Part shown: in pieces, positions 1-64,000 of the stretch | Position numbering within the stretch: position 1 is the stretch's first letter | Layout of the letters: every line of letters begins with the position of its first letter | Assembly (NCBI GenBank): GCA_965205505.1 | Contig: CBDBHB010000009.1 | Location: 1,824,001 to 1,888,000, forward strand | Length of the DNA stretch: 64,000 nucleotides | Direction of reading: 5' to 3' | From: Acidobacteriota bacterium | GTDB lineage: Bacteria; Acidobacteriota; UBA890; WLXD01 | The notes under the pieces: model-generated | The model's input: only the letters and a program-made list of their open reading frames with translations | The model's database searches: none | Told to the model about the DNA's origin: nothing | Position numbers and translations under genes: made by a program

Positions 1-326
1 CGGCGCGCTTGCCTGCCTGACGGCGGCAATGCCAGCGTCGATCGGGGCCCAGGAACCGATGTGGATCTACAACGTCGACGCGTAGGCCGACTCCGGAGGC
101 ATTCCGCGTCGTCGAGGGTCGCCTGGCGTTGTTTTCGGATCGGCCCCGGGGCAACACGCTGGCCGCCTTCGATCGCGTCCAGGACAAGAGCGCGATGCGC
201 ATTCGCTTCTACGAGATCGGTGAGCGCTCATTCCGTTGGCGCTCCGCGCGCAGCTGGGACGCCGGCGAAACTTGCATCGAGGACTACCAGTACACGGACT
301 GCGAGCGCGCGCAGTCCAGACCGTGA
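1..326 (+). pseudogene. Disrupted secreted hypothetical protein (3' part; DUF1579-like ending), cut by window edge
   Basis: A signal-peptide-like frame (GALACLTAAMPASIGAQ) stops at TAG near 83. A second frame (129-326) ends RIRFYEIGERSFRWRSARSWDAGET, which resembles DUF1579-type C-termini. Confidence 0.3.
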
Positions 327-350
327 AGCTAGCGCCACCTGACGCACCCG

Positions 351-3300
351 CTACTGTTGCTGATGGCGAGGGTACGTGAACCTCAGATCCGGATAGTCGG
401 GCGGTGTCGGAATGGCGCGTGGGTCCTCGGCGATCTTCTGTAGCAGGTACTCGATGGCGGTGTCGAGCTGGGCATCTTCGCCGTTGAAGGTGGCGTGCGG
501 CAGGTTGATTACCTCGATGTCGGGCACCACGCCCCACTGCTCGATCAGCCACTCGCCCTCGGGGCCGTACACGCCGCTCATCGGGGCTCGGGCCAAGCCG
601 CCGTCGCTGAGACGATTCGACGACGAGAGCCAGATCTCACCGCCCCAGGTGCGGGTACCAATCACCGGGCCCATACCCAGGCGACGGAACCCCTCGGCAA
701 AAGCCTCACCGTCCGAGGCGGTGTTCTCATCGACCAGCACCACCATGTGGCCGCGGAAGGCGTACTGCATGTTCCAGGTCGGCCGACCGACGCGACTCTT
801 CCAGTAAAACCAGGCCGGTCGCATCAGCTTATCGAGGATGACGCTGTCGATGTTGCCGCCGCGGTTGCGGCGCACGTCGACGATCAAGCCCGGCCGATCG
901 TGAACTGGGTAGAACTGTCGATACCAGGCGTTGATGTCGCTGGATCCCATCGCCCGCAGATGGACGTAGCCGATCTGGCCGGCGGCCGCCTCTTCAACCT
1001 CCAGCCGCCGCGAGTACTCCCAGTCGGTGTAGCGCAGGTTCAGCTCGTTGGCGGCGGGCACGACGATGACATCGTGGCCCTCCCCGCCAGCTCCGGATCG
1101 CACACGCAGCAGCACCTGCTGACCCTGCTGGTTTCGGAGCAACGCGCCGATGTGGCCTACCGACAGCGTGGCGACGCCGTTGACCGCTTCGATGACGTCA
1201 CCGTCGGCAATGTCCAGGTCGGGATCCGCCAGGGGCGACAGCTCGTCCGGGTAGTCCGGGTCACCCTGGTAGATGTGGTCGATGCGGTATCCCCCAGCGT
1301 CGGGGTCGCGGACCAGGCGAGCTCCGAGGCTGGCGACCGCCACGTCGTCGTCGCCCTCGCGAGTGTCACCGCCACGAACGCTGGTGTGCAACGCCGACAG
1401 CTCACCGATTACGCGACCGATCAGCTGGTTCAGCTCGGCGCGGGTGGTCACGCGGCCGACGAGCTCGAGGTATTTCTCCAACACCACGTCCCAGGCAAGC
1501 CCATGCATGCCCGGGTCGTAGAAATAGACGCGTTCGAGGCGCCACGCGTCGATGAAGATCTGCCGCCAGTCGGCCGCGACGTCGATCGAGAACGTCCACC
1601 CGCTGAGGTCCACCTCGTGGTTGGCAAGGCTGCCGTTTGCACTACTCGGCTTGGCATCGATGACGTAGATATCGCTGCTACGCCGCACCATCAGCTTCTT
1701 GCCGTCGGCCGACATCTCATAGTCGGCGATCTCCTCGAGAACCTGCTCAGGCTCAGGATCGTCATTGCCGATGGCCATGCCCATCAGATGCCCGCGGGAG
1801 CTGCCGGACTCGCGCGCCCGCCAGAACAGGGCGTCTTTGGTCACCGACAGATTCGCGTAGTTGCCGGGCTCGACCGGCACTTCCTTGACGCGCCGCGCGA
1901 TGCCGTTGAGGTCGACGGGCATGCTGCTGTCGCTCGAGTCTTCGGTCTCGCTATCGCCGTCTGGCGAGGCCGCCGCCGAGTCCCCGGCCGCTTCGAGCGC
2001 ACGGCTGATCTCGTCATCTGGCGTGAACGGCGAGCGCAGGCCGGCCCGCATGGAGATCTGGTAGATCTTCATCGTGCGGTCGAAGTACGGCTCGGGCGCA
2101 CGCGGCCCCCACGGGCTGCCGACCGATGTGCGCAGGTTGCGGTCGGACAGAAAGTACAACCAGTCGCCGTCAGGGCCGCAGGCCGGGCTGACGCTGTTGA
2201 CGCGGTCCGAGGTCAGCGCCGTCCGCGCCTCGGTGGCCACTTCGTACAGCCACAGTTGCGCGTAGGTGTTCATCGCGGCCTGTGCAAAGGCAAGCCAACC
2301 GCTGTCTGGTGACCAGGCAACGTCGAGGACCCCTTCGCGGTTCGTCGACACCAGGCGCTGCTCACCGGTACCCACTTCGAGCAGCCACAGTTCGTTGTTG
2401 TTGTCGCGATACACGACCCAGGAGCCATCCGGCGACGGCGTGCCCTGGAAGCGCAGCACCGCACCGTCATCGGTTATCGGCGTCTCATCGCCCACGCCGT
2501 TGGCCGGGATGGTGGCGAACTCGAGCTCGCCGCTGGCGTCCGTGAGGCCGAGCAGAGTGTCGCCATCGGGCATGAACACGACGTCGCGATAGCGCACGCC
2601 TTCGCGGCGCGAGGCGCGAACGAGTCGACCCGAGCCAGCAGGTGCCACGAACACCCGGCCGCGCGAGGTCAGCACGACGCTCTCACCGTCTGGGTGGATG
2701 TGCGCCGAGCTCAGGTAGTCCATCGGCTCGGTGACCCACTTTTCACGCAACTGATCAAAGTCGGACGCGAGGCTGATCGGCACCAGCTCATACGAGTCTG
2801 CGGCGATGTCATAGGTCCAGATATCGGCGCCGACCTGGTAGGCAATGTGCCCTTCAGAGAGCGTCGCTTCCTTCACGTCCCAGCCACTGTGCTGCGTGTG
2901 CTGCTGCAGATCGTCGCCCGACGGGCTCATCGACCAGATGTTCATCGTGCCGTCGCGTGGAGTCACGAAGTACACGCGGTCGTTCCACCACATCGGCGTG
3001 TGGCTCTCGCCGTCGTAGTCGTCGGTGAGCGGCTCAGCCTCGGCCGAGCCGGGCGCGTACTTCCAGATCTTGCGCGCCGTTCCGCCCATGTAGCGCTTGG
3101 TCACGTTACCGTGGAAGCCCGGGCGAACGAAGAAGAGGGTTGCGCCATCGTCGCCGTAGGTGGCCTCGCTGGCATCAGCCAACTGCACGACGGTGCGTGT
3201 GTTGGCGACCAGGTCGAGCTCGACCAGCTGGCGCTTCGGCAACGTTGAGTAGCTAGCGGTCGCGTACACCAGCTCGCCGGACGGCGTCCAACCGACGGGT

Positions 3301-3629
3301 ATCGAGGCGTCAGCCTCATAGGTCTGCCGCTTCGGCAGCCCGCCCGCCAGCGGCATCGTGTACACCTCGGTCACGCCCTCGTAGTTGCCGCCATAGGCGA
3401 GCGTGCGGCCGTCCGGGGAGATCGTCGGGTGGCTCTCTTCCTCTGCGTGAGTAGTCAGCCGCTGCGCCAGCCCGCCAGTCGTGCCGACCTTCCATAGGTC
3501 ACCTTCGGCCGCGAACACCAACGTGTCGCCGTGCAGCGTCGGATAGCGGTAGTACCCTTGCCTGCCCTCTTGCGACCAAGCAGCGGATGAGAACAGCAAC
3601 ACCGCAACAACTGCGACAACGCGACGCAT
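351..3629 (-). CDS. Tricorn protease homolog (S41 peptidase with beta-propellers and PDZ)
   Basis: Signal peptide MRRVVAVV after RBS AAGGAG; GYYRYPTLHGDTLVFAAEGDLW; PD40 repeats; DVRRNRGGN, ASDGE and GTRTWGG S41 motifs. True start is 3629, not 3902. Confidence 0.93.
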   Translation of the reverse strand: MRRVVAVVAVLLFSSAAWSQEGRQGYYRYPTLHGDTLVFAAEGDLWKVGTTGGLAQRLTTHAEEESHPTISPDGRTLAYGGNYEGVTEVYTMPLAGGLPKRQTYEADASIPVGWTPSGELVYATASYSTLPKRQLVELDLVANTRTVVQLADASEATYGDDGATLFFVRPGFHGNVTKRYMGGTARKIWKYAPGSAEAEPLTDDYDGESHTPMWWNDRVYFVTPRDGTMNIWSMSPSGDDLQQHTQHSGWDVKEATLSEGHIAYQVGADIWTYDIAADSYELVPISLASDFDQLREKWVTEPMDYLSSAHIHPDGESVVLTSRGRVFVAPAGSGRLVRASRREGVRYRDVVFMPDGDTLLGLTDASGELEFATIPANGVGDETPITDDGAVLRFQGTPSPDGSWVVYRDNNNELWLLEVGTGEQRLVSTNREGVLDVAWSPDSGWLAFAQAAMNTYAQLWLYEVATEARTALTSDRVNSVSPACGPDGDWLYFLSDRNLRTSVGSPWGPRAPEPYFDRTMKIYQISMRAGLRSPFTPDDEISRALEAAGDSAAASPDGDSETEDSSDSSMPVDLNGIARRVKEVPVEPGNYANLSVTKDALFWRARESGSSRGHLMGMAIGNDDPEPEQVLEEIADYEMSADGKKLMVRRSSDIYVIDAKPSSANGSLANHEVDLSGWTFSIDVAADWRQIFIDAWRLERVYFYDPGMHGLAWDVVLEKYLELVGRVTTRAELNQLIGRVIGELSALHTSVRGGDTREGDDDVAVASLGARLVRDPDAGGYRIDHIYQGDPDYPDELSPLADPDLDIADGDVIEAVNGVATLSVGHIGALLRNQQGQQVLLRVRSGAGGEGHDVIVVPAANELNLRYTDWEYSRRLEVEEAAAGQIGYVHLRAMGSSDINAWYRQFYPVHDRPGLIVDVRRNRGGNIDSVILDKLMRPAWFYWKSRVGRPTWNMQYAFRGHMVVLVDENTASDGEAFAEGFRRLGMGPVIGTRTWGGEIWLSSSNRLSDGGLARAPMSGVYGPEGEWLIEQWGVVPDIEVINLPHATFNGEDAQLDTAIEYLLQKIAEDPRAIPTPPDYPDLRFTYPRHQQQ

Positions 3630-3731
3630 GGTGAGTCTCCTTGATTTGGCGAGCGGGAGGATACTGTCAACGTAACGGAGATCATCGCAGAGTGCGGCCA
3701 TGATGGGTTCAGTCTGGCCGATTCGATCAAC

Positions 3732-3849
3732 GAGATCGTGGCGATCATCGCCGGCGAGCACGGCAAGACCAAGCCGGACGCGCGCGGAGAGATCCAACGC
3801 GGGCTCGAAACCGTGGACTTCGCGTGCGGGATCTCGCAGCTGCTCAAAC
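3732..3849 (+). pseudogene. mmsA: N-terminal-region fragment of a high-GC CoA-acylating methylmalonate-semialdehyde dehydrogenase
   Basis: EIVAIIAGEHGKTKPDARGEIQRGLETVDFACGISQLLK matches the MmsA EHGK...RGLEVVEFACGIP.LLK segment; it has no start and no continuation. Confidence 0.8.
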
Positions 3850-3916
3850 TCACCCCACCCCTGTCTGGGAGCGCCATGGAACCCGGCCCTCGATTGGGCC
3901 ACACTACGAGATCGGC

Positions 3917-3922
3917 TATAAT
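3917..3922 (+). promoter_or_regulatory. Putative -10 box (TATAAT) for the inserted mmsA/iolA
   Basis: Perfect TATAAT about 45 bp upstream of the ATG at 3967, followed by RBS GGAGG. Confidence 0.4.
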
Positions 3923-3966
3923 TACCGCCCGGTTACATCTAAATACCGTTCTCTTGGAGGTTAACA

Positions 3967-5550
3967 ATGTCAGAACAAGCTACTTCAACGTATTGTGCCG
4001 ACGGTGAGAGCCTCACATCACTGGCAGAACAACCCAAACAACTAAAATATTGCGTGAATGGTGAGTGGCTTACATCCAGCACTGAGACTTATATGGACTG
4101 CTACAACCCATCCACGGGCGAGATCATTGCTCAGGCTCCACAATGCACAGCAGAAGAAGTGAACTCAGCAGTCGCAGCAGCCAAGGCCGCTTATCCGGGA
4201 TGGTCTAATACCCCTGTGGTGCGACGTGTTCAGATCTTGTTCAAACTCAAGACACTACTCGAACAACATCTGGATGGGTTGACTGAGATACTCGCCCGAG
4301 AAATGGGAAAGGCTTGGGAAGAAGCAAAGGGAGACATCTTAAAAGTAATTGAAGTCGTCGACTTTTCCTGTGGTATGCCGCATCTCATGAAAGGGGAATC
4401 CCTGATGGATTGCAGCACGGATTATGATACGACTATGTATCATCATCCAGTTGGTGTTTTTGCTGGAATCGCCCCCTGGAATTTTCCCGCAATGATCCCC
4501 CAGGGTTGGATGGCTCCGATTTGTATCGCCGCGGGAAATTGTTTCGTACTGAAAGCCGCTAGCTTTGTTCCTCAAACATCAATGCGAATCACGGAACTAT
4601 GGTATGAGGCCGGGCTCCCCAAAGGCGTTTTGAACGTAGTAACCACCAGCCGGAATGAAGCGGAACTGCTACTCGAGCATCCTGATATCGCTGGTGTTAC
4701 TTTTGTGGGCTCAACCAAAGTCGGCCAGCATATTTACTCGACCGCCGCCGCGAATGGCAAACGGGTTCAAGCTCTGACTGAAGCCAAGAACCACGCCCTG
4801 GTCTTGGAAGACTGTGTCCTGGAAAGGACAGCCAGGGGAATTGTCAACGCGTTCTGCGGGTGTGCCGGCCAACGGTGCATGGCGCTTCCGGTTGTTTGTG
4901 TTGAAGAGAGTATTGCCGACAGGTTGGTTGAATCTCTGGTGCGACTCTCCTCCGAATTAACATTGGGACCGGCCTATGAACGAAGCACTGGCGTTGGACC
5001 GGTAGTGAACAAGGGCCATTTGAAATACGTCACTGATTGGATTCAAACGGGTGTTGACGAAGGGGCTACACTCGTTCTTGATGGCCGCAACCCTGACGTG
5101 CCGGGTTATGACAGTGGCTTTTATGTTGGACCAACCATCTTTGATCACGTGACCGAAGATATGACGGTTGGGCGGGATGAAGTCTTCGGGCCTGTTATCT
5201 GCGTAAAACGCATCCAAGACTTTGAAGAAGGCCTGGCCATTATGAACAACAGTGAGTTTGCCAATGGTTCGTCGATCTATACTCAAAGCGGCTATTACGC
5301 CCGTGAGTTTTCCAAACGAACTCATGGTGGCATGGTTGGTGTGAACGTTGGTATTCCAGTCCCTCTGGGAATCTTTGGTTTCACCGGACAGAAGAAATCA
5401 TTCTTTGGTGATTTACATACCATGGGAAAGGACGGTGTGAGGTTCTTTACCGAACTAAAGTGTGTCACCACTACCTGGTTTACGGAAGACATGGGATCGG
5501 ACAAGGTCAATACCTGGGACGGAACCATCGATGTTGGGTCGAACGACTGA
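3967..5550 (+). CDS. mmsA: CoA-acylating (methyl)malonate-semialdehyde dehydrogenase, intact, lower GC than its surroundings
   Basis: IAPWNFPAMIP, FVGSTKVG, EAKNH, catalytic GCAGQRCMA, EVFGPV and GMVGVNVGIPVP motifs; many A/T-ending codons. Confidence 0.93.
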   Translation: MSEQATSTYCADGESLTSLAEQPKQLKYCVNGEWLTSSTETYMDCYNPSTGEIIAQAPQCTAEEVNSAVAAAKAAYPGWSNTPVVRRVQILFKLKTLLEQHLDGLTEILAREMGKAWEEAKGDILKVIEVVDFSCGMPHLMKGESLMDCSTDYDTTMYHHPVGVFAGIAPWNFPAMIPQGWMAPICIAAGNCFVLKAASFVPQTSMRITELWYEAGLPKGVLNVVTTSRNEAELLLEHPDIAGVTFVGSTKVGQHIYSTAAANGKRVQALTEAKNHALVLEDCVLERTARGIVNAFCGCAGQRCMALPVVCVEESIADRLVESLVRLSSELTLGPAYERSTGVGPVVNKGHLKYVTDWIQTGVDEGATLVLDGRNPDVPGYDSGFYVGPTIFDHVTEDMTVGRDEVFGPVICVKRIQDFEEGLAIMNNSEFANGSSIYTQSGYYAREFSKRTHGGMVGVNVGIPVPLGIFGFTGQKKSFFGDLHTMGKDGVRFFTELKCVTTTWFTEDMGSDKVNTWDGTIDVGSND

Positions 5551-5699
5551 GCTCCTAATATTTGGCGTTTGTCAGGTAATCTCGTTTCGTTGACGTTTCA
5601 TACATGCTGCAGCAGCAATACGACCGGCAGGTTTGACGCTGCGCGGTACGTGAGGACGGATCGGTAGAGCCCTCAGCTGCATGGGTATCTCTTTCTACG

Positions 5700-6292
5700 G
5701 TCCTCTCGAGGAGGGAGCTTCCATCGTCACGGACGGCCGCGGCCTGAGTGTTCCGGGTTGCGAAGGAGGCTTGTTCGTCGGCCCGACATTGTTCGATCAC
5801 GTCAAGCCTCCGATGCGAATCTATCGCGAGGAGATCTTCGGCCCAGTGCTGGCGATTGGGGCCATTTGCGGCGTTGGCCTTCCTCGACGATGGCTAGGGC
5901 ATCGCCAGTGTCAGGCCGCCTTGCATCTGGCCCCAACTCGCCGTAACCAGACCCACCACACTTTCACCACGGCCTGCTAGCACTTCACCGATGCCATCGA
6001 GCTGGTCAACAACAACGAATTCGCAAACGGAACCGCGATCTTCACGAACGATGGCGGCGCTGCCTGGCGCTTTCAGCAAGAGATTCAGGTGGGTATGGTG
6101 GGCATCAACGTGCCGATACCCGTACCGATGGCCTATCACTCGTTCGGTGGGTAGAAGAGCTCGCTGTTCGGCGCGTGTTCGATCTACGGTCCAGAAGGTG
6201 TGCACTTCTACACGCGACCGAAGGTCGTGACGACCCGCTGGGCCGACTCGTCTCAGCGCGGCGTCGATCTGGGCTTCCCACGCTCGCACTAG
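5700..6292 (+). pseudogene. mmsA: C-terminal fragment of the high-GC mmsA, interrupted by a half-MITE and an in-frame TAG
   Basis: [11 protein letters not shown]...[28 protein letters not shown], then the repeat at 5851-5980, then [22 protein letters not shown]...[26 protein letters not shown]...FYTRPKVVTTRW. Confidence 0.88.
5851..5980. repeat. Family-A MITE, half copy (one hairpin module plus one terminal repeat ending CTAG)
   Basis: Near-identical to the reverse complement of 9200-9330; ends CCAGACCCACCACACTTTCACCACGGCCTGCTAG. Confidence 0.9.
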
Positions 6293-6389
6293 ATGAGATG
6301 AGAAGGCCAACCTCCTGAACGCAGTAGCCTGACGGCTCTGCAAACGTTTCTTCAAACGTAACGGGCTCGAAGCCCAAGGAGGTTGGCCG

Positions 6390-7436
6390 ATGACAAGTGT
6401 AACGATTGGACTGGACGTAAGCGACCGGTACAGCCGTATGTGCGTGCTCGACAGTAAGGGCAGGGTGATGGAGGAAGGGCGGGTGAGGACGAGCCCGGAG
6501 GGGCTGGCGAGGCGGTTCGGGTGCGAGGAGCCCGCTCGAGTAGTGCTGGAGGTTGGAACGCACTCGCCGTGGATGAGTGAGCAGTTGAAGCAACTGGGTC
6601 ATGAGGTGCTGGTGGCTAACCCGAGGCGGCTGAAGCTGATCTATGGCGAGCACGACAAGACCGACCGGTTGGATGCCGAGCACCTGGCACGAGTGGGCAG
6701 AATGGACCCAAAGCTGCTTAAGACGGTGCAGCATCGAGGCAGACAAGCGCGAGCGGATCTAGCCGTGATTCGGAGCCGAGATGCTCTGGTAAAGAGCCGC
6801 ACGCAGTTGGTGAGCCATGTGCGTGGTGCGGTCAAGTCGGCCGGTTGTCGTATTCCCAGGTGCTCGACGCCGGCGTTCGCGCGCACCGCGCCAGAGCACA
6901 TACCGGAGCGGCTCAAGGGAGCGCTCGAGCCGGTGCTTGAAACGATCGCCATGCTGACGGGCAACATCCAGCAATACGAGCGTCAGATCGCGCAGCTGTG
7001 CCAGGGGCGATACCCGGAGACACAGCAGCTCCAGCAAGTGGCCGGGGTCGGAGCTCTGACCGCACTGGCGTATGTGCTGACGCTCGAGGAGCCGGAACGG
7101 TTCAATACCTCCAGAGCCGTGGGCCCGTACCTGGGACTGAGACCGAAGAAACGGCAGTCGGGGGACAAGGACCCTGCGCTACGAATAACCAAGGCGGGCG
7201 ACAAAATGCTCCGACGCCTGTTGGTGGGCTCGGCGCATTACATCCTGGGCCCCTTCGGGCCCGATACTGAGCTCAGACGCTGGGGGCTCAAGCTGGCCGG
7301 ACGCGGTGGTCCTCATGGCAACAAAAAGGCAGCAGTTGCTGTCGCCCGTAAGCTCGCCGTTGTGCTGCACCGACTGTGGCTGAGTGGAGACGAGTACGAA
7401 CCGTTGCGCGCACCTGTAGAGGTTTCAGCAGCATGA
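6390..7436 (+). CDS. IS110-family DEDD transposase/recombinase
   Basis: IGLDVS, VLEVG, KTDRLDA (RuvC-like DEDD), GVGALTA, and GLRPKKRQSG carrying the conserved Ser; ends AVARKL. Confidence 0.96.
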   Translation: MTSVTIGLDVSDRYSRMCVLDSKGRVMEEGRVRTSPEGLARRFGCEEPARVVLEVGTHSPWMSEQLKQLGHEVLVANPRRLKLIYGEHDKTDRLDAEHLARVGRMDPKLLKTVQHRGRQARADLAVIRSRDALVKSRTQLVSHVRGAVKSAGCRIPRCSTPAFARTAPEHIPERLKGALEPVLETIAMLTGNIQQYERQIAQLCQGRYPETQQLQQVAGVGALTALAYVLTLEEPERFNTSRAVGPYLGLRPKKRQSGDKDPALRITKAGDKMLRRLLVGSAHYILGPFGPDTELRRWGLKLAGRGGPHGNKKAAVAVARKLAVVLHRLWLSGDEYEPLRAPVEVSAA

Positions 7437-7682
7437 ACTAACCCGCAACCAGGAGGTCGGTAGGGCGACGCGACCCAACGGTTATCGATCTGACCGCCCG
7501 GTCCGGGCGACTGCGAAGGTCACTACGAGCTTCGAGCTCGGCAGCTAGATTGCAGCGCCTCGAATCGGGACGGACCCCAGAATGCACCGGACGACCTGAA
7601 TCCTCGTCCACCAGAGTGCGAATAGGAGCATGGCGTGCAGATCGATTCTTCGCTGGGCACCACATTGCCCTTGACCGAACTA
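7437..7682 (+). ncRNA. Putative bridge RNA / seekRNA in the 3' non-coding region of the IS1111 element
   Basis: Stem CTGCGA/TTGCAG encloses AGGTCACTA, hairpin CGAGCT-TCG-AGCTCG, and GCAGCTAG (7511-7555); these segments match the insertion site. Transcript ends are unknown. Confidence 0.72.
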
Positions 7683-7696
7683 GGCCTTCTCATAGA

Positions 7697-8000
7697 AGTG
7701 GCCTGTAACAGATGATCGTTGCATATCGCAGATGGGATTTGCGGGCGCCTTGGATCTGCGCCCTTGGCGACGTAACCAGACCCATCACACTTCCATCACG
7801 GCCTGCTGGACATCGTCCAGGAGCCGCAACGCCGATATCGCCCGCAACTGCCCATCTGTCCGGAGGATGGGGGCGAACTGGGCCCGTCTGCGGCGTTGCT
7901 CCTCCTCCAAGATGGGCAAACATCGTCTCGTCGGAGCGCCTGACATCCGGGCCCATTTCGCCACCACGATAGGCAACGATCATCTGTTACAGGCCACTAG
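7697..8000. mobile_element. Family-B MITE with 32-bp terminal inverted repeats; contains a degenerate family-A fragment (about 7745-7809)
   Basis: AGTGGCCTGTAACAGATGATCGTTGCATATCG (7697-7728) versus CGATAGGCAACGATCATCTGTTACAGGCCACT (7967-7998), one mismatch; ends in CTAG; no credible ORF. Confidence 0.88.
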
Positions 8001-8126
8001 AGCCGCGAAGCAAGGGGAACGAGCCGATGACTTGCTCGGTACCTGGTGAGCGACGCGAGCGGGGATTAGGGTACAGGGAACGACTGCCAAACAACGTTCG
8101 GGAAACCAATCCGGAGGTGAAACCAG

Positions 8127-9119
8127 ATGAACCTCAGAAGCGGTCTGCTGCTTGTGTTCCTCGCTCTATTGGGCCTCGGAATCCCGTCGACCTGGGCCTC
8201 TTTGGGTCAGGGCTCGAGAGGCTCCCAGGACCAAAATCCCGAGCTACCCGCGTGGCAATGGCCATGGGAGAGAATCGAAGACGCCGTCGGCCAAGCAACG
8301 GCAGGTAAGGATCTCACTCCGGATCCCTGGCCGGGCGGCAACCGTGTTGCCGTGGCGTTGAGCTTTGACTTGGACAACGAGACTTTGTTCCTCAGCAGCG
8401 GTCAGACCTCGCCGGCATTGATGGCCGAAGGGGCGTATGGCAGTCGTGCCGGTCTGCCGCGGATTCTGGATGTGCTCGAGCGCTACGAGATTCCAGCCAG
8501 CTTCTTTATCCCGGCCGTGATCGCCCGCCTCAACCCTGACGCGATTCGTAACATTGTCGATGCGGGGCACGAGATCGGGCTTCACGGCTGGATCCACGAG
8601 GCCAACTCGGAGCTTAGCGAAGCCGAGGATCGCGAGTTGATGGGGCGCGCGATCCGGACGATCGAAGAGCTGACCTCCAAGAAGATCGTCGGCATCCGCA
8701 CCCCCTCATGGGACTACAGCGCCAACACTCCGAAGCTGATCGAAGAGTACGGCCTGCTCTACGACAGCAGCTTGATGGCTGACGACCGGCCGTATCAGTT
8801 GGTCTACAAGGGCAATCCCACTCCGATCGTCGAGCTTCCGGTGACCTGGATCCTCGACGACTGGCCCTACTTCTCGATGAGTGGGGGGGCATCGCTACGT
8901 ACGTTCATAACTCCGGAGGAGGTACTGGAGATCTGGAAGCTGGAGTTCGACCGCGCCTACGAAGAGGGGACGCTTTTCCTTCTGACCAACCATCCGCACA
9001 TCATCGGTCGACGTTCGCGTATCGTCGTGCTCGAGGAGCTCGTGCGGTATATGAGATCGTTCTCCGGTGTTTGGTTCGCGACCCACGAGGAGGTCGCCCG
9101 GGCCGTACAGATGTCGTGA
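8127..9119 (+). CDS. Secreted polysaccharide deacetylase (CE4, PuuE/PgdA-like)
   Basis: Signal peptide; SFDLD, HEIGLHGWIH, GIRTPSW, YDSSLM and NHPHIIG motifs. Confidence 0.9.
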   Translation: MNLRSGLLLVFLALLGLGIPSTWASLGQGSRGSQDQNPELPAWQWPWERIEDAVGQATAGKDLTPDPWPGGNRVAVALSFDLDNETLFLSSGQTSPALMAEGAYGSRAGLPRILDVLERYEIPASFFIPAVIARLNPDAIRNIVDAGHEIGLHGWIHEANSELSEAEDRELMGRAIRTIEELTSKKIVGIRTPSWDYSANTPKLIEEYGLLYDSSLMADDRPYQLVYKGNPTPIVELPVTWILDDWPYFSMSGGASLRTFITPEEVLEIWKLEFDRAYEEGTLFLLTNHPHIIGRRSRIVVLEELVRYMRSFSGVWFATHEEVARAVQMS

Positions 9120-9199
9120 CGTAGCCCCCGTCGTCGGCAACGTGAGCGCCTTGATCTCGTTTTCGAGTCAGCGCCGTCGATCCCGATTTCGATCGCCGC

Positions 9200-9474
9200 C
9201 TAGCAGGCCGTGGTGAAAGTGTGGTGGGTCTGGTTACGGCGAGTTGGGGCCAGATGCAAGGCGGCCTGACACTGGCGATGACCTAGCCATCGTCGAGGAA
9301 GGCCAACGCCGCAAATGGCCCCAAATCGCCGTAACCCTTCGGGCGACAGGGGGTTGCGCGCGTATGCTGCGTCGTTCCTCGTCAACGATGGGGTACCCAT
9401 CGCCTCCTCCTCTCTCCTTGCCTGCACTTCGCAAGTCCCTGTCGCCAGACCCACCACACTTTCACCACGGCCTG

Positions 9475-9478
<4 letters not shown>
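9200..9478. mobile_element. Family-A MITE, complete copy (279 bp, two internal hairpin modules)
   Basis: Perfect 34-bp terminal inverted repeats CTAGCAGGCCGTGGTGAAAGTGTGGTGGGTCTGG / CCAGACCCACCACACTTTCACCACGGCCTGCTAG. Confidence 0.92.
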
Positions 9479-11003
<1,525 letters not shown>

Positions 11004-11088
11004 AGGCCTCCTGGAGGGTGTAGACGGGGTCTTGTCGCGGGCCTCGGTCGGCAAAGTTCCTCGCCAGGAGACGGGCAGCGTAGGCTAG

Positions 11089-11564
<476 letters not shown>

Positions 11565-11600
11565 GCTGCGATGCGGCGCCCGCTAGGGCGGCTCCCCGTG

Positions 11601-13667
11601 CTATTGCCCGGTATTGATGGTGTCGCGGATTATCAACCGGTTACCGGGGAACAGCGTCGTGTTCGTGGCGATGCCGTTCCAGGCGCAGAGCTTCGCTACC
11701 GTCACGCCGAAGCGTTGCGCGATGCGGCCCAGCGTGTCGCCGCGCCGCACCGTATAGGTAGTGGCGATCGAGCTGCCGTCGGTGTGAAGGGTCAGCTTGT
11801 CGCCGGGATAGATGCGGCTCGACGATAGGCCGTTCCAGGCGCGTAGGTCGCGAAGTGACACTCCGTGCAGGCGTGCGATGGAGTCGAGAGTATCGCCGCG
11901 GCGCACGGTGTAGGCGAGCTCTTGTGTGCTGGCTGGACTCGAGGAGGCAGCACGATCGCGGGTGGCCGCAGCATCGGCAGGCTTGGCGGCCACGGCCGGC
12001 GCATTGCTCGTAGCACCGCCATAGTAGATGTCGAGGGTATCGCCCTGGCTGAGCCGATCGGACCGGAGCCCGTTCCACCGCTTCACGTCGGCCACCCTGG
12101 TGTCGTAGGCGCGTGCGATCAGCCACAGGCTCTCGCCCCGGCGAACGGTGTGCACGATCTTGTCGCCGCGCGCCACGCCCGAGCGTTGGACCAGCTCCGG
12201 GCGTACGCTGCTCGGCACCGCGACGCTGCCTGCCGCCTGCGCAACCGGAATCAAGAGCTTGGTGCCGGCACGAACGCGCCGCGGGTCGCGGATGCCGTTG
12301 TAGTCGGCGACGGCGCGCCAGGACAGACCGTAGTCGTCACCTATTTCCGATAGGGTCTCGCCGCGGCTGACAACATGCTCGACAACGCGCACGCGCTCGT
12401 CGACCGGGATGGCAGCGTAGGCAACGCGGAAGTCGCGCGCCCGGCCGGCGGGGACCCTCAAGGTGTACTCGGGAATCCTCGGCGTGGTACGGCGTAGCAG
12501 CTGTGGGTTCAGCTTCTGGATAGTCTCGAGCGTCGTGCCGGCGGCCTCGGCGATGACCTGGAGATCGGTCATCGAGTCGATGGTCACCTCGTCGAACACG
12601 AACGGTGGCTGCTCCTCGATCATGAAGTCGTAGCGCTCGGGCTCCGATCCGATGAGGATGGCGGCGAGGATCTTGGGAACGAACTCGCGCGTTTCGCGCG
12701 GTAGTGCCCGCGTGGCGGCCAGGCTCCAGAAGTCGGTGACGTTGGCACGCCGCAGGGCTCGCCCGACGCGGCCCTTGCCGCCGTTGTATGCGGCGATCGC
12801 CAGGTGCCAGTCTTCGAACTCGGCGTAGTAGTCGAGAATGAAGCGCGCGATGGCCGCCGTCGATTTCACCGGATCACGCCGCTCGTCGACGAAGTAGTCG
12901 ACGCGAAGGCCGTAGAGACGCGCGGTGGGCGCCATCAGCTGCCAGAGCCCCACCGCGCTGGCTCGCGATCGCACCACCGGCTTGAAGAGGCTTTCGATGA
13001 GCGGGATCCAGGCCAGCTCGGCGGGCACGCCGGCGTTGGCGAAGGTCTCGTTGATCAATGGTAGGTAACGCTGGGCGCGTTCGAGGCCGCCCTGGATGAC
13101 CTCACGGCGCTGAGTCGACAGGAACTTCACCGCTTCGATCACGCGCGGGTGGTCCGCTGGCACCGGGATGGTAAAGCGTGGCAGAGCCGGTAGCGTGTCG
13201 GCGAGGCGGGCACGGAGCATGTCGATCTCGGCGTTGCTGAGCACCGGGATCTCCTCGCTGGGGAGGTCGGGCGCGCTGGCTTCGACCGGGATCAGGTAGA
13301 CGTCGAGCTGTTCGGCGTCGACCCGGTTGACCACCCAATTGAAGGCGCTGCGGAATTCCGCCTCGTCGCCCTGCGGAATATCGGCCTCCATGAAAACGCT
13401 GATCGCGGCGTCGAAATGTTGCTGCGCGGCGGCTTCATCGCCGCCTCGAAGGGCGTAGATACCGAGACCGTAGTGACGGTCGGCCTCGACGCGGAGCTCT
13501 TCCACGGTGGGTTGGGGCGCTTCGATGGCCGTCGGCGGCACCAGCTCTGGCGGCGGTGCGGCGGCCTTGGAGCAACCCGCCGCGATGGCGGCAAGCAGAA
13601 CGAGTAGGGCAATGGCCGGTTTGCGACCCGCTGAGTCAGCGTCGCTGGAACAGGTCGTGTTCTTCAC
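11601..13667 (-). CDS. MltD-like lytic transglycosylase lipoprotein with four LysM domains
   Basis: Lipobox IAAGC; SLT motifs IESLF, AVGLWQLM, AAYNGG, ETREFVPKI; four (H/Y)xVxRGxxL LysM repeats. Start position is approximate. Confidence 0.9.
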   Translation of the reverse strand: MKNTTCSSDADSAGRKPAIALLVLLAAIAAGCSKAAAPPPELVPPTAIEAPQPTVEELRVEADRHYGLGIYALRGGDEAAAQQHFDAAISVFMEADIPQGDEAEFRSAFNWVVNRVDAEQLDVYLIPVEASAPDLPSEEIPVLSNAEIDMLRARLADTLPALPRFTIPVPADHPRVIEAVKFLSTQRREVIQGGLERAQRYLPLINETFANAGVPAELAWIPLIESLFKPVVRSRASAVGLWQLMAPTARLYGLRVDYFVDERRDPVKSTAAIARFILDYYAEFEDWHLAIAAYNGGKGRVGRALRRANVTDFWSLAATRALPRETREFVPKILAAILIGSEPERYDFMIEEQPPFVFDEVTIDSMTDLQVIAEAAGTTLETIQKLNPQLLRRTTPRIPEYTLRVPAGRARDFRVAYAAIPVDERVRVVEHVVSRGETLSEIGDDYGLSWRAVADYNGIRDPRRVRAGTKLLIPVAQAAGSVAVPSSVRPELVQRSGVARGDKIVHTVRRGESLWLIARAYDTRVADVKRWNGLRSDRLSQGDTLDIYYGGATSNAPAVAAKPADAAATRDRAASSSPASTQELAYTVRRGDTLDSIARLHGVSLRDLRAWNGLSSSRIYPGDKLTLHTDGSSIATTYTVRRGDTLGRIAQRFGVTVAKLCAWNGIATNTTLFPGNRLIIRDTINTGQ

Positions 13668-15468
13668 CAAACTCGTACGCCAGGGGAGTGATGATGGTCT
13701 GTGGGCCGATGCGTATGGTCTCGCCGCGGTCGAGCGCACGTCGTACGTCCGCTTCTGCAACGAAGTCGACAGGTGTAGCAACCGTTGCCCTTCCCGCCTC
13801 CCGCTCCTGGTCCATCGGTCGGTTTGTCGGAGTCGCCGCGTACGCCCCGCGCGATGACTCTGGCTTCGTCTTGCCCACGGTTGCAGAGTCACCGTGCTGG
13901 CATATAGGACAACCGCAGCTGTCCCCATGGGCGGCAGCTTTACCCACGCCCGGGATACTGGTTGCCGGAGCGATTATACCCCTGCCGCGCAGAAACTCAC
14001 CGACCTGCCCCTCCAGGTCGTCGTGGCGCGCCGCCGCTGCGATCGCCTCGGGTGCAGCCTCCCGCCGTTGCGCAGCGGCTCGCGGTGAGGTGGATGAGGA
14101 ACTGCGAAACGGTCGTTTCCCATACGCCAGGCGTTTGATGTTGATCAGGTGCTGGGGGCCAATGTTGTCGGAAGTGATGTTGTTGCCCCAGGACCCACAG
14201 CCCAGCGTCATCGATGGGAACAACCCGGTGGTCAGACCCACGGCGCCGACTGCGGCGACGGTGTTGACAAGTACACGATGCGCCGGTTTGTGCAGACCGA
14301 ACTCCAGCACCACGGAGTCATCCTGGGAATGGATCACCATCGTGTGTCCCTGGCCGCCGAACTCCAGCAGCTGCCGGCAGCGTTCGCAGCCCTCCTTCCA
14401 GTCCTCGACCTCGTAGAACGCCAGCACCGGCGAGAGCTTCTCGTGCGATAACGGATAGTCGCGCCCGACCCCATTCTGCGGGCACATCAGCACCCGCGTT
14501 CCGGTTGGCACATCGATGCCCGCAGCTTCGGCGACGGTCGCCGCGGTCTGGCCCACCAGCGCAGTGTTGACGAGCAGCTTGTCGGTGATCAGCACCGACG
14601 CCAGCCGCTCGCACTCGTCCGGCGACAGGAAGTGTCCGCCTTCGACCTGCACCGCGGCGACGACGCGGTCGCGAATGCCCCGGTCGCAGATGAGCGCCTG
14701 CTCCGACGAGCACAGCGTACCGTTGTCGAATGTGGTGCCGGCAATGATGTCGGCAACTGCCTGCTCGACGTCGGCGCTGCGCTCGACGTAGGCGGGCACG
14801 TTGCCAGGCCCGACGCCGTATGCCGGTTTGCCGGCCGAGTACGCCGAACGCACCATCGCCATGCCGCCGGTTGCCAGAATCACGTCGATATTGCGGTCGT
14901 GCATGAGCTCGCGCGTGCCTTCCATCGTCACCACCGTCATGCAGCCGATGATGTTTCGGGGAGCCCCGGCGGCAACCGTAGCCTCGTGCATCACGTCGGT
15001 GGCAGACTTGACGCACGCCTTGGCATTAGGGTGCGGTGACAGCACCACGCCGCAACGCGCCTTCAAGGCGATGAGAGTCTTGAACATCGCCGTCGACGTG
15101 GGGTTCGTGGTGGGGATGATCGCCGCCACCACACCCACCGGCTCGGCGATCTCCCGCACGCTCGCTGCCGAGTCCTCGCGGATCACCCCGACGGTACGCA
15201 TGCCGCGCATCGCCTCGACGACTTGCTCGAGCACGAAGTTGTTCTTGGCGATCTTGTCGTCGACGTTGCCGTAGCCGGTCTCCTCGACCGCCATCGCCGC
15301 CAGGCGGGCGCTCTCGCGCAGGCCTGCCGAGGCCATCGCTTCGACAATCGCGTCGACCTGTTCCTGCGAGGCCTGCTCCAGCTGTGCCTGTGCGGCGGCG
15401 GCGGCACGGGTGAGCGCGCGCACCTCGTGAATCGATCGCAGGTCGCGATCCAGGTCCGGCAGACTCAT
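13636..15468 (-). CDS. Acylating aldehyde dehydrogenase (EutE/PduP/AdhE-N-like) with C-terminal extension
   Basis: IIPTTNPTST, ATGGMAMV, GVGPGNVP, FDNGTLCSSEQ, EKLSP and LGCGSWG motifs. Confidence 0.92.
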   Translation of the reverse strand: MSLPDLDRDLRSIHEVRALTRAAAAAQAQLEQASQEQVDAIVEAMASAGLRESARLAAMAVEETGYGNVDDKIAKNNFVLEQVVEAMRGMRTVGVIREDSAASVREIAEPVGVVAAIIPTTNPTSTAMFKTLIALKARCGVVLSPHPNAKACVKSATDVMHEATVAAGAPRNIIGCMTVVTMEGTRELMHDRNIDVILATGGMAMVRSAYSAGKPAYGVGPGNVPAYVERSADVEQAVADIIAGTTFDNGTLCSSEQALICDRGIRDRVVAAVQVEGGHFLSPDECERLASVLITDKLLVNTALVGQTAATVAEAAGIDVPTGTRVLMCPQNGVGRDYPLSHEKLSPVLAFYEVEDWKEGCERCRQLLEFGGQGHTMVIHSQDDSVVLEFGLHKPAHRVLVNTVAAVGAVGLTTGLFPSMTLGCGSWGNNITSDNIGPQHLINIKRLAYGKRPFRSSSSTSPRAAAQRREAAPEAIAAAARHDDLEGQVGEFLRGRGIIAPATSIPGVGKAAAHGDSCGCPICQHGDSATVGKTKPESSRGAYAATPTNRPMDQEREAGRATVATPVDFVAEADVRRALDRGETIRIGPQTIITPLAYEFGEEHDLFQRR

Positions 15469-15537
15469 CGACGAGGCCTACGCCCCGACGGTTCGTTCAG
15501 GCGCCCCCGCATTGCTCGAGGCCTGACTCCGGGTCGG

Positions 15538-15846
15538 CTACTTCTTCTTCGGGTCCGGCTGCAGGTCGGTTGCCGGCAGGATCTTCTCGACTTCATCGTG
15601 TGGTCGCGGGATGACGTGCACGGCCACCAGCTCGCCGACACGCCGCGCCGCGGCTGCTCCGGCGTCGGTGGCAGCCTTCACCGCTCCCACGTCGCCGCGC
15701 ACCATCACGGTGACGAATGCGGCGCCGATCTGCTCGCGCCCGATCAGCTGGACGTTCGCCGCCTTCACCATTGCGTCGGCTGCTTCGATCGAGGCAATCA
15801 GACCGCGGGTTTCCACCATGCCCAGCGCTTCGTAGGAAATTGACAT
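15538..15846 (-). CDS. Bacterial microcompartment hexamer shell protein (BMC-H, EutM/PduA-like)
   Basis: [27 protein letters not shown]...[15 protein letters not shown]...HVIPRPH. Confidence 0.96.
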
Positions 15847-16097
15847 GCGTCACTCCATGCAGGGGCCGCACCCCGCTGGCCCCGTATATTTCCGGCTTCC
15901 TCGAGCCCGTGAACCCACAGCCTGCTCGGGCCGCGAATCCGACCTGCCGGAACGGCCGGAAGGTAGCATGGGAGTGCTGCTAGCGGTAGACTGGGCCGTC
16001 ACGGCCTAAGGGGACGGGAGGCCGTAACCGCGCGCGATTCGGCTGGCCACCACCGCCCTTGCTTCCCCGCGACCGCGATACTTTTCGGAGGAGTTTC

Positions 16098-17003
16098 ATG
16101 CCCACACCGTTGTTCCGTGAGCGCCCGCGGCCAGCACTGACCGTCTTCGCCCTCGCTCTTGTTGCCGCCGTGGCCTCTGCTGCCTGTGCCGCTGACGAGA
16201 CGCTGCAGGTCGACGTCCAGGTGCAGCTAGACCTACCCGAGAGCGTGGCGCTCGGAGAGCCGTTGGATATCGGGTTCGTATGGACGCCGGCCAGCGAGTT
16301 CGGCGCTCCTGCCGACGACTACCGGGTCTTCGTCCACATGATCGATCCGGACGGAAATATTCTTCTGCAAGACGATCACTACCCGCCCCAACCTACCAGC
16401 CAGTGGCGTGCAGGCCAGGTCGAGGAGTACAGGCGCTGGTATGACCCGCCGAACTCGATCGAGGCCGAGTACCTGGACTTCGTGGTCGGTCTCTACTCAG
16501 CGGACATGCGTACTCGCATCCGCGACACCGACGGTGACTGGGTAGAGGGTGTGCAGGTACATCGCGTGACGGTGCGCGCCGACGACGTTTCGGGGATTCC
16601 GCTCTACATGGAAGGCTGGCATCCTCCGGAGCGAGTCGAGGAGCCCGGGCCGCGCGAGCCGCGCGAGTGGCGCTGGAGTCAGCAAACTGCCCGCGCCGTG
16701 TTCACCAACCCACACAAGGATGCGGTATTGCATCTGCGCGCACACGGGCCGTTCGACGAGGTCGGCGCGCAGGTAGTGGTGCTCCGCATCGGCGACAACG
16801 AGGTGGCCAACGTCGCGGTCAACGGCGCCGATGAGTTTCTCGAGCGCATCGTGATCCTGGCCTCGGCCATGGGTGACAACGAGTGGGTGGAGCTGAACCT
16901 CGAGGTGACGCCAGCTCTGGTGCCGCAAGAGCTCGATCCGAGCTCGCAGGACGATCGTGAGCTGGGGCTGCAAGTGTTTTCGATGTACCTGTCGTCCTCC
17001 TGA
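16098..17003 (+). CDS. Exported hypothetical protein with beta-rich domains
   Basis: RBS GGAGGA, signal peptide, YRVFVH...QDDH.P...W motif and C-terminal DDRELGL. Confidence 0.75.
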   Translation: MPTPLFRERPRPALTVFALALVAAVASAACAADETLQVDVQVQLDLPESVALGEPLDIGFVWTPASEFGAPADDYRVFVHMIDPDGNILLQDDHYPPQPTSQWRAGQVEEYRRWYDPPNSIEAEYLDFVVGLYSADMRTRIRDTDGDWVEGVQVHRVTVRADDVSGIPLYMEGWHPPERVEEPGPREPREWRWSQQTARAVFTNPHKDAVLHLRAHGPFDEVGAQVVVLRIGDNEVANVAVNGADEFLERIVILASAMGDNEWVELNLEVTPALVPQELDPSSQDDRELGLQVFSMYLSSS

Positions 17004-17027
17004 AACGGTGGTGGGGCTGCCGTCTCA

Positions 17028-18158
<1,131 letters not shown>

Positions 18159-18311
18159 CTACGCGCCCGGCGCGCTGCCGGGTCCGGCGGTCTTCTCGGG
18201 ATGCTCGAACGTCGAGTCGCCCGTCGAGAACACCTTGCGGAAGCAGAAGATCACCAGGCCGAAGATGAAGACCCAGGCGAGGATCAGGAACGTCCAGCCT
18301 GCTGCGGTCAT
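18159..18311 (-). CDS. 50-aa single-TM protein, MetS-like small subunit of the NSS transporter (not in the ORF track)
   Basis: MTAAGWTFLILAWVFIFGLVIFCFRKVFSTGDSTFEHPEKTAGPGSAPGA*, starting about 20 bp after the transporter stop. Confidence 0.75.
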   Translation of the reverse strand: MTAAGWTFLILAWVFIFGLVIFCFRKVFSTGDSTFEHPEKTAGPGSAPGA

Positions 18312-18332
18312 GCCCATCAGCGTGCTCCCGGG

Positions 18333-19913
18333 TTAGGCCGCGTCAGCGGTCGAGTGGTTGCGCCAGGCGTAGGAAACAGCGACGCAGAAAGCCAGGAAGA
18401 TGCCGATCATTGTTAGCCGGGCGGCGCGCACGTAGGGTACGAAGTCCGGGTTGACGCCCTCGTAGCGGAGCACCGGCGGCAGGATCTGGAGGATCCAGCT
18501 GCCGAGGATCACCAGCAGCATCGCTGGCGTCACGTACTTGATGATGAAACGGAAGATCACCGGCACCTGCAGATCGGCACCGGTGGTGAGTTCCTTCCAG
18601 CCCTTGTCGATGCCGAATACCCAGCCAAACAGGATGATCTCGATGGTGGCGAACACCACCAGGCCGAAGGTGCCGGCCCAGAAATCGAACTCGCTCAGAA
18701 AGCCCTGCTGGTTGTAGAAGATCACCGGCTGACAGCCCACGAAGACGATCGCGCCGAGCACCACCGCGGCCTTTTGCCGGGTCATGCGGAACTCCTCCTG
18801 CAGAAACGCCATGATCGGCTGGCCCATGGCCAGCGACGAAGTAATGCCGGCGAAGAACAGCAGGGCAAACCACATTGCCCCAAAGAACTGCCCCGCCGGA
18901 ATCTGTTGGAAGAGCGTTGGCATGAGCGCGAACGGCAGGTCGAAGCCGCTGCTGGCGAGCTCCAAAGTCCGGTCGAGCCCGAAGAAAGCCACCGCGGCGG
19001 GAATCGCCAGCGTGCCACCAAGCACCACCTCGGCAAACTCGTTGGTCGCCGCCGTTGCCAGGCCGGTCAGGGCGACGTCGTCCTTCTCGCGCAGATAGCT
19101 GGCGTAACAGTGAATCGATCCCAGGCCCAGGCTGAGGGTGAAGAACACCTGGCCGGCTGCCGCCAGCCACACGGTGGGGCTGGTAAGCAGCTCCGGCACC
19201 GGGTTCCAGGTGAAGCCCATACCAGCGCTGATGCTGTAGTCCGGCAGCGCCGGGTCCGGAGTCCCCAGGGTAAGCACTCGGATGACAAGCACGATGGCGA
19301 ATATGAACAGCGTCGGCAGGGCGATCCGGGCGACCGCCTCGATGCCCCCCGACACGCCCTTCGAGAGAATCCAGACGTTGGCCAACAGGGTCACCGCGAA
19401 CAGCACCCAGGCCCAGGTCACCGACGTGAAGTAGGTGATCCCGGCGCCCGACACGGCCGGATCGCTCATGTCGATGGGGATGCCGTGGTAGCTGCGCAGG
19501 AAGGCCAGCATGGGCTCGAACTCGGCTGCACCCCAGTACGAGCCGGTGGCGGTGAAGATGGTGTAGCCGAGCGACCACGACTCGATGTAGGTGTAGTAGA
19601 TCATCACCACGAGCGGCATGAACAGGCCCAGCACCCCCACGTACTTCGCCGCCGGGTGGTCCCAGATCCTGGCCATCATGCCGGGCGTCGAAGAGTGCCC
19701 GTAGCGGCCGCCGTAGCGCCCGATCGACCACTCCACCCACATCAGCGGAATGCCCAGCAGCAAGAAGCAGATGAAGTAGGGGACCATGAAGGCGCCGCCG
19801 CCGTTCGACGCGGCCTGAACCGGGAAGCGCAGGAAATTGCCCAGCCCGACGGCGTTGCCCGCCATTGCCAGGATCAACCCGACCCTGGTGGCCCAGCGTT
19901 CTCTGTCAGTCAT
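18333..19913 (-). CDS. Sodium-dependent amino-acid transporter, NSS family (LeuT-like)
   Basis: RERWATRVGLILAMAGNAVGLGNFLRFPVQAASNGGGAF, QVFFTLSLG, FFAGITSS. Confidence 0.96.
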   Translation of the reverse strand: MTDRERWATRVGLILAMAGNAVGLGNFLRFPVQAASNGGGAFMVPYFICFLLLGIPLMWVEWSIGRYGGRYGHSSTPGMMARIWDHPAAKYVGVLGLFMPLVVMIYYTYIESWSLGYTIFTATGSYWGAAEFEPMLAFLRSYHGIPIDMSDPAVSGAGITYFTSVTWAWVLFAVTLLANVWILSKGVSGGIEAVARIALPTLFIFAIVLVIRVLTLGTPDPALPDYSISAGMGFTWNPVPELLTSPTVWLAAAGQVFFTLSLGLGSIHCYASYLREKDDVALTGLATAATNEFAEVVLGGTLAIPAAVAFFGLDRTLELASSGFDLPFALMPTLFQQIPAGQFFGAMWFALLFFAGITSSLAMGQPIMAFLQEEFRMTRQKAAVVLGAIVFVGCQPVIFYNQQGFLSEFDFWAGTFGLVVFATIEIILFGWVFGIDKGWKELTTGADLQVPVIFRFIIKYVTPAMLLVILGSWILQILPPVLRYEGVNPDFVPYVRAARLTMIGIFLAFCVAVSYAWRNHSTADAA

Positions 19914-20119
19914 GCGCAGGCTCCCGTACTGGGAAAAACCGCCGAGAATTCAGGCCCCGAACGGGGCTTTGTCGGCCTGAGATCGCCGGCTACTATAGCA
20001 AATAAACCTGTTTGACTGGTCAGAAGGCACGGGCTATAAGGTCTCGGTCCGTGGGTAAGATTGCGCTGCATCGAGTCCGATGCGCCCGGACCGCAGACCC
20101 CCCGCCAAACGTCGTTGGT

Positions 20120-20192
20120 GGGCTCGTAGCTCAGTCGGTAGAGCGAGGGCCTGAAAAGCCCTGCGTCGGTGGTTCAATTCCGCCCGAGCCCA
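20120..20192 (+). tRNA. tRNA-Phe (GAA); CCA not encoded
   Basis: Acceptor GGGCTCG/CGAGCCC-A; D arm GCTC/GAGC; anticodon arm AGGGC-CTGAAAA-GCCCT; T loop GGTTCAATTCC; followed by CCT. Confidence 0.97.
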
Positions 20193-20563
20193 CCTCAATA
20201 ACCCCGCGCTTTCCTAGCTATTTCGGGGTTTCAGCACTACCCGCAGGCGACACCCGTTTCCACCATACGGGGTCATACGGGACCATATTTGACCCCAAAA
20301 CTGGCACCAAACTGACACCACACCTGGTGAGGGGTTCGTTTCACCCGGTCTTGGCGTCGAAGTGAAGCGCCTGGTTGCCGTCTGGATCCTTCTTCGTTGT
20401 CTCGGCCGCTGGCTCCGGGGACGCTGTCCCGAATGTGGCTCGGGCCCTCCTGACTACCTCGGCATCGGAGAACCTCGTGCCCTCGGTGTGGCTATCCGTC
20501 CGACTGGGGGTGGGGCTAATGGGGCGCCGACGCAGTATGTGTGGACGGTCGGTTGCGCTGGTC

Positions 20564-22726
20564 TCAGTGCGCCAGCAGAAGAACCTCGCGTACCTTGCGC
20601 GCCAAGGCCTCCGGTGTGAACGGCTTGCGAAGGAAGTTGGCGCTCTCCAGCCGAGAGCGGCTGGGCCCCTTTTTGTAACCGGACATGAACAGTACCGGGA
20701 GATCTGGCCGGTCGGCGCAGATGCGATCGTCGAGCTCGATGCCGCTCATCGTGGGTAAGACGACATCGGTCAGCAGCAAATCGATAGCCTCGCCGTGCTC
20801 ATTGTGGATTCGAAGTGCCTCCTCGGGACCAGGAGCCCGGAGCACTCGGTAGCCTTCTTGTTGGAGGGTGCGTTCCGCCACGTCGGCTACCGCGTCGTCG
20901 TCTTCTACCAAGAGGATGGTCTCGTTTCCGCGAATCGTCCTCCTGGAGTCCGCTGGCTGGGCAGGCAGTGTCGCGGGTTCGTTAGTCGAGGGCAGATAGA
21001 TCGTCACGGTCGTGCCCAGGTCGAGGACGCTGTCGAGGAAGATGTAGCCACCGGTCTGTTTGACGACTCCGTAGACCATGGCGAGCCCCATCCCCGATCC
21101 CTCGCCTTGTGGCTTGGTGGTGAAGAACGGGTCGAAAACATGGAGCAGAGTCTGCGGGGCTATTCCGCTGCCCGTATCGGATACGCTCAGTAGGCAGTAG
21201 TCGCCGGCATCCACCACCACTCCTTCCCTGGTGAAGGAGGAGTCGAACGTCTCGGGGCGGGTACCGATGGTCAGGATTCCCCCGTCCGGCATGGCATCGC
21301 GGGCATTGACGACGAGGTTGACGATCACCTGTTCCAGCTTACCTCGATCCATCCACACGTTTCCGAGTTCCGGGTTCGGGGCCAGGACGAAATCGAGGTA
21401 CTCCGGAAGCAGTCGCTGCAGCATCGGCTCGAACTCTTCCACGACGCTGTTCACCTGCAACACTGCCGGCTCCAGCGTCTGCTGGCGGCTGAACGCGAGT
21501 AACTGCCGGGTCAGTGTCGCCGCTCTTTCTGATGTCTTGAGGACTTCGGTGATGTCCTCGTAAGCAGGATGCTCCGAGCTCATGCTCTCCTGCGCGAGGC
21601 TAGCAAAGCCCGTAATGCCCGTGAGCAGGTTGTTGAAGTCGTGGGCCACCCCGCCCCCGCCGGCTAGAGTGCCGATAGCTTCCATCTTTTGCGATTGACG
21701 GGCCCGCTCCTCGAGGATTCGCCGCTCCGACTCCAGTTGCTTCTGGTTCGCAAAGGCTAGAGCTGCAAGGACAAGAACCAAGAACAGCATTAGGAACTCT
21801 CGATTTAGCCTCGCGTCCGGACTGAACATCCCTGTCCAGTAGCCGCCGAAATGGAATAGCGGGAGCACCACGAGAAACAGGATCGGCGAACCTCCAAGTC
21901 TTGCTGGAGTCTGTCGAGCGACCCGATTGTCGTCTTCGGCAGGCGCTTGTTGGGGACTTGCGTAGTGCCGCAATCGTGCGGCTGCGATGATCGGCAGGTA
22001 GGGCACGGCAGATTCGTGGAGGTTTCCCTCGGGTATAAACGGCCATACGCCCCAAGTCGACAGGAGATCGAGAGAGCCCAGGACCACCCACAGACCCGAC
22101 GCCACTGCCAACGTGGCGTAGAGGTTTCTCCAACGAATGCTTCCGCACGTTCCGCTGAGATACGCGAAAGTTCCAGCGACCAAGCCATCGAGAGCGACGT
22201 ACATGAGTAGATTCGGCACGTAGGGTTCAGTACTGTGCCCGGCCGTTGTCTGAATGAGAAAAACGTAGGTTACTGATCCCAGTACGAAGACAAGGCTTGC
22301 GGCGGATGTAATCCAATACCGTGGGTTGCCGCGGCTCCATCCGGACTTTAGGTGAGGGTTCGCTGCAACCGCCAACAAAATCGCTGCATAATTCAGCAAA
22401 GTCAGAGATCCCTCGGCGGTCTCGAGCTTGGGTGCCTCAACATTGGGTGCGAGGACATGCAAGGACTCGACGACCACCCAGGCCGCGAACCCAAAGGCGG
22501 CCAATAGCCAAAACCTTCGTTCCTCTGGGTGCTTGATCTGTCTCACTCCGTACAGAAGTGCCCAGACCGCGAGGACGGAAAAAACGAGGTCGGCGTCTTC
22601 ACTGAGGTTGGCCAGCTGCGGGCTCGACAGCCACGGTATCCAGTACACCAGAACGAGGCCGGTGTAGAGGAGGCCCGTGATTCTGATTATTGGGTCGGCC
22701 TTGAGATGGGCCCACACGCCAGGCAT
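20564..22726 (-). CDS. Membrane-bound hybrid sensor histidine kinase / response regulator
   Basis: Multi-TM N-terminus, HDFNNLL, NLVVNARDAM, DTGSGI, PFFTTK, C-terminal receiver (LLVEDD...LLTDVV). Confidence 0.92.
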   Translation of the reverse strand: MPGVWAHLKADPIIRITGLLYTGLVLVYWIPWLSSPQLANLSEDADLVFSVLAVWALLYGVRQIKHPEERRFWLLAAFGFAAWVVVESLHVLAPNVEAPKLETAEGSLTLLNYAAILLAVAANPHLKSGWSRGNPRYWITSAASLVFVLGSVTYVFLIQTTAGHSTEPYVPNLLMYVALDGLVAGTFAYLSGTCGSIRWRNLYATLAVASGLWVVLGSLDLLSTWGVWPFIPEGNLHESAVPYLPIIAAARLRHYASPQQAPAEDDNRVARQTPARLGGSPILFLVVLPLFHFGGYWTGMFSPDARLNREFLMLFLVLVLAALAFANQKQLESERRILEERARQSQKMEAIGTLAGGGGVAHDFNNLLTGITGFASLAQESMSSEHPAYEDITEVLKTSERAATLTRQLLAFSRQQTLEPAVLQVNSVVEEFEPMLQRLLPEYLDFVLAPNPELGNVWMDRGKLEQVIVNLVVNARDAMPDGGILTIGTRPETFDSSFTREGVVVDAGDYCLLSVSDTGSGIAPQTLLHVFDPFFTTKPQGEGSGMGLAMVYGVVKQTGGYIFLDSVLDLGTTVTIYLPSTNEPATLPAQPADSRRTIRGNETILLVEDDDAVADVAERTLQQEGYRVLRAPGPEEALRIHNEHGEAIDLLLTDVVLPTMSGIELDDRICADRPDLPVLFMSGYKKGPSRSRLESANFLRKPFTPEALARKVREVLLLAH

Positions 22727-22952
22727 TCGAACCCTCGGTTAGCAGCGGTAATAGCGCCAAGTCTGTCCCGCGCCGAGAGGCACCACCACCCCAGTACTCG
22801 CGCAACCCGACTGGAGCCAAGGCCGGGAGCGCGACCTGATGACAGGGTAGCGGACGCCCGGCCGTCGGCGGCCGACTGGCAAGAAACTTCCACTCTTTAC
22901 CCAGCCTGAACCCCCGTTTCCGTTTGGGGCTAGCCGCGGCGTATACTCTTGC

Positions 22953-23441
22953 GTGGTGGAATCGCGAGTGGCCAGCCGCGATAACAGAATGACTCTGGTG
23001 GGCGGCCCCAACCTGGGCTCCTTCGAGGCGGCCAAGCCGCCACTGCTCGAGGCCGTGGAAACTCTGGAGGCGGAGCTCGGCCCCGAACACCTACGAGTTG
23101 CGGGTGCTCTGAAGTCGCTTGGCAGCCTCTACACGTACGAGGCAGACTACGAGCGGGCGCAGATGTCGCTCGAACGGGCTCTGACGATCTACCAGGCGTC
23201 CGAAGGGGTCGACCGGTTCGATCTGGCGAGCGTGCTTCACATGCAGGGTGAGTTGTTGCTCGACCAGGCCCGTTTCGAGGAGGCGGGTTACAAGCTACGA
23301 ACTGCCTTGGAGATCTATGAGGAAGTGTCGGCCGAGACCCTTGACCAACCGCTGTTCGGTGAGCTCCCCGGACGACGAGAGCGGCGGCTAGCCTCCGTGT
23401 TATCGAGCCTGGGCCACCCAGCTCGCTACGTGTTGCTCTGA
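22953..23441 (+). pseudogene. Tetratricopeptide-repeat protein fragment
   Basis: LGPEHLRVAGALKSLGSLY...LERALTIY kinesin-light-chain-type TPRs; no clear start and an abrupt end. Confidence 0.6.
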
Positions 23442-23559
23442 GCCGTGTAAGGTACAGCGCGATGCACAACGATTGGGCGCTGCATTGTGTGGGGGGCCGC
23501 AAGAAGAAGCGGATGGGAACGGCGCCGCCTAAACACCTGTATCCACGAAGGACACGAGC

Positions 23560-25581
23560 GTGACCGACAAATTGCCGGATCAGCAGTTCCGGGAACTCGA
23601 GCTTTTGTACAGGGACGCGCCGATCGGTCTCTGCGCCCTGGACGTGGATCTCCGGTACCTTCACATCAACAGCTTCTTGGCCGCGATCAACGGGTTCTCC
23701 GTGGACGAACATCTGGGACGGACGATCGCCGAGGTAGTTCCCGAAGTTGCGGCGGGCGTCGAAACGCAGCTTCGCCAAGTGATCGGTACGGGGGAACCGA
23801 TTCTCGAGGGGAGGGTGGATGCCGAGACTCCGGCTAGTCCGGGCATCGTCAAGAAGTATCTACACAGCTACTATCCGAACAAAGGCGCCGACGGCAAGGT
23901 CATTGGGGTGAGCTGCGTCGTGCAGGACGTTACCGAGCGCCTGCGGGGCGAACAGGCGCGGCGAGAACGCGAGGAGTATCTTCGCTGGATCGTGGAGACT
24001 GTTCCTAGTGGAATCGAAGAGATCGATGTTTCCGGCACCATCATCTTCGCCAATACTGGTCTTCACGAAATGTACGGCTATGCGGCGGGAACTCTGATCG
24101 GAAAGTCGATCCTGGATATGGTCGTACCGGACAACGAGCGCGACGAGTTGCGCGAACGTCTGGTGTACTTACAGGCGGAACAGCCTCCTAGCGACACCTA
24201 TTTCGGAAAGAAGAGAAAACGGCAGGGAGAAGTCATCGACGTCCAGGTCGACTGGACCTACGTGAGGAATGAACAACAGCAGGTGACGGGATTCGTATCG
24301 GTCATCACCGACGTCACCGAACGCCAACGGGCTGAGGAAGATCGTCATAGGCTCGAGTCCCGGATCCAAAATGAACTGGAAGAACGTGTTGAAGAACGCA
24401 CGAGCCAGTTAAGAGCCGCCCATAAACAGCTTCGCCAGTCGCAAAAGTTAGAGGCAATCGGTCGACTGGCCGGCGGGGTTGCCCACGACTTCAACAACAT
24501 GCTCACGGCCATCATTGGTAACGCCGCGCTTCTGTTGAGCGACGATCTGCACCTCGCCGACATACAGCGCGAAGAGGTCGAGGCGATCAGGGGAGCCGCC
24601 GAACGTGCCGGCTCTTTGACCCAGCAGCTCCTGGCCTTCAGCCGTCGGCAGATGCTGATGCCCCAGATACTCGATTTGAACGCCTCCGTGGTCGAGATGG
24701 GAAAGATGCTCCGCCGCATGATCGGCGAGGACGTCGAGTTGATCACCGAGCTCGACTCTGCACTGGGCAACGTGAAAGCCGACCCGGGACAGGTCGGGCA
24801 GGTGATCATGAACCTCGCCCTCAACGCCCGGGACGCGATGCCCGAAGGCGGTGAGCTCAAGATCGGGACGGCGAGCCTGGATGTGGACGCGGCCGATGCG
24901 CGCTTGCAGGACGGCATGATGCCGGGCCGCTACGTGATGCTGGTGGTGAGCGACACGGGTTGCGGCATGGACGTGGAGACCCGGGAGAAGATCTTCGAGC
25001 CCTTCTTCACCACCAAGGGCACCGGCGAAGGGACGGGCTTGGGGCTATCGACGGTCTACGGGATCGTGAAACAGAGCGACGGCTTCATCGGCGTTGATAG
25101 CGAGCCGGGGCTTGGCACGACGTTCAAGATCTATCTGCCGCGTGTCGATGAGGTCACCGAGCCGCTCGAACCCAGGACGGACCCGGTCGAGTTGCGGCAA
25201 GGCACGGAGACCGTCCTGCTGGTGGAGGACGAAGAGATGGTGCGCGCCCTGGTTGGCGACGTCCTCGAGAGGAACGGGTACAGGGTTCTGGAGGCGCCGG
25301 GGGGGCCCAAGGCCATCGAGATCGCCGAGCAGCACGAGGGGCATATCAACCTGTTGCTGACTGATGTGGTCATGCCGGGAATGAGCGGTCGTGAGCTGGC
25401 GGAGGAGTTGACCAGGCTGAGACCGGAACTGAAGGTGCTGTATATGTCGGGCTACACGGCAGAGGCTCCCAGCGACCGTGGCCTGTCGAATCAGGGGACG
25501 CCTTTCCTTCAGAAGCCGTTCACGCCGCCCGCGCTGATGCAAAGGGTGCGCGACTTGCTGGATCTTCCCGGAAACGGGTAG
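23560..25581 (+). CDS. PAS-PAS hybrid histidine kinase / response regulator
   Basis: Two PAS domains ending QDVTER and [26 protein letters not shown], receiver domain. Confidence 0.94.
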
Positions 25582-25687
25582 AGGGCAGTGGGCTCCCGAA
25601 TGGATACCTACTGAGCATGATCGCAGACCATGTGAGCATGGCTGGTAGGCGGATCGCGGTGGTAGGAACGAGCCCCGACAGCTCGGT

Positions 25688-27763
25688 TCACTCGCTGTCG
25701 CGCAGCCGGGGCAGCGCGAAGGCGACTAGGCTGCTGCCCGACGGGGCGCCGTTCTTACCGCCGCCGCAGGCGATGACGATGTACTGGCGGCCGGCGATGC
25801 TGTAGACGGACGGCGTCGCGTTGCCGGCGGCTGGCAGCAGCGTTTCCCAGAGCAACTCGCCAGTGAGCGCTTCGTAGGCGCGGAACTTGTTGTCGAAGTT
25901 GGTTGCGCCGATAAACAGCAGGCCGCTGGCGGTGACTACCGGACCGCCGTAGTTGTCGCTGCCGGTGTCGGTCAGCCCCTGCTCCACCAGCTCGGGGAAC
26001 TCGCCGAACGGAATCTTCCAGCGGATCTCGCCGCTGTTCAAATCGATGGCGTTGAGCGTGCCCCACGGCGGTGTGATCGCGGGGTAGCCATCGGGATCCA
26101 GAAAAATGGTGTAGCCGTTGCCGCGGTACGGCAGCCAGGTCGGGGCGCCAGTGGCGGCCGGATCGGCACCGTGGTCGATTCCGGTAATGAGGAACTCGAC
26201 GATGTGGTTCGTGTCGATATCGTCCAATTGGGGGAAGCCCGGCATCGTTCCGGTCCCCTGGCGGATCAGCGCGGTGAGCTCTTGGCGCGAGAAACGCTCA
26301 CCGATGTTCTCCAGCGACGGCATTGCCGCCGAGCCCGGCCGATTCTCGCCGTGGCAGCTTGCGCAGTTCATGTTGTAGAGGGAGGTGTCGTTGTTCGGGA
26401 TGAGCTGCATGATCCACGGCATCTCGTTGGAGTTGACGAAGAGCAGGCCGCTGTCCGGGTCGAACGCCGCCCCGCCCCATTCGCCACCGCCGTCGAATCC
26501 CGGGAAAACGATCGTGCCTTCGAAGCCCGGCGGCTCGTACATCCCTGACTTGAGGGCTCTGAACCGCTCGAGCACAGCGGCGTGCGCCTCCGGCGTGCGT
26601 TGCGTCAGCATGTCCTCGGTAAGCCCCTGGCGGGCGAAGGGCGGGGGCATGACCGGGTGCGGCTGACTGGTCGCCAGCAGCTCGCCGGGAACCGTCGCCG
26701 CTGGCACGGGTCGCTCCTCGATCGGGAACAGCGGATCACCGCTGCGGCGGTCGAAGACGTAGACGTAGCCGGTCTTGCTGATCTGCGCCACGGCGTCGAT
26801 CCGACTGCCGTCGCGCATCACCGTGACCAGACTGGGCGCCGCCGGAAAATCCCAATCCCAAACGTCGTGGCGGACGGCCTGGAAGTGCCACACGCGTTTG
26901 CCGGTGCGTGCGTCGAGCGCCAGCACGCTGTTGGCGAACAGGTTGTCGCCGTGTCGGTTGGAGCCGTAGAAGTCGAAAGACGCCGAGCCCGTCGCCGCGA
27001 ACACCATCCCGGTGGAGGGATCGACGGTTACGCCGGCCCAGGCGTTGGCGCCGCCGGAGATCTCGTACGCTCCTGCCGGCCAGGTATCGTAGCCGAACTC
27101 GCCGGGCGCGGGAATGGTGTGGAACATCCAGCGCAGCTCGCCCGTGGTCACGTCAAAAGCGCGGATGTGGCCCGGTGCGGCGGGTAGCGTTTCCGGAACG
27201 CTGCTGCCCATGATGAGCAGGTCTTCGAAGACCTGGCCCGGCGTGCTGGCGCTGACGCTCAGCCCCTCTGCCGGCCGCCCGAGGCCCTCACGTAAATCGA
27301 CCCACCCTTCTTGTCCGAACGTGTCGATTGGCTCGCCGGTTCGCCGGTCAAGCGCCCGAAGATAGCTACGTGCGGCGATGAAAACGCGATCCTCGTGCAC
27401 CGTCACCCCGCGGTGTCGCGCCCTCCCCTGCGGCGCACCGGTCGCGGCGATCGGATCGAACGTCCACAACAGGGCCCCGGTTGCTGCGTCCAGCGCGATG
27501 ACCTTCAGCGTCGGCGTAGTGGCATAGAGCGCCCCGTCGACGACGATCGGGTTGCTCTGCATCTCCGAGCCCTCGAAGGCGTCCTGCGAGTCGTAGGTCC
27601 ACACCACCTCGAGCTGGCCGACGTTGTCCTTGGTGATCTCGGTAAGGGGCGAGTAGCGAATATTGTCGATGCCGCCGTTCACTGGCCAGTCGACGTCGTC
27701 CGGAGGCCCGCAGGCTGCGACCAGGAGGCACGATGCGATCAAGCTCCAATAGTGGATCCTCAT
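25688..27763 (-). CDS. PQQ-dependent dehydrogenase lipoprotein with an inserted cytochrome c domain
   Basis: Lipobox VAAC, RYSPLTEITKDNV, WHFQAVRHDVWDWD, CASCH heme motif, PPWGTLNAIDL. Start at MRIHYW. Confidence 0.92.
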   Translation of the reverse strand: MRIHYWSLIASCLLVAACGPPDDVDWPVNGGIDNIRYSPLTEITKDNVGQLEVVWTYDSQDAFEGSEMQSNPIVVDGALYATTPTLKVIALDAATGALLWTFDPIAATGAPQGRARHRGVTVHEDRVFIAARSYLRALDRRTGEPIDTFGQEGWVDLREGLGRPAEGLSVSASTPGQVFEDLLIMGSSVPETLPAAPGHIRAFDVTTGELRWMFHTIPAPGEFGYDTWPAGAYEISGGANAWAGVTVDPSTGMVFAATGSASFDFYGSNRHGDNLFANSVLALDARTGKRVWHFQAVRHDVWDWDFPAAPSLVTVMRDGSRIDAVAQISKTGYVYVFDRRSGDPLFPIEERPVPAATVPGELLATSQPHPVMPPPFARQGLTEDMLTQRTPEAHAAVLERFRALKSGMYEPPGFEGTIVFPGFDGGGEWGGAAFDPDSGLLFVNSNEMPWIMQLIPNNDTSLYNMNCASCHGENRPGSAAMPSLENIGERFSRQELTALIRQGTGTMPGFPQLDDIDTNHIVEFLITGIDHGADPAATGAPTWLPYRGNGYTIFLDPDGYPAITPPWGTLNAIDLNSGEIRWKIPFGEFPELVEQGLTDTGSDNYGGPVVTASGLLFIGATNFDNKFRAYEALTGELLWETLLPAAGNATPSVYSIAGRQYIVIACGGGKNGAPSGSSLVAFALPRLRDSE

Positions 27764-28089
27764 CGCTCTGCTAGCGGTCGGTCGCGCCGACCGTTCTTGC
27801 CCACGTCTTTCCCGGTCTTGCGGGCCTCGATAAGTGCTTGGTGGAGTTGCCCCGGTTTCGTAGCCACCCGTGGTCCAGAAGTCGCCGCGCTGCCTGGATC
27901 GACCCATCAGTCAGGTTCCAGCCGGTGACACAGCTCGTAGTGCTGGCTGTGCTGATCGAATCGGGACAGTAGCTCTCGGGCGGCGGATGGCGGAGCGGCT
28001 ATGGGCGCTGGCGGTTTGCACGAGACTGCTTCCTCCTTGGGGATGTGGCCGGCGCCGGCGAGGGGCAACGCTGATGCCAGCCTTGATCA

Positions 28090-28151
28090 CCTTGCATCTG
28101 TGCCCTTGGCGGCGTAACCAGACCCATCGCACTCTCACGACGACCTGCCAG
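28090..28151. repeat. Degenerate family-A MITE end
   Basis: CCTTGCATCTGTGCCCTTGGCGGCGTAACCAGACCCATCGCACTCTCACGACGACCTGCCAG aligns to the family-A end and to 7748-7809. Confidence 0.75.
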
Positions 28152-28247
28152 AAGGAACGTCGATGGGCGCTGAGGCTACAGGCAGCGCACGAGCCGCGCC
28201 AGCAGGGTCTTGTGTGCCCCAGCGCCGTGCTCTACGCTTTGCCGACC

Positions 28248-28313
28248 ATGTGGAACGGTGAACATCACCATCACCATCACGGCCCCACGGGCCGGGGCGG
28301 TGGCGTGCGCTGA
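28248..28313 (+). CDS. hisL: his operon leader peptide (21 aa, six consecutive His)
   Basis: MWNGEHHHHHHGPTGRGGGVR*, encoded by CATCACCATCACCATCAC, about 95 bp upstream of hisG. Confidence 0.9.
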   Translation: MWNGEHHHHHHGPTGRGGGVR

Positions 28314-28344
28314 TCGTGTAACGCCGAACCAACAAGATCTTCCG

Positions 28345-28380
28345 CCGCGGCCTGTCGAGTTCGACGGGCCGCGGTTTTTT
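28345..28380 (+). terminator. his attenuator terminator hairpin
   Basis: CCGCGGCCTGTCGA-GT-TCGACGGGCCGCGG followed by TTTTTT. Confidence 0.9.
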
Positions 28381-28407
28381 CGTGAGTACAAGATTTCGAG
28401 GTATCCG

Positions 28408-29271
28408 ATGATACGCATTGCCATGCCCAACAAGGGGCGCCTGGCTGAGCCGTCTCGCGAGCTCATAAAGGAGGCGGGACTCGCCTTCTCGCACATTAGC
28501 GGGCGAGCCTTGCAGGCGAAGCTCGGCGATCAGTTCCTGGCGCTGTTCGTACGTGCCAATGACATCCCGGAGTTCGTCGCCGACGGCGCCGCGGATCTCG
28601 GCATTACCGGCCGTGACCTGGTGCACGAGAGCGGGCGGTCGTTGCTCGAGCTGCTCGATCTGGAGTTCGGCCGCTGTCGCCTGGTGGTTGCGGTACGGGA
28701 CGAAGACGGCGTGCATTCGATCGAGGACATCCCGGATGGAACCCCGGTGGCGACGTCGTTTCCCTCTAGCAGCGAAGCCTTCTTCTCGGCGGCGGGCCGT
28801 CGCGTAAAGCTGGTGCCTGTTTCCGGGGCTGCCGAGATCGCACCGCACCTGGGCTTGGCCGACATCATCGTCGATCTGGTTTCCACCGGCTCGACGCTCA
28901 AGACCAACGGCCTGCGCGAGATCACCACCGTCATGGAGTCGAGCGCCGTGCTCGTGGGCCGACCGGGGGCCGCCGAGGGAAACGGTAGTGGCGCCGTGGT
29001 GCGCGATCTCACCGACGCCCTCGAGTCCGTGGTGCGGGCGAAGGACAAGCGCTACCTGATGGCAAATGTGCCGCGTGCGGCGCTCGACGAGGTGCGGCAG
29101 GTGCTGCCCGGGCTCGACGGCCCGACGATCATCGACGTGCTCAATGGCGGAGACCTGGTGGCGGCGCACGCGGTGATCGGTCAGAGCGAGGCCTTCGAGG
29201 TTATCGCTCGACTGAGGCAGCTCGGAGCCACCGGCATCCTGCTAACCAAGATCGAGAGACTATCGCCATGA
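28408..29271 (+). CDS. hisG: ATP phosphoribosyltransferase, long form
   Basis: IRIAMPNKGRL, VRANDIP, DLGITG, ADIIVDLVSTGSTL, C-terminal regulatory domain. Confidence 0.96.
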   Translation: MIRIAMPNKGRLAEPSRELIKEAGLAFSHISGRALQAKLGDQFLALFVRANDIPEFVADGAADLGITGRDLVHESGRSLLELLDLEFGRCRLVVAVRDEDGVHSIEDIPDGTPVATSFPSSSEAFFSAAGRRVKLVPVSGAAEIAPHLGLADIIVDLVSTGSTLKTNGLREITTVMESSAVLVGRPGAAEGNGSGAVVRDLTDALESVVRAKDKRYLMANVPRAALDEVRQVLPGLDGPTIIDVLNGGDLVAAHAVIGQSEAFEVIARLRQLGATGILLTKIERLSP

Positions 29272-31763
29272 CGGTGCGCTCGTCGGCAAGTGAGCGCGGC
29301 TCCAAGGCGTCGTTGTTCGGGGTTAGCGGGCCGCTCGCCGGGCTGGACGCCACAGTACGACGGTGTTTGCTGGAGCGAGCGGGGGGCCGTGACGAGGAGA
29401 TCGTCGACGCTGTGCGCAACATCATCGCTGAAGTGCGGCGCGATGGAGACGAGGCTCTGAGGCGTCTGGCGCGACAATTCGATGGCGTGCAGTTGGAGCA
29501 GTTGGAGGTCGTACCTGCTGCCTGGAACCAGGCGCTGGAAGACCTCTCTGCCGACGCACGCGCCGCGCTGGAGCGCGCCTCCGAGGCAATCACAACGGTG
29601 CACGAGGCACAGCGCCCACGGCCGAGTGTTGTCGAGCCGCAAGTAGGCGTTCGGGTCGAGCGCCGCCCGGCACCGCTTCGACGCGTCGGTGCTTATGCTC
29701 CGGGCGGTCGGGCCGCCTACCCGAGCAGTGTCCTGATGTGCGTGATCCCGGCCCGCGTGGCGGGAGTCGACGAGATCATCGTGTGCTCGCCGCCGCGTTC
29801 TGATGGTACGCCGTCATCCGCCGTGCTCGCCGCCAGCCGGATTGCCGGTGCGGATCGGCTGTTCGCCGTCGGCGGCGCTGGAGCGGTCGCCGCGATGGCG
29901 CTGGGAACCGAAACCATTGCGCTGGTCGACAAGATCGTCGGACCGGGCAACGCCTGGGTCGAGGAAGCCAAGATGCAACTCGGAGCCGAGGTTGCGATTG
30001 ACTGTCCGGCCGGCCCTTCCGAACTGCTGGTGATTGCGGACGGCGATGCCGACCCCGGCCTGGTGGCCGCAGAGGTGCTGGCACAAGCGGAGCACGATCC
30101 ACGCGCGGCTGTGTGTGTGATGACCGACGACCGTGGTCTCGCAGAGGAGATCGACCAGGCCGTGACCGAAATGTCGAGTCGGATGGCGGCCGCGACGCGG
30201 GCCACGATCGAGGAGTCAGTGCTGGCGCGCGGCGCGCTGCTACTAGTGGGCTCGATGGAGGAGGCACGCGAATTCGCTGACGCGTACGCGCCCGAGCACT
30301 TGCTTGCCGTGGGTCGGCAGGCGGAGGAGGTTGCCGAACGCGTGCGCTATGTGGGTGCGGTGTTCCTCGGGGCGCACAGCTCGGTCACCTTCGGCGATTA
30401 CGCAAGCGGCTCGAACCACGTGTTGCCGACAGGCGGGCGTGCCCGCGCCTATTCGGGCCTGTCAACCGATGCCTTCATGCGCTGGACGAGCTTCCAACGC
30501 ATCGACAGTGCGGCCTCTGCGGCTCTCGCCACCACCGTGCGTACCCTGGCCGATCTCGAGGGTTTGCCGGCGCACGCCGCCGCCGCTGCGCGGCAAGGAG
30601 CGCCCGCCGCGCCGGCTCGAGGACCAGAGCGTGCCCAGCCTGCGTTCGAACCGGAGGACAAGCTCTGCCGGCCCGGGCACGCGCTCGATACCACCGAGGG
30701 CGTTCCTCAGGCTCGCGCCAACATACGACGGTTGCCGCTTTATGCCCCTGGGCGTCGAGACGCGGAGGTGGAGTTGAGCGACAACACCAGCCTGTTCGGG
30801 CTGGCACCCGCCGTGCGCGCCGGCCTTGCCGAGGTCGATGACGAGACGCTGTTGCGCTATCCAAGCGTGTACGGCGACGGACTCAAGCGGGCCCTAGCGG
30901 AGGAGCTCCGGGTGGGCGAGGAGTGCGTTGCTACCGGCTGCGGATCCGATGATCTACTGGATGCCGCGCTACGTGCCTTCGTCGAGCCCGGCGGCACCCT
31001 GGCTCACAGCGAGCCGACCTTCTCGATGATCGCCGCCTTCGCAGACGTCAACGACATTCGCCGCATCCGAGTGCCGACCGGCGCTGATTTACAACCCGAC
31101 CTCGAGGCGCTCGCGGTGCTGCACGCGCCGGCCACCTATTTGTGCCGCCCGGAGAATCCCGCCGGTGTACTCGCCAACCGCGAGGCGACGCAGCGCCTCG
31201 CTTCCCGACTTGCCGGAGTCATGTTGCTCGATGAGGCTTACATCGACTTTGCGCCCGAGCCTTCACTCGCACCTTGGGCAGCGACATCGCGCAATACCGT
31301 GGTGCTTCGAACGTTCTCGAAGATCGCCGGGTTGGCGGGGCTGCGCGCCGGCTACGCAGTGGGTCCACCGCAATTGGTGGCCGAGATCGAGCGAGCGCGA
31401 GGCCCCTACAAGCTCAACGCGCTGGCTGAGCGGTTGGCCATTCTCACGTTGCGCGCCGACGCCGAATGGCGGCGCGACATCGTGAGCCGCGTCTCGCGGC
31501 GCCGCGAGGCCCTGAGCGGCGAGCTCGAGGCACGAGGAATGCGCGTGTGGCCATCGTCTGCCAACTTCGTCCTGGCAGGCGTACCGGAAAGCGTCGACAA
31601 TGCTGTCGCGCTCGAGACGGCGCTGCGTGTTCGAGGCGTCGGCGTGCGCCCGTTTCCTGCACTTGCCGTTGGCCACTGTGTGCGCATTACCATCGGCCCG
31701 TCCGACCTCATGAAGCGGCTTCTAGACGCGATCGATGCCGTTCTCGAGGAGGTCGAGCGGTGA
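29268..31763 (+). CDS. hisD: Fused histidinol dehydrogenase + histidinol-phosphate aminotransferase (HisD-HisC)
   Basis: HisD: YAPGGRAAYPSSVLM, DKIVGPGN, AGPSE, QAEHD, APEHL, GDYASGSNHVLPT. HisC: GSDDLL, DEAYIDF, RTFSKIAGLAGLRAGY, SANFVL. One 831-aa frame. Confidence 0.9.
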   Translation: MTVRSSASERGSKASLFGVSGPLAGLDATVRRCLLERAGGRDEEIVDAVRNIIAEVRRDGDEALRRLARQFDGVQLEQLEVVPAAWNQALEDLSADARAALERASEAITTVHEAQRPRPSVVEPQVGVRVERRPAPLRRVGAYAPGGRAAYPSSVLMCVIPARVAGVDEIIVCSPPRSDGTPSSAVLAASRIAGADRLFAVGGAGAVAAMALGTETIALVDKIVGPGNAWVEEAKMQLGAEVAIDCPAGPSELLVIADGDADPGLVAAEVLAQAEHDPRAAVCVMTDDRGLAEEIDQAVTEMSSRMAAATRATIEESVLARGALLLVGSMEEAREFADAYAPEHLLAVGRQAEEVAERVRYVGAVFLGAHSSVTFGDYASGSNHVLPTGGRARAYSGLSTDAFMRWTSFQRIDSAASAALATTVRTLADLEGLPAHAAAAARQGAPAAPARGPERAQPAFEPEDKLCRPGHALDTTEGVPQARANIRRLPLYAPGRRDAEVELSDNTSLFGLAPAVRAGLAEVDDETLLRYPSVYGDGLKRALAEELRVGEECVATGCGSDDLLDAALRAFVEPGGTLAHSEPTFSMIAAFADVNDIRRIRVPTGADLQPDLEALAVLHAPATYLCRPENPAGVLANREATQRLASRLAGVMLLDEAYIDFAPEPSLAPWAATSRNTVVLRTFSKIAGLAGLRAGYAVGPPQLVAEIERARGPYKLNALAERLAILTLRADAEWRRDIVSRVSRRREALSGELEARGMRVWPSSANFVLAGVPESVDNAVALETALRVRGVGVRPFPALAVGHCVRITIGPSDLMKRLLDAIDAVLEEVER

Positions 31764-32407
31764 GGGTTGCGCTACTGGACTTCGGCGTCGGTAACCTGCA
31801 CTCGCTCGGTAAGGCGCTGCAAGCCGGCGGAGCCGACGTGACGGTGTACACGGACGCCGCCGCGGCCTTACGGGAATCGGCGCTGGTGCTGCCGGGCGTC
31901 GGAGCCTTCGGCGCCGCCGCCGAGCGGCTCGGGGAGTCAGTTCACAGTATCCGGGAACGGCTGATTGATGGGCACCCTTGCCTGGGCATTTGCCTCGGCA
32001 TGCAGTTGCTCTACGACAGCAGCGAGGAGGCCGCCGGAGCTGGAATAGGCCTGCTGCCCGGGCGCGTACGCCGTTTGCGGGTGCTGCGTGCGCCGCAGAT
32101 GGGCTGGAACAGCATTGCGCTCGATGCGGAGTTGGGCGGTGAGTCCGCGGCTCCGGCAACAACGAATGCAGATGACCCACTCCTCGTCGGCGTCGATTCA
32201 CCTGTTGTGTACTACGCCAACCGGTACGTTGTGCCGCCGCCGACGGGCGGCCAGGTGATTGCCTGGTCGGACTACGCGGGCGACCGGTTTCCCGCAGTGG
32301 TGCGTGTCGCCAACACCTGGGGTACGCAGTTTCATCCGGAGAAGAGCGCCGCGGCCGGACTGCGTATGCTCCGCAACTTCATTGCGGCGGTGCGGGGGTT
32401 GCGATGA
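31760..32407 (+). CDS. hisH: Imidazole glycerol phosphate synthase glutaminase subunit
   Basis: GTG start overlapping the upstream stop; DFGVGNLHS, LPGVGAF, GICLGMQ, QFHPEKS. Confidence 0.95.
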   Translation: MRVALLDFGVGNLHSLGKALQAGGADVTVYTDAAAALRESALVLPGVGAFGAAAERLGESVHSIRERLIDGHPCLGICLGMQLLYDSSEEAAGAGIGLLPGRVRRLRVLRAPQMGWNSIALDAELGGESAAPATTNADDPLLVGVDSPVVYYANRYVVPPPTGGQVIAWSDYAGDRFPAVVRVANTWGTQFHPEKSAAAGLRMLRNFIAAVRGLR

Positions 32408-33114
32408 TCGTGCACGCGGCGATCGATCTGCTCGACGGTGAGGTCGTGCAGCTGGTGCAGGGCGATCCGGGACGCGAGCGTCTGCGCTTGCCCGACCCTG
32501 CTCAGGTGGCGGCGGATTGGATGGCCGCCGGGGCACCGGCGCTGCATGTCGTCGATCTCGATGCCGCGTTGGGGCGAGGAAGTAACGGCGCTGTCCTCGA
32601 AGCCCTTCTTGGAGTCGCCCAGGTGCCCATGCAGGTGGGCGGCGGTATCCGCAACGGCGGCGACGTGGAACGTTGGAAACGGGCCGGCGCGGCGCGTGTC
32701 GTGGTCGGCACGCGGGCCGTCCGCGATCCAACCTGGCTGGCCGGGCTGGTGGCAAATCATCCGGATTTCGTCGTGCTGGCGGCAGACGTGCGCGCCGGGT
32801 CGGTGGTCGTCGACGGGTGGCAATGCGACACGCGGACTGCGCCTGCCAGCCTCCTGAAGGCATGCGACGAGCTCGCCCTGGCGGCGGTGCTGGTTACCGA
32901 CGTGAGCCGTGAGGGGACTCTGTCCGGAGTCGATACGGCGCTCTTCAGCACCTTGGTCGCGGAGACTCGTCACCCGCTGATTGCCGCCGGCAGCATCACC
33001 ACCATCGAAGATCTGGCACACCTGCAGGAGGCGGGTGTTGCCGAGGCCGTTGTCGGCACTTCCCTCTACACCGGCGCTATCAGCGTCGAGCAGCTGCGCG
33101 GAGCCTACTGGTAA
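32404..33114 (+). CDS. hisA: ProFAR isomerase
   Basis: AIDLLDGEVVQLVQG, LHVVDLDAA, QVGGGIR, TDVSREGTLSG. Confidence 0.95.
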   Translation: MIVHAAIDLLDGEVVQLVQGDPGRERLRLPDPAQVAADWMAAGAPALHVVDLDAALGRGSNGAVLEALLGVAQVPMQVGGGIRNGGDVERWKRAGAARVVVGTRAVRDPTWLAGLVANHPDFVVLAADVRAGSVVVDGWQCDTRTAPASLLKACDELALAAVLVTDVSREGTLSGVDTALFSTLVAETRHPLIAAGSITTIEDLAHLQEAGVAEAVVGTSLYTGAISVEQLRGAYW

Positions 33115-33683
33115 TGACGACGATCACACGCAAGACAAATGAGACCGACATCGAGCTGGCGCTGGGTCTGTACGCCAGCTCCGTCGAAGATGATGTGGGG
33201 AACGACAAGCGGCCCGGCATACGGACCGGCAGCGACTTCCTGACCCATATGCTCGAAACGTTGTCCCGCTATGCTGGCATTGACTTGGCGGTGACGGCCA
33301 CCGGCGATCTCGAGCACCATCTGGTTGAGGATGTGGCCATCACGCTCGGCCTGGCCTTTGCTGCAGCGCAGCCCGACACCTGCCGCCGCTACGGAGAGGC
33401 GACAGTGCCCATGGATGACGCGTTGGTGCAGGCGGCCGTCGACGTCGGCGGCCGCCACTTTTACGACGGGCCTTTGCCCGACCGTCACTACGAACACTTC
33501 ATGCGCTCGCTGTCGGACAACGCTCGCTGGACGCTGCACTTACGGGTGCTTCGTGGCAGCGACAGGCACCATGTGGTCGAGGCTGCCTTCAAGGCGCTGG
33601 GATTGGCGCTGCGAAGCGCTCTCGTTGATCAGGGTGTGGTGTTCAGCACGAAGGGCGCGGTGGTTGTCGAGGGCGAGACGTGA
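33114..33683 (+). CDS. hisB: Imidazoleglycerol-phosphate dehydratase (monofunctional)
   Basis: RKTNETDI, HHLVED, PMDDAL, HHVVEAAFKA. Confidence 0.95.
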   Translation: MTTITRKTNETDIELALGLYASSVEDDVGNDKRPGIRTGSDFLTHMLETLSRYAGIDLAVTATGDLEHHLVEDVAITLGLAFAAAQPDTCRRYGEATVPMDDALVQAAVDVGGRHFYDGPLPDRHYEHFMRSLSDNARWTLHLRVLRGSDRHHVVEAAFKALGLALRSALVDQGVVFSTKGAVVVEGET

Positions 33684-34492
33684 TGCTCCGCAAGCGCGTC
33701 ATCGTCTGTCTCGATGTGCGGGGCGACCGCGTCGTCAAGGGGACGCGCTTTCGTGAGCTGCGCGAGGTCGGCGATCCGGTGCAGCTGGCAGAGCGCTATC
33801 AGCAGCAGGGGGCCGACGAGATCATTTTCCTGGATGTGTCGGCCTCGGTGCAGGAACGCGGCATCGTGTTCGATGTGGTACGGCAAACCGCCGAGCGACT
33901 CTTCATCCCGCTGACTGTGGGCGGCGGAATCCGCAGCGTCGACGACGTCGGGCGGCTGTTGCGCAGCGGCGCCGACAAGGTCTCGGTCAACTCCGCCGCG
34001 GTTCACGATCCACCGCTGCTGACCGCCGCCGCCGCCAAGTTCGGAGCGCAGTGCATTGTCGCGAGCATCGACGCCAGCGTGGGTTCGCCCAGCGGCGATG
34101 TCTCTGAGGCGCAGGAACGCGGCCCGACGAATGGTGACGGCGCCGCCGCTGCGACCGTCTACACTCACGGCGGACGCCGGGCCACCGGGCTCGTTGCAAC
34201 AGAGTGGGCCGAGCGCTGCGCTGAGCTTGGTGCCGGCGAGATTCTCATAACGAGCATCGATCACGACGGCGTGCGTACAGGCTTCGACGTGGGGCTCACG
34301 CGTGCCATCCGACAGGCCGTCGACGTTCCGGTGATCGCCAGCGGCGGTGCTGGTGGGCCGCAACACTTCGTCGACGTGTTCCAGCAAGTCGACGTCGAGG
34401 CGGCACTCGCCGCCGGCATATTTCACAGTGGAGCCGTCAGCGTCCACGAGGTAAAGGCCGCGCTGCGGCTCGAGGGGATCGAGGTTCGCTAG
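33683..34492 (+). CDS. hisF: Imidazole glycerol phosphate synthase cyclase subunit
   Basis: KRVIVCLDV, VVKG, GADEIIFLD, IPLTVGGGIR, VIASGGAG. Confidence 0.96.
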   Translation: MLRKRVIVCLDVRGDRVVKGTRFRELREVGDPVQLAERYQQQGADEIIFLDVSASVQERGIVFDVVRQTAERLFIPLTVGGGIRSVDDVGRLLRSGADKVSVNSAAVHDPPLLTAAAAKFGAQCIVASIDASVGSPSGDVSEAQERGPTNGDGAAAATVYTHGGRRATGLVATEWAERCAELGAGEILITSIDHDGVRTGFDVGLTRAIRQAVDVPVIASGGAGGPQHFVDVFQQVDVEAALAAGIFHSGAVSVHEVKAALRLEGIEVR

Positions 34493-34522
34493 CGTCCTGA
34501 TTCAGGACACCAGGAGAACGCC

Positions 34523-35131
34523 ATGCAGATACGCGCCGTGGAACAGGTCGCCGCGATCGATTTCGACAAGGGAGCAGGCCTGGTTCCCGTGGTCGTACAG
34601 GACGCCTGGACCGGGACGTTGCTGATGCTCGCCTATGCGGATCGCGAAGCGGTGGAGCGCACGCTGACCAGCGGCCAGATGCACTTCCACTCCCGATCGC
34701 GGCAGGAGCTGTGGCACAAGGGTGCCACCAGCGGCAACGTCCAGGAGCTCGTGAGCCTCCACGCCGATTGTGATGCCGACGCCTTGCTGGCTCGGGTGCG
34801 GCCGGCCGGGCCTGCCTGCCACACCGGGGAGCGCGGCTGCTTCGATGGCGCCCCCACGCTGGTCGAGCTCGACGATGTGATCGCCGATCGCGCCCAGTCG
34901 CGGACGGCGGATAGCTACACTGCCAGGCTGCTCGCGGACCCGAACGTGGCCGGCAAGAAGCTCGGCGAGGAATCGGTCGAGTTGGCCGTGGCGATCAGCC
35001 GGGGCCGCCGCGCGGAGATCGTCGGCGAAGCGGCCGACCTGCTCTACCACGCACTGGTGGCATGCCGCGGGGCCGGCGTCACGCTCGGAGAAGTGCTCGC
35101 CGAGCTGGCGCGGCGGCGAGCGTCGAATTGA
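34523..35131 (+). CDS. hisIE: Bifunctional phosphoribosyl-AMP cyclohydrolase / phosphoribosyl-ATP pyrophosphatase
   Basis: [25 protein letters not shown]...[16 protein letters not shown]. Confidence 0.95.
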
Positions 35132-35177
35132 GCGACGGTTCCGGGCACGGGCCCGCGGCCGAACGGTAGGGGCATGC

Positions 35178-35745
35178 ATGACACACGAGGACGAATACCA
35201 CGACTCTATGATCGCCATGTTGGAGCTGATCTGGGGTGAGGGCTTCATGGCTCCGGGCGGTACGGGAAACCTGACGAACCTGATCGGCGGTCTGGAGATC
35301 CGTGACAAGCGTGTGCTCGATTTCGGATGCGGCATCGGCGGCCCGGCGATGCACATGGTCGAGCGTTACGGCGCTGCGACTCGGCGGAACATTCACCTGC
35401 TACGACTGGATGAAGCCACCAGGAGACTACAGCGAGGACATGTTGCGCTGGATCGAGCTCGAAGAACTCACCTACGCGATGCAAACGCCGCAGCATCATG
35501 CCGAGCTATTACGTGAGGTCGGGTTCGTCAACGTCGCGATCGATGATGGCTCGGAATGGTACCGGCGCGAGGCGCAGGCCGAGTACGGAAGGGTACGTAC
35601 CGACCTTTACCCGGAGATGGTTGCGCTAATGGGCGCTGACCAGGCCGACCATTTCGTGGAGGCCTGGCGGGCATTGACGGTGGTATGCGAAAAAGGCGAG
35701 ATGCTGCAGGTGTACTGTCGGGGAACGAAGCCGACCGACTGCTAG
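35178..35745 (+). pseudogene. SAM-dependent N-methyltransferase with an internal deletion and frame change
   Basis: LELIWGEGFMAPGG and VLDFGCGIGG in one frame jump near 35375 to GGTFTCYDW in another; the central motifs are missing. Confidence 0.78.
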
Positions 35746-35754
35746 GATCTCCGC

Positions 35755-36363
35755 ATGGCAGTCGACCCGGGGGAGACAGAGCTGGCGGTAGAGGCGGCGC
35801 CCAGCGTCGGCGAGAACGAGCCTGATCTCCAAGACAGCAATCGCCTGGACGCAGATTCTCAGGACACTGTCATCGACGGCCGCCAGTATCCACTGCACCC
35901 CAAGTCGGTCGTCGTGGCCCAGCTCACTGCCGCGATCTGGGCGACATCGGTTGGCACGATGCTGTTGATTGCCGTGCTCGTGGCTGTCTTGGCGACCGCG
36001 CTGAGCGGGGTAGTCAAACTGGTGATCCTGGCCAGTTGGGTGGTGCTCGCGGCACTTGCCGGGGTGCTGTGCTATCGCTGGCCGCGCATCCGCTACGAAC
36101 ACATTAAGTACCGCGTCGACGATAACGGCTTTACCGTTTACCGCGGAGTGCTCTGGCGTTCGGTCACGTCGGTGCCAAAGGCACGCGTGCAGCATACCGA
36201 CGTGTCGCAGGGACCGCTGCAACGCGGCTATGGCCTTGCCAGCCTGGTCATCCACACGGCTGGTACGCAGGACTCTTCGGTAACTCTTCGGGGTCTGCCG
36301 CACGAGGCGGCGATGCATATCCGCGACTACCTGATCGATGGCAGCGATCGAATTGCAGTCTGA
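35755..36363 (+). CDS. bPH_2 domain membrane protein (YdbS-like)
   Basis: Two TM segments then RGVLWRSVTSVPKARVQHTDVSQGPLQRGYGLA. Confidence 0.88.
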   Translation: MAVDPGETELAVEAAPSVGENEPDLQDSNRLDADSQDTVIDGRQYPLHPKSVVVAQLTAAIWATSVGTMLLIAVLVAVLATALSGVVKLVILASWVVLAALAGVLCYRWPRIRYEHIKYRVDDNGFTVYRGVLWRSVTSVPKARVQHTDVSQGPLQRGYGLASLVIHTAGTQDSSVTLRGLPHEAAMHIRDYLIDGSDRIAV

Positions 36364-37948
36364 GGATCGTTCAGGCGACCTGGATCTCGGCACTCCGCCT
36401 GGCAGAGGGGCGACCTGGGTTGATCGGCGGCTTCACCCGCTGTCGTGGCTGTTCGCGACCGCCAACTTTGCCAAGGGCTTCATCGTGCCCGCCATCCTGG
36501 TGCTGTTCGCCTCGGGCGGTATGAACTACGAGCTGTGGGCGGCGGTGCTCATCGTGCCGCTGGCGGTCAGAGCGGTCGTCCATTACATCGTCTTCCGCTA
36601 CGGGTTTGCCGACGACGAGATCGTGGTGCGCGAGGGGGTGTTGACCAAGACGGAGCGCCACATCCCCTATGCCCGCATCCAGAACATCGACCTGGTGCAG
36701 AACCCGTTCCATCGTTTGCTTAATGTGGCCCTCGTGCGGGTCGAGACTGCCAGCGGCGGTAGGCTCGAGGCGGTGATCCGGGTGCTGTCGCTGGAAGCCG
36801 TGGAAGAGATGCGCCGGCGCGTATTCGGAGCGCGAGACGAAGTTGGTGACGTGGCATATGTGGGGCGCGAGAGTGCCGCAGCACCGTCCGACCAGACCGC
36901 CGTGGCGCGCCGCCGTGCGCTGCTCCAGACCCCGGCGCTCGAGCTCGTCAAGCTCGGTGTCATTTCCAACAAAGGCGTGGTGGTCGTCGGGGCTGCTGTC
37001 GGGCTGCTCTGGCAGCAGGAAGGCTGGTGGGAGCTCGATTGGACACACGGAGTGGAACGCTGGATCGGATCGTCGCGCGCCTGGTTGGAGACCGCGTCGG
37101 ACAGTCCGGTGCTAGTCGTAGCTTTCGTCGGCCTGACCATTCTCATGGTCGCGGTCCTCTTGTTGCGCGTGTTCTCGATCGGCTGGTTCTTGTTTCAGCT
37201 GCACGGTTTCACGTTGACGCGTCGCGGTGACGATCTGCGCGCCGAGTACGGCCTGTTCAACCGCGTCTCGCGCACCATACCCAGACCGCGAATTCAGATG
37301 CTGAAGACGATCGAATCCCCGTTACACCGTTGGTTCAACCGCCAGTCGGTCGAGCTGCGGACTGTCGGCGGTGGCGGCGAGGAGGTGGACCTCGAAGATG
37401 GCGGCCCAAAGACCCAGGGTCGCTGGCTGGCTCCGATGATCCCGACCTCGCGAGTGCCGCAGCTGCTGCGCGAGGTGTTACCTCAGGTTGAGCTCGAAGA
37501 GGTGCGGTGGGAGCCGATCGCTCGGCGCGCCTGGCGCCGGGTGTTCAAGCGCTGGGTCGCGCTGGTGACGGTCGTGACGGTGGCCGGTGCGGTGTTCTTC
37601 GATCCCTGGGCGGTGGCATTAGGCGCGGCGGCCGCGATACTCGCCTATGTGCATTCACGTCTGTGGGTGAAGCACGCCGGTTATTCGCTTACTACCTGGG
37701 GGCTGCTGTTCAAGAGCGGTTGGTGGGAACGGACGACGAAGATCGTGCGCTACGGCAAGATCCAGACGGTTGGTAGGGAGGAATCGCCTTTCGACCGGCG
37801 CCACCGGATGGCGTCTGTCCTGGTCGACATCGCCGGGGCCGGGATGATCGGCTACACGATTGTCATACCGTATCTGGAGGCTGCGGTGGCGGCCGACGTG
37901 AGCCGGCGTCTCTACGAGGAATCGAGCCGCCGCGCCTTTCGACTCTGA
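36338..37948 (+). CDS. Multi-bPH_2 domain membrane protein (YdbT-like)
   Basis: RRLHPLS, IPYARIQNIDLVQNPFHRLL and two further PH-like repeats; paired with the YdbS-like gene. Confidence 0.88.
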   Translation: MAAIELQSEDRSGDLDLGTPPGRGATWVDRRLHPLSWLFATANFAKGFIVPAILVLFASGGMNYELWAAVLIVPLAVRAVVHYIVFRYGFADDEIVVREGVLTKTERHIPYARIQNIDLVQNPFHRLLNVALVRVETASGGRLEAVIRVLSLEAVEEMRRRVFGARDEVGDVAYVGRESAAAPSDQTAVARRRALLQTPALELVKLGVISNKGVVVVGAAVGLLWQQEGWWELDWTHGVERWIGSSRAWLETASDSPVLVVAFVGLTILMVAVLLLRVFSIGWFLFQLHGFTLTRRGDDLRAEYGLFNRVSRTIPRPRIQMLKTIESPLHRWFNRQSVELRTVGGGGEEVDLEDGGPKTQGRWLAPMIPTSRVPQLLREVLPQVELEEVRWEPIARRAWRRVFKRWVALVTVVTVAGAVFFDPWAVALGAAAAILAYVHSRLWVKHAGYSLTTWGLLFKSGWWERTTKIVRYGKIQTVGREESPFDRRHRMASVLVDIAGAGMIGYTIVIPYLEAAVAADVSRRLYEESSRRAFRL

Positions 37949-37975
37949 TCCGCAACCTGTCGCCGGGCCCGCCTG

Positions 37976-38047
37976 TGTCAGGCTGCCTTGCATCTGGCCC
38001 CAACTCGCCGTAACCAGACCCACCACACATTCACCACGGCCTGCTAG
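37976..38047. repeat. Family-A MITE end (partial copy)
   Basis: TGTCAGGCTGCCTTGCATCTGGCCCCAACTCGCCGTAACCAGACCCACCACACATTCACCACGGCCTGCTAG, nearly identical to 5909-5980. Confidence 0.9.
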
Positions 38048-39435
38048 GTGATGCCGAGATCCTTGCCGACGGCGATCATTGCTTCGGTAAGCGTATCGAC
38101 ACAGAAGTCGATCTCCTCACGCGTGATGATGAGCGAGGGGGAGAGGACGTTCAGGTGGGCGATGGGACGCACGATGAGTCCGGCCTCCTGGCACTTGCTC
38201 GACACCCGCTTGCCGATATTGACGCTGGCAGGAAACGGCGTTTTTGTGGCCTTGTCCTCGACGCTCTCAACACAAGCCATCAGATGATGGCCGCGCACGT
38301 CGCCCACCGTCGGCAGCTCGAGGAGCTCTCGCAGACGCTCCTGAAGATAGGGACCGGTCTCGCGCACGCGCTCCAGGATGCGCTCGTCTTCCATGATGCG
38401 GATGTTCTCGAGCGCCGCCGCACAGCATACGGGGTGCCCGGAATAGGTAAACCCGTGAGCGAACACGCGGTCGGGGTCCGGACCGTTGATGACCTCGTGA
38501 ATCTCGTCCGAATACAGCAATGCGCCCAGCGGCAGGTAGCCGGAGGTGATGCCCTTGGCGCAGGTGATCAGGTCAGGCTCGATGCCGAACACGTCTTTGG
38601 CCGAGAACCACTGCCCGAGACGACCGAAACCGGTCACGACCTCATCGCTCACGTACAGCACGTCGTGCTCGGTGCACACCTCCCGTGTGCGGCGGTGGTA
38701 GTCGGCTGGCGGCACGATCACGCCTCCCGCACCCATGATGGGCTCGGCGAAGAAGGCGGCGACCTTGTCGGGCCCAAGCTGCTGGATCTGGCCCTCGAGC
38801 TCGTCGATGAGGTGATCACAGAACTCGCTCTCCGACATGCCGTCGGGGGCGCGGTAGCAGTTGGGTGCCGACACGTGGTGGATCGTTTCGGTTTCGTAGT
38901 CGAACTGCGGGATATGGTCGGTCTTCTTGCCACCGATCGACATCGCCATGTACGTCGAACCGTGATAGGAGCCGTCGCGGGAGATGATGTGTCGCTTCTC
39001 GGCCTTGCCGCGCGTGCGCTGATAGAACTGGATGAGTCGGTACGCGGTGTCGATCGCCTGCGAGCCGCCGGTGGTGAAGAAGACGTGGTTCAGGTTTCCG
39101 GGCGCGATCTCGGCCAGTTTCGCCGCAAGCTCTGCGGCCGGCACGCTGGTCATGTCGGAGAAGGTGTTGGAGTAAGCCAGCCGCTCGACCTGATCTGCGA
39201 TGGCGGTGGCCATTTCCTTGCGGCCAAGTCCGATGTTGTTGCACCACAGCCCGCCGTTGGCGTCCAGGTAGCGCCGGCTGTCCGTATCGAAGATGTAGCA
39301 GCCCTCGCCGCGCGCGATGGCCAGCGAGCCCTCGTCACGAAACGAATCGAAATGGGTCCAGGGATGCAATACGTGGTCGCGATCCTTACGCCAGATGTCT
39401 TTGGCGTTGAGCACGTCCTTATCAATCGTCGCCAT
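38044..39435 (-). CDS. Class III aminotransferase (polyamine / omega-amino acid type)
   Basis: YLDANGGLWC, SYHGST, AEPIMGAGG, DEVVTGFGR, AKGITSGYLPLG, HGFTYSGHP. Confidence 0.93.
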   Translation of the reverse strand: MATIDKDVLNAKDIWRKDRDHVLHPWTHFDSFRDEGSLAIARGEGCYIFDTDSRRYLDANGGLWCNNIGLGRKEMATAIADQVERLAYSNTFSDMTSVPAAELAAKLAEIAPGNLNHVFFTTGGSQAIDTAYRLIQFYQRTRGKAEKRHIISRDGSYHGSTYMAMSIGGKKTDHIPQFDYETETIHHVSAPNCYRAPDGMSESEFCDHLIDELEGQIQQLGPDKVAAFFAEPIMGAGGVIVPPADYHRRTREVCTEHDVLYVSDEVVTGFGRLGQWFSAKDVFGIEPDLITCAKGITSGYLPLGALLYSDEIHEVINGPDPDRVFAHGFTYSGHPVCCAAALENIRIMEDERILERVRETGPYLQERLRELLELPTVGDVRGHHLMACVESVEDKATKTPFPASVNIGKRVSSKCQEAGLIVRPIAHLNVLSPSLIITREEIDFCVDTLTEAMIAVGKDLGIT

Positions 39436-39438
39436 CGT

Positions 39439-40386
39439 TCACCTTCTCTTTACGCCGGGAAGCACACAGAGGATCTCGAACAGAATGTTAGCTCCGGTCA
39501 GCGCCGTGTTGCCGGAGGCGTCGTAGAGCGGTGACACCTCTACCAGGTCGCCACCGATGATATCCATTCCGCGGCAACCTCGGACGATTTCCAGACCTTG
39601 GATGGAGGTCAGCCCGCCGATCTCCGGCGTGCCGGTTCCCGGCGCGTAGGCCGGGTCGAGGCTATCGATATCGAAACTCACGTATACTGGCCCGGCGCCG
39701 AGTTGCTCGCGAACCTCGTCCATCAGGGGGCTCAGCGAGCGATGCCAGCACTGCTCCGCTTCGACCACCCGAATGCCCTGTCGGCGCGACCAATCGAAGT
39801 CATCGGGCGCGTAGCCGCTGCCGCGCACACCAATCTGCACGGTGCGCCGCGGCTCGATGAGCCCCTCCTCTACGGCGCGCCGAAACGGGGTTCCGTGTGC
39901 GATATCTTCACCGAACATCTCGTCGTTGATGTCGGTGTGAGCGTCTACATGCACCACCCCGACCGGACCGTGCTTCTTGCACATGGCGCGCAGGATCGGC
40001 AAGACGATGGTGTGGTCGCCGCCGAGCGTCAGGGGGACGCAGTCGTGTGCCAGGATCTCGTCGTACGCTGACGTGATGATGTCGACCGACGCTCGCAGGT
40101 TGAAGGTGTTGATGGCCACGTCGCCGATGTCGGCGACGGTCAGCGAATCGAACGGCGCCGCCCCGGTTGCCATTTGATACGGGCGGATCAGCGCCGATTC
40201 CATGCGGATATAGCGTGGCCCGTACCGGGTCCCCGGACGATTGGAGGCGCCAATGTCCATCGGCACGCCGACGAAGCAAGCGTCGAGGCCGTCGGCGTCG
40301 GGTCGGGTCGGCAACCGCATCATGGTGCCTGGGCCGCCGAAGCGGGGCATCTGGTTGCCCCCGAGGGGCTGGTTGCGCTCGGACAT
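39439..40386 (-). CDS. speB: Agmatinase / guanidino ureohydrolase
   Basis: GGDHT, DAHTD, SFDIDSLDPAYAPGTGTPE. Start at MSERNQP. Exact substrate cannot be determined. Confidence 0.88.
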   Translation of the reverse strand: MSERNQPLGGNQMPRFGGPGTMMRLPTRPDADGLDACFVGVPMDIGASNRPGTRYGPRYIRMESALIRPYQMATGAAPFDSLTVADIGDVAINTFNLRASVDIITSAYDEILAHDCVPLTLGGDHTIVLPILRAMCKKHGPVGVVHVDAHTDINDEMFGEDIAHGTPFRRAVEEGLIEPRRTVQIGVRGSGYAPDDFDWSRRQGIRVVEAEQCWHRSLSPLMDEVREQLGAGPVYVSFDIDSLDPAYAPGTGTPEIGGLTSIQGLEIVRGCRGMDIIGGDLVEVSPLYDASGNTALTGANILFEILCVLPGVKRR

Positions 40387-40534
40387 CGAGTCGTCCTTCG
40401 AGGTTGAAAGGGCGCCATCAAGATACCAGGCTCGGCCCCCCGACCGATCCTGCGCGGTGCCCTTCACATTCGGCGTCACTTCGCCGAGAATCGCCGGGAC
40501 GAGATCGGTTACCGACTTGATACGAGGGGGCGCA

Positions 40535-41188
40535 ATGAGCTCGAAGGCACTCGCTCGGTGGGTGCTGGGTCTGACGGCGGTCGTTAGCTTGATGGCGCCG
40601 ATCGCCGCGGCTTCCGGTACGCCGCAGGATCCCACTGCCGGCATACCCACACCTGAGTCGGTGCTCGGCTTCCGTGTCGGCGACGACTTCAAGCTCGCCA
40701 CCTACGAGCAGTCGATCGCCTACTTTCGGGCGCTGGCGGTAGCCTCAGACCGCGTCGAGCTGCGGCAGGTCGGGCGCACTTCGGAGGGCCGTCCCACCTA
40801 TATCGCGTTGATCTCCTCGCCGGAGAACCTGGCCAACGTCGAGCGCTATCGCGAGATCTCGCTGCAGCTGGCCCATCCGGATGACCTCACGGACGACGAA
40901 GCCCGTCGGTTGGCCGGTGAAGGCAAGGCGATCGTCGCCATCGACGGCGGCCTGCACGCCAGCGAGACGGCGCATGCTCAACACACCATTCAACTGGCCT
41001 ACGACATCGTCACCGAGAAAGAGGGCGCCGAGGGGCGGGCCATCCTCGACAACGTGATCTTGTTGCTGTGGCCGTCGATCAATCCCGACGGCCAGACCAT
41101 GGTTGCCGACTGGTATGCGGAGAACCTCGGTACGCCGTACGAGACAGCTCGCCTGCCGCCAGCAGACGACAATACGAAGCGCCCGTAA
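40535..41188 (+). pseudogene. Truncated secreted M14 zinc carboxypeptidase
   Basis: Signal peptide, GRTSEGR, GLHASE, PSINPDG; ends before the expected NRD and third-ligand motifs. Confidence 0.78.
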
Positions 41189-41230
41189 GCCGCCGAGCCA
41201 GAAGTCGATGACCGACAACATGAGATCAAG

Positions 41231-43123
41231 GTGATGCGATCAGGCATGCGCTCGACGACTGGGCGGCTCAGTGCGCTCGCCCTGCTCGCGCTGCTGCTGC
41301 CCGGCCATCAGGCCACCGTCGTCAAGTTCCCTGACCCGGATATCGGCGAGCAAACGCTGCAAGCACGCCGCGCGGCGCAGCTGGCTGCTGCCGAGAGCAT
41401 CAGCGTGGCCCACGACTTCCAGTTCGTCGATCGACTTCCGGAGAGCGGCATCACGTTTCGCAACCGCGTCGTCGACGACGCGGCGCGTACCCACAAGGCA
41501 GCGCACTACGATCACGGAACCGGGCTAGCGGTAGCCGATGTTGACGGCGACGGGCTGCTCGACCTGTACTTCGTCAACCAGATCGGCACCAACGAGTTGT
41601 GGCGCAACCTCGGTGCCGGTCGCTTCGAGAACATCACCAAGCGTGCCGGAGTGGGCCGCGCAGACGTGGTCAGCGTCGGCGCCTCGTTCGCCGACATCGA
41701 CAACGACGGCGACCCGGATCTGTTCGTCACCAGTGTGCGGGGCGGCAACGCGCTGTTCGAGAACCGCGGCGGACGCTTCCGAGATATCTCCGCCGCCGCC
41801 GGCGTGGATTATGTTGGCCATTCCTCTGGCGCGGTCTTCCTGGACTACGACGGCGATGGCCTGCTGGACTTGCTGGTAACCAACGTCGGCACCTACACGA
41901 GCGACGAGCGCGCCGACGGCTTCTTCACGGCGCTGGAAGATGCTTTTGAGGGGCATCTGTTTTCCGAGCGCAGCGAGGCCAGCATTCTCTATCGCAACCT
42001 CGGCGACAACGCGTTCCGCGAGGTGTCGGCCGCTGCCGGGCTTGTCGACGACTCGTGGAGCGGCGACGCCAGCATCGTCGATTTCGACGCCGACAATGAT
42101 CCGGACCTGTACATCTTGAACATGCAGGGTAGCGATCATTACTACGAGAACACCGCCGGCGTGTTCGTCGACAGGACCGCCGCCAACTTCGCCCGTACCC
42201 CATGGGGAGCCATGGGTATCAAGGCGTTCGATCATGACAATGACGGCGATCTCGACCTGTTCCTGACCGATATGCACTCGGACATGAACGACGAGGTCGG
42301 GCCGGAAGGGGAATCGGACAAGCAGCGGTTCCGCTACTTCTATCAGGAGGCGTTCATCCACATGATGGGAAATGCCTTCTATCGCAACGATGGCGCCGGC
42401 GGCTTCACCGAGATTTCCGACGCTATCGGGCTCGAGAACTTCTGGCCCTGGGGGACCAGCGTGGACGATATCAACGCCGACGGCTGGGAAGATGTCTTCA
42501 TCGCCTCGAGCATGAACTATCCGTTCCGCTACCAGATCAACTCGTTGCGCCTCAACCAACGTGGCGGGGGGTTCGCTGCTGCCGAGTTCGTCCTCGGGAT
42601 CGAGCCGCGCCGGGAGGGCCGAATCAGGACCCCATGGTTCGAAGTCGACTGCGGGGCCGACGATCGACCGGAGACGGAGTTGATTGCCACCCACTGTGCC
42701 GGCCAGGAGGGTGCGATCGGCGTGCTCGGAACAGTGGGCACGCGTACGTCGGCGATCGTCGATCTCGACAACGACGGCGACCTCGACATCGTAACCGGCG
42801 AGTTCAACAGCGAGCCGCAGTTGCTGTTCAGCGATCTCGCCGAGCGGCACGAGATTCACTGGCTTCAGGTGGCGCTCGAGGGCACGGCGTCCAATCGTGA
42901 CGGGCTCGGCGCCTGGGTCACGGTGTACACCGCCGACGGACAGCGAACCCGCTACCGGGACGGTAAGTCGGGATACCTGTCGCAAAGCTCGACGGCGCTC
43001 TACTTCGGGCTCGGCGAAGCAACCTCGGTCGACCGGGTGGCGGTCACCTGGCAGGGCGGCGCGACGCAGGTTCTCGAGGGTCCGATCGCGTCCAACCAGC
43101 TGCTGCGTATCCGGCAGCAGTAG
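41231..43123 (+). CDS. CRTAC1-family protein (FG-GAP repeats + ASPIC/UnbV)
   Basis: Repeated DxDxDGxxDL motifs; C-terminal SNRDGLGA...GYLSQS...YFGLG. Confidence 0.92.
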   Translation: MMRSGMRSTTGRLSALALLALLLPGHQATVVKFPDPDIGEQTLQARRAAQLAAAESISVAHDFQFVDRLPESGITFRNRVVDDAARTHKAAHYDHGTGLAVADVDGDGLLDLYFVNQIGTNELWRNLGAGRFENITKRAGVGRADVVSVGASFADIDNDGDPDLFVTSVRGGNALFENRGGRFRDISAAAGVDYVGHSSGAVFLDYDGDGLLDLLVTNVGTYTSDERADGFFTALEDAFEGHLFSERSEASILYRNLGDNAFREVSAAAGLVDDSWSGDASIVDFDADNDPDLYILNMQGSDHYYENTAGVFVDRTAANFARTPWGAMGIKAFDHDNDGDLDLFLTDMHSDMNDEVGPEGESDKQRFRYFYQEAFIHMMGNAFYRNDGAGGFTEISDAIGLENFWPWGTSVDDINADGWEDVFIASSMNYPFRYQINSLRLNQRGGGFAAAEFVLGIEPRREGRIRTPWFEVDCGADDRPETELIATHCAGQEGAIGVLGTVGTRTSAIVDLDNDGDLDIVTGEFNSEPQLLFSDLAERHEIHWLQVALEGTASNRDGLGAWVTVYTADGQRTRYRDGKSGYLSQSSTALYFGLGEATSVDRVAVTWQGGATQVLEGPIASNQLLRIRQQ

Positions 43124-43177
43124 GGCCCGTATGTCAGCACGGCGGGCGTCGGCAAGGTCGACGGCGGGCTGTGGCGG

Positions 43178-45663
43178 CTACTCCTCGGCGAGAGCCGCCA
43201 CCGGGTCGATGCGTGTGGCGCGGCGTGCGGGTATGAGGCAGGCAAACAGCGCCACCACGCCCAGAACCCCGCTCACCGTGAAGACGACCGCGGGCTCCAT
43301 CGCCGAGACGCCGAACAGCTGGCTCTCGATGACTCGACGCAGGGCCAGCGCGCCGCCCATTCCGAGCGCCAATCCTAGGCCCAGGATGGCGGTGCCTTCT
43401 CGCAGCACCAGGGCGAAGATTGACCGCGCGTTGCCGCCCAGGGCCGACCGAATGCCAAACTCCTTGGTGCGAAGCTGCACCAGATAGGCGAGGACGCCAT
43501 AGATACCCACAGCCGCGAGCATCAGAGCCACGCCGCTGAAGCCTGCCGCCAGCAGCATCGGCGTGCGCCGGTTGGTCATCGACGCATCGACGCGCTCCTG
43601 CAGTGTCCGGATGTCATAAGCGGCAGGTCGGGGTCGATCGTGGCGATGACGCGACGCACGGTGTCGGTGAGCAACCGTGGGTCGCCGCTGGTGCGGATCG
43701 CGATGTCGACTCCGCTTCTGGGGTCCTGCTCGTAGGGGAAGTAATAGGCGCCGGTCTCGCTGAAGCCAAGCTCGAGCCGACCCATCTGCACCGGTTCGAT
43801 GATCCCTACGATTTCGAAGAACTCCGCGTTCTCGGTGTTCATGATGTCTTCGGCGCTCCCCGGAAGCCACATGCGCTTCCCCAGCGCCTCCCCTGGGCCC
43901 CAGAAGCGCGCCGCGAGGTGCTCGTCGATGATGATCGTCTGGAGACCGTCGGCCGTGTCGCGTGAATCAAAGCTACGGCCCTGCGTCACGCGGATACCGA
44001 GCGTGGCGAAGTAGTCAGGTGTCACCACGTTCTGTTGCGGAGAGACCGCCGACTCTCCCGGCTCCATGACGTGGCCCTCAGCGAAGATAACGCTGTCGCT
44101 GCCGCCGTCGCCGAACGGAATCTGGGTTGTGAAGCCGACGGATTCTACTCCGGGGAGACTGGCGATCGCCGGCAAAGCCTCCACGGCAAAGGCGCGCAGA
44201 TCGGAGTCTTCCGGATAGCCGGTAGGCGTGAGCGAGACAGCTCCGGTCAGCACGCCCTGCGGATCGAATCCGGTTTCGACATTCAGCAGCTGGCGGAAGC
44301 TGGCCATGAGCAGGCCTGCGGCGACCAGCAGCATGAGCGCGAAGGCCACCTGCGCCACCACCATTCCCCGCCGCACGTGACGAAGTCCTCGCGACGCGGT
44401 GCCGGAACGGCCCTCCTGCCGGAATACGGCGCTCAGATCTAGCCGCGCCAGTCCGGCGAGCGGGATGAGCGCTACCATTACTCCTACCACGAGTGACAAC
44501 GTCACCGTGAACAAGACTGCCGTGGCGTCGAGCTCGATCTCGCCGGCGCGCGGCAGCTGATCGATCCCCATGGCGCCGAGCGCTCGGAGGCCAGCCTGTC
44601 CGAGCAGTAGTCCGGCGACGCCGCCGGTGATGCTCAGCACGGCGATCTCGGTCAGCAGCTGCCGAACGACGCGACGATACCGGGCGCCGAGCGCCAGGCG
44701 CGTGGCCAGCTCTTTGGAGCGGGCCGTCGAGCGTACCAGCACCAGGTTGGCGACGTTCACGCAGCCGATCAGCAGCACGAAACCGACACCACCCCAGAGC
44801 ATGAAGAGCACACCGCGCACGTCGTGTGTGAGGTCCTCCTGGAGTGCGTAGAGCGGCGTGTGGAAGCCTGCGTCTAGCAGCAATGGCTTGAGCGCCGGCA
44901 TCTTCTCGAGGTTGGCGGCGTTGAGTGCGTTGACCTGCTGCTGTGCCTGCTCGATTGACGTGCCAGGCCGAAGGCGCGCGAACATCGTCAGGTTGTTGCC
45001 GTGGTATCGCTGCCGTCGTTCGGGCGTGAACGCGAGAGCGGTCCACAGGCGCACGCTCGGATCGAGGAACGCGAATCCCCGCGGCATGATGCCGACGATG
45101 GTGAACGGCGTGGCGTCGATGCGCATCTCGGATCCGACAACCGACGGATCGCCGGCGTATAGCTGTTCCCACAGTCCGTGGCTGAGCACGACGACGCTGT
45201 TTTGCCCGTCTTCTCCCTCGGCTGCGGTGAAGGTTCGCCCGCGCGCCGCTTCGGCGCCCAACACGCCGAAGAACGACGGCGTTGCTTCCTGCGCTGTGAT
45301 GCGCTGCTGAGTGCCCTCTATCTCGATGCTTCGACCTTGGTACCTGTAGGCCGCGACCGACTCGAATGCGTCCAGCTCGCCGCGATCGTAGAAGTCGGGG
45401 ACGCTGTTCGAGCCGCGAAGTCGGCTCGTTCCGCTGCCCGCCATGGCGCCGGGATAAGCATTCCACATGGTGACCAGGCGTTCCGGCTCCGGCACGTCGA
45501 GCGGCTGCAAGATGACTGAGTTAACGACGCTGAAGATCGTCGTGTTGGCGCCGATGCACAGGGCAAGGGTGAGGCCGGCGGTGGACAGAAACGCCTTGTC
45601 CTTCCAGAGTTGTCGAACAGCGAACCTAATGTCCTGCAGTAATGCGTCCAAGGAGGCCTCCAT
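43178..45663 (-). CDS. ADOP-family duplicated orphan ABC permease, frameshifted near 43615
   Basis: QDIRFAVRQL, GANTTIFSVVN, LLIGCVNVANL, QVAFALMLL; the C-terminus GIYGVLAY...ARRATRIDP lies in another frame. Confidence 0.88.
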
Positions 45664-45780
45664 AGCTCATGGTGGCTCATACGGTCGGAACCGCGGTGGG
45701 TTTCGCCTGTGTGAGCCAAGGTTCTGGGCGCACGTCAGAAACGGGCGCCAAAGCACACTCACCCCGACGGTCGTAGATGA

Positions 45781-45802
45781 ACTACGACGAACGTAGTAGA
45801 AT
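45781..45802 (+). promoter_or_regulatory. Putative BlaI-type operator palindrome overlapping a -10 box
   Basis: ACTACG-ACGAA-CGTAGT (45781-45797) then TAGAAT, 7 bp before the GTG start. Confidence 0.6.
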
Positions 45803-45809
45803 CGCTCCT

Positions 45810-46211
45810 GTGACGAACGCCAAGGGGAAGTCGGGTGGCCTAGGCGAACTCGAATCTGCGGTCATGCGGGTTGCCTGGGAACGGGGTCAGGCCACCGTGG
45901 CCGAAGCGCGCCAAGCGCTGGAGCCGGAGCGATCGCTGGCCTACACGACCGTGATGACGGTGATGTCGCGATTGGCAGACAAGGGTCTGCTGCGGCGTCA
46001 AAAGGAGGGCCGCGCCTACGTCTACCGCCCAGCGGTGGCACAGGACGAGGTAGCGGGCAGACTATTGAGGTCCCTGGTCGGCCGTCTCTACGGGGGCTCG
46101 CCGGCTCACGCCATCGCCTACCTGATCGAGGCGGAGCCCGCGGTCGATGATCAGGAGCTTGCGAGGCTCGAAGAGTTGATCCGTCGTAAGCGAGGCGGTG
46201 GCGATCGATGA
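45810..46211 (+). CDS. BlaI/MecI/CopY-family repressor
   Basis: LGELESAVMRVAW, LAYTTVMTVMSRLADKG, GRAYVYRP. Confidence 0.93.
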   Translation: MTNAKGKSGGLGELESAVMRVAWERGQATVAEARQALEPERSLAYTTVMTVMSRLADKGLLRRQKEGRAYVYRPAVAQDEVAGRLLRSLVGRLYGGSPAHAIAYLIEAEPAVDDQELARLEELIRRKRGGGDR

Positions 46212-47200
46212 GCCCGGCGACCCGCTTCCTGCTCTACAACCTGTTGCCGGCGATGGTAGCCGGGGCCTTCGTCTGGGCGCTGGTGCACGCGGGCGTGCAT
46301 TTGTTGCGGATTCGGCACGGCAAGCTGCGCTTGTGCCTCTACATGGCGCCGCTGATCAAGTCGACCCTGGTCTTGGTCGGGATGACGATCGTGTTGCGTT
46401 GGCCGCGTGACGTGTTCGAGGGTTGGCGCGCCGGCGCCTTGCCGCCGCAGACCGTCGCTCCGATCCTGGTGGTGCTTACCGGGCTGGTGCTGATTGCACG
46501 CAGCTTTGCGGTGCGCCGCTCAGAGCGCGTTCTGCTGGCCGGAGCTACCTCGGCGGGTCAGCTCTCGCCGCCGCTGGCCGAGGCGTATGGCCGCGTGCTG
46601 CGCGCCTTCAAAGAGCGCGGCGCTCACCGGCTCGGGGATTGTGACTGGGTACCCGAGCTGCCCGCTCCCCGCTTGATGGCGACCGACAGTGACCTGCGCT
46701 CGCCCGCGGTCGTGTTCGGAGAGCAGCCGACCATTGTGTTCCCGCGCGGCTTGATCAACCGGCTGCAAGAGACCGAGCTGGATGCGGTGCTCGCACACGA
46801 GCTCGCCCATGTCTACCTGCGCGCGCCGTTGAGCTGTTTAACCGCCGAGGCGGCGCGTACCTTGACACTGGTAAACCCGATGGCCGGTTTGATGGCGGCC
46901 CAGCTGCATCGGGAAGAGGAAAGCGCCTGCGATGACGTAGCCGTCGCCGCCACCGGAAGCGCCGACCGGTACGCCGCCACATTGCTCGAGTGCTACCGCT
47001 ACGCCACCGAGTCCGAGTCGACCGGTCTACTGACCGCCCGCCTGCAGCATGTGCCGCAGCTGTTGGGGGTCCGGCCGATGCTGTCGGAGCGCATCGAGCG
47101 GCTGGTGAGCGGGCGCGGGCCGGCCGAGAATCTCGGCGCACAGTACATAGCGTTCGCGCTCTTATGGACCGTGCTCTGGGTGCTCGTTTTCTCGGTGTGA
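46208..47200 (+). CDS. M56-family (BlaR1-like) membrane metallopeptidase without a sensor domain
   Basis: TM segments, VLAHELAH, EESACDD; overlaps the blaI-like stop. Confidence 0.9.
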   Translation: MSPATRFLLYNLLPAMVAGAFVWALVHAGVHLLRIRHGKLRLCLYMAPLIKSTLVLVGMTIVLRWPRDVFEGWRAGALPPQTVAPILVVLTGLVLIARSFAVRRSERVLLAGATSAGQLSPPLAEAYGRVLRAFKERGAHRLGDCDWVPELPAPRLMATDSDLRSPAVVFGEQPTIVFPRGLINRLQETELDAVLAHELAHVYLRAPLSCLTAEAARTLTLVNPMAGLMAAQLHREEESACDDVAVAATGSADRYAATLLECYRYATESESTGLLTARLQHVPQLLGVRPMLSERIERLVSGRGPAENLGAQYIAFALLWTVLWVLVFSV

Positions 47201-47251
47201 GTTTTTTTGTTGAACCTAAATCCTACCATCGTAGTAGAAGGAGGCTGCGAG

Positions 47252-47488
47252 ATGGATCGACGAATGATTGACGAGCGGGAGCCCGGCAGGGGAGAGACCC
47301 GTGTTGTCTACACTTGCTGGCCGTGGCCCTACGGGGCGCTGTTTTGCGGCGTGTCGCTGGTGGTGATCGGTGCCGCGCTGGTGCTCAGCACGTACTTTCC
47401 CATGCGGCCTGATCTGATCTGGGGCGTGCTGCTCATGCTGTTGGGCGCGTTCGTACTGGTCTGGCACGCTCGCGGTGGCGAGATGTAG
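47252..47488 (+). CDS. Small two-TM membrane protein
   Basis: RBS AAGGAGG; GVSLVVIGAALVL and IWGVLLMLLGAFVLV helices. Confidence 0.65.
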   Translation: MDRRMIDEREPGRGETRVVYTCWPWPYGALFCGVSLVVIGAALVLSTYFPMRPDLIWGVLLMLLGAFVLVWHARGGEM

Positions 47489-47530
47489 CCGCCGGATGCC
47501 CTTTTCTGCGCACTGCTTGAGTCTCTTTTC

Positions 47531-47556
47531 ATATAGGTATAAAACTATATCTATAT
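47531..47556. promoter_or_regulatory. AT-rich palindrome upstream of padR (putative operator/promoter)
   Basis: ATATAGGTATA-AAAC-TATATCTATAT, a 10/11 inverted repeat in high-GC surroundings. Confidence 0.55.
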
Positions 47557-47632
47557 ACGGAGATTGGCCCTGGAGCCGGTCACGACATCAGAGCCGGTTT
47601 TTCGTGGCCTTGGTCCGAATGGGGAGGGACGC

Positions 47633-47995
47633 GTGGGAAGCAAGCTAGCCACGGCGAAGCTCGAAGCCGCGATACAGGCTCATGTCCCAATGAAGCCGGC
47701 TTGGTTTCAGATACTCGTTGCGATCGCCACCGGCCATTCGCATGGCTATGCGATTCGTCAGGCGGTGGAGAAGCGGACCGAGGGCCGGATTCAGCTGTGG
47801 CCGGCGACGCTGTATGGAACGCTGCGACAGCTTAGGGAGGCCGGTCTGGTGGAGGAACAAGAGCTCGCAACAGACGCGCGGCGCAAGCGGAGCTTCGTGC
47901 TGACCGAGGTCGGCCGTGCGGTGCTCGACGGCGAGACGCGTCGCCTCGAACGCCTCGTACAGATCGTGCGCACCGAATCGGTGCTGGCGCGATGA
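47633..47995 (+). CDS. PadR-family transcriptional regulator
   Basis: HGYAIRQAV, WPATLYGTLRQL, RSFVLTEVGRAVL. Confidence 0.9.
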   Translation: MGSKLATAKLEAAIQAHVPMKPAWFQILVAIATGHSHGYAIRQAVEKRTEGRIQLWPATLYGTLRQLREAGLVEEQELATDARRKRSFVLTEVGRAVLDGETRRLERLVQIVRTESVLAR

Positions 47996-50727
47996 TGCGC
48001 CCCACTGCGCGGGATCCGCTCACCGTCCGATTCGTGGGGCACCTGTTCGCCTTGGCGACCCGTCTACTTCCGACACGTTTTCGCCGGAGTCACGATGCAG
48101 AGCTGCGAGAGATGTTCGTGTTGATGGCTCGACAAGCGCATCTGCGCCGCGGGGCCGCGGGTGTGGTGATTGCCGGACTACGCTCAGCGCTCGATGTCGC
48201 CATGCGCGCTCCCCGGGAGCACAGGGCGGCGCGCGCCGGCTACCGCGTTGGCAGCTTTTCTGACCTCGGCGCCGGCGCGTTCTCCAACCTGGCGACGGAT
48301 ACCCGGCACGCTCTGAAGGCGCTGCTCAAGAGCCCCGTGTACACGAGCGTGGTCGTGACCACACAGGCGCTGGGGATTGGGGTCAACACGGCGATGTTCG
48401 GCATCGTGAACGCGGTCTTGCTGCGACCGCTGTCGTTTTTCGAGCCCGATCGATTGGTCGTGTTCCGTGGCATGCTGGACGGCGCTCCGACCGACAGCGG
48501 AACGATCGCCTACCTGAACTTCATCGACGCGCGCCAACGAGCGACTAGCCTGGATTCGTCGGCTGCCTACGACGAGTGGCGCGTCAACATCACCGGAACC
48601 GCCGAGCCCCAGCGGCTTGATGGCGCTACGGTGAATGCGGAGTTCTTCGACGTGCTCGGCGTGCGCCCGCAGCTGGGGCGTTTCTTTCTCGCCGAAGAGG
48701 ACGTCGCCGGCAACGATCGGGTCGTCGTTCTCAGCCACGGTCTGTGGCAGCGCAAATTCGGGGGCAACGCCAGCGCCATCGGCACCGAGGTTCAGCTCAA
48801 CGGCAATCCGCACGTTGTGGTGGGGGTAGCCCCGGTCGATTTCGAGGATCCCCTGTTGTCTGGCGGCGCTTGGAAGGCGCCGGAGATTTGGCGGCCGCTG
48901 GGATTCTTCGGGGCTCTGGCTGAGGATCAGCCATCGCGAGGCTCGAGCTCCTACACCGCGATTGGGAGACTCGCCGTAGGCATCTCCCTGAGTGAAGCGC
49001 GCACCGAGCTCCAGGGCATCGCGGCGCAGCTGGAGAGCGCCTACCCTGACAACAACGCCGGGGTGGGAATGACCCTGATATCCCAACAGCGCGGCATGGT
49101 GGGCAGCGCGCGACCTTCATTGCTTCTTCTGTTCGCGGCGGTCGGCTTGGTAATGGCGATCGCAGTGGTAAATGTCGCCAGTCTGGTGCTGACGCGGGCG
49201 GCGGATCGAGGCCGCGACACGGCCCTGCGTATCGCGCTTGGAGCCAGCCACCGCCGCCTGGGCCAGCTCTTTCTAGCCGAGGGGCTGTTGCTGAGCGGCC
49301 TCGGGGGCGGGCTCGGCATCGCGCTGGCGGTCGGGCTTGCGAGGCTGTTCGTCGGGCTTGCAGGCGGTAGCTTACCGCGCGCCGCCTCGGTTCAGATCGA
49401 TCCCTCGGTGCTCGCGTTCACCGCCGCGGTCACCATACTCACCGGCTTGGCCTGCGGGGTTTCGCCGATGTTGCGGAGCTTCCGACTCGACCTGCAGACG
49501 GCGCTGCATGTGGGTGGCAAGGGGGTTGCGCTACGCGGCGGCGATCGCGGCGCCCGGCGCGCCCTGGTGGTGGCCGAGGTGGCATTCGCCCTGGTTCTGC
49601 TCGTCGGTGCCGGGCTGCTCATACGAAGCTTTTGGAACCTGACGCACGTGGAGCATGGGATCGAATCGTCGAATCTACTGTTTTTCGACATCTCGCTGCC
49701 GGCCGGCGATTATCCGGATGCCGCCGACTCAACGGGGTTCTTCACGAGGCTGACTGCAGAGCTCGAGCGTGAGCCCGGCATAGAGGCCGCTGCGAGCGTC
49801 AACATCCTGCCGCTGTCGGGGAATTTCGACGGCGTCGGTCATCGCGCCGCCGACCGGCCGCCGCCGCCGCCGAACCAGTGGCGCAGCCCGCAGGTGCGCA
49901 CCGTCACGCCCGGCTATTTCGCGGTAATGGGGATCGAGCTGGTGTCGGGGCGACTGCTAAACGAGCGCGACGTGCCCGACAGTGAGCGCGTCGCCGTTGT
50001 CAATGAGACGTTCGCCGAGGAGCTCTGGCCGGGCGAGGATCCGCTGGGTCGCGAGCTGCTCAACTACGAAGACAGTCCCATCACCGTCGTAGGGGTCGTC
50101 AAAGGCGTCAAGCACCTGCAGCTGGACGAGGCGCCCGAACCGGCGATGTATGTCGCCCACCCTCAGGGAATCATCCCCTGGCATACGCGGCGGGGCACGT
50201 TGGTGGCCAAGACCGCGAGCCGGGCGCTGGATCAGGTGGCGGCGGCGCGAGCCGTGGTGCAAGGAATCGACCCGAACCTGCCGGTAGCCGATCTCCGAAC
50301 GATGGACGGCGTGTTGGACGCCGCCGTTGCCTCACCGCGATTTCGCACCATGCTGCTGACATCGTTCGCCGCTCTGGCGCTCACCCTGGCGGTGATCGGG
50401 GTCTATGGGGTCATCGCGTATTCCGTATCTCATCGGCTTCGAGAGGTCGCCATTCGACTGGCGCTCGGCGGCCAGCGCCGGCAGGTACTCAGCCACCTGC
50501 TCCGCGACAGTTTGAGTCCGGTCTGGCTCGGGGTTGCCCTGGGCCTCGGCCTCTCGGTTGCGATGGCCCGTCTGCTCGAAGGCATGCTCTTCGGCGTGCC
50601 GCCGTTGGATCTGGCGGCCTTCGCCACGGTCGCGGTGTTGTTGACCGGGATCGCCACGACGGCGGCGTGGATACCCGCCCGCCGCGCTCTGCGAGTGGAT
50701 CCGATGACGACGCTGCGAGACGAGTGA
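47992..50727 (+). CDS. ADOP-family duplicated orphan ABC permease
   Basis: DTRHALKAL, GIGVNTAMFGIVNAVLLRPL, AEVAFALVLLVGAGLL, PARRALRVDP. Confidence 0.92.
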   Translation: MMRPTARDPLTVRFVGHLFALATRLLPTRFRRSHDAELREMFVLMARQAHLRRGAAGVVIAGLRSALDVAMRAPREHRAARAGYRVGSFSDLGAGAFSNLATDTRHALKALLKSPVYTSVVVTTQALGIGVNTAMFGIVNAVLLRPLSFFEPDRLVVFRGMLDGAPTDSGTIAYLNFIDARQRATSLDSSAAYDEWRVNITGTAEPQRLDGATVNAEFFDVLGVRPQLGRFFLAEEDVAGNDRVVVLSHGLWQRKFGGNASAIGTEVQLNGNPHVVVGVAPVDFEDPLLSGGAWKAPEIWRPLGFFGALAEDQPSRGSSSYTAIGRLAVGISLSEARTELQGIAAQLESAYPDNNAGVGMTLISQQRGMVGSARPSLLLLFAAVGLVMAIAVVNVASLVLTRAADRGRDTALRIALGASHRRLGQLFLAEGLLLSGLGGGLGIALAVGLARLFVGLAGGSLPRAASVQIDPSVLAFTAAVTILTGLACGVSPMLRSFRLDLQTALHVGGKGVALRGGDRGARRALVVAEVAFALVLLVGAGLLIRSFWNLTHVEHGIESSNLLFFDISLPAGDYPDAADSTGFFTRLTAELEREPGIEAAASVNILPLSGNFDGVGHRAADRPPPPPNQWRSPQVRTVTPGYFAVMGIELVSGRLLNERDVPDSERVAVVNETFAEELWPGEDPLGRELLNYEDSPITVVGVVKGVKHLQLDEAPEPAMYVAHPQGIIPWHTRRGTLVAKTASRALDQVAAARAVVQGIDPNLPVADLRTMDGVLDAAVASPRFRTMLLTSFAALALTLAVIGVYGVIAYSVSHRLREVAIRLALGGQRRQVLSHLLRDSLSPVWLGVALGLGLSVAMARLLEGMLFGVPPLDLAAFATVAVLLTGIATTAAWIPARRALRVDPMTTLRDE

Positions 50728-50771
50728 GGTCTATCGGCTCGCACATTGCCACGGCGCCAGCTGACGCTTCT

Positions 50772-52331
50772 CTAGGCTGATACCAAATAGCCGCGCGCCC
50801 GGCGTTCGTATTCGCGCACCTGGTCTTGCGCCCAGCGCTCGTCGCGGTCCAACTCGCGCGACAGAATGGCTGCGACCGTCGGTGCTGCCTCGATGCTGGC
50901 ACGGGCGTTCAGCAGCAGCATGCGTGTGCGGCGCGCGAGGACGTCGTGAACGGTTCGCGCCATCTCCTCGCGCACTGCCCAGATGACCTCGCAGGCACGG
51001 TGCTCGAAGCTCGGATGAAGGAGCGCTGCGCAATTGGGATCCGATGCCGCGAGCTGTTCGATCGCCGTTGCGTCGGAGCCATAGGGCGCCAGCCTCCCGA
51101 AGCGCTCGGCGTGTGCATGGTAGCCATGCGCGTTGATCTCACTGGTGACGCATGGCCGGGTTGGAAGGCCTCCAACTACCGCGGCCTGGTCGATGGTGTC
51201 CTGGGCCATTTTTCGATAGGTGGTCCATTTGCCCCCAGCGATGGTTACCAGCCCCGAGCGTGAGACGCTGACGGTGTGGTCGCGTGAGATCTCGGCGGTC
51301 GATTCGGCGCCGCCCGAGCGCACCAGCGGCCGCAGGCCAGCGAAGACACTGAGCACGTCGCTCGCCTGCGGATCACGCGTCAAGTAGCGGGCGCAATGAC
51401 GCAACAGGAAATCGACCTCGTCCGGAAACGGCCGCGGCTCCGACTCGATCGATTCGACCGGTGTATCGGTAGTGCCCACCAGCACGCGCCCGTGCCAGGG
51501 AATGGCGAACAGCACCCGTCCGTCGTCGGTGTGCGGCACCATGATGGCGCTGTCGCCCGGCAGGAAATTGCGATCGAGCACGATGTGTATGCCCTGACTG
51601 GCGCGGATGATCGGGGTTACTGCTGCGTCGTCGAGGCGGCGGATCGAGTCAGAGAAGACCCCGGTGGCGTTGACCACCGAGCGAGCGCGGATCTCACGCC
51701 GGCCGGCGCTCTCGAGGTCCTCGACAACCAGCCCATCGATCAAGCTGTCGCGGTGGAGCAGCTCGGTCACGGCGGCGTAGTTGAGCAGCGCGGCGCCCTG
51801 CTTGGCGGCCGTCTGCGCCAGGTTGATGGCAAGCCTGGCGTCGTCGAATTGGCCGTCGAAGTACAAGACACCGCCGCGCAGCCCCTCGGTCTCGATCGTC
51901 GGGATGCGCTCGATGGTCTGCTCCCTGGACAGGATCCTCGATGTGCCGAACCCGAGCTTGCCCGCCAACAGGTCGTAGACCTTCAAGCCGATGCCGTAGA
52001 ACGGCGCTTCCCACCAGTCGTAGTTGGGCACCACGAACTGTAAGTCGTGTACCAGGTGAGGGGCGTTGCGACGTAGCAGCCCGCGCTCGTGGAGTGCCTC
52101 GGTAACCAGCGCCACGTCGCCACGTTGGAGATAGCGCACGCCGCCGTGAGCGAGCTTGGTACTGCGGCTCGAGGTGCCCGAGGCGAAATCGGCCCGTTCT
52201 AGCAGCAGCGTGCGGTAGCCGCGCGCTGCAGCGTCTACAGCGCATCCCAGGCCGGTGGCCCCGCCTCCCACGACGACGATGTCCCAGCGCCCCGGCTCGT
52301 CGAGCCGACGCAGCATCGTGTCGCGGTTCAC
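50772..52331 (-). CDS. glpD: FAD-dependent glycerol-3-phosphate dehydrogenase
   Basis: [42 protein letters not shown]. Confidence 0.95.
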
Positions 52332-53824
52332 GACCCCTCGCGGACCCAGCCGCGGGACCGCTCTACCGCTTTGCTCCAGCCAGAGCGCATCGCAGCCACT
52401 TCTTCATCCGCTAGTTGTGGCTCGAAGCGAGATTCGATGCCCCATCGGCGAGCGAGCTCGTCGGTGTTGTCCCATACACCGGTCGCTAGCCCCGCCAGGT
52501 AGGCGGCGCCGAGCGCCGTCGATTCGAGCTGCGTGGGGCGCACTACGCGGGCACCGATGAGGTTTGCCTGGATCTGCAGGAGTAGATCGTTGGCCGCCGC
52601 GCCGCCGTCGACACGCAGCGACGGAATCTGTACGCCGGAGTCGGCTACCATCGCCTCGAGCACGTCGGCGACCTGGTGGGCAATGCCCTCGAGGGTGGCT
52701 CGAGCCAGGTGGGCCGCACTGGTGCCGCGGGTGATCCCGAGCACGGCGCCGCGCGCATAGGCATCCCAATGCGGCGCCCCGAGGCCGGCAAAAGCCGGGA
52801 CGCAATACACGCCATCGCTGTCGTCCACCTGCGCCGCCAGCGTCTCTACATCCGCCGCCGAGTCGATGATTCCGAGGCCATCGCGCAGCCATTGCACCGC
52901 CGCTCCGCCAATGAACACCGAGCCTTCGAGCGCGTATGTCGTCTGCCCGCCGAGCCGCCATGCGACAGTCGTGAGCAGTCCATTGTCCGACGCTACCGGC
53001 TCGGCCCCCGTATTCATGAGCAGGAAGCAGCCGGTACCGTAGGTGTTCTTGGACATGCCGGGTTGCACGCACATCTGACCGAACAGCGCCGCCTGCTGAT
53101 CGCCGGCAATGCCGGCCACCGGGATGGCGGCACCGAGTAGGTCAGGATCGGTTTCGCCGTACACCTCGCTCGAGTCGCGTACGGTGGGGAGCACCGCGGC
53201 GGGCACATCGAGGGCGGCCAGTAGCTCCGGGTGCCAGGTCTGCGTGTGAATATCGAACAGGAGTGTGCGCGAGGCATTGCTGGCGTCGGTGGCGTGAACC
53301 CGGCCCCCGGTCAGGTTCCAGAGCAACCAGGAGTCGACCGTGCCGAATGCCAATTCGCCCGACTCGGCAAGTTGGCGCGCCCCGTCAACGTGATCGAGCA
53401 GCCATGCCACCTTCGTACCGGAGAAGTACGGGTCGATCTGCAAGCCCGTGCACTCTCGGAACAACGTCGCCGTCGACCCGGATCGAAGCTCATCGCAACG
53501 CTCCGCCGTGCGCCGATCCTGCCAGACGATGGCGTTGTGGATCGGCTCACCGGTAGCACGGTCCCACAGCACGGTGGTCTCGCGCTGGTTGGTGATGCCG
53601 ATCGCGGCGATCTGGTGCGCCGTCAGTCCGGCGGAGGCGAGAGCATCTCGCGCCACGGCGAGCTGGGTTCGCCATATCTCCGACGCGTCATGCTCTACCC
53701 AGCCCGGGCGCGGGAAGATCTGTTCGAACTCCTGCTGCGCCTGGCCGAGCGCGAGCCCGTCGGCGTCGAAAACGATCGCACGGCTGCTGGTGGTTCCCTG
53801 GTCGAGCGCGAGAACGTTGCCCAT
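52328..53824 (-). CDS. glpK: Glycerol kinase
   Basis: [43 protein letters not shown]. Confidence 0.97.
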
Positions 53825-53845
53825 TGGTGCCTCCGATCGTGGCCG

Positions 53846-54027
53846 TTAGCGGCCCGTGGTGAAAGTGTGATGGCCTGGCGTAACCCTTCGGGCAAGTGGG
53901 AGTCACGGGCGAATGGCGACGTCGTTCCTGCTCGACGATGGCTCCAGCATCGCCTCGTCGTCGATCCTTGCCCTCGCCCGTAAGTCCCACTTGCCAGACC
54001 CACCACACTTTCACCACGGCCTGCTAG
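53846..54027. mobile_element. Family-A MITE, single-module variant (182 bp)
   Basis: Left end TTAGCGGCCCGTGGTGAAAGTGTG; right end CCAGACCCACCACACTTTCACCACGGCCTGCTAG; internal module homologous to 9330-9450. Confidence 0.88.
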
Positions 54028-54044
54028 GCCCTTCAAGGTAGACG

Positions 54045-55967
54045 TCAGATACTGCCGGCGAGGATCTCCTCGGACGGATCGAGCCGGTCCCAGAGACTAC
54101 CGCCAACCCCGGCGATCGCAACAACGACGGCGAGAATCGGCGCGGCGCCGGCGATCCCCAGCACGGGCAACTCCCAGGCGCTGAGCGGGATCTCCCAGAG
54201 CCAAATCTGCGTAGCGAGCGTGGCGCCGATCACCAGCACGCCCGGAGCAAGGCCGAAGAACAGCGCGATGGATAGCCCCATGAACACCAGCAGGTTGTGG
54301 CCAAACTGGGAAGCCGCTTGCTTCTTCAGGCCGAGCGGGACCCATCCGGGGAATGTTAGCGCTGCGAGGTTCTCGAGGCCGATCGAAAGCAACGCAACCG
54401 TCAGGCTCAGCGGCAGCACCCCCAGCACGACCAGAGGGGTGAGCAGCATCGGCGAGACACCGAGCCCTGCCGCCAGATCTGTCTTGGCGGCCGCCTCCCA
54501 GAGTCCCGACGACTCGGCGGGCCCGGCGCCATTGGCGAAGTTGATCAGGCCGAGCTCGATGGCTGTATCAACGCTCACCAGCAGCAGGGCGCCGAATCCA
54601 ACGCGCATGGCTATCAGGATAAACGGCGCGGCGACCTGAGCCAGGAACATGCGTGCTCCGGGCAGTGGCCAGGGCCGGATCATCTCGAGCTTGAGCAGAT
54701 CGGTGCGCAGGTCGTTGCGCAGCGTACGGGCGGAAAACAAGGGCGGGAAGATCATCAGGGCGGCGCCGCCGATCTGCAGCACGCCGACCCATCGCGCCGG
54801 TAAGAACCCGGTCGGAACGGTGACGATCAACAGCGCGATCAAGGCTATACCGGCGGCGAACAGCGTCTTGAACGGAAGCCGCTGCACGAGCATCACGTTC
54901 TTCCAAACGATGGCCATCTCGGGCCTGCTGCGCGGTGTCAAAGGGAACGGCCGCCACTGCCGTCGACGCTGCGATCGGCGCCAAAGTCGAGCGCTGGGGT
55001 CAGCGTCGCGGCCGCGTTGCCTCGCATGTTCGAGGGCGGCCTCCTCGAAGCGCGCCTGCCCACGCACTACCCATTCGTTGTGCGCCAGCAACAACAGCAA
55101 CGGAATCGCCCAGGCGGCCAGCAGCTGGATGGGACTCGTTGCCCCGATGCCGGCAAAGACGGGGGCGATGAACAACAGGAACGGGGTCAGCGCCCAGCCG
55201 AGAGGTCCGCCCCATGCGTTGTCGGCGTGCACGGAGGCGATCTCGACCAGCACGTTCAGGCCGTCGCGGCTCAGTGCTGTCGGGGTGGCGGGCGCCGCTA
55301 GAACCTCCAAGAAAACTGCATTCAGACCAGCGATCACGAGGACCCACCAGACGAGCAGTGTGGCCCACAGCAGGATCCGGCCCCGCCAGGCGGCGCCGCG
55401 CGGCATCTCGGCCAGACGTGCTAGCCACAGGCCCCGGCCTTTCGAGTGCAGATCCCAGATGCTCATCAAGATCCAGACCGCTGCGAACGTGGCCAGGGCG
55501 GTGCCGATCCCACGCGGCCGTGAAAAAAAGGTCACGATCGCTACCCCGAATAGCACTCCAGGCTGACTGCGTAGAACGCCGTACTGGATCAGGCGGCGGC
55601 GCGGCACCGGGGCAGGCAGCAGCAGGTGTAGCTCGGATTCACTGAACTGCAGCGCGTTCCTGCCGAAGGGCACCAGCCACCAAAGGGTGATACCGCCGGC
55701 AAGCAGCAACGCGATGCTGAGCTGCAAGGCTCTGCCGAGCGGGCCTGCGAGCGACTCCAACGCTTCGGCCGGCAATCCGAACTGCACATCCCCCGAGAAA
55801 TCGAGGCCTACAGGCGACCTCCCAAACACGCCCGACAACCAGAACGCCACCCATCCGGCCCCTATGAGGAAGCCGAGCAGGTAACGCGGCTCGCGCAGGC
55901 ACCGTAGCGCTTGGACGATGCGCCCCCGGGCGGACCTCACGAGCAGGAAGAGCAACGCTCGCGTCAA
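54045..55967 (-). CDS. Putative ABC exporter permease
   Basis: Multi-TM protein with FSESELHLLLPAPV and LRNDLRTDL motifs, translationally coupled to an ABC ATPase. Confidence 0.82.
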   Translation of the reverse strand: MTRALLFLLVRSARGRIVQALRCLREPRYLLGFLIGAGWVAFWLSGVFGRSPVGLDFSGDVQFGLPAEALESLAGPLGRALQLSIALLLAGGITLWWLVPFGRNALQFSESELHLLLPAPVPRRRLIQYGVLRSQPGVLFGVAIVTFFSRPRGIGTALATFAAVWILMSIWDLHSKGRGLWLARLAEMPRGAAWRGRILLWATLLVWWVLVIAGLNAVFLEVLAAPATPTALSRDGLNVLVEIASVHADNAWGGPLGWALTPFLLFIAPVFAGIGATSPIQLLAAWAIPLLLLLAHNEWVVRGQARFEEAALEHARQRGRDADPSARLWRRSQRRRQWRPFPLTPRSRPEMAIVWKNVMLVQRLPFKTLFAAGIALIALLIVTVPTGFLPARWVGVLQIGGAALMIFPPLFSARTLRNDLRTDLLKLEMIRPWPLPGARMFLAQVAAPFILIAMRVGFGALLLVSVDTAIELGLINFANGAGPAESSGLWEAAAKTDLAAGLGVSPMLLTPLVVLGVLPLSLTVALLSIGLENLAALTFPGWVPLGLKKQAASQFGHNLLVFMGLSIALFFGLAPGVLVIGATLATQIWLWEIPLSAWELPVLGIAGAAPILAVVVAIAGVGGSLWDRLDPSEEILAGSI

Positions 55968-56708
55968 GACGTGTCATCCAGCCCGGTGGCGCGCAGGAAG
56001 ATCTCTTCCAGGTCGGCATCGCCCGAGAGATCGGGGACCGCGGCGCGGATCTCGTCGAGGGTGCCGGCGACCGCGCGTCGGCCATTGTTGATGATCAGGA
56101 TGCGCCCGCAGATCTCTTCCACCAGGTGCAGCATGTGTGACGAGATCAGCACCGCCGCGCCTGCCGCCGCCGTGGCGATGATGGTGCGTTTGGTGCGGCG
56201 CATCGCCGCCGGGTCGAGCCCGGTGAGCGGCTCGTCGAGGATCAGTACCTTCGGTGAGTGTAACAACGCGCACGACAGCAGGAGCTTCTGCTTCATGCCG
56301 CGCGACAGCTCGCCGGGGAACGCGTGGCGGCGATCCCCCAGCGCGTTTTCGCGCAGCAACTTCTCGGCGCGCGAGGTGCTCTCGGCAACGTCGTACAGAC
56401 GAGCGAACAGCTCGAGGTGATCGGAGACCGTCAGGTGGTCGAACAAGTGCGGCTCGTCCGGAACGAAGGCCAATCCTCGCCGCGCCTCGACGGGTGCTTC
56501 GGTCAGATCGTGGCCAGCAATATGAATGCGGCCGGAGGTTAGCCGGTACAATTCCGGCGAGGCATCTCAACGTGGTGGTCTTGCCAGCGCCGTTGGGACC
56601 CACGAGACCGAGTATCTCGCCGCCGGCCACGCTGATCGACAGGCTGTCGACAGCACGGTGTCCAGCGTAGTCTTTTACCAGCTCATCGATTTGAATCAGC
56701 GCGTCCAC
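55964..56708 (-). CDS. ABC transporter ATP-binding protein, frameshifted near 56545
   Basis: Walker A GPNGAGKTT in one frame; LSRGMKQK, LILDEP and ISSH in the next. Confidence 0.88.
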
Positions 56709-56889
56709 TGGGCCATGGTACCCGCTTGGCAAGCAATGCCTCGGCACTCGGGTCGCGGTCGGTACGAGCCGACCACCGAGCGGTCGGTTGTGGCGGCCAG
56801 CCGGCCGGAGACACCGGCTGCGCCGGTGAATCGGCGTATCATCAACTCTGGAATCCGGTCCTGTGGCCCCTGTGTAGGAGATCGATCCC

Positions 56890-58185
56890 ATGCCCCCAAT
56901 AATGCTGACGCGAACTGCGACCGTCGCCCTGGCTTTCGGCTTCGCGATGCTGCTGGTGCCAGCGTCGGGTGCGAGCCCGGCGCCGCAACCGACGGCTTCG
57001 ATTGCTGGCCAGGAGACCGGGACGCGTCGCGTCGTCGCGGTGGGCGACATCCACGGCGCCTACGACGAGCTGGTTTCGGTGCTTCAAGTTGCGGGCATCG
57101 TCGACGACGATCTGAAGTGGAGCGGCGGCGACACCGTGTTCGTTCAGACGGGCGACTTCATGGACCGCGGTGCCGGCGTGCGCCAGGTGATGGACTTGCT
57201 GATGCGGCTACAAGGGGAGGCGCCCGACTCCGGTGGCGAGGTGGTCGTGTTGCTCGGCAACCACGAGGTCATGAACCTGATCGGCGAGTTTCGCGACGCG
57301 ACCGACGAGCAGATGGCGAGGTTTTCCGGCGGTGAGGACGCGGACGACGTTCTCGATAGTGCATGGGACGAGCTGCAGCGCGTAATCGAGTCAACGTCGA
57401 CCGGTAGGATGTCGTCCCGGCGGCGTCGCGATCTGCGCAACAGCTGGCAGGAGAACACATCGGCCGAACGTATTGCATATGTCCGCGCCCTCGGACCGGG
57501 TGGGTCGTATGGCGCCTGGCTCAGGACCCTGCCCTTGTCTGCCACGATCGACGGCATCGTCTTTATGCACGCCGGTGTGGCGCCCGAGCACTCCGGACGA
57601 GGGCTCGAGGTTCTCAACCAGCGGGTTGCCGCCGAGATTGCCGCCCTTGACGCGTACAGGGAGGCACTGCTAGAGGCTCGCCTGGTGACCTCGTTCGGGG
57701 AGCTGAGGGATGTCATACGGGCTGCCATGCAACAGACCGGTGGGCTCGAGTGGCTCGACCGCGCGAAAACAGGTCTGCCGGAGCTTTCGGGTGCGAGCGG
57801 TGATTCTGAGGACGACAAGAGGGCCTGGTATGAAGCGCTTTTTCGCATTCAGCAGTGGTACGTGCTGGCTGAGCGCGGCCCCTTGTGGTTTCGCGGGTTG
57901 GTGGCCTTGTCGGATCCGGATCACGCAGCGGTGCTCGAGGCGGTTCTTGGCGCCCTGGGGGCGCGGGCGATCGTCATCGGGCACACGCCGCAGGCCGATG
58001 GCATTGTCTCAAGGTTCGACGGCCGGCTGTTCATGATCGACACTGGCATGCTCGCCTCCGTGTACGAGGGGCGGCCGGCGGCACTCGAGATTGGCGGCGA
58101 GGGCGCCGCAGCCCTTTATGCCGACGGCACCCGGGTGGAGCTACAACGTCCCGCCATGCCGATAGCTGTCAGCGGCACCCGCTGA
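56890..58185 (+). CDS. Secreted calcineurin-like metallophosphoesterase (Shelph-like)
   Basis: Signal peptide; GDIHG, GDFMDRG, GNHE, HAG, GHT and IDTG motifs. Confidence 0.92.
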   Translation: MPPIMLTRTATVALAFGFAMLLVPASGASPAPQPTASIAGQETGTRRVVAVGDIHGAYDELVSVLQVAGIVDDDLKWSGGDTVFVQTGDFMDRGAGVRQVMDLLMRLQGEAPDSGGEVVVLLGNHEVMNLIGEFRDATDEQMARFSGGEDADDVLDSAWDELQRVIESTSTGRMSSRRRRDLRNSWQENTSAERIAYVRALGPGGSYGAWLRTLPLSATIDGIVFMHAGVAPEHSGRGLEVLNQRVAAEIAALDAYREALLEARLVTSFGELRDVIRAAMQQTGGLEWLDRAKTGLPELSGASGDSEDDKRAWYEALFRIQQWYVLAERGPLWFRGLVALSDPDHAAVLEAVLGALGARAIVIGHTPQADGIVSRFDGRLFMIDTGMLASVYEGRPAALEIGGEGAAALYADGTRVELQRPAMPIAVSGTR

Positions 58186-58205
58186 TCCTTACGAGGGCTC
58201 CGCAG

Positions 58206-58946
58206 ATGGAGGTGAACTGGCGCCGCCTGCTCGGCGCTCGGATGAGCCGCGAGCTCGCCGTGTGTGTGATCTCGGAGGGTGTTGGGACGTTTTTCCTCAC
58301 CTTCATGGTGGCGGCGGCGATCTGCACCGACTCCTACAGCGGCGGCCAGCTTGGCATTGTGGGGATAGCGCTGGCTCATGGGCTGACGTTGGCGGCCATC
58401 GTCAGCTCGCTTGGCCACGTGTCCGGGGCGCACGTCAATCCGGCGGTAACGTTGGGGGCGCTACTCGTGCGAGCTATTGAGCCGTCGCGAGCTCTCGCTT
58501 ACTTCGGAGCTCAGCTGATGGGAGCGCTCGTTGCCGGCCTGATGCTGGCGGCGACCTTCGGCGCCGACGTGTGGCAGCCTGTGCACCTCGGCGCGCCGGC
58601 GTTGGGATTCGGCGTGGCGGTGGGGACGGGCGTGTTCTTGGAGATGATACTGACGCTCGTGTTGGTGTTCGTAGTCCTGCAGATGGCGGCCGACCGGCGT
58701 GCTCCACGGCATGTGCACGGCTTGGTTATAGGTGCCACGCTGGGGGCCGCCGTGCTCGTCGGTGGTCCCTTGACGGGGGCTGCCCTCAACCCCGCCCGCG
58801 CCTTCGGGCCGGCCCTCGCCGCCGGGTACTGGGCTTCCCACTACGTATACTGGCTGGGGCCGCTGCTCGGCGGTGTGGTCGCGGCGGTGTTGAACGGCTA
58901 TCTCAGCTCTGGTGAGTCGATGAGCTTGGGTGAGGACGGGGAATGA
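58206..58946 (+). CDS. MIP-family channel (aquaporin-like)
   Basis: SGAHVNPAVT and ALNPARAFGP, YWLGPLLG. Confidence 0.94.
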   Translation: MEVNWRRLLGARMSRELAVCVISEGVGTFFLTFMVAAAICTDSYSGGQLGIVGIALAHGLTLAAIVSSLGHVSGAHVNPAVTLGALLVRAIEPSRALAYFGAQLMGALVAGLMLAATFGADVWQPVHLGAPALGFGVAVGTGVFLEMILTLVLVFVVLQMAADRRAPRHVHGLVIGATLGAAVLVGGPLTGAALNPARAFGPALAAGYWASHYVYWLGPLLGGVVAAVLNGYLSSGESMSLGEDGE

Positions 58947-60358
58947 GAAGGGTGGCCGCGGTGGCAACCATGGCGCTCTCGGGACTGGTGGTGGCCTGCT
59001 CGGCGGGCGCTCCAGAGATGACGGTACCGCAGCGACTGGTGCTGATCACCATCGACACGTTGCGCGCTGACCACATGTCGAGCTTCGGCTATCCGATTGC
59101 CACGACGCCGTTCCTGGATCGACTGGCAGCGGAAGGGACACTATTCACGCGTGCCTATGCCCATTCCGCGACCACCAAGCCCTCGCATTCGTCGATGTTC
59201 ACGTCGCTGTATCCAGTGCAGCACCGCGTCCAGAACAACGGTCTGGTTCTCGACGAGGAGTTCGAGACGATGGCAGAGCTACTAGGTGCAGCCGGGTATG
59301 CGACGGCGGCGTTCGTGAGCACGGACGCGCCGCTGGGAGGCAACGTCAGACAGGGCTTCGAGGAATGGGATCAGCATCGGGTCGACCGCGAGATGGAGGG
59401 CGGGCGCAAGCTGTACCGTGACGCGGGCGACACCGTCGATCGTGCACTGGCTTGGGTCGGCGAGGCGGTCGCTGACGGTCGAGAGAGCTTCTTTCTATGG
59501 GTCCATGTGTACGATCCCCACAAGCCGCTGCAGCCGCCGGACGAGGTTCTCGAGGAGGTCGAGGGCATGATCGCCGAGCTCGGCGAGCAGGCGTATCGTG
59601 ATCTGCTGGTGAGCCGTGGCATTCCGGCCGCCGACGAGGATAGCGGGGCGCGCACCGATGTGGCCGCTTATGACGCCGAGATCATGTATGCAGATCGGCA
59701 GCTGGCACGCTTGTTTGCGCACTTCGACGCCGCCGGCCTCAACGACGAGGCAGTTTGGATTGTCACCTCGGATCATGGCCAGGGGCTCGGCGCTCATGAT
59801 TGGTTCGGGCATTCCAAGCAGATATACAACGCCCAGCTCTGGGTGCCGTTGCTGTTCTGGCGCGCCGACGGCGCGGCAGGGATTCGCGTGCACGAGCGCG
59901 TCGTTCAACATGTCGACATGTTACCGACGGTGGCGGCGATCTTCCAGCTGACCCCAAACCAGATCATGCCCATGCAGGGCCGATCTCTTACGCAGTATCT
60001 GGGCGGCGGCCGACCACGCGATGCCGGATGGTTTGCCTTCGCCGAGCGTAGCTACTACGAGGATGCCTCGATGCGGCGGCAGCAGCGTGGCAACTATGAG
60101 GCCGGCGAGCGCTACGCGATCCAAGACATCGAATACAAGTACCTTCGCTACGAAGAGGGCGCCGACGAGTTCTATGACCTGCGCAGTGACCCGTATGAGC
60201 TGGTCAACTTGATCGCCGCCCCGGAACTCGCGGAGCGGCGCGATCAGATGCGCGACGTGCTGGCCTCTTTGTTAGAGAACATGCCGAGCGAGCGCGAGGC
60301 GCAGACCGTGTCGCCGGAAGACCTGGCGCGCTTGCGCGACCTCGGGTACTTGCAGTAG
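58943..60358 (+). CDS. Sulfatase-like lipoprotein (Thr in place of the Cys/Ser active-site residue) with LxxLGY tail
   Basis: Lipobox VVAC, IDTLRADH, TTKPSHSSMFT, YDPH, TSDHG; ends RLRDLGYLQ. Confidence 0.9.
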   Translation: MRRVAAVATMALSGLVVACSAGAPEMTVPQRLVLITIDTLRADHMSSFGYPIATTPFLDRLAAEGTLFTRAYAHSATTKPSHSSMFTSLYPVQHRVQNNGLVLDEEFETMAELLGAAGYATAAFVSTDAPLGGNVRQGFEEWDQHRVDREMEGGRKLYRDAGDTVDRALAWVGEAVADGRESFFLWVHVYDPHKPLQPPDEVLEEVEGMIAELGEQAYRDLLVSRGIPAADEDSGARTDVAAYDAEIMYADRQLARLFAHFDAAGLNDEAVWIVTSDHGQGLGAHDWFGHSKQIYNAQLWVPLLFWRADGAAGIRVHERVVQHVDMLPTVAAIFQLTPNQIMPMQGRSLTQYLGGGRPRDAGWFAFAERSYYEDASMRRQQRGNYEAGERYAIQDIEYKYLRYEEGADEFYDLRSDPYELVNLIAAPELAERRDQMRDVLASLLENMPSEREAQTVSPEDLARLRDLGYLQ

Positions 60359-60366
60359 TCAGGCCA

Positions 60367-61206
60367 CTAGATGGTTACCCCGAAGCGTCCCTTTAGGGCG
60401 AAGGCGAGGGCAATCGTCAAGATGAAGAAAACGATCAGCCAGTCGGTCTCGAAGCCGAGAACACCGACAGCACGCGTCGGGTAGATAACCTCGATCTCGA
60501 TGATAGCCCCGTCGCGGGGTAGGGAAGGCTCGGCCGGGTACAGCAGCGAATTCAAGAACCCAGGCTTGAGCCTATAGGGCGATCGACGCACGACAGCGTC
60601 GGACACCACGATCCGCTTGGTGACGCGTTGGCCGGCGGCTTCGATCTGTACCTCGAAGTTACCTGGGCTGTCGGCCACGATCCGCCAGGCGAGCTGATTT
60701 CGCGCCGGTATCCAGACGCGCGGGCTGTCGAGCCGTAGACCGGCGGGCAAGCTCACGGCGGACTCTGGAGCGGTGCTGGTGGCTAGTCCGTCATCGAGGC
60801 TCACCTGCAGAACGGTCTGCTCGCCAACCGTGAGGCCCCGATACGCGTAGTGGAATTGCAGCTGGGCAATGACCAAGACGAACGGCACTATCATGAACAC
60901 CATCGGCACCAGGTTCAGGCCGAGATAGGTCATGTTGTCGCGCAGGATGCCGCCCTGAGCACGCAGGATCGCCACGATGTCGTCGTTGAACAGGCGGATC
61001 TCGAACAGGCCGGCGGCGATCTTGCGCTTGACGCGCTCAATCGCCGGCTGGTTGGAGGTGGCGCGGTATCCGAGCAACATCAGCACCGAGCAGCCCAGCG
61101 ACACTATCGTCAGCCCGACCATCGGGTGTAGCTGCCGAAAGGGCAACAGCATCAGGTCGAATAGGGGGCGCAATAGCCCGTTCACAGCGCCGAGAATGGC
61201 GTTCAT
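60367..61206 (-). CDS. Membrane protein with DUF106/EMC3-like architecture
   Basis: Amphipathic N-helix, TM1, helical hairpin, TM2 (PMVFMIVP), soluble beta domain, C-terminal TM (DWLIVFFIL). Family assignment is an inference. Confidence 0.65.
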   Translation of the reverse strand: MNAILGAVNGLLRPLFDLMLLPFRQLHPMVGLTIVSLGCSVLMLLGYRATSNQPAIERVKRKIAAGLFEIRLFNDDIVAILRAQGGILRDNMTYLGLNLVPMVFMIVPFVLVIAQLQFHYAYRGLTVGEQTVLQVSLDDGLATSTAPESAVSLPAGLRLDSPRVWIPARNQLAWRIVADSPGNFEVQIEAAGQRVTKRIVVSDAVVRRSPYRLKPGFLNSLLYPAEPSLPRDGAIIEIEVIYPTRAVGVLGFETDWLIVFFILTIALAFALKGRFGVTI

Positions 61207-61227
61207 CGTGATGTGCTCGTTGTCAGG

Positions 61228-61422
61228 TCAGGAAATGTAGCCGAGACCCTGGAGCTTCTTGCGGATATCCTCTTCGGAGTCGGCCTCCTCCAGGACGGCG
61301 AGCTCCTTCTCAAGCGCATAGGTGATGAACTCCTCGACCGAGGAGTATCCGGCTATGTCCGCATACTTCCTGACGCGGTTGAGTAAACCACTGTCCAGTT
61401 TGATCTTGCCGCCTCCGAACAT
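61228..61422 (-). CDS. 64-aa protein, ribbon-helix-helix-like, with C-terminal LxxLGY motif
   Basis: KIKLDSGLLNRVRKYADIAGYSSVEEFI...EEDIRKKLQGLGYIS; RBS AGGAG. Confidence 0.8.
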   Translation of the reverse strand: MFGGGKIKLDSGLLNRVRKYADIAGYSSVEEFITYALEKELAVLEEADSEEDIRKKLQGLGYIS

Positions 61423-61459
61423 CCTTCATCTCCTGTTACCGGACACTAGGGACAGACCG

Positions 61460-63451
61460 TCAATTCGTCTCAACCGTCACCGGGGTGCTGCCGTCCGGGA
61501 AGCCGTCGATGCCGTACTCGGCGAGCAGAGATGCTGCCAGGTTCTGCAGCGACGACGCCGGGCGCGCCAGAGCGCGGCTGGTTAGCAGCACGCCCGGAAC
61601 CGCCGCCGGGTCCCAGATGTGGTCGCCTGACCAATCGTCGGTGTTGTCGGTAATGAACTCCGCTTCCAGCCCGCCGAGAGCGCCGTTGCCAGAACCACGC
61701 ACGTGCGGTGCGTAGCCGACGATGATGTCGGGCCCTATCTCCAGATGGCCGCGGTCGTGGAAGTCGCGTTCACGAATGAACACTCGTGTGATGGCCGGTT
61801 CACCGGTGGCCGGATCCACGGTGGCCAGCAAGTCACGTTCGAGCTGGAGGAGCAACTCGTCGCGGTCGCCGGGCGCCACCAGGCCCTGTGACTCACGGCC
61901 ACGAATGTTCAAGTACAGGGCGCTGATGCCGACACTGTACGCCTGAGTGGCGTTCCAGTCGACGCCGCCGAAGAACTCCCGAATAGGTAGTCGCGTGCGG
62001 CGCTGCAGCGCCATGTAGCCGTTCTCGTGCAGCCATGTGTTGAGGTTGAACGACCGGCGCCAGCTGCCAAACCCGTGGTCCGACATGATGACCAACAAGG
62101 TGTCGTCGGAGATGCGATCCAGCGTGTGGCCGACCAGCGCGTCGAACTCCTCGTACAGGCTCGGAATGATGTCACGATACCGGTCGTGGCTCTCGGCCAC
62201 GTATGCCGGGTGCTCCGGGTCGCGCGTCAAGCCCCACATGACATGCGAGATTTGGTCGGCGCTACCGAAATACGAGAACAGAAAGCCGCCGTTCCAGTTC
62301 TCCAGGAGATGCTTGTACTGTGCCGTCGTCTCGTCGCGGGTGAGCGTGACCTGCGTGAGGAACTCGTCGAGGTCGAAGACGCCCCACTGGAGTGCCTTGG
62401 TGTCCTGCGGCATCTCCTGCGTGTAGTAGCGGCCGGTGGCGTTGCCCAGCTCGGTGGCGAACGAGTCTGGGTGCGAGATCGCCGACCCAGGGTTGAGAGG
62501 GTCTATCTGAATCGGCGTGACGTAGAGGCCGAAGTCCTGACGCACCGACTTGAGGTAGAAGCGCACCGCGCCCGAGATCGACATTACGTAGGGCACGAGA
62601 TCGAAGTCGGCACTGACCCAGGGGCTCCACTCGCCCTCCTGCAGGATGAGCTCTTGGTCGTTGATCACGATCTTCACAACGGGGTTGTCGGGATCGATAA
62701 ATACCTCGAAGTCGGCTCCCACCGCATCGCCCTCTTCCAGTGTAAAGGGGTTGTCGGTGAGGGCGTACAGGGTTCCGCTGAACACGCCATCGATGATGTC
62801 GGCGGGGTAGATATGCCCGCCCGACACGTCGGTCTTCATGAATTGGCGGCGATCGGTGGAGAAGAACGTAAACTCGCCGGGCGTGCCGCCGAGGTCCGGC
62901 GTCCCCATGCCCGAGAGCTCGCGGGCGCCGGCGCCCACGGGCGGAAAGTTGGCAGGCATCCGTATGAGAGTGCTGTCGATTCCGTTGTCGGTAAGCAATT
63001 GCCAGAACGGTGTGCCGTACCGCGCCAGTTGGATGTCACCGCCGCTGAGAGGGAAGGACCAGCCGCCAAGCGTGAGCGACCTGCCCACCGGGGTCTCCTT
63101 GGTCATCGCTTGATAAGGCCAACCGAAGGGCAGCGGCGGATCACGCTCGAGGTCACGATGCAGGAAGTCGTAGATCCCATGACCGCCGGAGTCCATGCCG
63201 GTGATGAAGTTCGACCAGGCCACCGGACTTTGTGGGGTCAGCGACGTTTCCAGGGGCGCGAAGGTGCCAGAGTCCGCGAGCCGTTTGAAGTTCGGCAAGC
63301 GGCCGGCGTCGATAAGCTCCTGCGTCAGGGTGTAGTCGAGCCCGTCGATCCCCAGCACGATGACGTTCGGTCCGTCTGATCTCGGTCCGCCGCCGCAGGC
63401 GCTGATCGTCGATACGACCAGCAGCAGACTCCACAGCATGGCGGATCGCAT
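61460..63451 (-). CDS. Alkaline-phosphatase-superfamily (NPP-type) lipoprotein
   Basis: Lipobox ISAC, VIVLGIDGLD, PQSPVAWSNFITG, GHGIYDF, MSDHGF, WSGDH. Start at MRSAML. Confidence 0.9.
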   Translation of the reverse strand: MRSAMLWSLLLVVSTISACGGGPRSDGPNVIVLGIDGLDYTLTQELIDAGRLPNFKRLADSGTFAPLETSLTPQSPVAWSNFITGMDSGGHGIYDFLHRDLERDPPLPFGWPYQAMTKETPVGRSLTLGGWSFPLSGGDIQLARYGTPFWQLLTDNGIDSTLIRMPANFPPVGAGARELSGMGTPDLGGTPGEFTFFSTDRRQFMKTDVSGGHIYPADIIDGVFSGTLYALTDNPFTLEEGDAVGADFEVFIDPDNPVVKIVINDQELILQEGEWSPWVSADFDLVPYVMSISGAVRFYLKSVRQDFGLYVTPIQIDPLNPGSAISHPDSFATELGNATGRYYTQEMPQDTKALQWGVFDLDEFLTQVTLTRDETTAQYKHLLENWNGGFLFSYFGSADQISHVMWGLTRDPEHPAYVAESHDRYRDIIPSLYEEFDALVGHTLDRISDDTLLVIMSDHGFGSWRRSFNLNTWLHENGYMALQRRTRLPIREFFGGVDWNATQAYSVGISALYLNIRGRESQGLVAPGDRDELLLQLERDLLATVDPATGEPAITRVFIRERDFHDRGHLEIGPDIIVGYAPHVRGSGNGALGGLEAEFITDNTDDWSGDHIWDPAAVPGVLLTSRALARPASSLQNLAASLLAEYGIDGFPDGSTPVTVETN

Positions 63452-63477
63452 CGTTGGCCGGCCGCCGCGAGGTGCAC

Positions 63478-64000
63478 TCAAGGCCCAGCCGAGTCGGCCT
63501 CGGCGCCCTCTTTGAAGAGCGGTCGGCCGTCCATGTAGCTGGGAGTCGGGACACCGAACTGCTGTAGCGCCGTTGGAGCGATGTCGATGAGCGCAGGATC
63601 GTCGACGTCGATGACGCGATTGCAGAACAACACTCCCGGAACGAGCCGTGGGTCGACGCAGTGGTCGCCACTCCAGGCCTTCACGTTGTCTTCGAATAGC
63701 GGCGCATCGACCACGCCGGTGGCGCAATCCCAGGAAGTACGGTAGCCGCGGTTGTACCCGATGATGAACTCGGGAGCGTTCTCGAGATACGGACCCCGGT
63801 AAAGCTGGGCGGTATCGAACGCCTCGACGATGGCCACCTCGTCGTTCTCTTCGTCCCGTAGTCCTTTGAGCTTGGTGCCGATCTCTGCTTTCAGGGAATC
63901 GACTTCAGAGCGTTCGACGATGCCCTGCGACTCGCGGCCCTTGATGTTGAAGAACATACCCGACAGCCCGAGACAGTAGGCTTTGGTGCGTGACCAGTCG
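63478..64000 (-). CDS. Second alkaline-phosphatase-superfamily paralog, 3' end only (runs off window)
   Basis: DWSRTKAY...NIKGRESQGIV, WSGDHC, DIAPT; homologous to the C-terminus of the downstream gene. Confidence 0.88.
   Translation of the reverse strand, partial: DWSRTKAYCLGLSGMFFNIKGRESQGIVERSEVDSLKAEIGTKLKGLRDEENDEVAIVEAFDTAQLYRGPYLENAPEFIIGYNRGYRTSWDCATGVVDAPLFEDNVKAWSGDHCVDPRLVPGVLFCNRVIDVDDPALIDIAPTALQQFGVPTPSYMDGRPLFKEGAEADSAGP

Follow-up and report, generated by a model that had tools for sequence, protein, structure and literature searches.

An IS1111-type insertion sequence at the tip of a MITE in an Acidobacteriota genome, with a predicted guide RNA in its 3′ non-coding region

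The insertion sequences (IS) of the IS1111 group contain subterminal inverted repeats of about 11–13 bp. IS4321 and IS5075 reportedly land in Tn21's terminal inverted repeats, in one orientation (work of Partridge and Hall in 2003). In the available text of PMC11187229, the IS1111 transposases are described as proteins of 330–350 aa with a GL-P----S(t)G motif, the terminal extensions as 7 (or 6) bp on the left and 3 bp on the right, and a long non-coding region (NCR) downstream of tnp as a hallmark of the group. The same text describes seekRNAs from the downstream NCR of ISEc11, ISXne4, ISPa11, and ISKpn4, and natural retargeting between relatives. In Coxiella burnetii RSA 493, 20 of the 21 copies of IS1111 are described in the MITE QMITE2 (PMC5896051, as far as its available text goes).

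The targeting of a MITE end by an IS is known behaviour, and the locus described here is a clear new example. It was found in a stretch of 64,000 nucleotides of an Acidobacteriota genome (the window), whose numbering is used throughout. The element is very probably an active-looking member of the IS1111 group (IS110 family, RNA-guided DEDD recombinases), in which the word at the MITE tip would be read by a guide RNA from the 3′ NCR.

The insertion sequence, its copies, and the MITE

The coordinates of the features are given in Table 1. The left junction was CACT-AG-ATGAG and the right junction CATAGA-AG-TGGCC, both read directly and checked by script. Only AG was common to the two junctions and there was therefore no target duplication, in agreement with the original prediction. 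The extent of 6281–7728 given there was too wide; the IS proper lay inside that range and the remainder was some flank. The 20-mer produced by in-silico excision of the IS and the reverse complement of 7981–8000 were identical, as had been claimed. The restoration of a MITE end that mirrors the far end is far beyond chance.

Table 1. Features of the IS, its predicted guide RNA, and the target MITE in the window.
Feature	Position	Strand	Remarks
Left half of split target, CTAG	6289–6292	+	TA at 6290–6291 is one copy of the MITE flanking TA
IS1111-type insertion sequence, 1406 bp	6291–7696	+	Equivalent to 6293–7698; AG core assignable to either end
Left terminal extension AGATGAG, 7 nt	6291–6297	+	Starts with core AG
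Left subterminal inverted repeat ATGAGAAGGCC	6298–6308	+	11/11 complementary to 7683–7693
5′ leader with inverted repeat GGCCAACCTCC (6305–6315) / GGAGGTTGGCC (6378–6388)	6305–6388	+	Covers ribosome-binding site
Transposase gene, 348 aa	6390–7436	+	DEDD/RuvC-like N-terminal and IS110 C-terminal domain; contains GLRPKKRQSG
3′ NCR, 260 nt	7437–7696	+	With predicted guide RNA gene and right end
Predicted seekRNA / target-binding stem-loop	7495–7570	+	−37.1 kcal/mol, z = −2.98; 0/200 shuffles fold as well
Predicted right target guide AGGUCACUA	7517–7525	+	Pairing with top strand TAGTGGCCT; rU7520 opposite G at flank +4
Predicted apical hairpin CGAGCUUCGAGCUCG	7526–7540	+	Between both guides
Predicted left target guide CUAG	7545–7548	+	Equals top strand CT+AG; then conserved AUUGCAG
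Right subterminal inverted repeat GGCCTTCTCAT	7683–7693	+	
Right extension AGA (7694–7696) and core AG (7697–7698)	7694–7698	+	
MITE, 300 bp, terminal repeat starting GTGGCCTGTAACAGATGATCGTTGC	7698–7997	.	Flanking TA at 6290–6291 and 7998–7999
Unoccupied perfect target site CTAGTGGCCT	7991–8000	−	Other end of the same MITE

The assignment to the IS1111 type was borne out by the Pfam and NCBIfam matches, the subterminal repeats, the 7/3 extensions, and the 3′ NCR. The transposase matched PF01548 at 1.1e-17, PF02371 at 5.5e-17, and NF033542 "IS110 family RNA-guided transposase" at 206.9 bits (cut-off 140), followed by weak matches to the structures of the ISCro4 and IS621 transposases. In a plasmid protein search the best matches were annotated "IS110 family transposase", all with less than 37% identity. 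The domains, protein size, and motif were those of the IS1111 group, as were the one specific target and the single orientation. The non-coding regions were 260 nt downstream of tnp against 99 nt upstream. Once the shared AG is given to the left end, the left extension is AGATGAG and the right one AGA; related IS contained AGATG(G/A)G on the left and the same 7/3 pattern. The inverted repeat of the 5′ leader may block translation. The promoter scan of 6200–7800 gave no sigma-70-like site, and a candidate outward promoter (TTGACC at 7671–7676, TAGAAG at 7693–7698) was dropped as its second hexamer fails the scan rule.

The 5.98-Mb genome contained 27 full-length copies of the IS, with 98.65–100% identity, and 5 partial copies. 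Among the 31 copies with an intact right end, the right junction was GTGGCCT in 30 and GTGACCT in one; the flanks of the other copies, which could have been unrelated to the predicted site, thus shared a common GTG(G/A)CCT flank throughout. The left junctions of the 29 copies with an intact left end ended in CTA in 27 and in TTA in one; one read TGA, only because a third GATGA unit is present. The landing site is the 10-bp word CT^AGTGGCCT. In it, the flanking (C)TA is followed by the seven bases with which the terminal inverted repeat begins in an abundant MITE family. A multicopy MITE end as landing site, as originally predicted, was found in 20 of the 31 right flanks; 8 more began with a MITE-like terminal repeat and 3 with neither. 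At MITE sites the right end of the IS always adjoined the MITE repeat. A further 109 CTAGTGGCCT sites, mostly MITE ends, were unoccupied. Chance occurrences of the target word were occasionally occupied, for example in a gene ending GGC CAC TAG. No segmental duplicates with one copy empty were found in the genome; only C6:423091 and C6:512431 had a common left flank, and both were occupied.

The target MITE was short and non-coding, with terminal inverted repeats, a flanking duplication, and many copies. Its perfect inverted repeat was 28 nt, counted with CTAG, and the end beside the IS had 36 matches in the genome. The spacing was 270–279 bp for most of the 35 strict end pairs, and a TA duplication was favoured by 3 of the 4 informative pairs. 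An autonomous partner was not found, since end pairs 700–3500 bp apart enclosed ordinary genes or the IS and no second transposase. The suggestion that the insertion disables this MITE copy was unsupported because the terminal repeat remains intact: the IS lies in the TA/CTAG outside it, and GTGGCCTGTAACAG... stays whole beside the IS.

Predicted guide RNA and the base at flank position +4

In the whole NCR the best top-strand complement was AGGTCACTA against TAGTGGCCT, and it lies 5′ of an overlapping bottom-strand complement, the arrangement of the IS1111 group. The extent of the right-guide pairing was the same as the extent of flank conservation among the IS copies. In the one GTGACCT flank, the U:G wobble with the right guide becomes U:A. 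The left guide contained only 4 nt and alone was not statistically distinctive; as 3 of the 4 are also under the right guide, recognition would be almost one-sided. Left and right guides overlapped at the core within one predicted loop, as in the target-binding loop of a bridge RNA. For a donor-binding loop only short imperfect matches to the IS ends were found, and a conserved CCC..AUGCAC motif, present downstream of the target loop in relatives, was without clear pairing. The Rfam search of 5500–8500 gave no family at E ≤ 1. The predicted NCR guides and the target fit the published seekRNA/bridge-RNA model.

The NCR-encoded guide RNA (either a seekRNA or a bridge RNA's target-binding loop) would read the landing site by pairing of the 9-nt guide AGGUCACUA with the top strand across TA and GTGGCCT. 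Recombination at the AG core would then insert the IS without duplication, always in the orientation that puts its right end next to the MITE repeat. The left guide would need only CTAG, which is the preferred insertion word of the MITE, so that the IS could insert next to any MITE copy, irrespective of the sequence context. The guide RNA would presumably be made and bound, a circle formed, and the chemistry would be like that of IS621 and ISEc11.

Only G and A nucleotides, both of which pair with U7520, were found at position +4 of the 31 occupied sites, and T and C never, as simple guide pairing predicts. It is nevertheless conceivable, and in our view decidedly unlikely, that MITE ends with the T variant (GTGTCCT) are also used and that the flank base is rewritten to G on insertion, which would mean that a few bases of the donor flank are co-transferred or that strand exchange takes place to the right of the AG core. 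In the T-type MITE family, 43 of the 47 unoccupied ends contained T, and all 6 occupied ends contained G; an occupied end was identical to its nearest paralogue over 75 nt except for this base. When all ends were counted, the occupancy was equal between the families (6/53 vs. 12/78, p = 0.61), but for the G-variant ends only, it was 6/9 vs. 12/72 (Fisher p = 0.003), a difference which the simple guide model does not predict. Against rewriting, besides the restriction to G and A, the A-variant copy was not rewritten, and flank transfer is not described in the published accounts that were compared. The T family may simply be older, and the one-base difference at the orthologous site of a congeneric genome is expected at roughly 10% divergence.

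The corresponding claim about the mechanism, that insertion is non-conservative at the flank, the IS landing on mismatched T ends and the base opposite U7520 being replaced by the G of the previous flank, we regard as unlikely. In that case strand exchange in IS1111-type elements, or branch migration, would occur several bases beyond the AG core on the right. In a softer version, the T variant of the MITE repeat may be an escape allele, conferring immunity to the guide on those MITE copies; the MITE and its own parasite would then be in an arms race.

Twelve related IS, with 43–58% amino acid identity, had ends in common with the IS and different flanks. A scaffold of GACUGCG(A)-guide-hairpin-guide-AGAU(U/G)GCAG was common to the twelve, and a stem-loop with a closing stem and compensatory changes was kept in 11. 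Cognate flanks scored higher than non-cognate flanks with the right guide (8.4 vs. 4.6) and with the left (5.7 vs. 2.3), and the observed total was reached by none of 20000 permutations. At the left-guide position, the relatives had 6–10 nt that matched their respective left flanks. In relative L067, the AG of the flank, of the IS end, and of the RNA was AA in all three. The right-guide match was weak or displaced in 3 of the 12 (L061, L069, and L072).

This covariation bears on the reading of a protein-only recognition of the target by the transposase, in which the NCR complementarity would be coincidental. A left guide of only 4 nt would allow it, as would the predicted nature of the NCR guide; however, the guides track the flanks across the relatives, the change of core from AG to AA is mirrored in the L067 RNA, and experiments on IS1111-family members have demonstrated their dependence on RNA (PMC11187229, in its available text). 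Protein-only recognition is accordingly very unlikely.

Empty sites and the order of insertion

The orthologous site in the congeneric genome G004 was empty and contiguous (...GCTGTCTAGTCGCCTCTGAGAAG...), where the present genome contains the IS between CTAG and TGGCCTCTGAGAAG. As a check of the original prediction this orthologue was favourable, being one base off the predicted sequence. A selA-like site in G004 was rejected as a simple empty site, with about 12 nt of the present genome missing between CTAG and CGCCTGG, and for the GTGACCT site the search for an orthologue gave only repeat-like matches. In a DNA search of 40 relatives, no close copy of the IS was found, the best being 69% in G011; short fragments of the IS ends were found in G004, G014, G018, and G020. 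The related-locus search of genome contigs gave only one locus.

These sites decide whether the IS itself ends with GTGGCCT, the real target being only CTA or CTAG. The right end of all 31 copies carries the word (one as GTGACCT), but the G004 orthologue contains CTAG followed directly by TCGCCTCTGAG without the IS, the 109 IS-free CTAGTGGCCT sites are mostly MITE ends, in the window a perfect inverted repeat of 28 nt with the far end of the MITE is completed by the word, one copy contains GTGACCT, and the 7/3 extension rule puts the IS end at AGA. That reading is already refuted by the empty sites and retains hardly any probability. Equally improbable is the reversed order, in which the MITE inserted beside a resident IS: the MITE family has a real preference for CTAG, which precedes 120 of 186 ends, but the TA that matches the far-end TA (7998–7999) sits beyond the IS at 6290–6291, so that the IS comes between the MITE and its duplication, while the right end of the IS offers AA and not TA, the IS is also present at sites without a full MITE, and its guide is complementary to the MITE repeat.

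Seven sequencing runs contained at least half of the sampled words, and the contigs of four were compared with the locus; the stretch was present in no RNA run. Neither the empty-allele joint (6290 to 7699) nor the back-joint of a circle (7698 to 6293) was among the contig joints listed for these four runs, in which assembly drops rare forms. In all four, a contig of 362–365 nt covered 5953–6314/6317 with 0–1 differences and reached 24–27 nt into the IS. As the bridging rule requires 31 letters, these contigs give no more than a hint that the IS occupies the locus in the material of these runs.

Significance and comparison with known systems

With 31 insertions, over 100 unoccupied sites, and 12 relatives whose predicted guides differ, the IS offers a clean natural data set for RNA-guided recombinases in genomes of an uncultured lineage. 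The variation among G, T, and A at a single guide-paired position provides a natural test of specificity. With an almost one-sided guide design (9 nt on the right, 4 nt on the left), the IS would land beside every MITE copy and use selfish DNA as a safe harbour. A left guide of 4 nt bears on the minimal left-guide length in the engineering of bridge and seek recombinases. Insertion of the IS would also explain rearrangement hot spots and altered gene ends here, the target word CTAG containing a stop codon.

Like IS4321 and IS5075, this IS uses another transposable element's terminal inverted repeat as its landing site, in one orientation. The target of those elements is a 38-bp repeat of large plasmid transposons of the Tn3 family, whereas that of the present IS is a chromosomal MITE. 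The Coxiella IS1111, founding member of the group, likewise has a MITE as hot spot (PMC5896051, in its available text). It has subterminal repeats, a 3′ NCR, and a transposase of the DEDD type in common with the present IS, but the two transposases are distant. The Coxiella target is described in PMC5896051 as a GTAG REP palindrome inside QMITE2, with 10–20 bp left on the other side of the IS; the present IS hits the extreme tip (TA/CTAG and the terminal repeat's initial 7 bases), leaving the MITE body whole.

As described for IS1111 seekRNAs in the available text of PMC11187229, the top-strand match of the predicted guide RNA lies 5′ of the overlapping bottom-strand match. ISPa11 and ISPpu9 target REP repeats. 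Unlike the seekRNAs of ISEc11, ISXne4, ISPa11, and ISKpn4, the bottom-strand (left) match here contained only 4 nt, and the guide is deduced from the nucleotide sequence. The predicted RNA resembles the IS621 bridge RNA, as far as it is described in the available text of PMC11208160, in its internal loop and in two guides, each pairing with a different strand and the two overlapping at the core dinucleotide, and the AG core is CT on the other strand, as in IS621. IS621 itself belongs to the IS110 group, with the RNA in its left end and the guides in reverse order relative to the present IS (PMC11208160).

Boundaries of the element and the MITE beside it

The left junction of the IS (6281–6308) was read directly from the sequence as ...GCTCGCACT AG ATGAGATGAGAAGGCC... 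and the right junction (7683–7714) as ...GGCCTTCTCATAGA AG TGGCCTGTAACAGATG.... The only sequence common to both was the dinucleotide AG, at 6291–6292 and 7697–7698, and the target is therefore without duplication. Removal of the IS together with one AG in silico gave, by script, a 20-mer identical to the reverse complement of 7981–8000, and the two MITE ends were found by script to form a perfect inverted repeat of 28 nt, CTAG included. These results bore out the precise insertion at a MITE end claimed in the original prediction. The predicted location was also right, but the IS proper was a little narrower than claimed (see the table).

The transposase matched PF01548 (DEDD_Tnp_IS110) and PF02371, and scored 206.9 bits against NCBIfam NF033542 'IS110 family RNA-guided transposase' (cut-off 140); the solved ISCro4 and IS621 transposases matched it weakly. 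According to Siddiquee et al. (PMC11187229), IS1111-type transposases contain a GL-P----S(t)G motif and range from 330 to 350 aa, and the ends follow a rule of 7-nt left and 3-nt right extensions. The transposase of the IS was within this length range and contained GLRPKKRQSG, which fits the motif. The extensions were 7 nt (AGATGAG) and 3 nt (AGA), matching the rule exactly, and a long non-coding region (NCR) of 260 nt was positioned downstream of the transposase gene. At the sequence level, the element agreed with the IS1111 group in every feature tested. The leader contained an 11-bp inverted repeat (6305–6315 and 6378–6388), through which the left end of the IS pairs with AGGAGG, the ribosome-binding site for the transposase gene; this repeat could block translation of read-through transcripts.

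Features of the element and unoccupied target words in the window
Feature	Position	Length or strand	Description
IS1111-type element	6291–7696	1406 bp	Delimited by junctions
Subterminal inverted repeat	6298–6308 / 7683–7693	11 bp	Perfect
Transposase ORF	6390–7436	348 aa	Single long ORF of the IS
Right guide	7517–7525		AGGTCACTA
Hairpin	7526–7540		
Left guide	7545–7548		CTAG; same as top strand through core
Closing stem			GACTGC (5' side) / GCAGCGCC (3' side)
Unoccupied target word	7991–8000	minus	Far end of the IS-bearing MITE
Unoccupied target word	60361–60370	minus	Then GACTACTGC, not a typical MITE end

The TA (or CTAG) of the far MITE end was present at 7998–8000 and its partner at 6289–6292, across the IS. 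Since the partner sits beyond the IS, the MITE came first and was later separated from its flank by the IS. Three of the four informative variants among strict MITE end pairs (CTAG/CTAC, IS/CTAA, and TTAG/CTAG) fitted a TA duplication of 2 bp and a repeat starting at G; a 4-bp CTAG duplication fitted none of the four. Whichever duplication is accepted, the insertion point was outside the terminal repeat or at its first base. The terminal repeat GTGGCCTGTAACAG... was whole beside the IS, and the anatomy did not support the earlier suggestion that the insertion disables this MITE copy. CTAG preceded 120 of the 186 MITE ends.

In the left flank of the IS (5681–6290), the sequence resembled a degenerate paralogue of an aldehyde dehydrogenase gene located at 3967–5550. 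The reading frame was interrupted, for example by a TAG in frame near 6153, and the flank ended in ...CGC TCG CAC TAG; therefore a pseudogene stop codon was the site taken by the MITE and later by the IS. A second repeat, with the end ...CACGGCCTGCTAG, recurred in the window at 5940–5980, 7770–7812, and 9200–9457 (minus strand). The same end formed the left flank of three other IS copies (C9:1190475, C6:103353, and C6:189958, on contigs C9 and C6 of the same genome), and some insertions thus lie at the junction of two repeats sharing one CTAG.

Copies and target sites

In the genome holding the window (G000; 5.98 Mb, nine contigs, 64% GC), BLAST with the IS gave 33 pieces. We found 27 full-length copies (98.65–100% identity), five partial copies, one of them split into two pieces, and one 97-bp left-end remnant. 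Where the right end was intact, the right flank was GTGGCCT in 30 of 31 copies and GTGACCT in one, followed by G as the next base in 27 of 31. Where the left end was intact, the left flank was CTA in 27 of 29 copies, TTA in one, and TGA in one, the last solely owing to three GATGA units where others have two; no conservation was found to the left of CTA. From the conservation of both flanks the target was defined as CT^AGTGGCCT; the sharing of this flank among the copies was in favour of the original inference. Unoccupied CTAGTGGCCT sites numbered 109 on both strands of G000, most of them followed by the MITE end GTAACAGATGATCGTTGC..., and two such target words were present in the window.

The 31 right flanks were classed by BLAST of the following 100 nt. 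Multicopy MITE ends were found in 20 (26–57 genome hits each), a MITE-like terminal repeat beyond which the flank was short or unique in eight, and no MITE-like sequence in three. One of these three copies was where a permease-like gene terminates (GGC CAC TAG at its 3' end), and two were at the common 3' end of a selA-like gene. Eight copies (e.g., C9:685113 and C6:189958) contained the right-end variant CTCTTAGAA where the others have CTCATAGAA; in the case of the selA-like gene, this variant places the stop codon one codon inside the IS, and the host protein ends ...GHF. A miniature derivative of roughly 110 bp was found at C9:2875347–2875442 and about 15 nt beyond, where left-end positions 1–97 of the IS met, at GGCC, a right end with slight changes (TTCTCATCTAGAA); its site was not GTGGCCT. 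The copies C6:423091 and C6:512431, in opposite orientation, had an identical 250-nt left flank and different right flanks; the cause is an inversion or duplication mediated by the IS, or else an artefact of assembly.

No close copy of the IS was found in 40 related genomes. In the congeneric genome G004, the orthologue of the permease-like gene end was without the IS and read ...AACGCTGTCTAGTCGCCTCTGAGAAGTTCC..., where G000 reads ...AATGCTGTCTAG + IS + TGGCCTCTGAGAAGTTCC.... The contiguous G004 site confirmed the insertion point and GTGGCCT as part of the target. It agreed with the empty site predicted for relatives apart from a single substitution (C in place of G, flank +3), which is an ordinary difference given the divergence of about 10% in these flanks. 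At the selA-like gene end, G000 (L012) contained about 12 bases (CTAGTGGCCTAA) absent from G004 (L090); a MITE may have left these bases behind as a footprint and so have generated the target of the IS.

Predicted guide RNA in the NCR and in related elements

According to the seekRNA (PMC11187229) and bridge RNA (PMC11208160) papers, IS1111 and IS110 elements choose their targets through NCR-derived RNA. The best complement to the target top strand anywhere in the NCR was AGGTCACTA, which pairs with TAGTGGCCT through a single rU:dG wobble. The nine paired bases were exactly the nine conserved target bases, and GTGACCT, the sole natural variant flank, converts the wobble to U:A. The predicted fold of the 76-nt guide region was −37.1 kcal/mol (z = −2.98), and none of 200 shuffles was as good. 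The top-strand match comes first in the IS, which is the order reported for IS1111 seekRNAs in PMC11187229. We regard the position assigned to the guide as correct; from the family, we infer that the guide RNA would be transcribed and bound.

When 400 genomes of this phylum were searched at the protein level, 25 genomes other than G000 contained homologues, and one further locus came from a search of genome contigs. The unpublished genome G166 underlies none of the claims made here. Twelve elements (43–58% identity) and this IS had common ends and a common scaffold, with different flanks. The ends comprised the subterminal repeat ATGAG(A/G)AGGCC, the extensions AGATG(G/A)G and (A/G)GA, and the core AG. 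The RNA scaffold contained GACUGCG(A), followed by a guide, a variable hairpin, a guide ending in the core, and AU(U/G)GCAG. Three groups of loci were left out of the guide test: those whose gene was truncated (L073, L074, and L076), those without the family-type repeat or scaffold (L056, L058, L062, L063, L064, L066, L068, L071, L075, L077–L079, and L082), and those that were the second copy of an element (L080, L081, and L083).

The guide windows of each RNA were scored against the flanks of every element. The cognate and non-cognate means were 8.4 and 4.6 for the right guide, and 5.7 and 2.3 for the left guide, respectively, and the observed guide/flank total was reached by none of 20000 permutations. 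L057 and L059, which have similar targets, cross-matched, and the right-guide matches of L061, L069, and L072 were weak or displaced. In L067 (genome G217), AA replaced the core AG in all three places: the flank, the left end of the IS (AAATGGG), and the RNA (UAA-AUGG). The closing stem was predicted in 11 of 12 elements, with compensatory changes such as GGGCG/CGCCC, CGAUG/CAUCG, and GGAUG/CAUCC.

Proposed recognition of the MITE end and known systems

The left guides of the relatives were 6–10 nt long and matched their own left flanks. The left guide of this IS was only CUAG, and its left flanks were unrelated beyond CTA. With a 9-nt guide for the MITE repeat and a left guide equal to CTAG, the usual MITE site, the IS would demand very little of the neighbouring host DNA, which explains how any MITE copy can serve it. 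An element of genome G334 (L065/L083; 51% aa identity) resembled this IS: its right flank AGGCGATTACA was conserved and matched its own right guide, its left flanks were unrelated to one another, and its left guide comprised about 3 nt. This element may likewise be directed at a single repeat end.

Opposite the guide residue U7520 (window 7701, flank +4), the occupied sites contained G in 30 cases and A in one; T or C was found in none of the 31. Throughout G000, the MITE repeats were polymorphic (G/T) at their fourth base. In the MITE family with the internal start ATGATCG, 60 of 66 free ends and all 12 occupied ends contained G, the occupancy being 12/72 among G-variant ends and 12/78 among all ends. 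In the AGGTTCG/RAATCCG family, 43 of 47 free ends contained T and three contained G, and all six occupied ends contained G (6/9 among G-variant ends; 6/53 among all ends). Family occupancy differed significantly among G-variant ends (Fisher p = 0.003) and not among all ends (p = 0.61). One occupied end was the same as its free paralogue over 75 nt except for base +4. We favour the reading that the IS efficiently finds rare G variants in what would be an older MITE family, since G or A, and never T or C, is the pattern expected from pairing with U. Less probably, T ends are used too and the flank base is then replaced; flank transfer is not described in the papers examined.

IS4321 and IS5075 reportedly target Tn21-family terminal repeats. 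The targets of ISPa11 and ISPpu9 are REPs, and for IS1111 the insertion site is a REP within QMITE2, a MITE of Coxiella (PMC5896051). Full-text searches of the open literature turned up, among the matches listed, no IS110/IS1111 element that targets the tip of a MITE repeat. The IS is a well-documented further case of known IS1111-type behaviour.

Follow-up and report, generated by a model that had tools for sequence, protein, structure and literature searches.

A probable guide-RNA gene at the 3' end of an IS1111-type insertion sequence that inserts at MITE tips

The insertion sequence and its transposase

The window, meaning the whole 64-kb stretch of DNA that was analyzed, carries at positions 6293-7698 (+ strand) an element of 1406 bp, a single copy of its AG core included, whose boundaries were set by comparing occupied and empty sites. 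Judged by its sequence features, this element is an IS1111-type insertion sequence (IS) of the IS110 family. The core dinucleotide AG is found at 6291-6292 and again at 7697-7698, and the left flank CTAG (6289-6292) corresponds to the target-site duplication of a MITE. The left end begins with the terminal extension ATGAG (6293-6297), followed by the subterminal inverted repeat ATGAGAAGGCC (6298-6308). The right end (7683-7698) consists of the matching 11-bp subterminal inverted repeat GGCCTTCTCAT (7683-7693), the extension AGA (7694-7696) and the core AG (7697-7698). Including one AG, the terminal extensions amount to 7 nt on the left (AGATGAG) and 3 nt on the right (AGA), in line with the IS1111 pattern of subterminal repeats some 11-13 bp long, a left extension of 7 (or 6) nt and a right one of 3 nt (PMC11187229).

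The gene at 6390-7436 (+ strand) encodes a DEDD transposase/recombinase of 348 amino acids. The protein contains the Pfam domains PF01548 (DEDD, RuvC-like, N-terminal; 64.7 bits) and PF02371 (C-terminal; 62.4 bits) and scores 206.9 bits, against a cut-off of 140, with the NCBIfam model NF033542, 'IS110 family RNA-guided transposase'. Residues D9, E54, D92, D95 and S257-G258 are invariant among 15 homologs. The GL-P----S(T)G motif, described as characteristic of the IS1111 group (PMC11187229), is present in the C-terminal part (...YLGLRPKKRQSGDKD...), where G249, S257 and G258 are invariant and 90% or more of the sequences have L250 and P252. Residues 6-307 are 30% identical to an annotated ISKpn4-family transposase (match H18), and the structures of the IS110-group elements IS621 and ISCro4 align over residues 188-340 only (E ~1e-8). 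Of the two non-coding regions, the one downstream of the gene is the longer (262 nt, 7437-7698, vs 97 nt upstream, 6293-6389).

Twenty-seven near-identical full copies of the IS, at 98.7-100% identity, are present in the genome, and the non-coding region studied here occurs in the genome only inside full or truncated IS copies. An earlier interpretation, made from the letters of the window without database searches (the sequence-only reading), had proposed that the 3' non-coding region of an IS110/IS1111-family element encodes a guide RNA, and both the family features given above and the covariation described below speak for that proposal.

Insertion sites and the adjacent MITE

All 27 copies are inserted in CTAG|TG(G/A)CCT in a single orientation, with the right end facing TGGCCT. 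None of them has a real target duplication, as the AG core alone is shared. In the logo built from these copies, the left flank shows C at -4 (25/27), T at -3 (26/27) and AG in every copy (27/27), and no clear base preference was seen from -8 to -5. From +1 onwards, the right flank reads T27 G27 G26 C27 C27 T27 and then G23, after which conservation approaches background. The positions of strong conservation, -4 to +6, are precisely those covered by the two guide matches described below when these are combined.

The preference for a MITE terminus, also part of the sequence-only reading, was evident at the genome level, with 24 of 31 right junctions adjoining the terminal repeat of a 250-600-bp MITE and 65 MITE ends of the same type still empty. 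The genome holds 26 adjacent inverted pairs of the MITE repeat, mostly 250-614 bp apart. At the locus itself, a 298-bp MITE (7699-7996) has terminal inverted repeats beginning TGGCCTGTAACAGATGATCG... and CTAG on both sides. The IS has its target at the left tip of this MITE; the target at the right tip (7990-8000) is still empty and reads CTAGTGGCCTG in reverse complement.

Target module of the predicted RNA

The 260-nt region 3' of the transposase gene (7437-7696) has the layout of a seekRNA or bridge RNA. A long basal helix is predicted by folding between 7459-7503 and about 7629-7673 (+ strand). Inside it, the outer stem of a target loop is formed by GGGCG-A-CUGCGA (7505-7516) and UUGCAG-CGCCU (7550-7560), and the loop is closed by the inner hairpin CGAGCU-UCG-AGCUCG (7526-7540). 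Two strands are left between these helices, namely a top-strand (T) guide, AGGUCACUA, at 7517-7525 and a bottom-strand (B) guide, GCAGCUAG (6 nt plus the core), at 7541-7548. Every string named in the sequence-only reading was found in its place, including GGCGACTGCGA (7506-7516), AGGTCACTA (7517-7525), CGAGCT-TCG-AGCTCG (7526-7540), GCAGCTAG (7541-7548) and TTGCAGCGCC (7550-7559), together with a second stem-loop at 7583-7620, ATAGGAG at 7622-7628 and TTGACC at 7671-7676.

The T guide, which is identical in all 27 copies, matches the top-strand sequence TAGTGGCCT in a run of 9 covering position -3, the core AG and the right flank from +1 to +6. The single G·U wobble in this run, anticipated in the sequence-only reading, is made by U7520 and occurs naturally at 26 of the 27 sites. 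For the B guide, that reading had noted an end in CTAG that matches the opposite strand through the AG core. Only CUAG matches the left-flank consensus in this element, and in fixed register its B guide shows 2/6 matches to the left flank. Since AG is fixed across the family, the informative nucleotides of the B guide are here two (CU). The CTAG of this match is a palindrome. The target matches of 7517-7525 and 7545-7548 overlap on TAG, with the top-strand match coming first. No evident partner of the GCAG part of the B guide appeared in a genome pattern search or in the left-flank logo, and targets fitting both guides in full, sought as three patterns reaching 1-3 nt further left than GCTAG, gave 0 genome matches each. 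Inspection of homolog strings by eye revealed nothing consistent that resembled a handshake guide matching the right end 3' of the T guide.

Taken by itself, the element could suggest that the matches arose by chance in a structured 3' untranslated region or a terminator. The minimum-free-energy folds include the outer stem and the inner hairpin, and the z-scores against shuffled sequences are modest: -1.98 for 7437-7700, -1.99 for 7503-7561 and -0.55 for 7570-7630. The minus strand folds about equally well, so that single-sequence folds do not discriminate between strands. Only two chance-level matches to lncRNA models (E 4.8 and 6.9) were returned by Rfam 15, and no bridge-RNA or seekRNA family was matched, which along with the two informative nucleotides of the B guide would also fit a chance origin. 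Set against this, the 9-nt match, expressed as AGGYCACTA, is expected about 0.0005 times on one strand of 260 nt. In the window as a whole, AGGYCACTA occurs 3 times on both strands vs 0.27 expected, one occurrence being the guide itself and another the other end of the adjacent MITE (7991-7999). Moreover, no terminator-like site was found on the + strand of the region, and a chance origin is contradicted by the covariation of target guides, right end and stems presented in the following sections. We leave hardly any probability to a chance origin. As the folding energy only modestly beats that of shuffled sequences, the significance of the structure comes from comparative evidence.

Relatives and covariation

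A single-protein search of genome contigs gave only one relative (L031). Wider sampling combined a genome search with protein alignment against metagenome contigs. Both ends could be parsed at 19 of the 31 genome loci and at 50 of the 80 metagenome loci, which made 66 non-redundant elements after removal of three duplicates. The latter (L058, L059 and L061) are second copies and were excluded from all counts. One locus with ends that could not be parsed (L036, genome G152) was counted solely in the tally of 26 of 401 genomes. At 43-63% protein identity, the relatives share one common scaffold with variable loop strands.

The target-guide test started from 63 elements, of which 55 were left after dropping 8 with short flanks, and these were collapsed into 39 target groups. 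Guides were anchored with regular expressions. Elements without a 3' anchor (L084 and L107) or a 5' anchor (L139) were outside this test, and L104, for which the first of two GACTGCG motifs was wrongly taken as the anchor, was kept in the T-guide test as a miss. Across the 39 target groups, the longest pairing run of the T guide had a median of 9 with cognate targets and 4 with non-cognate targets, and the fixed-register matches of the B guide had medians of 5/6 and 1/6, respectively. Both loop strands vary with the flanks of their own element, since 0 of 100,000 permutations reached the observed sums. The two loop strands lie at the positions named in the sequence-only reading and behave as expected of target guides. 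Additional evidence was provided by two core variants, L045 (AA) and L104 (GG), in which the T guide, the B guide and the right donor guide change together.

The helices were supported in the same way. Among 39 aligned homologs, 11 of 17 stem pairs are changed on both sides, and 0 of 500 shuffles reached the observed values. For the outer stem (helix 1 of alignment A2), 8 of 11 pairs are changed on both sides and 87.9% of cells are paired; for the inner hairpin (helix 2), whose length differs among homologs, 3 of 6 pairs are changed on both sides. The duplex energy of the basal helix, calculated between the upstream 45 and the downstream 45 nt of 38 elements, had a mean of -31.2 kcal/mol for cognate and -22.2 kcal/mol for non-cognate combinations, and 0 of 20,000 permutations were as good as the cognate pairing. 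G·U pairs were present in 20 sequences at alignment columns 13:81 and in 9 at columns 27:68. These would be A·C on the opposite strand and thus fit transcription of the + strand.

These data bear on the possibility that the resemblance of the non-coding region to the target has its role in the DNA, in the manner of an attachment-site core and free of any RNA. The contigs from RNA libraries described below may be DNA, which would be compatible with that possibility. However, the target matches come as two separate segments, one for each strand, in an internal loop between covarying helices, and these helices hold the G·U pairs just mentioned. Relatives have also been reported to co-purify with, and depend on, RNA from the corresponding region (PMC11187229). 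A similarity free of RNA is accordingly regarded as highly improbable.

Putative donor module

Beyond the target loop, a second stem-loop (7583-7620, + strand) is formed by UGCAC (7583-7587) and GUGCG (7616-7620) around GGACGA (7589-7594) and UCGUCC (7604-7609). All 37 sequences retain its GCAC/GUGC stem, with one compensatory change. Folding of the donor-module alignment yielded this 4-bp stem only, the variable inner hairpin being left unaligned by MAFFT.

On the 3' side of the stem-loop, the putative right donor guide AUAGGAG (7622-7628, + strand) equals the right end AUAGA plus the core AG with one G for A, a substitution that amounts to a G·T wobble to the bottom strand. The sequence-only reading had taken this string as a match to the circle junction, and it does occupy the position at which the family tracks its right end and core: the third letter of the guide, A or G, corresponds to the right end CAT(A/G)GA in each of the 66 elements, and the final dinucleotide changes with the core in both L045 (AA) and L104 (GG). 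Right end and right guide underwent 6 changes each on the transposase tree. In an independent-pairs test, 3 of 3 pairs changed the same way (p = 0.25), a test that is underpowered with three well-supported pairs.

The left donor guide, which the sequence-only reading could not assign confidently, is indeed hard to place. By homology, the putative guide is CCCCA (7575-7579, + strand). Its partner would be positions 2-5 of the left extension, and here it has a C·A mismatch to ATGAG. In relatives, the segment reads CCCA in 26 of 31 elements with ATGGG and CUCA in 9 of 13 with ATGAG, and the variants CCUUA and CUCAA accompany ATAAGG and ATTGAG. Exceptions to this agreement are the present element, L068 and L075; L038, L046, L087, L102 and L107 were mis-anchored for the left donor guide. 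The segment leaves the core uncovered, and the independent-pairs test of left end against left guide, with two pairs, is underpowered as well. Altogether, three of the four guide segments of the present element are imperfect (T guide, G·U; right donor guide, G·T; left donor guide, C·A).

A further explanation to be considered is that the target module alone is the working guide, as a short seekRNA, and that the matches at 7575-7579 and 7622-7628 reflect constraints on the DNA, for example an end-like internal site for recombinase binding, or shared descent. This would agree with the mismatched left donor segment that leaves the core uncovered, with the underpowered independent-pairs tests and with the published assay in which an ISEc11 seekRNA of 82 nt was sufficient and even more efficient (PMC11187229). 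Against it, the right segment tracks the right end in all 66 elements, and the core in both core variants, and the donor segments flank a conserved stem-loop within a covarying basal helix. This multiloop arrangement is also that reported for many IS1111 orthologues by Durrant et al. (PMC11208160). On balance, we regard a guide limited to the target module as unlikely, but the donor module may be dispensable.

A predicted junction promoter and metatranscriptome contigs

TTGACC (7671-7676, + strand), assigned in the sequence-only reading as the -35 box of a junction promoter, appears to be a family feature, as 63 of the 66 elements have TTGAC, usually 25-26 nt away from their right end. The promoter would be completed only by the joining of ends in a circle, where the predicted junction builds the -10 box GAAGAT from GA, AG and AT. 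GAAGAT is found at a spacer of 17 or 18 in 56 of the 63 TTGAC-bearing elements. In the integrated state at this locus, the hexamer at the -10 place is GAAGTG, and no sigma-70-like promoter was found within the integrated IS.

Four metatranscriptome runs, all in the form of contigs, were compared with the region. Contigs from two runs of one study span 6473-7728 and 6982-7691, which indicates presence only and could reflect DNA; two further runs (X18 and X19) gave short pieces only, and the uncovered parts (6100-6282 and 7747-7868) are uninformative. Because the runs consist of contigs that possibly contain DNA, RNA ends, strand and abundance are unreadable from them.

Proposed mechanism and comparison with known elements

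In view of the anatomy, copy number and target logo, and of the way in which stems, target guides, core and right-end guide covary in relatives, 7437-7696 is very probably the guide-RNA gene (seekRNA or bridge RNA) of an active IS1111-type insertion sequence. We infer that this RNA is transcribed and processed, that the recombinase binds it and that its pairing sets specificity. By analogy with characterised relatives, the IS would excise as a circle joining its right and left ends, and this joining would complete the promoter (TTGACC, 18 nt, GAAGAT). Transcription would continue across the transposase gene as far as the 3' non-coding region, whose RNA would fold into a basal helix bearing two modules. 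In the target module (7505-7560), two single strands of an internal loop would be exposed, so that the T guide could pair with the top strand of its target and (GCAG)CUAG with the bottom strand of CTAG, both spanning the AG core as the presumed place of DNA strand exchange. In the donor module (7572-7628), CCCCA on one side of the stem-loop would pair with the left extension, and AUAGGAG on the other would match the right end plus core. The DEDD recombinase, with this RNA bound, would next integrate the circle at the boundary of CTAG and TGGCCT, a sequence that in this genome is mostly a MITE tip with its CTAG duplication.

Work published in 2024 established by experiment that the 3' end of IS1111 elements holds RNA guides, and predicted such guides throughout the family (PMC11187229, PMC11208160). 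The anatomy set out in the sequence-only reading was upheld, and the weight that it gave to the finding was not. The present element resembles ISEc11, ISKpn4, ISPst6 and ISPa11, as these are described by Siddiquee et al. 2024 (PMC11187229), in its DEDD transposase with the GL-P----SG motif, its 11-bp subterminal repeats and 7/3-nt extensions, its long non-coding region downstream of the gene, a top-strand match 5' of a bottom-strand match with overlap at the insertion point, and a promoter predicted to form in the circle only. It differs from these elements in its protein (~30% identical), its target (CTAG|TGGCCT), a bottom-strand guide of effectively 4 nt and the top-strand G·U at 26 of 27 sites.

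With the IS621 bridge RNA (Durrant et al. 2024, PMC11208160; Hiraizumi et al. 2024; PMC13626964, 2026), as presented in those sources, it shares the protein family NF033542, a two-module design with target guides and, here, putative donor guides, and guides that read both strands around a core dinucleotide. Unlike in IS621, where the RNA lies at the 5' end, it lies here at the 3' end, with the order of the guides reversed. The donor segments are placed in a multiloop around a stem-loop rather than in the simple internal loop of IS621, the left donor segment leaves the core uncovered, and the core is AG on the transposase strand.

Targeting of the terminal repeat of another mobile element has a precedent in the IS1111 family, likened here by description alone, and the prey differs in being a MITE of 250-600 bp. 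Also by description, ISPpu9/Ssr9 of Pseudomonas putida (PMC12288879) is similar in being an IS110-family element in repetitive extragenic sequence with a small-RNA gene downstream. Extra stand-alone copies of the RNA are described for ISPpu9, in contrast to the confinement of the RNA region to IS copies noted above.

Significance

A guide RNA is to be expected in a new member of this family, and the mechanism is already known. What the genome adds is a natural case of RNA-guided insertion with built-in controls, as 27 near-identical copies, a logo with the same limits as the guides and 65 empty sites occur side by side. One mobile element here lives on the tips of another, and the MITE ends are probably blocked thereby. 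The relatives, with one RNA scaffold and 39 different targets, are raw material for IS1111 guide design rules, from which guide lengths, wobble tolerance and core changes to AA or GG could be obtained.

It is conceivable, though we would sooner doubt it than not, that the element represents a natural 'half-site' system with mismatched donor guides, steered almost entirely by a 9-nt top-strand guide with a G·U and a 4-nt palindromic CUAG, and that it has nonetheless reached some 30 copies. If this were true, the element would be a dedicated parasite of MITE tips, indifferent to sequence beyond the MITE. The clade, with one scaffold, at least 39 natural targets and both AA and GG cores, would then supply the rules of covariation in a complete two-module IS1111 RNA with donor guides in a multiloop, the left one skipping the core.

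Anatomy and classification of the element

The transposase gene of the 1406-bp insertion sequence (IS; 6293-7698) occupies 6390-7436 on the forward strand and encodes a 348-residue DEDD protein (Pfam PF01548 and PF02371), which carries the GL-P----SG motif and scores 206.9 bits against NCBIfam NF033542, 'IS110 family RNA-guided transposase' (cut-off 140). Its identity to an ISKpn4-family transposase is about 30% across residues 6-307, and IS621 and ISCro4, whose structures are solved, align with it in the C-terminal half only. Non-coding sequence measures 262 nt downstream of the gene versus 97 nt upstream.

Comparison of occupied sites with the empty end of the adjoining MITE, CTAGTGGCCTG (7990-8000, reverse reading), placed the 1406-bp IS between CTAG and TGGCCTG, with AG as the only sequence common to both junctions. 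Counted with one AG assigned to the IS, the left extension is AGATGAG (7 nt) and the right extension AGA (3 nt), and the 11-bp subterminal inverted repeat reads ATGAGAAGGCC at the left and GGCCTTCTCAT near the right end. These features obey the rule described for IS1111 elements, namely subterminal repeats of 11-13 bp and 7/3-nt extensions (PMC11187229). At the level of sequence, the IS falls within the definitions of both the IS1111 group and seekRNA/bridge RNA.

Besides truncated copies of the IS, the genome holds 27 full ones that are 98.7-100% identical. Copy C9:2702239 has three ATGAG units at its left end versus two in the other copies, and the extra unit resembles slippage in the terminal extension. 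In copy C8:891219-892374, IS positions 699-1059 (mid-transposase) are replaced by about 115 bp and the RNA region is whole; three more copies are truncated on the 5' side and retain the RNA region.

The predicted guide RNA and its relatives

The strings and coordinates that the sequence-only reading had assigned to a guide RNA are all present exactly as given. On the forward strand, an outer stem, GGCGACUGCGA (7506-7516) with UUGCAGCGCC (7550-7559), encloses the first loop strand AGGUCACUA (7517-7525), an inner hairpin CGAGCU-UCG-AGCUCG (7526-7540) and the second loop strand GCAGCUAG (7541-7548), with both the stem and the hairpin recovered in minimum-free-energy folds. Downstream on the same strand, the stem UGCAC/GUGCG (7583-7587/7616-7620) surrounds a hairpin GGACGA/UCGUCC, followed by the heptamer AUAGGAG (7622-7628) and TTGACC (7671-7676). 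Folding z-scores came to about -2 (target module) and -0.55 (second module), with the minus strand folding just as well; folding energies being weak alone, the case depends on comparison with related elements. In the window, AGGYCACTA occurs three times versus 0.27 expected. A further AGGCCACTA, the target on the opposite strand, lies remote from the IS at 60361-60369, where a search for the main-type MITE repeat found none.

A phylum-wide search at E 1e-40 or better gave matches in 26 of 401 genomes, a tally that includes the unpublished genome G152, used nowhere else, and 80 metagenome loci were retrieved with a 15-protein alignment. Both IS ends were parsable at 19 of the 31 genome loci and 50 of the 80 metagenome loci which, minus three duplicate copies, gave 66 elements. 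Common to these are the subterminal repeat, the extensions, the AG core (with the exceptions of AA in locus L045 and GG in locus L104) and one RNA scaffold. Its 5' part runs GGGCGACUGCG, a variable strand, a variable-length hairpin, CG with six variable nt and the core, then AU(U/G)GCAGCGCC; its 3' part runs GGACCCCA..AUGCACC, a hairpin, AGAGUGCG(N)AU(A/G)GAAG and, further on, CUUGAC and the subterminal repeat. One metagenome locus, L139, has a short non-coding region of 210 nt with a donor-type module (…GCAUGCACG…CAGUGCGGAUGGAAGC), in which no GACUGCG target module was found.

Covariation of the target guides

The flanks of the 27 copies read C25 T26 A27 G27 / T27 G27 G26 C27 C27 T27, then G23, past which conservation decays. 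Pairing of the first loop strand covers top-strand positions -3 to +6 (TAGTGGCCT), with U7520 facing G; the match is perfect at one of the 27 sites, where A stands opposite U7520. The second loop strand matches CTAG from -4 to -1, so that the conserved target span is the union of both matches. All 27 copies agree throughout 7506-7559, and elsewhere in the 262-nt region 18 sites vary. Additionally, the dinucleotide following the second guide and core (7549-7550 and homologs) is AU in most elements and GU in 8. The IS left end also begins with AU, so the match of the second strand to the left IS-flank junction is 2 nt longer than its empty-target match; this AU may simply be stem.

An alignment of homologous guides against their targets had been proposed as a check, and it showed that both loop strands covary with the targets. 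The 55 elements with both anchors and sufficient flank length formed 39 target clusters, and each RNA was scored against its own target and those of the other clusters. The longest pairing run of the first strand had a median of 9 for cognate versus 4 for non-cognate targets, and the second strand, over the 6 nt before the core in fixed register, had medians of 5/6 versus 1/6; for either strand, none of 100,000 permutations reached the observed sum. The window's element scored 9 (one wobble) and 2/6, so its second guide is effectively CUAG, which would be understandable with an arbitrary left flank outside the MITE. The two exceptional cores are mirrored in their RNAs: in L045 (AA) the first strand carries UU, the second AA, and the downstream heptamer is AUAGAAA; the counterparts in L104 (GG) are CC, GG and AUAGAGG, respectively.

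In the alignment of 39 sequences, the outer and inner stems together had 17 pairs, 11 of them with changes on both sides, and 81.2% of cells were paired versus 33-50% with partners slid (0/500 shuffles attained the observed values). The G·U pairs in the stems are consistent with a transcript of the transposase strand. Within each element, the 45 nt preceding the target module pair specifically with the 45 nt that follow the second module (mean -31.2 kcal/mol versus -22.2 for mismatched partners; 0/20,000 permutations as good), and a structured RNA would thus span about 7459-7673.

Putative donor guides

The heptamer after GUGCG(N) corresponds to the last five IS bases followed by the core, and in 66/66 elements its third letter (A 12, G 54) is the one found in the right end CAT(A/G)GA. 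ATAGGAG at 7622-7628, previously read as a match to the circle junction, indeed occupies this position, with one G·T wobble against ATAGA+AG. On the transposase tree, letter and right end each changed six times; in a stricter independent-pairs test 3/3 pairs ran in the same direction (p = 0.25), a number of pairs that cannot reach significance. L033 and L059, both copies of a single IS in genome G112, differ in their right extensions (GGA versus AGA), and the RNA heptamer of L033 is AUGGAAG.

The segment before AUGCAC (7575-7579) tracks the left extension, with CCCA in 26 of 31 ATGGG elements, CUCA in 9 of 13 ATGAG elements, CCUUA with ATAAGG and CUCAA with ATTGAG. In the window's element and loci L068 and L075, CCCA goes together with ATGAG, giving a C·A mismatch. 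The segment before AUGCAC stops short of the core. Guides flanking a stem-loop in a multiloop, the arrangement of this putative donor module, were noted by Durrant et al. for many IS1111 orthologues (PMC11208160). In a published assay, an 82-nt ISEc11 RNA was sufficient (PMC11187229), and the donor module may be dispensable.

The MITE terminus as target

The proposal that the recombinase is aimed at a MITE terminus was correct, as a MITE repeat is found at 24 of 31 right junctions, both repeat types taken together. CTAGTGGCCTG occurs 94 times in the genome versus 4.3 expected, and 60 of these occurrences run on as the MITE repeat CTAGTGGCCTGTAACAG. The main repeat type has 65 empty ends and 18 occupied by the IS; for the second type (TGGCCTGAGTCAG), the IS occupies 6 of 8. 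Most inverted pairs of the repeat are spaced 250-614 bp apart, and none among the pairs has the size of an autonomous element. The MITE adjoining the window's IS (7699-7996) is CTAG-flanked. An IS1111 relative with the terminal repeats of other transposons as its target has a precedent in IS4321/IS5075.

Upstream, an intact gene for a 527-residue aldehyde dehydrogenase (3967-5550) is followed by a broken second copy of its C-terminal part (5681-6292). A repeat some 125 bp long (about 5860-5985) interrupts this second copy, which contains an in-frame TAG near 6153-6155 and stops at the TAG within the CTAG used by the MITE and the IS. A second short repeat family lies at 5860-5985 and, on the minus strand, 9200-9457; ORFs at 5681-5980 (+) and 9200-9457 (-) end in an identical 39-residue translation. 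This repeat terminates in GGCCTGCTAG, which flanks 3 of the 27 IS copies on their left, and the MITE contains a related stretch at about 7740-7810.

Predicted junction promoter and expression

Of the 66 elements, 63 carry TTGAC, in most cases at a distance of 25-26 nt from the right end, and in the predicted circle a GAAGAT hexamer, composed of right extension, core and left end, would lie 17 or 18 nt downstream in 56 of the 63. The hexamer in the integrated copy is GAAGTG, and no sigma-70-like promoter was found within the integrated IS. TTGAC and GAAGAT would fit the junction promoter described for the family (PMC11187229). Metatranscriptome contigs from two runs of one study cover 6473-7728 and 6982-7691; both include the entire non-coding region and one extends into the MITE. 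These contigs indicate presence in an RNA library only, saying nothing on ends, strand or level, and DNA carry-over is possible.

The existence of the RNA, its processing and its binding by the protein are predicted features of this element. Since the RNA-guide mechanism was established in 2024 (PMC11187229; PMC11208160), and has been reviewed and extended since (PMC13604230; PMC13626964; bioRxiv 10.1101/2025.10.25.684509), the element is classed within a known kind, as a new member. It is mildly unusual in its nearly absent left-flank guide, in the wobble and mismatches tolerated in three of four guide segments, and in its large, uniform clade, the size and uniformity of which provide a ready covariation set.
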